Shown: piece after piece, positions 1 through 12,139 of the stretch | Position numbering within the stretch: the stretch's first letter is position 1 | Layout: each line of letters begins with the position of its first letter | Source of the DNA: a virus | Virus genome (UHGV): UHGV-0805720 | Direction: 5' to 3' (one strand) | Length of the DNA: 12,139 bases | Made by a program: the position numbers and the translations under genes | The notes under the pieces: model-generated | What the model saw: only the letters and a program-made list of their open reading frames with translations | The model's database searches: none | What the model was told of the DNA's origin: nothing

Positions 1-1
1 C

Positions 2-292
2 CTATCCCCTGTGTGCCTTGATAAGTGTATGGCTAAGCCTATCATGAGCTTGTGGGCAGCAGGTTTGAAAACGCTAAACTGCTGCTGCGGTCATAACAAA
101 GATGTTCCAAGCATCATTATCCCAGAAGATGCAGATCCTAAAGCTTATGCCAAAATACTGACCCGATACCCCAGCACCTTCCTGATCGGAAAATGGTGTC
201 ACGATGAACTCCAATGGTGGATAGCCTATGGCAGTATAGGCACCACTTTTGGCTTCCCAGCTTTGTCAGAGCGCTATGTCAAGGTGCCATAA
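2..292 (+). CDS. hypothetical protein, probably 5'-truncated by window edge
   Basis: Reading frame is open from nt 2 to stop TAA 290-292; the ORF track starts it at GTG 11, with in-frame ATGs at 29 and 44. No convincing SD before any of these, so the gene most likely begins upstream of the window. No family recognised. Confidence 0.4.
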   Translation, partial: LSPVCLDKCMAKPIMSLWAAGLKTLNCCCGHNKDVPSIIIPEDADPKAYAKILTRYPSTFLIGKWCHDELQWWIAYGSIGTTFGFPALSERYVKVP

Positions 293-301
293 TAAAATTT
301 A

Positions 302-319
302 AGGCCTCAAACGAGGCCT
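302..319. terminator. GC-rich hairpin (AGGCCTC-AAAC-GAGGCCT), putative terminator or RNA stability element
   Basis: Perfect 7-bp stem with AAAC tetraloop, 10 nt after the stop of the 2..292 ORF. The U-rich tract is on the minus-strand side (TAAATTTTATTAT), not the plus side, so function for the plus transcript is uncertain. Confidence 0.35.
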
Positions 320-396
320 GTGCCTTCATAAATTGCCCCACCCTGTGTGATTACCTTCCTGAATAAAATACCCTCTCAGATCCCTTAAAATTAAGC

Positions 397-425
397 TTGA
401 CACCGACACCGGGTTTGTATATGAT
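397..425 (+). promoter_or_regulatory. sigma70-type promoter, TTGACA-N17-TATGAT
   Basis: -35 TTGACA at 397-402, 17-nt spacer, -10 TATGAT at 420-425; SD GAGGAG at 444-449 and ATG at 456 follow at the expected distance. Confidence 0.55.
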
Positions 426-455
426 TCTCTCACCTACCAAACAGAGGAGACTGTC

Positions 456-863
456 ATGGAGAATCTTGCAAGTGTAAACGTCGAAATTGTTAAACTAAAG
501 TTCTTGAGATTTCGAGACCCTAATTCTTTAACAGCCATACTGATGGATACCCACTTCACGCCAGGGAAAGAGTATACTGCCTTCCGTTATATTCACGGAG
601 ATCACGAATCGGCCTATAGTGTGAATACAAACCTCGGCGAGGGATATTTCATCAAAGATATCACAGATCACTTGTGGGGTATGTGGGAATTGGTGGAAGA
701 AGAGAATAAATCCCTTCCCAAAGAGATTTGGGTGCACACCTTCCACACAGGTAAGTTCGGAGGTACGGAACATAAGTCTATCCACTATGATGAAGAAAGT
801 GCCATCAAACAACAAGCTGTGCTTGGTGGATCTGTAGAAAAATTTGTTAAATGCGAGGACTGA
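456..863 (+). CDS. hypothetical protein (135 aa)
   Basis: ATG 456 preceded by GAGGAG SD with 6-nt spacing; stop TGA 861-863; sits downstream of the consensus-like promoter. No family recognised. Confidence 0.7.
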   Translation: MENLASVNVEIVKLKFLRFRDPNSLTAILMDTHFTPGKEYTAFRYIHGDHESAYSVNTNLGEGYFIKDITDHLWGMWELVEEENKSLPKEIWVHTFHTGKFGGTEHKSIHYDEESAIKQQAVLGGSVEKFVKCED

Positions 864-866
864 GAA

Positions 867-1067
867 ATGGCTGATTTTTGCAAAGATTGTTCTGAAGAGT
901 TGTTTGGCTTTGACTGCAAAGATTTGGAAGGTCTGATCACTGAGGATCAGTGGAAAGAAGGTTATGCAGCACCTGTTATTTGTGAAGGTTGCGGTTACAC
1001 CTATGTGGACCACAAGGGTAAGCGAGTCAAGCCGTCTGAAGATGGGGCATGTTGGGAGTATTACTAA
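867..1067 (+). CDS. small Cys-rich protein (66 aa), putative zinc-ribbon
   Basis: ATG 867 lies 3 nt after the upstream stop, with GAGGA SD 7 nt upstream. Two CxxC pairs (C5/C8 CKDC, C39/C42 CEGC) plus two further Cys. Ends 5 nt before the intrinsic terminator. Confidence 0.65.
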   Translation: MADFCKDCSEELFGFDCKDLEGLITEDQWKEGYAAPVICEGCGYTYVDHKGKRVKPSEDGACWEYY

Positions 1068-1071
1068 CTAT

Positions 1072-1105
1072 AAAAAGAAAGGGGCCAAACGGCCCCTTTT
1101 TTATT
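1072..1105. terminator. bidirectional rho-independent terminator
   Basis: Stem AGGGGCC (1080-1086), loop AAAC, stem GGCCCCT (1091-1097), flanked by an A-run (1072-1080) and a T-run (1097-1102). Lies between the convergent gene ends at 1067 (+) and 1115 (-). Confidence 0.75.
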
Positions 1106-1114
1106 TACTACTTG

Positions 1115-2080
1115 CTAAAGAGAGAAAGTTGCGTAGGCTCCCAGACGATACTGCTGGTCACCAGGGAACATAACACCTATAGAGGCTGTCCCTAGAATCC
1201 TGCCTTCCTTTCCAGACTCCATTCTGAACCCTACCCATCCTGAACTTCTTGCAGCCTCGATGTTGTCGCTATACCCGAAAGTGGCAAGATCGTCAACACC
1301 AGCCCCAAACAGCAACTGAAGCTGACTTCTCGGAAGCCCTATAATTTCAGGAATATATGCACCAAAGTACACCATCTGCCCTACCTTAGGACCGCTGCCG
1401 TACTCCATCGGCTTGCTTGTAGAGAAAGTCTTCATACCAGAAGTCCCTGCCGGATTAGGGTATGCCCCGTTTGTTGCTGTGCCTATCCACATTCTCCACT
1501 GAGGTGCCATCTGTCTGACAGTGAAAGATGTTGAAGACGTTTTGCGGCCTGCATCATCCGTAACTACAAACTTTATAGTGACATTACCAGGGGCTTTAAA
1601 TGTTACCAATCCTGTGGTAGCATCCACTGTTGCAATGTTAGTATTACTACTTTCCCAAGTCTTTCTAACCCCTGGCACATTGGAAGGGGTAATAGAAGGT
1701 TCCTGCATCTGCAGTTTACCGCCCACAATCCCTATGCCGTTACCTGGATTATACAACGCACCAACTTCATCTACAATGTTACCTGCCTTGAGGCTGTACT
1801 TTTTAGAGAAGTTGTAAGTGCCGTTATATGCGTGTGTCCCTGAGAAGGTTACATCTGCCTTGCCGTTGGAGATGCAAACCAAAGCATACTTCCTGTCAGG
1901 CAACTGTGCCCCAGTTTCTGGGTGAGTTTTACCCACCTGGAACACGCTCGGGTCCGTAGAGTCGTGGCTATCACTAACAGAGCTTGGACCACCCATCAAC
2001 TGTGACAAGCAATTCCTTACCCATGTCCAGTTATTGTCACTGGAGAAGTCTACAGTCAAAATCAAACACAACCCACTCAT
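1115..2080 (-). CDS. phage structural protein with bacterial Ig-like (Big_2-type) domain, likely tail fiber/virion decoration protein (321 aa)
   Basis: Long ORF, last gene of the minus-strand block. The segment '...NTNIATVDATTGLVTFKAPGNVTIKFVVTDDAGRKTSSTSFTV' matches the Big_2 pattern from memory. Start uncertain: ATG 2080 (weak GGAAG SD, overlaps upstream gene by 44 nt) or ATG 1996. Confidence 0.65.
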   Translation of the reverse strand: MSGLCLILTVDFSSDNNWTWVRNCLSQLMGGPSSVSDSHDSTDPSVFQVGKTHPETGAQLPDRKYALVCISNGKADVTFSGTHAYNGTYNFSKKYSLKAGNIVDEVGALYNPGNGIGIVGGKLQMQEPSITPSNVPGVRKTWESSNTNIATVDATTGLVTFKAPGNVTIKFVVTDDAGRKTSSTSFTVRQMAPQWRMWIGTATNGAYPNPAGTSGMKTFSTSKPMEYGSGPKVGQMVYFGAYIPEIIGLPRSQLQLLFGAGVDDLATFGYSDNIEAARSSGWVGFRMESGKEGRILGTASIGVMFPGDQQYRLGAYATFSL

Positions 2081-3554
2081 TTGGCTTCCACACAGGTGTT
2101 GTGATCAACTTACCAACACCTCCACCCTGAAGGGTAGGAGATTGTTCAGTGATCAGGGCAGAGTATGCCAGAGTTCCCAACTGCATAGTCTGGCTTGCTG
2201 TCCTCACTACCTTAGAATCAGCATCTGTGAAGTTGTTGATGATCTGGAATGTGCCGTAAGTGTTTTTACAGGTAATTCTGGCATTCAGTGTATCAATCTT
2301 TCTCACATCTGCCATGGCAGTGTTAGACACAGAGAAGTCAGAAGCTTTAGCTGAGTTTGCTGCAACAGCCGGATCAACGTTGAGGGTTGCGTTGAACTGG
2401 CAGGCAGGAGTAACTAGTAGCTTGTTATCACCTATTTGCTTCCATGAAACACTTTGAACAGGGAGATTCCATTTAATACCTGAGAAAACTTTAGCAACCC
2501 TTGGTCCCAGAGCTCCAGTCCTGGTGTCTTTACAGCACATGGACATGGTAATCGTTGACGGAGTAGCCTGACCAAACAGTTGCTGTGCTTTTGCAGAGGA
2601 CATAGTGTAGAAATTGTCCTTAACAAACTCATCAGCAGCCAAAGATCCATCAGCTCTCCACCACTGAACCTGATACCCTGTTTTGTCCCAACCACCGACC
2701 TGCTTCAAGTCCTCCCAAGAGATTTCCAGATCCCCAGTGGTAGGATTGATTGCAGCAGTTCCAGGTGTTCCAGAGGACCATAATGGGATATCGAACCACG
2801 CTGGTTTAACAGATTGTACTGCGTTCGGTCCTATTGCAGCAGCAAGTTGCTGCCCCATTAACACACGAGCATCTTTTACCAAGCCCCATTCAATCATGGA
2901 CCCGGAGTAGCCTTCTTTCTTATAGGCCGAAGATCCGTTCAAATGGATAAGCCTGCTGCAGTCGAAACCATACGCCCCGCCACCGTTAGGATCTGCAAAG
3001 TTAGTTATGATTCTATCCCTTATATTTTTCCATGCCCTGCCTCCAATCTCATAATCATGGTCATAACATCTCTGCAGCGTTGTCCAGCAAATGATTGCCA
3101 TTCTTCTGCCACCAGTAAACCCGAAAGCGCCGTCATTCAACTCTTTCCACAGATAGCAGTTAGTTGCCCACATAGCTCTGTGGATATTGAACCAGTTTAT
3201 AGACTTAGCAGAATTGTCCCACTGAGTTCCCGGTAATTCAGGCCACACAGCATTCACCAGCATATCCTCTGTGCCAGCATCGACCAAGAAGCCTCTTACC
3301 TTCCTACCCATCCCTTCTCTGTCTTTAGCAATCCAATTGCCAAACAGCCTCAGTTTTGGACCATAAACAACATCTTCAGGGTGCTCAAAAGAGACATACT
3401 TCAAGTATACCGTAGGATCACCGTAGGTGCCATCACAAACACTTTTATGCATGTTCTCACCCAGGTCTAGACGAAGTCCTGTCACCACTTTAGATGTGTC
3501 GGTGAATTTGTCTGTTAAATCAAATTCATACCACCACCATCCGCCACCAAGCAT
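2037..3554 (-). CDS. large Trp-rich hypothetical protein, possibly a carbohydrate-active or receptor-binding accessory protein (505-546 aa)
   Basis: Frame is open from a TTG at 3677 (116-nt overlap with the upstream gene). The first ATG is at 3554, only 7 nt after the upstream stop at 3562-3564, which suggests termination-reinitiation coupling. Contains GGGWWWYEF and many W/Y/G. Function not recognised. Confidence 0.6.
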   Translation of the reverse strand: MLGGGWWWYEFDLTDKFTDTSKVVTGLRLDLGENMHKSVCDGTYGDPTVYLKYVSFEHPEDVVYGPKLRLFGNWIAKDREGMGRKVRGFLVDAGTEDMLVNAVWPELPGTQWDNSAKSINWFNIHRAMWATNCYLWKELNDGAFGFTGGRRMAIICWTTLQRCYDHDYEIGGRAWKNIRDRIITNFADPNGGGAYGFDCSRLIHLNGSSAYKKEGYSGSMIEWGLVKDARVLMGQQLAAAIGPNAVQSVKPAWFDIPLWSSGTPGTAAINPTTGDLEISWEDLKQVGGWDKTGYQVQWWRADGSLAADEFVKDNFYTMSSAKAQQLFGQATPSTITMSMCCKDTRTGALGPRVAKVFSGIKWNLPVQSVSWKQIGDNKLLVTPACQFNATLNVDPAVAANSAKASDFSVSNTAMADVRKIDTLNARITCKNTYGTFQIINNFTDADSKVVRTASQTMQLGTLAYSALITEQSPTLQGGGVGKLITTPVWKPNEWVVFDFDCRLLQ

Positions 3555-3561
3555 AAATTTC

Positions 3562-6500
3562 TTAGCACCGCGCAGTGTCTGTATCTGATATTCTCTTATC
3601 CCCTGCAAAAGGTGAATCAGCAAACTGATAGTGCAGAGCAGTCTCAAATAGATGTGTTGAGGTTCCGTTTTCTGCAAGAACTTGCTTACCTATTAAGTCA
3701 CACTTAATGATCATCACAACACGCTTGTAGCCGTTTGTTATCGGAACCTGCATAGATATGGATGTTCCGTCCATGTTCGATCTTAGTGCGGTCATGATGA
3801 TGTAAGGATCAACAGCATTACCCAAAGTTTCAGGTCCTGGAATTATCTTGTACTTCTTGACCTGCCCCATGAATCTGTCGCTGGCGTAAGTTGCAGCCTC
3901 GAAGCAAGATCCACCACCAGGTAGTTCCCCCGGACCCCAGAAAAATGCGCCATAACAGTTATAAAACCACTTGTTAGGGTCATATTTATTCTTGAAGGTC
4001 TGAACCTCGTTGGCCTGTTTTGTCAAGAAAACCTGCGTATCTGTGAAGATTGCAGGGTTTACTCTCGCCTGTCTTGGAGGGTAACCTGTTGATTGGTTAA
4101 ACCACTGATTGCAAGAGATATCCCTCATGTAGTCATAATCAGAGTATTTGTTTACATCTTCGTTCCAACACATGTTCAGGTTGGTACCGCCCATGCATAC
4201 AATATATTCTGCGACATACTTATCACTTCTGGTAGGAATACCTATGAACCATCTGTTAACAGGCTCATCCCAAGCTGTGCGCTCATCTTTAACGCAGATA
4301 GCAATCCAGTCATGTGTTCCTGTTTTCTTGCACACATCTCGCTTCATACCATAGTAGAACTCTTTAGTATTCGGCTCAGGTGCATTTATCAGGTAACTCC
4401 ATGCCTGATTTGCATAAGTCCCATTGGTGCGCGGATCATGATCAAAGGCATACATGATGATCCTTTCCCCACCAAGATGTTCGCCAAGAGTAACTTTGAC
4501 ATTCACATCGCCGTAACCGTTGCGAACAACATCCATATTGTCAATAGAGATGCCTCTAGGAGTGTAGGCAATTTTCAGTGAGTTATCCTCACTAGTGCCA
4601 CCAAGAGTGATCCCTATGTTGTTTGTTGTCCCGTCGGCATATCTTACTGTAGCTTCCCAGCGTATTCCGAAATATCCTACATCATGGCTGACAATTTTCA
4701 GTGTACGAGCGCCAGGGTGAGGTTTTCCAGGATCAGGCCAAGGGTCTGGGTGTTCGTGGACAGTTAACGACGTTCCGTTCTGCTCGTTAACCTGCAACAT
4801 TTTACCACCTCTGCCGTTAGGGTTGAACTCCCATACGGCCTGTGTCTGCACCAAGTTGTTGTAGGTATTTCTTCTCTGATCATAAATCTCTTGGGTAACA
4901 TCATAAGTGACTGATCCAGCATCCATTCTGTGAAGTCGGACCATGTACGATGTATCCCCTTCTACTGCAGGCTGAGTCCCATTCAGTCCGAAGTATACAG
5001 TATCGTTAACATGGAACTGCTTGTTTCTACCAACGGTATGCCACTTGCCGTTGGACGGATACGCAGGAACTATGGTGTTCCAGTTCAAAGTCCTTGTCGT
5101 GTGAGTTCTGCCTGTGCCATGCTTGTCATGATAGGTTATTTTTACAGAGTACAGGCCACGTCTGTTAACATTCCTGTTATACTGGGTAACAATAACTTCA
5201 TTGGCCCCACCGTGGTTCCAGTTGGTAGAGAATTGGTAATTTGCATCTGTAACAACCGTGCCTGCAGCATTTACCAGTTCAATCTTGTCAATAATGAACG
5301 TAGCCCCCTCTGGCTGAGGCTTCAATTTCATCTTGACCGTGTCACCAATGTAAATATTGCTAACGCTGCTAACACCGTTAACGTCGAAAATATCATCAAC
5401 ACCCCAACTGTCTACCGGGACATTTTTATACCAATTCTCAGGAACCTCTGTGAACCCCTGACTATTAAGTCTGCCGCCAAACAGGTTGTTAGATCCTGCA
5501 AAACTTCCCCTTGGAATTCCTGACCACCAAAGTTTACCATTAACAACAGTAAATGTTCCTAAGAAACCTTCCCTGTGGATTCCTTGGAAATAAACACTCT
5601 CTGTCCAGCTAACTGGCAGGCGTTGCTCAACATATTTAGCTGTAGCAAGAGCTTGATAGTGGATAAAATCGGCCCTAGGACTATTGTTTGCAGATTGTGC
5701 ACCAATATCATTACATAAGTTGCGAGAGAACCCACGATACTGCTTAGTGCCATTATTGAAGAAAATGCCGCTTGTGCCGTACCCACGAGCCATTATTACC
5801 TCATGGGTGTAGGTGATATTCAGTTCCCGCCATGTATCATCTCCCCAAATGTTTTGACCATAGAATACGTTAACAAGCTGCTGGTCATCGGGTCTATGCA
5901 TCCTCTGTGTAGCAATTATTGCCCCGTTAGGACCACACATAAACCCTTTCCACTCCTCGTCTGCAGGAATGCCTCTCAAATCGTTACGGGTGATCTGTAC
6001 AGGAGGCCAAACAAGGTCATTTCTACTGTTGTTTCTCAGAAAGTCGTATCCAGCAATCCAGAAACCTCTAGGACCACCGAAGATAACAGAGTTGTCATGC
6101 ACCTCGCAATTAATGCTTTGGTTTTTCCAAGGACCTGTTTCAGGATTCTCAGATGTCTCACCAATTTTTACAGGGGTTGCATGTTGATTTTTATCCACAT
6201 GTAAAGATCCATAGGTGTTGTTACCAGACCCATACAGGTGTAAAATACCGTTACCTTCAGCCTCTGCAATAACCCAGACAGTGTTGTTAATGCCGCCCAT
6301 CACCTCAACAAGGCGCTCTGGGTGGGTGTCAAGGTGCAATCCTTTAACGATTTGTTCTGGAAGAGGTGTCCACTCCCTTACACAAACATCATTACCGCCT
6401 GCAGCATCAGACCCAATAAGCCCTGCAGTACAGCCGATGTAGAAAAACTGATTATCAAAAGTTCGGATCACAAACGCACGGTCTGCTCTCCACACATGAT

Positions 6501-6753
6501 CGACGTTCCAGGCAGCCTCATTAGGGTAGTTTATCGTGTCAAGATCCCCAGTCCTACACTCCCCGAACCTGTTGTACCCTGTGATATTAAGCTGACCATT
6601 GTCAAAAAGTATAGCTAAGCTATTTACATAGGCTACTGTAGTGCTTGTACCGTCACTGTTGTCTATTGGGTATGACAGAACAGCAAGTTCCTTAACTCCA
6701 CCCCTCTTATCGAGGAAATGACGACCAAGTTTTAGCAAAGGGATTGGAAGCAT
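3562..6753 (-). CDS. very large phage structural/host-interaction protein (1063 aa), function unknown
   Basis: Uninterrupted 3.2-kb ORF; ATG 6753 with GGAGA SD 5 nt upstream. N-terminal region has glycine-rich repeats (e.g. 'YGSGNNTYGSLHVD') faintly reminiscent of beta-propeller repeats; not verified. Confidence 0.8.
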   Translation of the reverse strand: MLPIPLLKLGRHFLDKRGGVKELAVLSYPIDNSDGTSTTVAYVNSLAILFDNGQLNITGYNRFGECRTGDLDTINYPNEAAWNVDHVWRADRAFVIRTFDNQFFYIGCTAGLIGSDAAGGNDVCVREWTPLPEQIVKGLHLDTHPERLVEVMGGINNTVWVIAEAEGNGILHLYGSGNNTYGSLHVDKNQHATPVKIGETSENPETGPWKNQSINCEVHDNSVIFGGPRGFWIAGYDFLRNNSRNDLVWPPVQITRNDLRGIPADEEWKGFMCGPNGAIIATQRMHRPDDQQLVNVFYGQNIWGDDTWRELNITYTHEVIMARGYGTSGIFFNNGTKQYRGFSRNLCNDIGAQSANNSPRADFIHYQALATAKYVEQRLPVSWTESVYFQGIHREGFLGTFTVVNGKLWWSGIPRGSFAGSNNLFGGRLNSQGFTEVPENWYKNVPVDSWGVDDIFDVNGVSSVSNIYIGDTVKMKLKPQPEGATFIIDKIELVNAAGTVVTDANYQFSTNWNHGGANEVIVTQYNRNVNRRGLYSVKITYHDKHGTGRTHTTRTLNWNTIVPAYPSNGKWHTVGRNKQFHVNDTVYFGLNGTQPAVEGDTSYMVRLHRMDAGSVTYDVTQEIYDQRRNTYNNLVQTQAVWEFNPNGRGGKMLQVNEQNGTSLTVHEHPDPWPDPGKPHPGARTLKIVSHDVGYFGIRWEATVRYADGTTNNIGITLGGTSEDNSLKIAYTPRGISIDNMDVVRNGYGDVNVKVTLGEHLGGERIIMYAFDHDPRTNGTYANQAWSYLINAPEPNTKEFYYGMKRDVCKKTGTHDWIAICVKDERTAWDEPVNRWFIGIPTRSDKYVAEYIVCMGGTNLNMCWNEDVNKYSDYDYMRDISCNQWFNQSTGYPPRQARVNPAIFTDTQVFLTKQANEVQTFKNKYDPNKWFYNCYGAFFWGPGELPGGGSCFEAATYASDRFMGQVKKYKIIPGPETLGNAVDPYIIMTALRSNMDGTSISMQVPITNGYKRVVMIIKCDLIGKQVLAENGTSTHLFETALHYQFADSPFAGDKRISDTDTARC

Positions 6754-6762
6754 TGTGTTCTC

Positions 6763-6793
6763 CAGATAAGAAAACCGCCCCGTCAGGAGCGGT
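6763..6793 (-). terminator. intrinsic terminator/attenuator between the 581-aa and 1063-aa genes
   Basis: On the minus strand: CCGCTCC-TGAC-GGGGCGG hairpin (6/7 bp paired) followed by TTTTCTTATCT, directly after stop TAA 6802-6804. No room for a separate promoter before the 1063-aa gene start. Confidence 0.5.
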
Positions 6794-6801
6794 CAGATAT
6801 A

Positions 6802-8547
6802 TTAACGTTGTGCAATAACCACATCCACAATATCACCAACACCACAATATGTCAATTGTAGCAAGGTGACGCTGTTGGCCTTGTTGTTAATAACAGGCGT
6901 TGCCGACAAGATGGCATACTTATCGTGTAAAGTCACGTTGTGACCTACAGCATCCTGAATGACATAGATGATTGCAGTGAACGGGTATGGTTTATCTTCA
7001 GCCGATGTTCCAGGCCACTGACCTATTGTAAAGTCACCTTTTGCGTGGACAACATACATATTGGCCTGCCCGTTAGGTGTCCATGTCCCACTGGATGCAT
7101 CAACCTCTTCTAAGTCAAAGTCTACTTTTCCTGCGTGGAAAGCAGGGGCAGTGATAGTTTTACCAGCCTCAATTCCTTGAGAGGTGGTTATCTTACCACT
7201 AGAGTTGATACCATTACAGACAAAGTTAACATTAGAGAAGTCTGGCAACCACCCGGTGACAGCACCTGATATTTCAAGGTTGTGGAGGTAGGTAGTTCCA
7301 GTCCCTGCTGCGTTCAAACTCACATCCCCATTAACTTGCAAGTTTCTGCTAACGTTGCAGTTTTCAGCGTTTGCAGTTGTTGCCGTTAAAGTGGTGGCAG
7401 TCAGGGAGGTAATTGCACCCTTATTGGCTGTAATCCCTTCTCCTTCAAAAGTGGCACGCTCGTTCACATTCAGAGTGTTTAAGGACAGGTTCTGCACAGA
7501 GGCTGTACCACGAATAACTATTGCCCCGCCAACCTCTAAATCTCCATTGATCAGTGCATCCCCTGTGCTTTCGATGTAGCTAGGGTAAATCATGGTGCCA
7601 TCAACAGAGTAGGTTATCCCTGTAACAGTGCCTGTCACTTCCAGGTTTTTAACCCTGGTGATACCATCAACCTGCAGTGTTGGTTCGGTCGCCGCCTTCA
7701 TGGCATTACCACGGATATACACATAGTCAAAGAAGTTGTTTCCAAGACCATTAAAATGCACATCATTGTTGTTTGCCACAGGTTTTCCAGATGTTATAGT
7801 GTCAGCTATAACCCTGTGCGTTGACACTTCGTGAGGCTGCAGTTCTGTGCTTTTCCAGTCCGTATGCTTAGGATCGCTCCAAGCGAAGGTAAGTGTAGAA
7901 GTATTTGCCGTGAGGATTAGGTTTCTGAAGCGTGCCGTAGAGTCTGCTCCGTTGACAGGCCCTTGTAGGGTAAGAGTCCCTCCAACTATGGTATTGGCAA
8001 GCTCTGAAAGACCTTTTACCACCAAAGAACCTACGGTAACTTTCATCCCCTCCATAGCTTCAAATATACTATCCACATAGTCAACAACAAACTCCGTGTT
8101 TGCTATAGACTCTGACTTATCATCCATTGGAGGTGTCGGTACTCGCGGATCACCTTCAAACCTCGGGCTGTTAAGCTTTGCATAGTACTTTGCCATTACT
8201 GCAGAGTCGGTATACAATCTCCAGTTTGCAGATTGTGAAGGGTCTGCTGGCATTCTAACCGGATTAGCTTTTGATGCCGCAGGCGCGTACCACCACTGAG
8301 GACCAGTGTCACCTTTAAACTCATAAAGTTGGTTAAAAACTGTTGTGGATGCCCCGTACGCCCAAGGAATTGGTGGCGTTTTAAAATAAAGGGTGTCAAG
8401 CATGGCTTTCCGTACCGTAGGGATGGTGGTGCCATCCTCTACGACAACTTCATCCACAGCGTTACCGTTGACAATCAAGTGCAGGCGTTCAGAATCCACA
8501 ATTACTTGATCTACCGCCTGCTCGAAGCTTGTCATGTCTTGCGCCAT
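6802..8547 (-). CDS. tail fiber/tailspike-like receptor-binding protein (581 aa)
   Basis: ATG 8547 with AAGGAGA SD. Central region is rich in short beta-strand repeats with T/N/G/V (e.g. 'TSLTATTLTATTANAENCNVSRNLQVNGDVSLNAAGTG'), typical of fibrous or beta-helical phage adhesins. Sits immediately after the tail fiber genes. Confidence 0.75.
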   Translation of the reverse strand: MAQDMTSFEQAVDQVIVDSERLHLIVNGNAVDEVVVEDGTTIPTVRKAMLDTLYFKTPPIPWAYGASTTVFNQLYEFKGDTGPQWWYAPAASKANPVRMPADPSQSANWRLYTDSAVMAKYYAKLNSPRFEGDPRVPTPPMDDKSESIANTEFVVDYVDSIFEAMEGMKVTVGSLVVKGLSELANTIVGGTLTLQGPVNGADSTARFRNLILTANTSTLTFAWSDPKHTDWKSTELQPHEVSTHRVIADTITSGKPVANNNDVHFNGLGNNFFDYVYIRGNAMKAATEPTLQVDGITRVKNLEVTGTVTGITYSVDGTMIYPSYIESTGDALINGDLEVGGAIVIRGTASVQNLSLNTLNVNERATFEGEGITANKGAITSLTATTLTATTANAENCNVSRNLQVNGDVSLNAAGTGTTYLHNLEISGAVTGWLPDFSNVNFVCNGINSSGKITTSQGIEAGKTITAPAFHAGKVDFDLEEVDASSGTWTPNGQANMYVVHAKGDFTIGQWPGTSAEDKPYPFTAIIYVIQDAVGHNVTLHDKYAILSATPVINNKANSVTLLQLTYCGVGDIVDVVIAQR

Positions 8548-8556
8548 GATTTCTCC

Positions 8557-8823
8557 TTAAGCTTTTTGCTCTTCGCTTTTAACGTGGTCAGGGTGCTGGC
8601 AACCCCACCGGAGCGAGATGAATTTGCTAATAAGCTGGGGACAGGCTACCGATGGTGCGTATATCCACGCATACCATTCAGGAAGTGTATCATTGTACCC
8701 CATGTGAATAAACACCCCAGTCATCACTGCCATGCCGATGTTCGACCATAGCTTAGATTGGGACACTTTTGTAGGGTCATCAGATGCCGCAACCAGTCCC
8801 CATAAAAACTGAGTCAGTTTCAT
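8557..8823 (-). CDS. small membrane protein (88 aa), holin-like architecture; function unknown
   Basis: ATG 8823 preceded by AAGAGGG SD that overlaps the stop of the tail-fiber remnant. Two to three hydrophobic segments and a charged C-terminus (KSEEQKA). Stop overlaps the SD of the 581-aa gene. Confidence 0.6.
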   Translation of the reverse strand: MKLTQFLWGLVAASDDPTKVSQSKLWSNIGMAVMTGVFIHMGYNDTLPEWYAWIYAPSVACPQLISKFISLRWGCQHPDHVKSEEQKA

Positions 8824-8849
8824 TTACCCTCTTTTTAAGCATAAGATAT

Positions 8850-8879
8850 AGTGATCCATTGACCGTTTACAAGTTTTTG
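8850..8879 (-). repeat. conserved 30-bp 3' tail-fiber junction, copy 1 (29/30 identical to 10906..10935)
   Basis: Minus-strand CAAAAACTTGTAAACGGTCAATGGATCACT encoding QKLVNGQWIT; the flanking about 15 bp on each side are also partly similar, while the rest of the two genes is diverged at the nucleotide level. Confidence 0.7.
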
Positions 8880-9001
8880 GATAGCACCTGTCCAATAGTC
8901 GCCTTGATATGGGTGTTTGTAAGCGTAGTTACCAGAACACATTACATGCCCTACGTAAACTCTTGATTCTCTGTAGGTGGTTCTGAAGCGGTTTGCTATT
9001 C

Positions 9002-9760
9002 TTACATCGTCAATCCCCTGCTGGGCATAGGAATGGTAAGATTGCCGCTGCTGTCTGCACTATTACCGTTAACCCTACGAACCACATTTCTACCACCGAC
9101 TATTGAATGCTGCCCCCGCACAGTTCCATCATTACAATCCAATCTTCCACCAACTTGGGCATTACCGCAAGATTGTTGTCCATTGACGGTAGCTCTTGGT
9201 ATCGTGACAGCATTAGCATTTGCAGAGGAACTTTTTGCGTCGTTGCATTCAAGATTCCCCTGGATAGCCAGTCTTGCACGATTGGCAGTTATAGCATTGA
9301 GCTTCATGGCAGAAAACACAGGCTGTCCACCAGAAGGTTGGAATCTCCAACGGAACCCGTCTATTTGATTAGAAGAGTCATCAAGATCTGCACCGTCTGC
9401 ACCACCAATATTGTCCATAATCCAGAAATCCATCAGCGTCTTGTCTGGAGTTATAGTGGTATATATTGCCGCACTATCTGTGGACGCAGATGCGAACTGT
9501 ATTCTTTGAAGACCTAGAGTTTGAGTCTGAGTCATTGTGTCCCCAGATTTGTCAACATACAGGTCGTCCATTTCTTCAGGGGAGTATACATTGAGAACTT
9601 GGCGTGCAGCAGCTTTGTCTGGAACGTCTGCTAGATTATTGGTAACCCTTAAAAATCTATTATCCCATCCTGGGACAACATCTTCTGTTAAATGTCTTAA
9701 CCACGCAGAAAGCATGTGAAGTTCAAAGTTAACAACTTCACATGCCACTCTTTGTGTCAT
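9002..9760 (-). CDS. tail fiber protein, central fragment (longest intact ORF of the frameshifted paralog)
   Basis: 252-aa ORF with clear homology to residues about 60-285 of the 346-aa tail fiber. Its ATG overlaps the stop of the 39-aa N-terminal piece (ATGA) and it has no SD of its own, so it is unlikely to be an independent gene. Confidence 0.5.
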   Translation of the reverse strand: MTQRVACEVVNFELHMLSAWLRHLTEDVVPGWDNRFLRVTNNLADVPDKAAARQVLNVYSPEEMDDLYVDKSGDTMTQTQTLGLQRIQFASASTDSAAIYTTITPDKTLMDFWIMDNIGGADGADLDDSSNQIDGFRWRFQPSGGQPVFSAMKLNAITANRARLAIQGNLECNDAKSSSANANAVTIPRATVNGQQSCGNAQVGGRLDCNDGTVRGQHSIVGGRNVVRRVNGNSADSSGNLTIPMPSRGLTM

Positions 9761-9906
9761 ATCCCAACCTTCAGTCTCTCTTCTTTTTTTGGTTGAGACT
9801 TATTCAACTCTCCTGTATTTTCAAGCACAACATCCTGATTGGCCCAAATATCAAGAGGGATAACTGGTTTAGCCATCACGTTCTCCTGAGAAAATTCCTT
9901 AGGACT

Positions 9907-9935
9907 ATTTTAACACTTTAGAGAACAAAATGCAA
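9907..9935 (-). promoter_or_regulatory. candidate sigma70-like promoter upstream of the second tail fiber gene
   Basis: On the minus strand: TTGCAT (9935..9930), 17-nt spacer, TAAAAT (9912..9907); lies between the stop of the 104-aa gene and the SD AGGAGA of the tail fiber N-terminal ORF. A weak hairpin (ACGGA..TCCGT) precedes it. Confidence 0.3.
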
Positions 9936-9965
9936 GAACGGAGTCCTTTCCGTCCTGACCTTTGT

Positions 9966-10280
9966 TTACCTTTTACTATGCTCTACGAGCATGTGCAAAA
10001 TCTTTTGCACGTCAGCTCGGATACCGGAGACATCTGTTCTGACATCTTGCTTAAGGTCGTTAATATCGGCCTCTAGCTTACTTAACCGGGTCTCGATAAT
10101 GGAATCAAGTCTATCTTTTGTAACCATGCTATTTTTCACTAAGATGAGGTCTTTCTCCAGCTCATCCAACCTCTTGGAAATACCTTTCCATTTGGTGTGC
10201 CACTGGTTGAAAGCCCATACACAGATCGGGACAACGGTACCCATGCAGATACCGTACAACGCCGCCAAATCCAACTCCAC
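9966..10280 (-). CDS. small membrane-anchored coiled-coil protein (104 aa), GTG start; function unknown (i-spanin-like topology)
   Basis: GTG 10280 with strong SD GAGGAGG 4 nt upstream, placed 9 nt after the Tfa stop (translational coupling). N-terminal hydrophobic helix 'LAALYGICMGTVVPICVWAF' followed by a heptad-rich, charged C-terminal region. Confidence 0.65.
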   Translation of the reverse strand: MELDLAALYGICMGTVVPICVWAFNQWHTKWKGISKRLDELEKDLILVKNSMVTKDRLDSIIETRLSKLEADINDLKQDVRTDVSGIRADVQKILHMLVEHSKR

Positions 10281-10291
10281 AACACCTCCTC

Positions 10292-10876
10292 TTAGAGGGT
10301 AGGTCGTTCCGGGAAGAAAATGTCAGGGGCTTTAGATGTATCTATTTCAAGAAGTTTTACCCTGTACATTTTCAAATCTCTGATGTTGCGTTTTTGGTCA
10401 TCAGTAAGATCATATTCAAGGTCAATCATGTCTTGATAGGCACCAATTCTAGCAGTAGCCCAAGCAAGTTCTGTCTCTATGACACCCTCTGCCTGTTGAA
10501 CAAAGAATTCATTATCTGTGACAAATTCATCACCAACTAAACGCAAAGCGTCGTGGTGGAGCATAATGTTTTCTGGTACCTCTTCTTTTTTGGCGATAAC
10601 CACACGAAGACCTGGAGCAGGCCATAAGGCATCAGGCTCTTCTGTAGATGTCTTAAGAATACCCTTCTCGTCAACAAGTAGGAATATACAACCAGGGTTT
10701 TCTTGTCGTAATGTTCTGGACTGCACATACCAATCGCCGTCATCATTACGTAAAAAATACCCTGTGTATGCAGTATAATCCTCAACCTCTTGAGGGGTTA
10801 ACTCTTTGGTTTCCTCATTGGCAGAGTATTCGCCAGACCCTGGCTGGTAAAGTTTAAACTCTTGAAGTATTTTCAT
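10292..10876 (-). CDS. tfa: tail fiber assembly chaperone (Tfa / Caudo_TAP family)
   Basis: 194 aa; ATG 10876 with GGAGGA SD, directly downstream of the tail fiber gene. C-terminal motif '...LKMYRVKLLEIDTSKAPDIFFPERP' matches the conserved Tfa ending (..W.KYR..L..VD.S.APDI.WP..P) as recalled for lambda Tfa / P2 G / Mu U. Confidence 0.85.
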   Translation of the reverse strand: MKILQEFKLYQPGSGEYSANEETKELTPQEVEDYTAYTGYFLRNDDGDWYVQSRTLRQENPGCIFLLVDEKGILKTSTEEPDALWPAPGLRVVIAKKEEVPENIMLHHDALRLVGDEFVTDNEFFVQQAEGVIETELAWATARIGAYQDMIDLEYDLTDDQKRNIRDLKMYRVKLLEIDTSKAPDIFFPERPTL

Positions 10877-10890
10877 GCTAGTCCTCCGAT

Positions 10891-11931
10891 CTATGCATAA
10901 TTAACAGTGATCCACTGACCGTTTACAAGTTTTTGTAAAGGTCCTGCCCAGTAAGTTGAACCACGCATTTCTTTTTTATCACCAAAATGCCAGCCTGTGA
11001 CAACGTAGCCATTGCGGACTGGAGATTCAGAAACACCGTCAACAAGTCTTGCACCAATTCTAATGTCTTGCACACCTGTTTGCGGAATAGTGATCGTTAC
11101 ATCGCCGTTACCGTTGGCGGTTACACCGTTCACAGAGCGGACCACATTTCGGTTACCAACAACACAGTGCTGACTTCTCACAACCAGACTATCACAACTG
11201 GTGCCGCCATTGACATACAGTGACCCTGTAGTTAACTGGCTTCCCACATTGCAGTTGGTGAATGTTGCTGTGCTAGTAATGGTAAGGTTGTTGCACCTCA
11301 TGTTGTCTACAATTTCAACATTACCTATCACTTTTAGCAGTGCACGGTTAGCTGTGATGGCATTCAGGTACATCAAAGTAAACTCAGGGTTAATGTCCGG
11401 CTGAGTTGGTTGAAATCTCCAGCGGAATGCGTCTACTGTAGATGTTCCACCATCATCGAACGACCCTGTATTGTCACTCAATCCAAAATCAAGAGTTGTC
11501 TTGTCTGGACCGATGGTTGTCTCTATCCAAGCCTTATCCGTCTCGGCAGCTTTAAAGTTGATACGTTGCAGACCTAAAGGGCCTGTCATTGTATCCCCTG
11601 TAACTTTTACATACCTGGCATCTGCCTCTTCCTTAGTAATAATCCCAAGGTTTTTACGGGCAACAGGAATGTTCAAAAGATCGCTCAAGTTATTATCCCG
11701 TACCAGATAACGACCTTCTTGAGCGGGGATCTGCTCGTCAGCAATGTATTTTGCCCAAGTTCCGAGCATATTAAAAATATAGTTAAGCTCTTCACATGAT
11801 GGCTTTTGACCAAGATCCCAACCTTTTCTCCACAAATCATCAATCGGGCGCAGCCTGTTCTGTCTGTGGGTGTTAGGCAGAACCTGATCCTCCTCTGCCC
11901 AAATCTCTAATGGAAAACTAGGTTTTGACAT
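10891..11931 (-). CDS. tail fiber protein (346 aa), Tfa-dependent side-fiber type
   Basis: ATG 11931 with AGGAG SD. Its C-terminus 'GWHFGDKKEMRGSTYWAGPLQKLVNGQWITVNYA' resembles the conserved C-terminal end of P2 gpH / Mu S / lambda Stf-type fibers (from memory). Followed immediately by a Tfa chaperone gene. Paralogous to the 8835..9876 locus. Confidence 0.85.
   Translation of the reverse strand: MSKPSFPLEIWAEEDQVLPNTHRQNRLRPIDDLWRKGWDLGQKPSCEELNYIFNMLGTWAKYIADEQIPAQEGRYLVRDNNLSDLLNIPVARKNLGIITKEEADARYVKVTGDTMTGPLGLQRINFKAAETDKAWIETTIGPDKTTLDFGLSDNTGSFDDGGTSTVDAFRWRFQPTQPDINPEFTLMYLNAITANRALLKVIGNVEIVDNMRCNNLTITSTATFTNCNVGSQLTTGSLYVNGGTSCDSLVVRSQHCVVGNRNVVRSVNGVTANGNGDVTITIPQTGVQDIRIGARLVDGVSESPVRNGYVVTGWHFGDKKEMRGSTYWAGPLQKLVNGQWITVNYA
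10906..10935 (-). repeat. conserved 30-bp 3' tail-fiber junction, copy 2 (direct repeat of 8850..8879)
   Basis: Minus-strand CAAAAACTTGTAAACGGTCAGTGGATCACT encoding QKLVNGQWIT at the 3' end of the intact tail fiber gene, just upstream of the tfa SD. Confidence 0.7.
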
Positions 11932-11943
11932 TTTATCTCCTGA

Positions 11944-12139
11944 TTATGAGAAGTCTGGCGGAACAACATCTTCTACATACCCTTTCAGAGCAACCTGCCC
12001 CATATGAAGCACAGTAGACTCCCTGGCAGTAACAGTAATGCTATCAGACATCACTTGCGGGTATGCCCACACATACTGTTTTACCTCCGGGTATCTATAC
12101 TCTATAGTTGCCATGTTTCCGCAAATACATCTCCATAAA
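11944..12139 (-). CDS. hypothetical protein, 3' portion (gene probably starts beyond window end); possibly a baseplate/tail component
   Basis: Minus-strand frame is open from the window edge to stop TAA 11946..11944. In-frame ATGs at 12114 and 12130 lack an SD. Stop lies 12 nt before the tail fiber ATG. Functional guess is from position only. Confidence 0.45.
   Translation of the reverse strand, partial: LWRCICGNMATIEYRYPEVKQYVWAYPQVMSDSITVTARESTVLHMGQVALKGYVEDVVPPDFS

What the first reader, a model, noticed from the sequence alone, without database searches (positions are those of the whole stretch)
2037..6753. Unrecognised 1063-aa and about 546-aa protein pair with 116-nt overlapping frames
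Two very large, Trp/Gly/Asn-rich proteins follow the fiber genes. The second frame is open for 116 nt before the first protein's stop, and the first ATG of the second gene lies only 7 nt after that stop with no SD. This suggests termination-reinitiation, or a frameshift-fused product of about 1600 aa, or an indel like those seen in fiber 2. Size, composition and position suggest a receptor-binding or polysaccharide-degrading (depolymerase-type) module, but I cannot assign a family from sequence alone.
Basis: partly seen in the sequence, partly recalled or inferred. Interest (0 to 1): 0.55.

Follow-up and report, generated by a model that had tools for sequence, protein, structure and literature searches.

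The report
One tail-fibre gene split by frameshifts
The two "overlapping proteins" are pieces of one known 1878-residue tail-fibre gene of rV5-like coliphages. Single extra bases found only in this sequence cut it into three reading frames, so the finding is ordinary and probably a sequencing error.

Summary
They are not a gene pair. With the next ORF (1115..2080, 321 aa) they are three fragments of one gene, the orthologue of phage rV5 gp27 (1878 aa, "lateral tail fiber protein with intimin domain" in the BASEL phages). Deleting two single bases (+ strand 3564, and one A of the run 2058-2061) restores an 1878-aa ORF that is 97.9% identical, without gaps, to E. coli O157 typing phage 4. A contig 99.9% identical to the window has the gene intact. 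Among 12 relatives, the only states private to the window are four 1-nt indels (two here, two in a short tail-fibre gene) and two substitutions. That pattern points to sequence error rather than evolution. The "start" Met is an internal residue and is Pro or Leu in distant homologues. Termination-reinitiation and programmed frameshifting are not supported. A real, very recent knockout cannot be excluded: the gene is dispensable on E. coli K-12 and is broken at other sites in several deposited genomes. No depolymerase fold was detected. Interest is low.

The parts
1115..6753 (-). Whole gene unit: orthologue of rV5 gp27 / bas49_0041 / bas54_0041 (1878 aa when intact). In the window it is read in three frames.
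   Evidence: Orthologues are single CDSs of 1875-1878 aa. Removing 2 bases gives an 1878-aa ORF, 97.9% identical and gap-free to KP869102. The L010 protein maps as aa 1-1063, 1064-1565 and 1565-1878 in three frames at 99-100% identity. PHROG 15684 (profile length 1878) is tiled 1-1063, 1067-1565 and 1566-1877.
3565..6753 (-). The stop TAA at 3562-3564 is created by the insertion.
3564..3564 (.). Private 1-nt insertion: A on the + strand, T on the coding strand (GGTGC-T-AAG). Not in a homopolymer. It creates the TAA stop and the frame change.
   Evidence: Absent from all 12 aligned relatives, including one 99.9% identical. The allele is absent from IMG/VR, JGI metagenomes and GTDB genomes. The wild-type allele is present in IMG/VR.
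2061..3563 (-). Codons 3564-3677 of that ORF are out-of-frame read-through of fragment 1.
3552..3554 (-). The 'first ATG of the second gene'. It is the internal Met 1067 of the intact protein.
   Evidence: In orthologues the same codon lies in frame...CKKFMLGGG.... It is Pro in P0016 and Leu in P0017. There is no SD.
2058..2061 (.). Second private 1-nt insertion: AAA becomes AAAA on the + strand (GAT TTG becomes GAT TTT G on the coding strand).
1115..2059 (-). Fragment 3, residues 1565-1878 plus the stop: the authentic part of the 321-aa ORF 1115..2080.
6163..6642 (-). N-terminal RCC1-like (beta-propeller-type) region, residues about 38-197. The match is weak.
   Evidence: phrog_11922 'tail protein' E=3e-26 and phrog_4219 'regulator of chromosome condensation' E=9e-7. 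Homologue P0016 hits PF25390 RCC1-like at E=2e-4, below the cut-off.
2607..2786 (-). Fibronectin-III-like beta-sandwich, residues about 1323-1382.
   Evidence: The only remote hits in 1.84 billion representatives align here to their fn3 domains. It is also the only part of the AF2 model with pLDDT 50-72.
1553..1699 (-). Big_2 (intimin-type bacterial Ig-like) domain near the C-terminus.
   Evidence: Pfam PF02368 E=2.5e-9, above the cut-off. PDB intimin 1e5u/1f00. NCBIfam intimin, local match only.
6760..6763 (-). GGAG Shine-Dalgarno sequence of the true start (ATG 6753-6751).
1078..1099 (-). Terminator hairpin just after the true stop. It is annotated as a bidirectional rho-independent terminator in rV5.
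6119..6119 (.). Private substitution, G to T on the + strand: Pro212 becomes Gln at a residue invariant in 12 relatives.

Best explanation
The 1063-aa ORF, the 546-aa ORF and the 321-aa ORF after them are one gene. It is the orthologue of Vequintavirus rV5 gp27, a 208-kDa putative lateral tail-fibre or adhesin protein. Its recognisable parts are an RCC1-like N-terminal region, an FN3-like domain and an intimin-type Big_2 domain. It has its own SD and ATG at 6753 and a terminator after the stop at 1115.

In this sequence two single extra bases (3564, and one A in 2058-2061) shift the frame twice. The first creates the TAA. The overlap and the nearby ATG are by-products of that shift. These indels are most likely sequencing or assembly errors, so the phage itself makes the ordinary 1878-aa protein with no recoding or reinitiation.

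Shown: one ancestral gene, and indels private to the window. Inferred: that the indels are errors rather than real mutations, and the protein's role as an accessory host-recognition fibre.
For: 1. In rV5, EmilHeitz, O157 typing phage 4 and MaxBurger the same interval is one CDS of 1875-1878 aa. The same holds in 9 of 10 Logan contigs that carry the identical 581-aa neighbour.
2. Deleting the two bases restores an 1878-aa ORF, 97.9%, 96.9% and 95.5% identical to three orthologues with 0-1 gaps.
3. The three fragments tile PHROG 15684 end to end and tile the L010 protein in three frames.
4. Contig L010 is 99.89% identical over 12.1 kb and lacks all four indels.
5. Against 12 relatives the window's private states are four 1-nt indels and only two substitutions. 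That ratio is typical of sequence error and not of divergence under selection.
6. The other two indels break the rV5 gp30 short-tail-fibre orthologue, which is one intact 347-codon piece in all 37 sampled Vequintavirus records and is a virion protein in rV5 (PMC3606486).
7. None of the fragment proteins occurs among about 15 billion proteins. The insertion allele occurs in no collection scanned.
8. A 166-aa peptide spanning the junction is a single uninterrupted tblastn piece in 59 of 60 sampled phage records. Homologues at 42-57% identity (1711, 1716 and 1939 aa) also run straight across it.
9. Real SDs precede every neighbouring gene and the true start, but none of the internal 'starts'.
Against: No reads are available, so error and real mutation cannot be separated directly. 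Only two of the four indels lie in short homopolymers (3-mers). The other two are in non-repetitive sequence, which does not fit a simple homopolymer-error model.

The gene tolerates disruption. bas54_0041 takes transposon insertions without loss of infectivity on K-12 (preprint 10.1101/2025.11.20.689424). It is also broken at other sites in about 7 of 60 sampled deposited genomes, twice by in-frame stop codons that are unlikely to be indel errors. A real knockout here would therefore not be unusual.
Confidence: 0.72

Rival explanations
1. The indels are real. This phage carries a very recently inactivated gp27 orthologue (and a broken gp30-type short tail fibre). It would make at most a truncated 1063-aa N-terminal product, because this accessory fibre is not needed on the host it was growing on.
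For: bas54_0041 is dispensable for infection of K-12 and for virion formation (10.1101/2025.11.20.689424). Independent disruptions occur in ime, naswa, Alma, magaca, phita32, V18, APECc02 and Logan contig L004, all at different sites, two of them nonsense codons. The private substitution P212Q hits an otherwise invariant residue. Two of the four indels are not in homopolymers.
Against: Two independent frameshifts in each of two genes, alongside only two private substitutions in 12 kb, is a very unlikely mutational spectrum, since a second hit in a dead gene is neutral and slow to arise. The gp30-type short tail fibre is intact in every sampled relative, including those with broken gp27. The allele is seen nowhere else.
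Confidence: 0.24
2. Recoding: ribosomes restore the frame by programmed +1 frameshifting at UGC-UAA-G (and again at GAU-UUU-G), or they terminate at TAA and reinitiate at the ATG 7 nt downstream, yielding fused or separate functional products.
For: The stop and the ATG are close together (7 nt). A weak GGUG lies just upstream of the stop. The second frame is open for 116 nt before the stop.
Against: Relatives with identical flanking sequence lack the extra base and read straight through, so the context evolved for in-frame decoding. The two-frame arrangement is not conserved in any of about 120 records. tRNA-Cys on UGC cannot re-pair on GCU, and no known slippery motif is present. The Met is not conserved and has no SD. 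The overlap is within chance, P about 0.11. A second, unrelated shift would also have to be recoded.
Confidence: 0.02
3. Two (or three) separate genes encoding distinct structural proteins that assemble together, as in fibres built from several polypeptides.
For: Multi-subunit lateral fibres exist in other phages (noted in PMC8594841). Some deposited genomes annotate two CDSs here.
Against: The split points differ in every genome that has one. The window's break falls inside a strongly conserved block, 72% identity over 130 aa to a homologue that is 57% identical overall, not at a linker. The downstream pieces have no SD or conserved start. The nearest relative has one ORF.
Confidence: 0.02

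Closest known systems
Escherichia phage rV5 gp27 (ORF 27, ABI79098.1, 1878 aa); BASEL orthologues bas49_0041 and bas54_0041, 'lateral tail fiber protein with intimin domain'; PHROG 15684
   Same: Same position: after the 581-aa gp28-type fibre gene, last gene of the tail-fibre operon, before a bidirectional terminator. Same length once repaired. Amino-acid identity of 95.5-97.9%. Same Big_2 domain.
   Different: In the window the reading frame is broken twice by private 1-nt insertions. There is also one private substitution, P212Q.
Split versions of the same gene in deposited genomes: ime_179/ime_178 (MN850576), naswa_69/70, PHAGEALMA_092/093, magaca_128/129, phita32 _00011/_00012
   Same: One ancestral gene is annotated as two 'hypothetical proteins' because of a frameshift or stop codon. 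The break in ime (a 2-nt deletion) lies only 34 nt upstream of the window's.
   Different: Each has a different lesion at a different site, and none shares the window's insertions. The window has two lesions in this gene plus two more in a second fibre gene.
Intimin/invasin Big_2 domains (PF02368; PDB 1F00, 1E5U)
   Same: One Ig-like domain of about 50-80 residues near the C-terminus matches.
   Different: Only that domain matches. There is no beta-barrel anchor, LysM or C-type lectin-like tip, and scores are far below the NCBIfam intimin cut-off (24 against 1400 bits). The protein is not an intimin.
Programmed frameshift sites (prfB +1 at CUU-UGA-C; tail chaperone G/GT -1 slippery heptamers)
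   Same: Two overlapping frames with a stop at the junction.
   Different: There is no slippery sequence and no conservation of the two-frame layout. Relatives are in frame.

Membership tests
rV5 gp27 / PHROG 15684 (Vequintavirus large lateral tail-fibre protein with Big_2 domain) | Collinear full-length similarity to the 1878-position family profile and to orthologues | tested here: met
   Fragments match profile positions 1-1063, 1067-1565 and 1566-1877 with E=0 to 1e-208. The repaired ORF is 95.5-97.9% identical to three orthologues.
rV5 gp27 / PHROG 15684 (Vequintavirus large lateral tail-fibre protein with Big_2 domain) | Conserved position: downstream of the 581-aa gp28-type gene, followed by a terminator and a divergent block of small genes | tested here: met
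   The gene order is identical in rV5, EmilHeitz, typing phage 4, MaxBurger and 10 Logan contigs. The terminator is at 1078-1099.
rV5 gp27 / PHROG 15684 (Vequintavirus large lateral tail-fibre protein with Big_2 domain) | A single uninterrupted ORF of about 1875-1878 codons | tested here: not met
   Two 1-nt insertions (3564, 2058-2061) split it into three frames. As written the sequence is a frameshifted copy, not an intact member.
rV5 gp27 / PHROG 15684 (Vequintavirus large lateral tail-fibre protein with Big_2 domain) | Presence in the virion, or a tail-fibre role | not testable with these tools
   Only weak published data exist: three non-tryptic peptides at 3.1% coverage in rV5 virion MS (PMC3606486 Table S5). 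The gene is dispensable on K-12 (10.1101/2025.11.20.689424). It is not among the fibres fitted in the Bas49/Bas54 cryo-EM maps (PMC12143355).
Programmed ribosomal frameshifting | The two-frame arrangement is conserved among relatives | tested here: not met
   12 of 12 aligned relatives are in frame at this site, as are 59 of 60 sampled records.
Programmed ribosomal frameshifting | A slippery sequence that allows tRNA re-pairing in the new frame | tested here: not met
   The site reads CGG-UGC-UAA-G. Cys-tRNA cannot re-pair on GCU. This is read directly from the sequence and interpreted from established knowledge of prfB-type sites.
Termination-reinitiation / translational coupling | A functional, conserved restart codon with an SD or overlapping stop-start | tested here: not met
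   The ATG is 7 nt after the stop with no SD. The Met is replaced by Pro or Leu in homologues.
Tailspike or depolymerase (beta-helix glycosidase or lyase) | Sequence match to a glycoside hydrolase, lyase or beta-helix family | tested here: not met
   No such hit in Pfam (E up to 5), NCBIfam, PHROGs or PDB sequences.
Tailspike or depolymerase (beta-helix glycosidase or lyase) | A depolymerase-type fold in a structure model | tested here: inconclusive
   The AF2 models of fragments 1 and 2 had mean pLDDT 33.9 and 36.6 (alignments of 4 and 3 sequences). They are unusable and no fold search was run.

The most novel reading that the evidence does not exclude
The four indels are real. This phage has just lost both its 208-kDa gp27 fibre or adhesin and one of its two short tail fibres. 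Together with the independent gp27 disruptions in about 10% of sampled deposited Vequintavirus genomes, that would mean gp27 is a recurrently discarded, host-conditional accessory fibre, lost under selection or drift on hosts that do not require it.
Probability: 0.2. Interest if true: 0.3.

Novelty: already known. Interest (0 to 1): 0.08.

Why it matters
Mostly as a caution. An annotator working from this sequence would call three "hypothetical proteins" and might propose recoding, where there is one well-conserved Vequintavirus tail-fibre gene. Two frameshifts here and two in a neighbouring short-tail-fibre gene mark this stretch as error-prone, so other oddities in the window should be read with that in mind.

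There is one modest biological point. The protein itself is still poorly understood. Only an RCC1-like region, an FN3 domain and a Big_2 domain are recognisable. Its central 1066-1320 region has no homologue outside the family among 1.84 billion representatives. It has not been placed in the virion, and it is repeatedly found broken in isolates.

Tried and rejected
1. Structure prediction. AF2 on fragment 1 (alignment A1, 4 sequences) gave pLDDT 33.9, and on fragment 2 (A2, 3 sequences) gave 36.6. Both are unusable, so no fold search was run.
2. The search for homologous proteins with fragment 1 returned only three proteins (1711, 1716 and 882 aa). They were useful for the junction but too few for a deep alignment.
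3. The exhaustive HMMER search with fragment 2 found only 5 proteins, three of them fn3-only matches. The central domain has no outside relatives.
4. PDB by sequence gave only the 40-residue Big_2 match.
5. I looked for the source record or a second carrier of the insertion allele. The fragment proteins are absent from the 15-billion-protein collection, and the 25-mer with the insertion is absent from IMG/VR, JGI metagenomes and GTDB genomes.
6. I considered the published remark that 'LL12 gp27' resembles the N-terminus of phi92 gp150. I rejected it for this gene, because the LL12 orthologue is CPT_LL12_026 and LL12 gp27 is the 581-aa neighbour.
7. The plus-strand ORFs inside the region (up to 197 aa) have no meaningful family match, the best being E=0.0099, and are not annotated in any relative. 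I treat them as antisense shadows.
8. rV5 virion proteomics is too weak for gp27 to count as proof of virion location.
Full report
**Observation.** All genes in the finding lie on the minus strand. ORF 3562..6753 (1063 aa, ATG) and ORF 2037..3677 (546 aa from TTG) exist as described and share 116 nt. The coding strand at the junction reads ...GAC ACT GCG CGG TGC TAA GAAATTT ATG CTT GGT GGC GGA TGG TGG TGG... The TAA is at 3564-3562 and the first ATG of the second frame is at 3554-3552, 7 nt later. No Shine-Dalgarno sequence precedes that ATG, the TTG at 3677, or the ATG at 2080. The true start at 6753 and all neighbouring genes do have GGAG/AGGAG/GGAGG. The protein is moderately rich in W (3.0%), G (10.1%) and N (7.0%). 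The 116-nt open overlap is not remarkable: about 11% of positions in this gene have at least that much open sequence upstream in the same alternative frame.

**What the window is.** Megablast against 50,697 phage records finds 127 matching records, 108 of them covering at least 80% of the window at 80-95% identity. They are essentially all rV5-like coliphages (Vequintavirus). The window is the distal part of their tail-fibre operon.

**Orthologues show one gene.** In rV5 (DQ832317), EmilHeitz/Bas49 (MZ501062), E. coli O157 typing phage 4 (KP869102) and MaxBurger/Bas54 (MZ501093), the interval matching window 1115-6753 is a single CDS of 1875-1878 codons. It is rV5 ORF 27 (ABI79098.1), bas49_0041 and bas54_0041, annotated "lateral tail fiber protein with intimin domain" or "Ig-like domain protein". 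Ten Logan contigs encode exactly the window's 581-aa neighbour. Nine of them have one gene of 1875-1878 aa there, and one (L004) has it split at a different place.

**The lesions.**
- Alignment of the window with three GenBank relatives shows two window-specific single-base insertions inside the gene. One is an A at + strand 3564 (CTT-A-GCA, not a homopolymer). The other extends AAA to AAAA at 2058-2061.
- Removing them gives a 5637-nt ORF of 1878 codons. It is 97.9%, 96.9% and 95.5% identical to the three orthologues, with no gaps against two of them and a single gap against EmilHeitz.
- On the coding strand the first insertion turns ...CGG TGC AAG AAA TTT ATG CTT... (R C K K F M L) into ...CGG TGC TAA. 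So the stop is created by the inserted base, and the "start" ATG is Met1067 of the intact protein.
- The three fragments tile PHROG 15684 (profile length 1878) at positions 1-1063, 1067-1565 and 1566-1877.
- The protein of the nearest relative maps onto the window in three different frames at 99-100% identity.

**Are the lesions shared?** No.
- Contig L010 (Logan, ERR10615445) is 99.89% identical to window 10-12139. It differs by 9 substitutions and 4 single-base indels.
- In an alignment with 12 relatives spanning 91-99.9% identity, the only states private to the window are the four indels and two G-to-T substitutions. The indels are the insertions at 2058 and 3564 and the deletions at 9013 and 9769. 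The substitutions are at 6119 (P212Q) and 11800 (synonymous).
- The two deletions break the orthologue of rV5 gp30, a short tail fibre, into three frames.
- None of the fragment proteins occurs among about 15 billion database proteins, whereas the intact 581-aa neighbour occurs on 27 contigs.
- A 25-mer carrying the insertion is absent from IMG/VR, JGI metagenomes and GTDB genomes. The wild-type 24-mer is found in IMG/VR, on a contig where the gene reads through.
- A 166-aa peptide spanning the junction is one uninterrupted tblastn piece in 59 of 60 sampled records out of 115.
- More distant homologues (53-57% identity, 1711 and 1716 aa; 42% identity, 1939 aa) also run straight across the junction. 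The local block is unusually well conserved (72% over 130 aa), and the Met is replaced by Pro or Leu.
- The break therefore lies inside a conserved domain, not at a linker or gene boundary.

**Error or real mutation?** Four private indels against two private substitutions in 12 kb, hitting two genes twice each, is what sequencing or assembly error looks like. It is not what divergence looks like, because a second frameshift in an already dead gene is neutral and should come with many substitutions. The gp30-type short fibre is intact in all 37 sampled Vequintavirus records and is a virion protein in rV5 (PMC3606486). The first 9 bases of the window also match no relative, which suggests a raw contig end.

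Against this, gp27 is dispensable. A HIDEN-SEQ preprint reports that bas54_0041 tolerates disruptive transposon insertions on E. coli K-12 (10.1101/2025.11.20.689424; orthology checked). The gene is also interrupted at other sites in several deposited genomes:
- ime: 2-nt deletion, 34 nt upstream of the window's site.
- naswa and Alma: the gene matches as two tblastn pieces and is annotated as two CDSs, consistent with a frameshift.
- magaca and phita32: annotated as two CDSs although tblastn reads through in one piece, consistent with an in-frame stop codon.
- V18 and APECc02: the gene matches in several pieces with only partial coverage, so parts appear to be missing.
- Logan contig L004: 1-nt insertion.

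Two of the window's indels are not in homopolymers. I put error at about 0.72 and a real, very recent knockout at about 0.24. Only reads can decide.

**Recoding and reinitiation.** Relatives with the same flanking sequence lack the extra base and are read in frame, so the context was not shaped for frameshifting. No slippery motif is present: Cys-tRNA on UGC cannot re-pair on GCU. A second unrelated shift at GAU-UUU-G would also need rescue. The restart codon has no SD and is not conserved. I give these readings about 0.02.

**What the intact protein is.** The gene has its own SD (GGAG 6763-6760), a terminator-like hairpin upstream (6773-6794) and a terminator after its stop (1078-1099, annotated as bidirectional in rV5). 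The recognisable parts are:
- An N-terminal region (residues about 38-197) that matches a phage "tail protein" PHROG and, weakly, RCC1-like propeller families.
- An FN3-like sandwich at about 1323-1382.
- A Big_2 intimin-type Ig domain at about 1685-1733, within a C-terminal 313 aa that match PHROG 215 "structural protein with Ig domain".

Residues about 200-1060 and 1066-1320 have no detectable relatives outside the family, even in an exhaustive HMMER scan of 1.84 billion representatives for the latter. Nothing indicates a glycosidase, lyase or beta-helix. AF2 models from the shallow alignments available were unusable (pLDDT 34-37).

The literature calls rV5 gp27 the last large lateral tail-fibre gene, with moderate allelic variation, and stresses that the assignment of genes to the fibres is unclear (PMC8594841). 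rV5 virion MS lists it with only three weak peptides (PMC3606486 Table S5). The cryo-EM and modelling study of Bas49/Bas54 fitted three fibres and noted an unassigned density at the tip of one of them (PMC12143355). Whether that density is this protein is my speculation. The best-supported functional reading is therefore an accessory, host-conditional adhesin or fibre component. This rests on locus, annotation and domain types and has not been demonstrated.

**Verdict.** It is not a new protein pair, a recoding site or a coupling device. Novelty: already known. Interest: low.

Noticed in passing
window 8838-9876 (-), deletions at about 9013 and 9769: The orthologue of the rV5 gp30 short tail fibre (347 aa) is also broken into three frames by two window-private 1-nt deletions. 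The 252-aa ORF 9002..9760 is its middle piece. The gene is intact in all 37 sampled Vequintavirus records.
   Followed up: yes
L014 (MN850576 ime), L017 (naswa), L018 (Alma), L019 (magaca), L020 (phita32), L004 (Logan SRR31239636); also KY683736 V18 and NC_041869 APECc02: The gp27 orthologue is independently interrupted at different sites in about 7 of 60 sampled deposited genomes, by frameshifts, in-frame stops or deletions. This fits its reported dispensability on K-12. It may reflect recurrent real loss or recurrent assembly error.
   Followed up: partly
window 1-9: The first nine bases (CCTATCCCC) match none of the relatives, which all read differently there. All alignments start at base 10. 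This looks like contig-end or adapter junk.
   Followed up: partly
GenBank MG065644-MG065690 (hits H2-H6, H10, H11, H25): Fifteen or sixteen unannotated records named 'Campylobacter phage' (host C. jejuni) are rV5-like coliphage genomes 91-93% identical to the window. They are probably mislabelled or contaminant phages.
   Followed up: no
window 6119 and 11800: The only two private substitutions are both G to T on the + strand. One changes an invariant Pro212 to Gln. G-to-T changes are a common oxidative-damage artefact, which is in line with a sequence-quality problem.
   Followed up: partly
window 6802-8547 (-): The 581-aa neighbour (rV5 gp28 type) has precomputed hits to PF26208/PF26209 (Phage_phiTE_241 N and C domains) in the contig look-up, although my own Pfam scan of it (E<=0.01) returned no family. 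NCBI names it 'polymer-forming cytoskeletal protein'. It may be the TC8 fibre of the RBPseg study, whose tip carries an unassigned density. I did not verify that link.
   Followed up: no
PMC7229145 / LL12 (MH491969): Gene numbering is offset between phages. 'LL12 gp27', said to resemble phi92 gp150, is the 581-aa gene. The LL12 orthologue of rV5 gp27 is CPT_LL12_026. The two are easy to confuse when transferring annotations.
   Followed up: yes

What the first reader, a model, noticed from the sequence alone, without database searches (positions are those of the whole stretch)
8557..8823. Fiber 2 is followed by a small holin-like membrane protein instead of a Tfa chaperone
Fiber 1 has the canonical downstream Tfa. 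Fiber 2 has the same conserved C-terminus (normally Tfa-dependent), but the gene in the chaperone position encodes an 88-aa protein with 2-3 hydrophobic segments and a charged tail. It could be a moron (superinfection exclusion or receptor masking), a lysis-timing protein, or a novel fiber accessory factor.
Basis: inference. Interest (0 to 1): 0.5.

Follow-up and report, generated by a model that had tools for sequence, protein, structure and literature searches.

The report
Probable holin inside tail-fibre operon
The small gene after the second short tail fibre of this rV5-like coliphage encodes a conserved two-helix inner-membrane protein whose relatives in other phages and prophages sit between the endolysin and spanin genes, so it is most likely a lysis (holin-type) protein and a candidate for the holin that has not yet been identified in rV5-like phages.

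Summary
The ORF at 8557-8823 (minus strand, 88 aa) is real. It has a Shine-Dalgarno site. Against three Vequintavirus genomes it shows 12 synonymous and 1-2 nonsynonymous codon differences. It is the ortholog of rV5 gp29, annotated "membrane protein" (PHROG 1322, E 5e-32). AlphaFold2 gives a short N-terminal helix, a 22-residue helix, a 25-residue proline-kinked helix and a disordered charged tail. This is not a Tfa fold.

The new evidence comes from context. The family is homologous (hhalign 98.9%, E 1e-17) to small proteins that lie between an endolysin and Rz/Rz1-type spanin genes. This holds in Mu-like phages, Ralstonia phage RP13 and many betaproteobacterial prophages. At least 24 of 31 (viral contigs) and 30 of 35 (bacterial genomes) upstream neighbours are peptidoglycan hydrolases, from about nine Pfam families. 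None of the 27 viral-contig endolysins has a membrane anchor.

In rV5-like phages the lysis genes are scattered, and the papers I read call the holin unidentified or disagree on it. The most likely reading is therefore a class-II-type holin, or a holin partner, co-transcribed with tail-fibre genes, as T4 t and T7 17.5 are. It is not a replacement for Tfa.

Function is inferred, not shown. rV5 ORF129 is a rival holin candidate. Fiber 2 in this window is split by two 1-nt deletions.

The parts
8557..8823 (-). 88-aa gene, ortholog of rV5 gp29 (PHROG 1322 'membrane protein'); candidate holin or lysis protein
   Evidence: ORF; PHROG 1322 E 5e-32 over its full length, no Pfam or NCBIfam hit; 12 synonymous vs 1-2 nonsynonymous codon differences; annotated rv5_gp029 / nom_27 / bas56_0038 in reference genomes
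8695..8760 (-). codons 22-43: predicted transmembrane helix 1 (QSKLWSNIGMAVMTGVFIHMGY), carrying the family motif S-[HQ]-[TS]-K-x-W-x-N-[IV]-[GA]
   Evidence: AF2 helix 22-43, pLDDT 82-92; hydropathy; S21 and W26 nearly invariant across 69 representatives
8605..8679 (-). codons 49-73: predicted transmembrane helix 2, kinked at Pro62 (EWYAWIYAPSVACPQLISKFISLRW); the most conserved stretch among close relatives
   Evidence: AF2 helices 49-60 and 62-73; Wimley-White octanol minimum -5.0 at 50-68; invariant block in A1; Y55 and K67 nearly invariant family-wide
8560..8604 (-). codons 74-88: disordered, charged C-terminal tail (GCQHPDHVKSEEQKA), variable in length and sequence among relatives
   Evidence: pLDDT 56-70, no secondary structure; variable tails in A1 and A2; charge count
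8827..8833 (-). Shine-Dalgarno sequence AAGAGGG in the 11-nt spacer between the fiber 2 stop codon (8835-8837) and the ATG at 8823
   Evidence: read directly from the sequence
8835..9879 (-). short tail fibre 2 (paralog of fiber 1). It is split in this window into three frames by 1-nt deletions near 9013-9017 and 9769-9772; it is an intact 347 aa in reference phages
   Evidence: PHROG 4465; alignment with nom, AlexBoehm and rV5; indel list; translation of the C-terminal piece
9966..10280 (-). 104-aa protein with an N-terminal TMD plus a coiled coil (rV5 gp31, PHROG 5345). It recurs beside the 88-aa family in Vequintavirinae; its role is unknown
   Evidence: architecture resembles DUF2730/PHROG 462 proteins of Mu-like cassettes, but homology is unproven
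10292..10876 (-). tail fibre assembly protein (Tfa)
   Evidence: PF02413 E 8e-12; PHROG 136 E 3e-36
10891..11931 (-). short tail fibre 1
   Evidence: PHROG 4465 E 1e-170
6802..8547 (-). lateral tail fibre (581 aa) immediately downstream, probably co-transcribed
   Evidence: PHROG 4549; annotation in AlexBoehm
9935..9956 (-). terminator-like hairpin upstream of fiber 2 (consensus match only)
6773..6794 (-). terminator-like hairpin after the 581-aa fibre gene. Together with 9935-9956 it brackets a possible fiber2 / 88-aa / fibre transcription unit (consensus match only)

Best explanation
The 88-aa protein is an inner-membrane helical hairpin. [quoted passage not shown] It belongs to a widespread but functionally unassigned phage family (PHROG 1322, marginally related to Pfam DUF2644). 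In phages with compact genomes this family occupies the slot between the endolysin and the Rz/Rz1 spanin genes.

I propose that in rV5-like phages it acts as a class-II-type holin, or as an obligatory holin partner. It would be made late together with tail-fibre proteins, accumulate in the cytoplasmic membrane, and at a set time permeabilise it so that the soluble lysozyme-type endolysin (rV5 ORF89) reaches the cell wall. The spanins (rV5 ORF66/67) then disrupt the outer membrane.

Shown here: the gene is real and under purifying selection; the helical hairpin model; the homology to cassette-embedded proteins; the statistics of their neighbours; and the scattered layout of lysis genes in rV5. 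Inferred: membrane insertion and topology, late co-transcription, and hole formation.
For: (1) Homology. The rV5-like alignment against the cassette subfamily gives hhalign probability 98.9%, E 1.1e-17 over 70 columns. Pairwise, window vs P0129 is 31% identical over 58 aa. All 69 profile-search representatives hit PHROG 1322, as do P0129, Bise and RP13 ORF30.

(2) Cassette context, individual cases. Mu-like contigs L008 and L010-L012 read: M15 endolysin, family member, Rz with embedded Rz1 lipoprotein, TraR-like zinc finger..., Mu gp27, terminase. Pseudomonas phage Bise reads: Mor, M15 peptidase, family member..., terminase. Ralstonia phage RP13 reads: muramidase, family member, spanins. A Neisseria sicca prophage reads: GH108, family member, Rz, Rz1, TraR.

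(3) Cassette context, statistics. In IMG/VR, at least 24 of 31 immediate upstream ORFs carry Peptidase_M15_4/VanY, M15_3, Amidase_2, GH19, Phage_lysozyme or GH108. In GTDB genomes, 30 of 35 carry GH108, CHAP, Amidase_2/3, lysozyme, M15_3 or GH19. Of 51 downstream ORFs, 29 have an N-terminal TMD, and 29 loci have an embedded or overlapping lipobox ORF.

(4) None of 27 adjacent endolysins has a hydrophobic N-terminus, so they need a holin. Only 2 of 150 neighbouring TM ORFs match any PHROG holin.

(5) Structure. The protein is small, with two helices of 22 and 25 residues and a charged disordered tail. Some relatives add an N-terminal TMD, mirroring class II versus class I holin topologies.

(6) The rV5 endolysin has no SAR or signal segment. 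The spanins lie in the same minus-strand unit (genes 27-81) as gp29.

(7) The holin of this group is unresolved in the literature I read. PMC3606486 proposes gp129. PMC6658697 says it 'could not be positively identified'. PMC9862379 found none. PMC7344957 proposes a different protein in CB7.

(8) The phi92 cryo-EM inventory of baseplate and fibre proteins does not include the ortholog, and rV5 virion mass spectrometry did not flag gp29.

(9) Precedent, from my own knowledge: T4 t lies directly after tail-fibre gene 38, and T7 17.5 directly after fibre gene 17.
Against: No experiment on any family member was found. No Pfam, NCBIfam or PHROG holin model matches.

In this ortholog the hydrophobicity is weak (KD19 maximum 1.05), and the rV5 authors' TMHMM/Phobius screen did not list a TMD. 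The tail is not basic.

There is no endolysin or spanin in the window; in rV5 they lie roughly 40-50 kb away.

rV5 ORF129 has two strongly hydrophobic TMDs and a basic tail, so by sequence it looks more like a textbook holin.

In RP13 a PHROG-holin-like ORF32 precedes the endolysin. The family member there sits where P2 has LysA, which could mean an antiholin or regulator.

Mu-like cassettes also carry a DUF2730/PHROG 462 TM protein that could be the true hole-former.

The neighbour statistics were gathered with the Mu-like sub-alignment. They describe that subfamily, not the rV5-like one. Roughly half of the IMG/VR loci, mostly contigs of about 50-155 kb that include T4-like ones, show no cassette context.
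Confidence: 0.55

Rival explanations
1. It is a lysis-timing regulator (an antiholin or holin accessory, analogous in position to P2 LysA) and not the hole-former. The real holin of rV5-like phages would be another protein, such as ORF129.
For: In RP13 the order is holin-like ORF32, muramidase, family member, spanins. This matches P2 Y-K-lysA-lysB-lysC (the P2 order is from my own knowledge). rV5 ORF129 has two strong TMDs and a Lys/Arg-rich tail and was proposed as the holin in PMC3606486. The TM segments of the 88-aa protein are weakly hydrophobic.
Against: In most cassettes no recognisable holin accompanies the family: only 2 of 150 neighbouring TM ORFs hit a PHROG holin. In 17 of 27 loci the ORF upstream of the endolysin has no TMD. 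ORF129 homologs are confined to Vequintavirus (116 records), whereas the 88-aa family spans the whole rV5/phi92/PVP-SE1 group (359 records). ORF129 also lies among small genes of the early/middle-type unit.
Confidence: 0.2
2. It is a membrane-associated accessory factor for tail-fibre or baseplate assembly, for example a membrane platform or chaperone, and that is why it is retained inside the tail module.
For: It always lies within the baseplate/fibre gene block in Vequintavirus, Seunavirus, Klebsiella relatives and Justusliebigvirus, with tight spacing or overlap with structural genes.
Against: Its neighbours within that block differ between genera. Homologs in other phages sit in lysis cassettes, or alone among replication genes, and not next to fibres. 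It is absent from the phi92 structural inventory and from the rV5 virion MS list. It shows no Tfa-like fold or domain.
Confidence: 0.1
3. It is a moron-type membrane protein that protects the infected cell, through superinfection exclusion or receptor masking, as T4 Imm or T5 Llp/phi80 Cor do near receptor-binding genes.
For: PHROGs files family 1322 under 'moron, auxiliary metabolic gene and host takeover'. Exclusion genes do occur near receptor-binding genes in T5-like and lambdoid phages (from my own knowledge). In T4-like contigs the homolog stands alone on the opposite strand next to the DNA polymerase gene.
Against: The PHROG category only reflects the label 'membrane protein'. There is no lipobox: the first Cys is residue 61. 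There is no Pfam match to Imm or other exclusion families. The gene has no promoter-like site of its own on its strand and sits 11 nt behind a late structural gene. The tight linkage to endolysins and spanins across about nine hydrolase families is not expected for an exclusion gene.
Confidence: 0.08

Closest known systems
Class II holins (e.g. phage 21 S68, and T7 gp17.5 by position)
   Same: It is a small protein with two predicted helices long enough to span a membrane. A likely N-in/C-in topology follows from the acidic loop and from K/R residues flanking the helices. It has a hydrophilic, charged and variable C-terminal tail. Homologs lie next to soluble endolysins and Rz/Rz1 spanins. T7 17.5, like this gene, directly follows a tail-fibre gene (own knowledge).
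   Different: There is no detectable sequence or profile similarity to any Pfam, PHROG or NCBIfam holin family. The TMDs are less hydrophobic and the tail is not basic. There is an extra short N-terminal helix. Hole formation is untested.
T4 holin gene t (location only)
   Same: This is a large virulent myovirus with scattered lysis genes (endolysin, spanins and holin in different places). The T4 holin gene sits immediately downstream of the tail-fibre cluster, after gene 38 (own knowledge).
   Different: T4 T is about 218 aa with one TMD and a large periplasmic domain. The proteins are unrelated in sequence and architecture.
Pfam DUF2644 (PF10841)
   Same: Three of 69 family representatives match weakly, and several database members carry a precomputed PF10841 hit, including the cassette-embedded P0117 and P0129. 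One source names a 71%-identical relative DUF2644.
   Different: The window protein itself gives no PF10841 hit even at E 0.1. DUF2644 has no assigned function, and I found no paper mentioning it.
P2 LysA (antiholin-like lysis regulator between endolysin K and spanins LysB/LysC)
   Same: The gene position between endolysin and spanins is the same. In Ralstonia phage RP13 the whole order (holin-like, endolysin, family member, i-spanin, o-spanin) mirrors P2 (the P2 order is from my own knowledge).
   Different: No similarity to P2 LysA could be tested here. LysA is larger, with more TMDs (own knowledge). Most cassettes containing this family lack a separate recognisable holin.
Mu gp25 releasin / DUF2730 (relevant to the neighbouring 104-aa gene, not the 88-aa gene)
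   Same: PHROG 462/DUF2730-type proteins (N-terminal TMD plus cytoplasmic helical domain) co-occur with the 88-aa family in Mu-like cassettes. The window's 104-aa protein has the same architecture and lies two genes upstream. PMC9239132 shows that Mu gp25 releases a SAR endolysin, and that DUF2730 proteins also occur in Mu-like phages with cytoplasmic endolysins, where their role is unknown.
   Different: The 104-aa protein has no Pfam DUF2730 hit. Profile-profile similarity is only 84% over 46 columns that include the TMD, which is inconclusive. The rV5 endolysin is not a SAR endolysin.

Membership tests
Holin (functional class) | Small protein with at least one transmembrane domain | tested here: met
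   88 aa. AF2 gives helices 22-43 and 49-73. Wimley-White octanol minima are -3.1 and -5.0. The KD score is weak (1.05), but distant homologs are clearly hydrophobic and some add a third TMD. No dedicated TM predictor was available.
Holin (functional class) | Hydrophilic, highly charged C-terminal (cytoplasmic) tail | tested here: inconclusive
   The tail, residues 74-88, is polar and disordered with 2 K, 3 D/E and 2 H, net -1. It is charged but not basic. Relatives have longer D/R/Y/S-rich tails ending in RR.
Holin (functional class) | Gene clustered with endolysin and/or spanin genes | tested here: not met
   This is not met in this window or in rV5, where the endolysin ORF89 and spanins ORF66/67 are about 40-50 kb away. 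It is met for homologs: at least 24 of 31 and 30 of 35 upstream neighbours are peptidoglycan hydrolases, and about 29 loci have Rz/Rz1-like genes downstream. Scattered lysis genes are normal in large virulent myoviruses (T4; own knowledge).
Holin (functional class) | Late expression | not testable with these tools
   Inferred only. The gene lies 11 nt after a tail-fibre gene and 9 nt before another, with no promoter-like site on its strand. It falls in rV5 transcription unit 27-81, which holds the structural genes.
Holin (functional class) | Lethal membrane permeabilisation that can be triggered prematurely by energy poisons and that releases endolysin | not testable with these tools
   This needs expression experiments.
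Curated holin sequence families (Pfam Phage_holin_*, NCBIfam, PHROG 'holin') | Significant HMM match | tested here: not met
   There were no hits for the window protein at E 0.1 in Pfam or NCBIfam. None of the 69 representatives hits a holin Pfam family. The only PHROG hit is 1322.
PHROG 1322 ('membrane protein') | Full-length HMM match | tested here: met
   E 5.2e-32, residues 1-87 against profile positions 1-86 of 87.
Pfam DUF2644 (PF10841) | HMM match above the gathering threshold | tested here: not met
   There is no hit for the window protein. Hits are weak for 3 of 69 relatives, and precomputed weak hits exist for some others.
Tail fibre assembly protein (Caudo_TAP, PF02413) | Caudo_TAP domain or a soluble Tfa-like fold | tested here: not met
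   There is no PF02413 hit for the 88-aa protein, whereas the true Tfa at 10292-10876 hits at 8e-12. The AF2 model is an all-helical hairpin.
Superinfection-exclusion proteins near receptor-binding genes (Cor/Llp lipoproteins, T4 Imm) | Lipobox signal peptide, or a match to an Imm-type family | tested here: not met
   There is no Cys before residue 61 and no lipobox (sequence). No Pfam hit of any kind was found.

The most novel reading that the evidence does not exclude
PHROG 1322 (with the DUF2644 fringe) is an unrecognised, widespread holin family. It would supply the missing holin of the rV5/phi92/PVP-SE1 group of therapeutic myoviruses, and of Mu-like phages and Neisseriaceae/Nitrosomonadaceae prophages that have soluble endolysins. 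In the rV5 group it may act together with the neighbouring TMD-plus-coiled-coil protein (gp31, releasin-like architecture) as a two-gene lysis-timing module embedded in the tail-fibre operon, which would couple lysis timing to production of the last virion parts.
Probability: 0.35. Interest if true: 0.55.

Novelty: new member of a known kind. Interest (0 to 1): 0.4.

Why it matters
rV5-like, phi92-like and PVP-SE1-like myoviruses are widely used in phage-therapy and biocontrol cocktails. Genome papers on these groups either fail to name a holin or propose conflicting candidates. A testable candidate with family-level support would complete their lysis pathway. It would allow lysis timing to be engineered. 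It would also give a function to a protein family currently labelled only "membrane protein" or DUF in hundreds of phage and prophage genomes, including Mu-like phages whose soluble endolysins imply an unidentified holin. It is not a new kind of system: holins are diverse, and holin genes beside tail-fibre genes are known from T4 and T7.

Tried and rejected
- Pfam, NCBIfam and PHROG scans of the 88-aa protein and of 69 relatives looking for holin, Imm or Tfa families found nothing beyond PHROG 1322 and marginal DUF2644.
- Foldseek of the AF2 model against BFVD returned only uncharacterised family members and noise. One entry labelled 'Holin' at E about 1 is not meaningful.
- The first word-indexed homolog search returned only 13 close relatives. 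The search for related loci with the broad alignment A2 failed for lack of a conserved stretch, so I used a Mu-like sub-alignment instead. This biases the context statistics towards that subfamily.
- A literature search for DUF2644 returned nothing. The supplement of the Mu releasin paper mentions neither DUF2644 nor a holin.
- The experimentally studied Aeromonas holin Hol46 (PMC12817945) is described there with a single predicted TMD (residues 39-57) and constructs ending at residue 67. I did not treat it as a family member.
- I looked for T4-type late promoters (TATAAATA) upstream of the T4-like homologs and found no exact match, so I drew no conclusion.
- I tested whether the 104-aa neighbour is homologous to the Mu-like DUF2730/PHROG 462 proteins. 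BLASTP was not significant and hhalign gave 84% over the TMD region only, so this remains open.
- rV5 ORF90, a small TM ORF right after the endolysin, looks like a signal-peptide or lipoprotein sequence and not a holin.
They serve only as a rough yardstick.

Full report
**What the window is.** All long ORFs lie on the minus strand and form the tail-fibre module of an rV5-like myovirus (Vequintavirus). The best DNA match to the 2-kb stretch around the finding (8300-10300) is OX460980.1 at 98.2%. About 115 other Vequintavirus records match at roughly 92.5%.

The gene order, from high to low coordinates, is:
- short tail fibre 1 (10891-11931);
- Tfa (10292-10876; PF02413, E 8e-12);
- short tail fibre 2 (8835-9879);
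- the 88-aa ORF (8557-8823);
- a 581-aa lateral fibre (6802-8547);
- a giant fibre.

The same order, with intact genes, is annotated in rV5 (gp33 down to gp27), nom and AlexBoehm. The 88-aa ORF is the ortholog of rV5 gp29, annotated 'membrane protein'.

**Checking the observation.** The ORF is at the stated coordinates. It has an AAGAGGG Shine-Dalgarno site, starts 11 nt after the stop of fiber 2, and ends 9 nt before the next fibre gene. It is under purifying selection: 13-14 nucleotide differences from three reference phages give 12 synonymous and 1-2 nonsynonymous codon changes.

Its hydrophobic segments are moderate. The Kyte-Doolittle 19-mer maximum is 1.05. Wimley-White octanol minima are -3.1 at residues 25-43 and -5.0 at 50-68. 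This explains why the rV5 authors' TMHMM/Phobius screen listed no TMD for gp29.

AlphaFold2 with a 69-sequence alignment (pLDDT 78.6) gives a short N-terminal helix (2-11), a 22-residue helix (22-43), a proline-kinked 25-residue helix (49-60 and 62-73), and a disordered polar tail. Distant relatives have clearly hydrophobic segments at the same positions, and some add an N-terminal TMD. At family level this is therefore a membrane helical hairpin.

The fibre statements hold with one caveat. Fibers 1 and 2 are paralogs (43% identity) with a shared C-terminus. In this window, though, two 1-nt deletions split fiber 2 into three frames.

**Family and distribution.** The protein matches PHROG 1322 over its full length (E 5e-32). 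It matches no Pfam or NCBIfam model. tblastn finds it in 359 phage records: Vequintavirus, Seunavirus, Certrevirus, Klebsiella/Cronobacter/Pectobacterium relatives, Justusliebigvirus and Phapecoctavirus.

A profile search of 1.84 billion representatives gives 72 clusters at E<=1e-3. All 69 that were scanned hit PHROG 1322, and three hit DUF2644 weakly. The family signature is S-H-T-K-x-W-x-N-[IV]-[GA] at the start of helix 1 and Y-L-x-x-V-A ... S-K-[FWL]-[LI]-S at helix 2. These are followed by a variable charged tail.

**Position in relatives.** Within the rV5/phi92/PVP-SE1 group the gene always lies in the baseplate/fibre block, but its neighbours change.
- In SSE121 and a Klebsiella phage the order is fibre, Tfa, 104-aa, 157-aa, membrane protein, fibre.
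- In muut it lies between a 691-aa fibre and the baseplate wedge gene.

So it is not a positional substitute for a Tfa.

**The decisive evidence: lysis-cassette context elsewhere.**
- Two Mu-like contigs carry a homolog directly between a soluble M15 endolysin and an Rz i-spanin with an embedded Rz1 lipoprotein. Stop and start codons overlap, and a TraR-like zinc finger, Mu gp27 and terminase follow.
- Pseudomonas phage Bise has Mor, M15 peptidase, homolog..., terminase.
- Ralstonia phage RP13 has N-acetylmuramidase, homolog, i-spanin, o-spanin.
- A Neisseria sicca prophage has GH108, homolog, Rz, Rz1, TraR.

In a scan of IMG/VR, 31 of the 80 retained loci have a same-strand ORF of at least 120 aa ending just upstream. 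At least 24 of these carry peptidoglycan-hydrolase domains: M15_4/VanY 9, M15_3 4, Amidase_2 4, GH19 4, Phage_lysozyme 2, GH108 1. BLAST clustering is consistent with these counts.

In an independent scan of GTDB genomes, 30 of 35 upstream neighbours are hydrolases: GH108 16, CHAP 8, Amidase_2 2, and Amidase_3, lysozyme, M15_3 and GH19 one each.

Downstream, 29 of 51 ORFs have an N-terminal TMD, and 29 loci contain an embedded or overlapping lipobox ORF with a proline-rich Rz1-like sequence. Many hit PHROG spanin families.

None of 27 adjacent endolysins has a hydrophobic N-terminus, so they need a holin. Only 2 of 150 neighbouring TM ORFs hit any PHROG holin.

Linkage to about nine unrelated hydrolase families is the mosaic pattern expected of a lysis-cassette component. 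The rV5-like and cassette subfamilies are homologous: hhalign 98.9%, E 1e-17 over 70 columns, and 31% pairwise identity over 58 aa.

**The lysis system of rV5-like phages.** In rV5 the endolysin (ORF89) is soluble and lies in the plus-strand unit. The spanins (ORF66/67) lie next to the terminase in the same minus-strand unit 27-81 as gp29.

The literature I could read is unsettled on the holin:
- PMC3606486 proposes gp129 on TM prediction alone.
- PMC9862379 found none.
- PMC7344957 proposes an unrelated 65-aa protein in CB7.

None of them mentions gp29. A soluble endolysin implies a holin that is still missing. gp29 is the only small membrane protein of these phages that I found to have lysis-cassette homologs.

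**Proposed mechanism.** Inferred: the protein is made late with the fibre proteins. It inserts N-in/C-in, consistent with the acidic loop NDTLPE and with K/R residues at both helix ends. It accumulates in the cytoplasmic membrane and permeabilises it at a set time, releasing the endolysin. The spanins then finish lysis. T4 (gene t after gene 38) and T7 (gene 17.5 after gene 17) are precedents for holin genes beside fibre genes (own knowledge).

**Caveats and rivals.**
- No family member has been tested experimentally, as far as I could find.
- rV5 ORF129 has two strongly hydrophobic TMDs and a basic tail. However, it is confined to Vequintavirus and sits among early/middle-type small genes.
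- In RP13 a PHROG-holin-like ORF precedes the endolysin, so the family member there occupies the P2 LysA position and could be an antiholin.
- Mu-like cassettes also carry a DUF2730/PHROG 462 protein. PMC9239132 shows that Mu gp25 is a releasin for a SAR endolysin, and that the role of DUF2730 proteins beside cytoplasmic endolysins is unknown.
- The context statistics describe the Mu-like subfamily. In T4-like contigs a 3-TMD variant stands alone on the opposite strand between the DNA polymerase and dUTPase/regA genes.
- A structural role is unlikely but not excluded. The phi92 cryo-EM inventory and rV5 virion MS do not list the protein, but small membrane proteins are easily missed.

**Verdict.** The 'instead of Tfa' framing is not supported. 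My probabilities are:
- about 0.9 that this is an inner-membrane hairpin of PHROG 1322;
- about 0.75 that the family acts in lysis;
- about 0.55 that it is the holin, or an essential holin subunit, of rV5-like phages.

This is a new functional assignment for a known gene within a known kind of system. It is of moderate interest.

Noticed in passing
window ~2058, ~3565, ~9013-9017, ~9769-9772: Four uncompensated single-base indels, three of them at short homopolymer runs, relative to both OX460980.1 and phage nom. They split short tail fibre 2 into three frames. They also split the ~1875-aa giant fibre into ORFs of 1063, 546 and 321 aa, which match PHROG 15684 positions 1-1063, 1062-1565 and 1564-1877. 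This looks like sequencing or assembly error, though real pseudogenisation is not excluded.
   Followed up: partly
window 9966-10280 (-): A 104-aa protein with an N-terminal TMD plus a coiled coil (rV5 gp31, PHROG 5345) recurs near the 88-aa gene in Vequintavirinae. Proteins of the same architecture (PHROG 462 / DUF2730 releasin family) co-occur with the 88-aa family in Mu-like lysis cassettes (23 of 150 TM ORFs). Homology is unproven: hhalign gives 84% over 46 columns, BLASTP is not significant, and there is only a weak Pfam XhlA hit at E 0.014.
   Followed up: partly
L014 (Ralstonia phage RP13, LC554890.1) 4049-5907: The cassette order is holin-like ORF32 (PHROG 6384, E 3e-6), muramidase ORF31, family member ORF30, i-spanin ORF29, o-spanin ORF28. 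This mirrors P2 Y-K-lysA-lysB-lysC, so the family member may be an antiholin or second holin there.
   Followed up: partly
L007 7909-8354 and L009 8001-8420: In T4-like metagenomic contigs a 3-TMD variant of the family stands alone on the strand opposite to all its neighbours. It lies between the split DNA polymerase genes and dUTPase/regA/clamp-loader genes. The gene call for P0068 appears N-terminally truncated; an upstream ATG adds a TMD.
   Followed up: partly
window 9935-9956 (-) and 6773-6794 (-): Terminator-like hairpins bracket fiber 2, the 88-aa gene and the 581-aa fibre gene. This suggests they form one transcription unit separate from fiber 1, Tfa and the 104-aa gene. These are consensus matches only.
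   Followed up: no
phage collection hits: Sixteen to twenty-one GenBank records named 'Campylobacter phage' (host Campylobacter jejuni) match E. coli rV5-like phages across this region. The 2-kb DNA query matches at about 92% and the 88-aa protein at 98-99%. Their host labels look doubtful.
   Followed up: no
family alignment: Many relatives begin with two Met codons separated by a few residues that include Lys (MLKSIMKF..., MTDHQMKF..., MDMTELF...). This is reminiscent of the dual-start holin/antiholin motif. The window protein has a single Met.
   Followed up: no
L096 (rV5 NC_011041) 14110-14316 and 36059-36295: rV5 ORF90 lies directly after the endolysin and looks like a small secreted protein or lipoprotein (MKDFLLAILFMAACLACG...). 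ORF129 is a 78-aa protein with two strong TMDs and a basic tail. ORF129 is the published holin candidate, but it is restricted to Vequintavirus (116 records).
   Followed up: partly

What the first reader, a model, noticed from the sequence alone, without database searches (positions are those of the whole stretch)
8835..9876. Second tail fiber paralog is split across three reading frames by two -1 frame changes
The 39-aa, 252-aa and about 74-aa pieces align colinearly and without gaps to the N-terminus, middle and C-terminus of the intact 346-aa tail fiber when joined by a -1 shift at the A7 run (9784-9790) and another near 9026-9029. This is either (a) a tail fiber duplicate caught in decay, (b) an expression-switchable or phase-variable adhesin, or (c) single-base deletions in the assembly. 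Each break would be repaired by adding one nucleotide.
Basis: seen in the sequence. Interest (0 to 1): 0.7.

Follow-up and report, generated by a model that had tools for sequence, protein, structure and literature searches.

The report
Tail fibre gene broken by indel artefacts
The "split" gene is the well-known second short tail fibre gene of an rV5-like coliphage; it is missing two single bases that every relative has, most likely through sequencing or assembly error, so it is ordinary.

Summary
The window is the tail-fibre module of an rV5-like Vequintavirus, with genes on the minus strand. Region 8835-9876 is the orthologue of "short tail fiber protein 2". In every other sequence examined this is one uninterrupted 1044-nt ORF.

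The gene is indeed split over three frames, and one added base repairs each break.
- The A7 run (9784-9790) is A7 and read in frame in all 21 relatives' loci.
- The real lesions are a lost T at 9770-9771 and a lost C between 9013 and 9014.
- Restoring both gives an ORF 100% identical in DNA to an Illumina-derived contig that matches the window at 99.93% over 11.25 kb.

The window's private changes are 4 single-base indels and 1 substitution. Its five closest relatives together have 2 indels and 376 substitutions (p = 8e-8). The other two indels break the neighbouring 1878-aa intimin-domain fibre gene in the same way.

The gene is under strong purifying selection (dN/dS 0.03-0.06). It scored as essential in a transposon screen of a related phage.

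Verdict: sequence or assembly artefact, about 0.7; very recent real mutations, about 0.2. It is not programmed frameshifting, phase variation or long-term decay. Interest is low.

The parts
8835..9876 (-). Short tail fibre protein 2 (STF2) gene of a Vequintavirus. It is interrupted by two single-base deletions. When repaired it is 1044 nt and encodes 347 aa.
   Evidence: Orthologous to bas56_0037, CPT_Murica29 and bas54_0038. The repaired ORF is 100% identical in DNA to L016 12056-13099. The repaired protein matches phrog_4465 'tail fiber protein' full length, E = 6.5e-162.
9757..9876 (-). N-terminal 39-codon piece plus its premature TGA stop.
   Evidence: Translation: MAKPVIPLDIWANQDVVLENTGELNKSQPKKEERLK, then the out-of-frame residues VGI and a stop.
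9770..9771 (.). Deletion site 1. The window has TT where all relatives have TTT (coding strand GAAAGG becomes GAAGG).
   Evidence: Alignments. All 21 loci carry the extra base.
9784..9790 (-). A7 run on the coding strand. It is not a break point. It is invariant and read in frame in relatives.
   Evidence: The A-run is 7 in all 21 loci, and all of those ORFs are intact. See also the alignment.
9002..9760 (-). Middle 252-aa ORF. It starts at a native internal Met codon.
   Evidence: In relatives the Met is part of G-W-D-M-T.
9013..9014 (.). Deletion site 2. A C is missing between these two bases (coding strand GGGGAGTTG becomes GGGGATTG).
8835..9013 (-). C-terminal piece: 58 homologous codons plus the stop, in the third frame.
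10891..11931 (-). Intact paralog, short tail fibre protein 1 (346 aa).
   Evidence: The exact protein is found on at least 24 contigs. It matches phrog_4465 full length and is 43% identical to repaired STF2.
10292..10876 (-). Tail fibre chaperone / assembly protein (194 aa), located between the two paralogs.
   Evidence: Pfam Caudo_TAP, E = 8e-12. Annotated 'tail fiber chaperone' in the BASEL phages.
1115..6753 (-). Intimin/Big_2-domain lateral tail fibre gene. It is also split in three, by two private single-base insertions: A4 at 2058-2061 (A3 in relatives) and an extra A at 3564.
   Evidence: Removing both bases restores an 1878-aa ORF that differs by 2 aa from L016.

Best explanation
The region is the ordinary second short-tail-fibre gene (STF2) of an rV5-like Vequintavirus. 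STF2 is one of two paralogous short tail fibres encoded next to a chaperone gene. In this particular sequence record the gene lacks two single bases: one T at 9770-9771 and one C between 9013 and 9014. The neighbouring intimin-domain fibre gene carries two extra single bases.

The most likely cause is error in sequencing, consensus calling or assembly, or some other non-biological edit of the record. The underlying phage then has an intact 347-aa protein.

Shown here:
- the position and privacy of the indels;
- exact restoration of a known intact allele;
- conservation of, and selection on, the gene.

Inferred: that the indels are artefacts rather than real mutations.
For: 1. All 21 loci retrieved from relatives have an uninterrupted 1044-nt ORF. 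A tblastn search of the repaired protein finds 117 phage records at 90% aa identity or more. Every listed full-length row is a single unbroken piece.
2. The closest relative is L016, a Logan assembly of run ERR2368555. It is 99.93% identical over 11,251 nt and differs by 4 substitutions and 4 single-base gaps. Inside STF2 the only differences are the two deletions, and repairing them gives 100% DNA identity.
3. The window's private changes are 4 indels and 1 substitution. The five nearest relatives have 2 indels and 376 substitutions (Fisher p = 8e-8). The three nearest have 0 and 9 (p = 0.005).
4. All four indels break frames in genes that are otherwise conserved. dN/dS of STF2 is 0.03-0.06, including on the branch to the closest GenBank relative.
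5. The placement of the indels is compatible with chance: P(all four in two genes or fewer) = 0.40 and P(two or more in STF2) = 0.046.
6. [quoted passage not shown]
7. The broken junction sequences occur nowhere in IMG/VR, JGI metagenomes or GTDB genomes. The broken products are absent from the 153-billion-gene index.
Against: - No reads are available, so an artefact cannot be proven.
- None of the 33 homopolymers of 5 nt or more in the aligned part of the window is altered. The indels sit in or next to runs of only 3-4 nt, which is not the classic homopolymer error profile of 454, Ion Torrent or nanopore data.
- Both affected genes encode receptor-binding proteins, a class of gene that laboratory phage stocks are known to lose (my own knowledge).
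- The intimin-domain fibre is experimentally dispensable on E. coli K-12 (281 of 336 TA sites hit), so real loss of that gene is plausible.
- The 'Essential' call for STF2 could partly reflect polar effects of the transposon on downstream genes. Every gene from bas54_0032 to bas54_0040 was called essential.
Confidence: 0.72

Rival explanations
1. The indels are real and very recent loss-of-function mutations. The genome would be a defective or laboratory- or host-adapted variant that has inactivated STF2 and the intimin-domain lateral fibre. It would rely on the intact paralog STF1 and the remaining fibres.
For: - Both hit genes encode receptor-binding proteins.
- The intimin-domain fibre is non-essential on K-12 and only conditionally required on some clinical isolates (main text of 10.1101/2025.11.20.689424).
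- An intact paralog (43% identical) and the chaperone remain.
- The indels are not in long homopolymers, so they do not resemble typical platform errors.
Against: - Two same-sign frameshifts in each of two genes would have to arise alongside only one private substitution in 11 kb. That indel-to-substitution ratio is unlike any relative.
- A second hit in an already dead gene brings no selective gain.
- STF2 scored as essential in Bas54 and is intact in every other record.
- dN/dS of 0.03-0.06 shows the gene matters.
Confidence: 0.22
2. Programmed recoding. Full-length STF2 would be made by two -1 events (ribosomal frameshifts or transcriptional slippage), the first at the in-phase A_AAA_AAA heptamer in 9784-9790.
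For: - In the window the zero-frame reading is CC-A AAA AAA-G, a formally perfect X_XXY_YYZ heptamer.
- It lies inside the roughly 45-nt overlap in which a -1 shift would rejoin the frames.
- A stable hairpin lies downstream.
Against: - The frame breaks are not conserved. All relatives encode the protein in one frame through the same A7 run, so no frameshift requirement has evolved.
- The true lesion is 13 nt downstream of the run.
- The hairpin starts 37 nt after the heptamer, too far for a classic stimulator.
- The second overlap window contains no X_XXY_YYZ heptamer.
- Two sequential low-efficiency shifts would give a negligible yield (inference).
Confidence: 0.02
3. Phase variation. The gene would be switched on and off by length changes in a hypermutable simple-sequence tract.
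For: An A7 tract exists near the 5' end of the gene.
Against: - The A7 tract has the same length in all 21 loci.
- The actual indels are in a T3 run and at a non-repeat position.
- No full-length row listed from the 117 phage records shows an off state.
- Two independent breaks would both have to revert.
Confidence: 0.02
4. Long-term decay of a redundant duplicate (a pseudogene).
For: Two paralogs exist side by side, so redundancy is conceivable.
Against: - The broken copy has no private substitution.
- dN/dS is 0.03-0.06.
- The paralog pair is conserved intact across the genus. This agrees with Maffei et al. 2021 (PMC8594841), who report two conserved short tail fibre paralogs with little allelic variation.
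Confidence: 0.02

Closest known systems
Short tail fibre protein 2 of Vequintavirus phages (for example bas54_0038 of phage MaxBurger/Bas54, bas56_0037 of AlexBoehm, CPT_Murica29). It is one of the two short tail fibre paralogs described by Maffei et al. 2021, PLoS Biol (PMC8594841).
   Same: - Same position in the module: STF1, chaperone, 104-aa gene, STF2, 88-aa gene, glycosidase fibre, intimin-domain fibre.
- 90-100% DNA identity.
- The repaired product is 347 aa and 93-99% identical in protein to the GenBank records.
   Different: Only the two missing bases.
The stf frameshift of laboratory phage lambda (lambda PaPa), in which a single-base deletion splits the side tail fibre gene into two ORFs. 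This comparison rests on my own knowledge (Hendrix and Duda 1992) and was not checked here.
   Same: A tail-fibre gene broken by a single-base deletion, in a phage that can still infect its laboratory host using other fibres. It is the natural analogue if the indels turn out to be real.
   Different: The lambda case was confirmed experimentally and is a single lesion in a non-essential fibre. Here there are two lesions per gene and no read support, and the orthologous gene scored as essential in a relative.
Programmed -1 frameshifting in phage tail genes (lambda G/GT-type tail assembly chaperones) and at the dnaX A_AAA_AAG site. This rests on my own knowledge.
   Same: An in-phase A-rich heptamer is present in the window's zero frame.
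   Different: In the known cases the frameshift is conserved among relatives and has a nearby stimulator. Here relatives read straight through in one frame, and the hairpin is 37 nt away.
Phage Mu tail fibre GpS and chaperone GpU, with host-range switching by G-segment inversion. Maffei et al. 2021 state the homology to the Vequintavirus short tail fibre locus. The inversion mechanism is from my own knowledge.
   Same: According to that paper, the fibre-plus-chaperone locus is homologous, and it exists as two alternative fibre versions.
   Different: Mu switches by site-specific inversion. Vequintaviruses carry both paralogs as separate, co-oriented genes. No invertase gene or inversion was noticed in the window (no dedicated search), and no frameshift switch.

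Membership tests
Vequintavirus short tail fibre protein 2 (phrog_4465 tail fibre family) | Full-length sequence match to the family profile and to annotated orthologues | tested here: met
   The repaired protein matches phrog_4465 over residues 1-347 of 347, E = 6.5e-162. It is 93-99% aa identical to GenBank orthologues and 100% identical in DNA to L016.
Vequintavirus short tail fibre protein 2 (phrog_4465 tail fibre family) | Conserved position in the tail-fibre module (STF1, chaperone, small ORF, STF2, small ORF, glycosidase fibre, intimin fibre) | tested here: met
   The gene order in the window is identical to AlexBoehm, Murica, EmilHeitz, typing phage 4 and 10 further contigs (9 Logan assemblies and 1 NCBI record).
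Vequintavirus short tail fibre protein 2 (phrog_4465 tail fibre family) | A single uninterrupted ORF of about 347 codons | tested here: not met
   The window has two single-base deletions. The gene is a member by descent but is not intact as recorded.
Programmed -1 ribosomal frameshift site | The frame change is conserved among relatives, meaning the product requires the shift | tested here: not met
   All 21 loci, and every full-length row listed from the 117 phage records, encode the protein in one frame.
Programmed -1 ribosomal frameshift site | An in-phase X_XXY_YYZ slippery heptamer at each shift | tested here: inconclusive
   The first overlap window contains A_AAA_AAA in phase. The second overlap window has no such heptamer, only a possible single-tRNA slip at G_GGA.
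Programmed -1 ribosomal frameshift site | A stimulatory structure 5-9 nt downstream of the heptamer | tested here: not met
   The only strong hairpin (9711-9746) starts 37 nt downstream of the heptamer.
Simple-sequence (homopolymer) phase variation | The break lies in a hypermutable tract whose length varies among relatives | tested here: not met
   The breaks are in a T3 run and at a non-repeat position. The A7 tract is 7 in all 21 loci.
Decaying pseudogene | Relaxed selection, or accumulated substitutions together with disabling mutations | tested here: not met
   STF2 has no private substitution. dN/dS is 0.03-0.06.
Sequencing/assembly indel artefact | An excess of private single-base indels over substitutions, spread over several genes, relative to near-identical genomes | tested here: met
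   4 indels to 1 substitution, against 2 to 376 in relatives (p = 8e-8). Two different genes are hit.
Sequencing/assembly indel artefact | Reads disagree with the consensus at the indel sites | not testable with these tools
   No reads are available, and the source record could not be identified. It is absent from INPHARED, PLSDB, RefSeq E. coli, IMG/VR, JGI metagenomes, GTDB genomes and the gene index.

The most novel reading that the evidence does not exclude
The indels are real. This would then be a viable Vequintavirus that has lost both STF2 and the intimin-domain lateral fibre. That would show that the two short-tail-fibre paralogs are functionally redundant, or that a trace of full-length STF2 is rescued by slippage at the in-phase A_AAA_AAA heptamer. 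It would contradict the 'essential' call for STF2 in the Bas54 transposon screen.
Probability: 0.12. Interest if true: 0.3.

Novelty: not a real feature. Interest (0 to 1): 0.07.

Why it matters
It matters mostly as a quality flag. As recorded, the sequence would lead annotators to call six fragments or pseudogenes in place of two receptor-binding genes. It could also prompt false claims of recoding or phase variation.

If the indels were real, they would bear on whether the two conserved short-tail-fibre paralogs of rV5-like phages are redundant. That is a modest, specialist question, and simple resequencing and plating would settle it.

Tried and rejected
- Exact look-ups of the broken products (the 252-aa, 1063-aa and 321-aa pieces) in the gene index, to find the source contig. 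Nothing is on record.
- Exact scans for the two broken junctions in IMG/VR, JGI metagenomes and GTDB genomes. No hits. A positive-control scan for the intact junction in IMG/VR also found nothing. This allele is simply not represented there, so the IMG/VR negatives carry little weight.
- Searches of RefSeq E. coli genomes and PLSDB for the source. None in E. coli. One 91%-identical 'plasmid' that is really a phage genome.
- Pfam on the tail-fibre proteins. No family for either short tail fibre paralog.
- A PDB sequence search. Only an N-terminal 84-residue match to a chain named 'Short tail fiber' (9cuy_c, E = 5e-9).
- A test of whether the indels cluster non-randomly in genes. The result is not significant, or only marginally so.
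- Whether the downstream hairpin could be a frameshift stimulator. Rejected on spacing.
- Structure prediction and the large protein-database searches were not run, because they could not change the verdict.

Full report
**What the window is.** The 12.1-kb window is the lateral and short tail-fibre module of an rV5-like myovirus (genus Vequintavirus).
- A megablast search finds 117-127 phage records at 90-95% identity covering the whole window.
- All large genes lie on the minus strand, in the same order as in annotated relatives (AlexBoehm, Murica, EmilHeitz, O157 typing phage 4).
- In direction of transcription the order is: short tail fibre 1 (10891-11931, 346 aa); tail-fibre chaperone (10292-10876, Pfam Caudo_TAP); a 104-aa protein; the gene in question (8835-9876); an 88-aa membrane protein; a 581-aa glycosidase-domain fibre; and a very large intimin/Big_2-domain fibre (1115-6753).
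- Maffei et al. 2021 (PMC8594841) describe this arrangement. Vequintavirinae sensu stricto encode two paralogous short tail fibre proteins and a chaperone, which that paper reports as homologous to Mu GpS/GpU, with little allelic variation between genomes.

**Checking the observation.** Translating the minus strand of 8800-9900 in three frames confirms three pieces:
- a 39-aa N-terminal piece (MAKPV...EERLKVGI, then a stop);
- the 252-aa ORF 9002-9760;
- a C-terminal stretch ending ...LVNGQWITISYA, then a stop.

The pieces are colinear with the intact paralog, and each transition is a -1 change.

Alignment with relatives shows that the A7 run at 9784-9790 is also A7 in every relative. There it is read straight through as CCA AAA AAA GAA GAG AGA (C/T)TG AAA GGT TGG, which is P K K E E R L K G W.

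The window instead lacks two other bases:
- One base of the A3 in ...TGAAAGG..., which on the plus strand is TT at 9770-9771 instead of TTT. This lies 13 nt downstream of the run.
- A G in GGGGAGTTG, which on the plus strand is a C missing between 9013 and 9014.

Inserting those two bases gives a 1044-nt ORF. The alignment of the repaired protein to the intact paralog is 43% identical with 19 gap positions. It is therefore colinear but not gapless.

**Comparative evidence.**
- All 21 loci fetched from relatives have an uninterrupted 1044-nt ORF with the A-run fixed at 7. They comprise GenBank records and 9 Logan assemblies, and three of the loci are the same GenBank record.
- A tblastn search of the repaired protein against 50,697 phage records finds 117 records at 90% aa identity or more. 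Every listed full-length row is a single unbroken piece. The only partial ones are cut by record ends.
- An exact-protein look-up with the intact paralog retrieved contigs nearly identical to the window. L016 (Logan assembly, run ERR2368555) is 99.93% identical over 11,251 nt, and L010 is 99.87% identical.
- The column-by-column comparison shows that the window differs from L016 by 4 substitutions and 4 single-base gaps. Inside STF2 it differs by nothing except the two deletions.
- The repaired gene is 100% identical in DNA to L016's gene.

**The neighbouring gene shows the same thing.** The other two gaps are single-base insertions private to the window, both in the intimin-domain fibre gene: A4 at 2058-2061 (A3 elsewhere) and an extra A at 3564. 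They split that 1878-aa gene into the ORFs 3562-6753, 2037-3677 and 1115-2080. Removing both restores an 1878-aa ORF that differs at 2 residues from L016.

**Mutation spectrum.** I counted changes private to each sequence in the six-way alignment.
- The window has 4 indels and 1 substitution.
- L016, L010 and L011 together have 0 indels and 9 substitutions (Fisher p = 0.005).
- All five relatives together have 2 indels and 376 substitutions (p = 8e-8).

An almost purely indel spectrum, with every indel breaking a frame in otherwise conserved genes, is what consensus or assembly errors look like. It is not what natural divergence looks like.

The placement of four random indels is unremarkable: P(all in two genes or fewer) = 0.40 and P(two or more in STF2) = 0.046.

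STF2 is under strong purifying selection, with dN/dS of 0.03-0.06 against relatives at 2-10% divergence.

In the HIDEN-SEQ transposon screen of the Vequintavirus Bas54 (bioRxiv 10.1101/2025.11.20.689424, supplementary file 9):
- 'short tail fiber protein 2' (bas54_0038) was hit at 1 of 57 TA sites and classed Essential;
- the intimin-domain fibre (bas54_0041) was hit at 281 of 336 sites and classed Non-essential on K-12.

The coordinates of bas54_0038 (38899-39942) match phage MaxBurger, whose STF2 is 94.5% identical in protein to the repaired gene. One caveat applies. Every gene from bas54_0032 to bas54_0040 was called essential, so polarity may contribute to these calls.

**Alternatives.**

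*Programmed frameshifting.* In the window the zero frame does place a formally perfect A_AAA_AAA heptamer inside the overlap between the first two frames. Several things argue against it:
- relatives do not need any shift;
- the second overlap has no slippery heptamer;
- the only strong hairpin is a perfect 13-bp stem at 9711-9746 (z = -4.06) that begins 37 nt after the heptamer.

*Phase variation.* This fails because the breaks are not in variable tracts.

*Long-term decay.* This fails because the gene has no private substitution and a low dN/dS.

*Real, very recent mutations.* This is the only serious rival. Both genes encode receptor-binding proteins, and one of them is dispensable in the laboratory. 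It would however need two same-sign frameshifts in each of two genes alongside only one substitution.

**What remains unexplained.** None of the 33 homopolymers of 5 nt or more in the aligned part of the window is altered. The indels sit in or next to runs of 3-4 nt, which is atypical of homopolymer-driven platform errors.

At 3564 the window reads 'AG' where relatives have either G or A. That hints at a mixed-strain consensus error.

The source record could not be identified in any available collection, so no reads or metadata could be consulted.

**Verdict.** Its best explanation is an artefact, with confidence about 0.7. Recent genuine loss-of-function mutations come second, at about 0.2. 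Recoding, phase variation and gene decay are each at about 0.02. The gene itself is a well-known, conserved Vequintavirus short tail fibre gene. Interest is low.

Noticed in passing
window 1115-6753 (-); indels at 2058-2061 and 3564: The 1878-aa intimin/Big_2-domain lateral tail fibre gene is also split into three ORFs (3562-6753, 2037-3677, 1115-2080). The cause is two single-base insertions private to the window. Removing them restores the full ORF.
   Followed up: yes
window 9711-9746 (-): A perfect 13-bp hairpin followed by CUUUCU lies inside the STF2 coding sequence (111-nt fold, -35.6 kcal/mol, z = -4.06). The same element is annotated as a 'terminator' inside Murica gp29. It is identical in sequence in the four sequences aligned across it (window and three relatives), so covariation could not be tested. 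Its function is unknown.
   Followed up: partly
GenBank MG065635-MG065690 (hits H25, H29-H36, H42-H46 and others): Sixteen records named 'Campylobacter phage', with host C. jejuni, are rV5-like Vequintaviruses more than 91% identical to this coliphage window. They are probably mislabelled or contaminating coliphages.
   Followed up: no
PLSDB CP057073.1 (hit H116): A 137.6-kb record filed as a non-mobilizable E. coli plasmid carries this locus at 91% identity. It is evidently a Vequintavirus genome.
   Followed up: no
window 1-9: The first nine bases (CCTATCCCC) do not align to any relative, whereas alignment is continuous from base 10 onward. This may be an edge of a divergent segment or a contig-end artefact.
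   Followed up: no
window 9757-9760 (-): The premature TGA of the 39-aa piece overlaps the ATG of the 252-aa ORF (ATGA). This looks like translational coupling, but the Met is a native internal residue (G-W-D-M-T in relatives), so the overlap is a by-product of the deletion.
   Followed up: yes
window 9935-9956 (-): A terminator-like stem-loop with a T-rich tail lies in the 89-nt gap between the 104-aa gene and STF2. STF2 and the genes downstream of it may therefore be transcribed separately from STF1 and the chaperone.
   Followed up: no
L001/L006/L015 (OX460980.1), aligned to window 8832 and 1072: The closest GenBank relative has its own single-base contractions of intergenic A5/T5 runs relative to all other sequences. 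These are possibly homopolymer errors in that assembly.
   Followed up: no

What the first reader, a model, noticed from the sequence alone, without database searches (positions are those of the whole stretch)
8838..8885. Near-identical 30-bp 3' junction shared by both tail fiber genes, partner at 10906-10935
The two fibers are diverged over most of their DNA, yet their last about 10 codons plus stop region are 29/30 identical and each is followed at once by an SD and the next gene. This is the signature of a conserved recombination linker used for host-range module exchange in P2/Mu/P1/lambda-type fiber genes. Here the repeats are direct, so recombination between them would delete or duplicate the tfa, 104-aa and fiber-2 segment.
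Basis: partly seen in the sequence, partly recalled or inferred. Interest (0 to 1): 0.5.

Follow-up and report, generated by a model that had tools for sequence, protein, structure and literature searches.

The report
Shared 30-bp end of two fibre genes
Two old duplicate short-tail-fibre genes of an rV5-like E. coli phage share a near-identical 30-base stretch that encodes a conserved end-piece of the fibre tip, most likely left by a small copy-and-paste (gene conversion) between the two genes rather than a special junction for swapping host-range modules.

Summary
The repeat is real. Window 8850-8879 and 10906-10935 match at 29/30, while the two genes are otherwise about 50% identical in DNA and 42% in protein. 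The genes lie on the minus strand. The 30 bases are codons -14 to -5 (QKLVNGQWIT), not the last codons plus the stop; the last four codons differ.

The window is a Vequintavirus (rV5-like) fibre cluster: fibre 1 (rV5 gp33), Tfa chaperone, a 104-aa gene, fibre 2 (gp30) and a membrane protein gene.

The peptide is the C-terminal beta-hairpin of a Mu GpS-type fibre tip. Q and W are invariant in 25 diverse homologues.

DNA identity exceeds what amino-acid conservation plus codon usage gives (simulated P about 0.003). No RNA structure or nucleotide-level constraint was found. In an uncultured sister lineage the same peptide is encoded with 7/30 differences between copies. That lineage also shows two independent 30-100-nt fibre 2 to fibre 1 conversion tracts just upstream.

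The "module-exchange linker" reading is not supported. In single-fibre relatives the swapped cassette runs from the VQDIR motif through the whole tfa gene, so the motif sits inside it. None of 117 GenBank genomes carries the predicted deletion or duplication junction.

In this window fibre 2 is broken by two 1-nt deletions.

Low interest: an ordinary feature of a described locus.

The parts
8850..8879 (-). 30-nt repeat, fibre-2 copy; codons QKLVNGQWIT (codons -14 to -5 of fibre 2)
   Evidence: exact pattern; translation.
10906..10935 (-). 30-nt repeat, fibre-1 copy (one synonymous difference, CAG versus CAA); residues 333-342 of fibre 1
   Evidence: Q333 and W340 are invariant and G338 is invariant or nearly so in 25 homologues. 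Predicted C-terminal beta-hairpin, strands 326-336 and 339-342.
8836..8897 (-). Extended 62-nt repeat (81% identical to 10892-10953): last 20 codons of fibre 2
   Evidence: family D1. This is the only cross-paralogue blastn hit.
10892..10953 (-). Extended 62-nt repeat, fibre-1 copy
10891..11931 (-). Short tail fibre 1 (346 aa), homologue of rV5 gp33, intact; Mu GpS-type tip
   Evidence: PHROG 4465. PDB 5YVQ Mu fibre S, E 3.6e-6, and phiTE short tail fibre 9CUY, E 1.6e-19. Foldseek 5yvq_A, E 6e-7. rV5 annotation.
10292..10876 (-). Tail fibre assembly chaperone (194 aa, Caudo_TAP), homologue of rV5 gp32
   Evidence: Pfam PF02413, E 8e-12; PHROG 136.
9966..10280 (-). 104-aa conserved protein with an N-terminal hydrophobic segment (rV5 gp31); function unknown
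   Evidence: PHROG 5345. Homologous 107-aa gene follows tfa in single-fibre relatives.
8835..9876 (-). Short tail fibre 2 (rV5 gp30 homologue), split into three frames in this window by two 1-nt deletions (about 9769-9772 and about 9013-9018); intact (347 aa) in relatives
   Evidence: The near-identical contig L030 has the missing base at 9769.
8557..8823 (-). 88-aa membrane protein gene (rV5 gp29) that follows fibre 2
   Evidence: PHROG 1322.

Best explanation
The 30 bases encode QKLVNGQWIT, the conserved C-terminal beta-hairpin of a Mu GpS-type receptor-binding fibre tip. That tip is shared by the two ancient paralogous short-tail-fibre genes of Vequintavirus (rV5 gp33 and gp30).

The amino-acid sequence is held by protein-level selection. 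By inference, the constraint is the fold of the tip, and recognition or folding by the single Tfa chaperone encoded after fibre 1. Fibre 2 has no tfa gene of its own.

The extra identity at synonymous sites is best explained by a short-tract gene conversion between the paralogues, probably fibre 2 to fibre 1, in the ancestor of the genus. Since then the two copies have drifted independently (0-4 differences per genome).

The 30-mer is not the boundary of an exchangeable host-range cassette, and no natural deletion or duplication between the repeats is seen.

Shown: the repeat, the homology, the excess identity, conversion events in the sister lineage, the cassette boundaries in relatives, and the absence of recombinant junctions.
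Inferred: that the island in this genus arose by conversion, its direction, and the chaperone rationale.
For: Protein constraint:
- Fibre 1 residues 286-343 align to the end of Mu fibre S in 5YVQ (PVQKNINGTWYNV) and of the phiTE short tail fibre (PIQKKVNGVWVTI).
- Foldseek's only significant hit is 5yvq_A.
- Q333 and W340 are invariant, and G338 is invariant or nearly so, across 25 homologues whose tips are otherwise hypervariable.
- The motif is predicted as the terminal beta-hairpin.

Excess DNA identity:
- P about 0.003 for >=29/30 and 0.0003 for 30/30 under codon resampling.
- In AlexBoehm, 12 of 13 identical residues in the last block use the same codon, against 0-7 per block elsewhere.

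No nucleotide-level function:
- RNA fold z-scores are -0.9 and -1.2 with no shared structure.
- Promoter and terminator scans are at background.
- Synonymous sites in the 30-mer vary among 17 genus genomes.
- The sister lineage encodes the same peptide with 7/30 differences between copies.

Conversion is active in this gene pair:
- In sister contigs L019 and L026, fibre 1 carries 59-nt and 39-nt exact runs identical to its own fibre 2, from -93 to +8 relative to the 30-mer. Of the 21 sites in the 285 nt compared where it differs from L014 fibre 1, 18 match its own fibre 2; 17 of those 18 lie between -81 and -1.
- Contig 157310 carries an independent 29-nt tract.

Lineage pattern:
- The genus fibre-1 30-mer is closer to fibre-2 copies (0.87-1.00) than to sister fibre 1 (0.77-0.80).
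- The four terminal codons also co-vary within lineages: VNYA/ISYA versus VQTL/VQTL.
Against: The island is only 30 nt, and both flanks are at background identity. A conversion tract that short with so little flanking homology is unusual, and the inference rests on few sites (3 versus 7 differences).

There is no sign of ongoing homogenisation within the genus. Fibre 2 has AAC while fibre 1 has AAT in four genomes, and one genome has 4 differences. The AAC/AAC state in the window and in Aya could be coincidence.

The excess-identity P value (0.003) is modest and depends on a saturation null.

The role of the hairpin in chaperone recognition was not tested. The structure model has only moderate confidence (mean pLDDT 62).
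Confidence: 0.6

Rival explanations
1. Protein conservation plus coincidence. The ten residues are strictly conserved, and the two copies happen to use the same codons through shared codon preference or an unusually slow local synonymous rate. No conversion took place.
For: The peptide is conserved far beyond this genus. Five of the nine degenerate codons are two-fold degenerate, with P(same) about 0.5 each. Within the genus the copies drift independently.
Against: The gene-wide corrected probability is 0.003 for 29/30 and 0.0003 for 30/30. The sister lineage shows that the same peptide tolerates 7 synonymous differences. Demonstrated conversion tracts lie next to the motif in relatives.
Confidence: 0.17
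2. The 30-mer is a conserved recombination linker at the fibre/next-gene junction, used to exchange host-range modules between phages or between the two loci. It can also delete or duplicate the 2-kb segment between the repeats.
For: The variable tip is bracketed by conserved motifs in the family alignment, and tips are clearly shuffled between lineages; for example, P0012 carries a c-type tip on a different shaft. Alignment between the window and the sister lineage in fibre 2 resumes about 20 nt upstream of the 30-mer. Thirty nt of identity is enough for rare homologous recombination (general knowledge).
Against: Where cassette exchange can be mapped, the cassette is the tip plus the whole tfa gene, with its 3' boundary at the end of tfa. 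There is no breakpoint at the 30-mer within the genus. The motif is not conserved at nucleotide level between lineages. There is no DNA match in 5,426 E. coli genomes. Zero of 117 records have a deletion or duplication junction. The deletion would remove the only tfa gene.
Confidence: 0.1
3. The 30-mer is a nucleotide-level functional element, such as an RNA structure, a translational-coupling signal for the downstream gene, or a protein-binding or regulatory site needed at both loci.
For: Both copies sit 15 nt before a stop codon and about 30 nt before the next gene's SD-like sequence.
Against: There is no significant or shared RNA fold. There is no promoter or terminator signal beyond background; the one terminator-like hairpin depends on the window-specific CAG. 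The downstream sequences are unrelated. Synonymous variation is tolerated within the genus, and 7/30 differences are tolerated in the sister lineage with identical gene order.
Confidence: 0.05

Closest known systems
Vequintavirus short-tail-fibre locus (rV5 gp33 - gp32 Tfa - gp31 - gp30 - gp29), as described for rV5 and the BASEL phages (Maffei et al. 2021, PMC8594841)
   Same: Same genes in the same order at 91-98% nucleotide identity. The paper already states that the genus has two paralogous short tail fibres and one chaperone homologous to Mu GpS/GpU, with little allelic variation.
   Different: The 30-nt identity island and the inter-paralogue conversion are not mentioned in the passages read. 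In this window fibre 2 and the gp27-like fibre carry frameshifts that are absent from the reference genomes.
Phage Mu tail fibre GpS with chaperone GpU/Tfa (PDB 5YVQ)
   Same: Homologous C-terminal tip ending in the same motif (P-x-Q-K-x-[IV]-N-G-x-W-x-x-V). A downstream Caudo_TAP chaperone gene.
   Different: Mu switches tips with the Gin invertase acting on inverted repeats. Here the repeats are direct, there are two complete fibre genes, only one has an adjacent tfa, and no invertase is annotated in the locus.
Conserved-motif recombination in fibre genes (P2 H / Mu S / P1 S / lambda stf mosaics; T-even gp37/gp38 motifs). Recalled from Haggard-Ljungquist 1992, Sandmeier 1994 and Tetart 1998; these papers were not read here.
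   Same: The variable receptor-binding tip is bracketed by conserved sequence, and tips are shuffled between lineages.
   Different: The mapped cassette boundaries lie at the VQDIR motif and at the end of tfa, not at this 30-mer. The motif is conserved as protein rather than as DNA between lineages.
Concerted evolution by short-tract gene conversion between paralogous genes (general phenomenon)
   Same: An island of excess synonymous identity. Paralogues within a lineage are more alike than orthologues between lineages. Independent tracts are visible in related genomes.
   Different: The tract is very short (30 nt) and old. There is no evidence of continuing homogenisation within the genus.

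Membership tests
Mu GpS-type tail fibre with Tfa (Caudo_TAP) chaperone | C-terminal tip domain homologous to Mu GpS | tested here: met
   phmmer against 5YVQ chain A gives E 3.6e-6, with residues 286-343 aligned to the chain's C-terminus. Foldseek against 5yvq_A gives E 6e-7, probability 1.00, and is the only hit with E<=0.001.
Mu GpS-type tail fibre with Tfa (Caudo_TAP) chaperone | Chaperone gene of the Caudo_TAP family immediately downstream of the fibre gene | tested here: met
   Met for fibre 1: PF02413, E 8e-12, start codon 14 nt after the stop. Not met for fibre 2, which is followed by an 88-aa membrane protein gene.
Mu GpS-type tail fibre with Tfa (Caudo_TAP) chaperone | Chaperone binds the distal tip and is needed for trimer folding | not testable with these tools
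   Known for Mu from the literature as summarised in PMC9608196. Not tested for this phage.
Vequintavirus short-tail-fibre paralogue pair (rV5 gp33/gp30) | Orthology and synteny with the rV5 locus | tested here: met
   91-98% nucleotide identity over the locus in 117 records, with identical gene order.
Recombination linker bounding host-range cassettes | Conserved stretch flanked on both sides by diverged sequence | tested here: met
   29/30 identity against about 50% in the flanks.
Recombination linker bounding host-range cassettes | Mosaic breakpoints in related genomes coincide with the stretch | tested here: not met
   In L031, L032 and L033 the low-identity cassette spans the tip plus the whole tfa gene, and identity returns at the next gene. 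There is no break within the genus.
Recombination linker bounding host-range cassettes | Nucleotide-level conservation among potential exchange partners | tested here: not met
   Sister-lineage copies differ at 7/30. Single-fibre relatives use other codons. No blastn match in E. coli genomes.
Recombination linker bounding host-range cassettes | Natural recombinants (deletion or duplication) between the direct repeats | tested here: not met
   Synthetic junction queries: 0 of 117 records have one place covering >=80% of the query; the 117 records hold 232 places in all, about two separate places each. Spacing is 2056-2061 nt in all 17 genomes read.
Inter-paralogue gene conversion tract | Synonymous identity beyond what amino-acid conservation and codon usage give | tested here: met
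   Simulation P = 0.003 (>=29/30) and 0.0003 (30/30).
Inter-paralogue gene conversion tract | Paralogues within a lineage more alike than orthologues between lineages, in the tract only | tested here: inconclusive
   30-mer: 0.87-1.00 within a genome against 0.77-0.80 to sister fibre 1. Elsewhere the orthologues cluster. This rests on 3 versus 7 differences in 30 nt.
Inter-paralogue gene conversion tract | Independent conversion events visible in the same gene pair in related genomes | tested here: met
   L019 and L026: 59-nt and 39-nt exact runs. Contig 157310: a 29-nt run. Both are fibre-2-type sequence inside fibre 1.
Invertible host-range switch (Gin/Cin/Pin type) | Inverted repeats flanking alternative tips, plus an invertase gene | tested here: not met
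   The repeats are direct. No invertase is annotated in the locus of rV5 or AlexBoehm. Invertase domains were not searched for directly.

The most novel reading that the evidence does not exclude
The 30-mer, together with the upstream VRSVNG/VQDIR motifs, is an active recombination hotspot. Through it the phage population continually exchanges 3' tip segments between its two short-tail-fibre genes. It also produces, at low frequency, variants that delete or duplicate the tfa, 104-aa and fibre-2 block. This would be a built-in way of diversifying or tuning the secondary-receptor fibres with a single chaperone.
Probability: 0.07. Interest if true: 0.5.

Novelty: new member of a known kind. Interest (0 to 1): 0.22.

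Why it matters
It matters only modestly. The analysis shows that the two short tail fibres of rV5-like phages do not evolve fully independently. Short patches of their receptor-binding tips are copied between paralogues.

It also maps the exchangeable host-range cassette in this fibre family as "tip plus whole chaperone gene", not "fibre up to its stop codon". That is useful for anyone engineering these fibres: swap the tip and its Tfa together, and keep the terminal QKLVNGxW hairpin.

For genome scanning, it is a reminder that a short identical island between diverged paralogues can be a strongly constrained peptide plus a conversion relic rather than a dedicated recombination site.

Tried and rejected
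- Exact 30-mer scan of IMG/VR found nothing. A codon-degenerate pattern was needed.
- A homologue search with only the C-terminal 83 aa returned no candidates. The full-length protein was used instead.
- The sister-lineage locus has no megablast match in GenBank phages, so it could not be named.
- RNA structure around either copy was rejected: z-scores -0.9 and -1.2, different folds.
- Promoter or terminator role was rejected: counts at shuffle level.
- Exchange with E. coli prophage fibres was rejected at DNA level: no blastn match for the fibre-1 tip plus tfa in 5,426 genomes.
- Deletion variants: the two GenBank genomes with shorter loci (V18, APCEc02) have their deletions in the large Ig-like fibre gene, not between the repeats.
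- Covariation of the Asn codon (AAC/AAC in the window and Aya, AAT/AAT in the first relatives read) looked like ongoing homogenisation. It dissolved with more genomes: fibre 2 has AAC with fibre 1 AAT in four genomes.
It was rerun with alignment A2.
- The model is of moderate quality only, so no residue-level claims are made beyond secondary structure.

Full report
**What the window is.** The window matches 117-127 GenBank phage records at 90-98% identity. All are Vequintavirus (rV5-like myoviruses of E. coli); the closest is OX460980 'Aya' at 98%.

All relevant genes are on the minus strand. By comparison with the annotated genomes of AlexBoehm and rV5 and by family scans, the order is:
- Fibre 1, 10891-11931: 346 aa, rV5 gp33, PHROG 4465.
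- Tfa chaperone, 10292-10876: Caudo_TAP PF02413, E 8e-12, rV5 gp32.
- A 104-aa protein, 9966-10280: gp31.
- Fibre 2, 8835-9876: gp30, PHROG 4465.
- An 88-aa membrane protein, 8557-8823: gp29.
- A 581-aa lateral fibre, 6802-8547: gp28.
- The large Ig-like fibre: gp27.

Maffei et al. 2021 (PMC8594841) already describe this locus. They report two paralogous short tail fibres plus one chaperone, homologous to Mu GpS/GpU, with little allelic variation.

**Checking the observation.** The 30-mer AGTGATCCATTGACCGTTTACAAGTTTTTG occurs at 8850-8879. It recurs with one mismatch at 10906-10935; none of 200 shuffles gave two matches. The repeat finder extends it to 62 nt at 81% identity, 8836-8897 and 10892-10953.

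On the coding strand the 30 nt are CAA AAA CTT GTA AAC GGT CA[A/G] TGG ATC ACT = QKLVNGQWIT. These are codons -14 to -5 of each gene. The last four codons and the stop differ (VNYA-TAG versus ISYA-TAA), as do the six codons upstream.

The rest of the two genes is 50% identical in DNA and 42% in protein. Only 59 of 141 identical residues use the same codon. So the island is real and sharply bounded, but it is not 'the last 10 codons plus stop'.

Each stop is followed within 11-14 nt by the next gene's start codon, with an SD-like sequence between them.

In this window fibre 2 is not intact. Two single-base deletions (about 9769-9772 and about 9013-9018) relative to Aya and AlexBoehm split it into three frames.

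**Is it more than chance?** I kept the protein alignment fixed and resampled codons at every identical residue from the codon usage of 13 neighbouring structural genes. Any 30-nt window reached >=29/30 in 0.3% of 4000 simulations, and 30/30 in 0.03%. In 10 of 17 genus genomes the two copies are 30/30 identical; the others differ at 1, 2 or 4 sites. The excess over amino-acid conservation is therefore real but modest.

**What the peptide is.**
- Fibre 1 residues 286-343 align to the C-terminal end of Mu tail fibre S in the fibre-chaperone complex 5YVQ (...PVQKNINGTWYNV).
- The same motif ends the phiTE short tail fibre 9CUY (PIQKKVNGVWVTI), whose N-terminal baseplate-attachment domain also matches at E 1.6e-19.
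- An AlphaFold model (mean pLDDT 62; about 79 over the motif) places residues 326-336 and 339-342 in a terminal beta-hairpin with the NG turn. Foldseek's only significant PDB hit is 5yvq_A, E 6e-7.
- In alignments of 25 homologues at 35-96% identity, Q333 and W340 are invariant and G338 is invariant or nearly so. The roughly 45 residues between the VQDIR motif and this hairpin are hypervariable in sequence and length.

The amino-acid conservation is therefore a structural feature of the Mu GpS-type tip. Tfa chaperones bind the distal tip of such fibres (PMC9608196). Fibre 2 has no tfa of its own, so a shared requirement for the single Tfa is a plausible reason for both paralogues to keep the hairpin. 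This is an inference and was not tested.

**Is there a nucleotide-level function?**
- RNA folding of 101 nt around each copy gives z-scores of -0.9 and -1.2, with different structures.
- Promoter-like and terminator-like sites are at shuffle level.
- Synonymous sites inside the 30-mer vary among genus members: CAA/CAG, AAA/AAG, AAT/AAC and ACT/ACC/ACG.
- An uncultured sister lineage, known only from IMG/VR and ENA contigs, has the same gene order and about 70% DNA identity in fibre 1. It encodes exactly the same ten residues, but with 7 of 30 bases different between its two copies. These copy-specific codons are stable across seven contigs.

A conserved DNA or RNA element is therefore unlikely.

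**Evidence for gene conversion.** In the sister lineage the last ~65 codons of the two fibres are 90-97% identical in protein, against about 40% elsewhere.

At DNA level most contigs (L012, L014, L021, OLOT) differ at synonymous sites throughout this region. There are two exceptions:
- In L019 and L026, fibre 1 carries exact runs of 59 and 39 nt identical to its own fibre 2, from -93 to +8 relative to the 30-mer. Over the 285 nt compared it differs from L014 fibre 1 at 21 sites, and 18 of them match its own fibre 2; 17 of those 18 lie between -81 and -1.
- In contig 157310, fibre 1 carries an independent 29-nt fibre-2-type run.

These are two separate short-tract fibre 2 to fibre 1 conversions in the same gene pair. 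Their lengths are similar to the island in the window.

In Vequintavirus itself, the fibre-1 30-mer is closer to fibre-2 copies of either lineage (0.87-1.00) than to its orthologue, sister fibre 1 (0.77-0.80). In the N-terminal and middle segments, by contrast, orthologues cluster as expected. The four terminal codons also co-vary within lineages: VNYA/ISYA versus VQTL/VQTL.

The most parsimonious reading is one fibre 2 to fibre 1 conversion over the 30-mer in the genus ancestor. Purifying selection on the peptide followed, with slow independent drift at synonymous sites.

An apparent covariation of the Asn codon (AAC in both copies in the window and Aya) did not hold up. Four genomes have AAC in fibre 2 only.

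**Testing the 'recombination linker' interpretation.**
- *Cassette boundaries.* Three single-fibre relatives (L031, L032, L033) share 80-96% DNA identity through the fibre N-terminus and shaft but carry three different tips. Identity falls to 0.3-0.5 at the VQDIR motif. It shows only a blip (0.62-0.76) at the QKLVNG motif, stays low through the entire tfa gene, and jumps to 0.9-1.0 at the start of the next (107-aa) gene. The exchanged host-range cassette is thus 'tip plus whole chaperone gene', and the motif lies inside it.
- *Within the genus.* Identity profiles show no break at either 30-mer.
- *Recombinant junctions.* Synthetic queries for the predicted deletion junction (8790-8879 + 10936-11025) and duplication junction (10846-10935 + 8880-8969) found no record with one place covering >=80% of the query. 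The 117 records hold 232 places in all, about two separate places each. The repeat spacing is 2056-2061 nt in all 17 genomes read.
- *Shorter loci.* The two shorter GenBank loci (V18, APCEc02) have lost parts of the large Ig-like fibre, not the inter-repeat segment.
- *Prophage exchange.* The fibre-1 tip plus tfa has no blastn match in 5,426 complete E. coli genomes.

The deletion would also remove the only tfa gene, which probably makes it non-viable (inference).

Alignment between the window and the sister lineage in fibre 2 resumes about 20 nt upstream of the 30-mer. This is equally explained by the motif simply being the only conserved DNA there.

**Verdict.** The family assignment (Mu/P2-type fibre with Tfa) and the idea that the 3' ends recombine are right in spirit. 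The specific claim of a module-exchange linker is not supported.

The best explanation (confidence about 0.6) is a strongly constrained C-terminal hairpin plus a relic short-tract gene conversion between paralogues. Rivals:
- Coincidence of codons: 0.17.
- A true linker or hotspot: 0.10.
- A nucleotide-level element: 0.05.

The locus is already described, and the phenomenon (concerted evolution of paralogous fibre genes) is of a known kind. Interest is low.

**Side observations.**
- The window carries four uncompensated 1-nt indels relative to all relatives: two in fibre 2, and two (about 2058 and about 3564) that split the gp27-like fibre into three ORFs.
- Metagenome contig CYGL01000828.1 is otherwise 100% identical to window 9579-12139 and has the intact base at 9769. 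At least that frameshift is therefore a sequencing or assembly error or a very recent mutation.

Noticed in passing
window ~9769-9772 and ~9013-9018 (fibre 2); ~2058-2061 and ~3564 (gp27-like Ig-domain fibre, ORFs 1115-2080 / 2037-3677 / 3562-6753): There are four uncompensated single-base indels relative to every relative examined. They split two fibre genes into three ORFs each. The 9769 site is a TT versus TTT run, and the 2058 site an AAAA versus AAA run. A metagenome contig (CYGL01000828.1, L030) is otherwise 100% identical to window 9579-12139 and is intact at 9769. At least that one therefore looks like a sequencing or assembly error or a very recent mutation.
   Followed up: partly
L019 7191-270..7191 and 9289-270..9289; L026; L018/L013 (IMGVR_UViG_3300045988_157310): An uncultured sister lineage with the same gene order shows two independent short fibre 2 to fibre 1 gene-conversion tracts in the tip-coding region: exact runs of 59 + 39 nt, and of 29 nt. 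In this lineage the two fibre tips are 90-97% identical in protein, unlike in Vequintavirus. The lineage has no megablast match in GenBank phages.
   Followed up: yes
L031 4350-5140, L032, L033 (single-fibre relatives from Logan/ENA assemblies): The host-range cassette in single-fibre relatives consists of the fibre tip (from the VQDIR motif) plus the entire tfa gene. There are at least three alleles on near-identical backbones, and identity is restored at the start of the 107-aa gene.
   Followed up: yes
GenBank MG0656xx records (hits H5, H8-H13 and others): Sixteen records named 'Campylobacter phage' with host Campylobacter jejuni are ~92% identical over this locus to E. coli Vequintavirus genomes. 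The naming or host assignment looks doubtful.
   Followed up: no
window 9935-9956 (minus strand), between the 104-aa gene and fibre 2: A terminator-like hairpin (8 bp stem, 4 GC pairs, T-rich tail) lies in the 86-nt gap upstream of fibre 2. It suggests that fibre 2 may be transcribed separately from fibre 1, tfa and gp31. This was a consensus scan only.
   Followed up: no
window 10905-10917 (minus strand): The window-specific CAG in the fibre-1 30-mer creates a 5-bp hairpin (CAGTG-GAT-CACTG) that the scan flags as terminator-like. Of the relatives read, only the near-identical contig L030 shares this CAG; the others have CAA here, so it is probably incidental.
   Followed up: partly
fibre 1 and fibre 2, codons ~30-60 (window about 11750-11840 and 9700-9790): There is a second, weaker spot of elevated same-codon use between the paralogues: 7 of 8 identical residues around the GWD motif, with an 11-nt exact run. 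It was not tested for significance.
   Followed up: no
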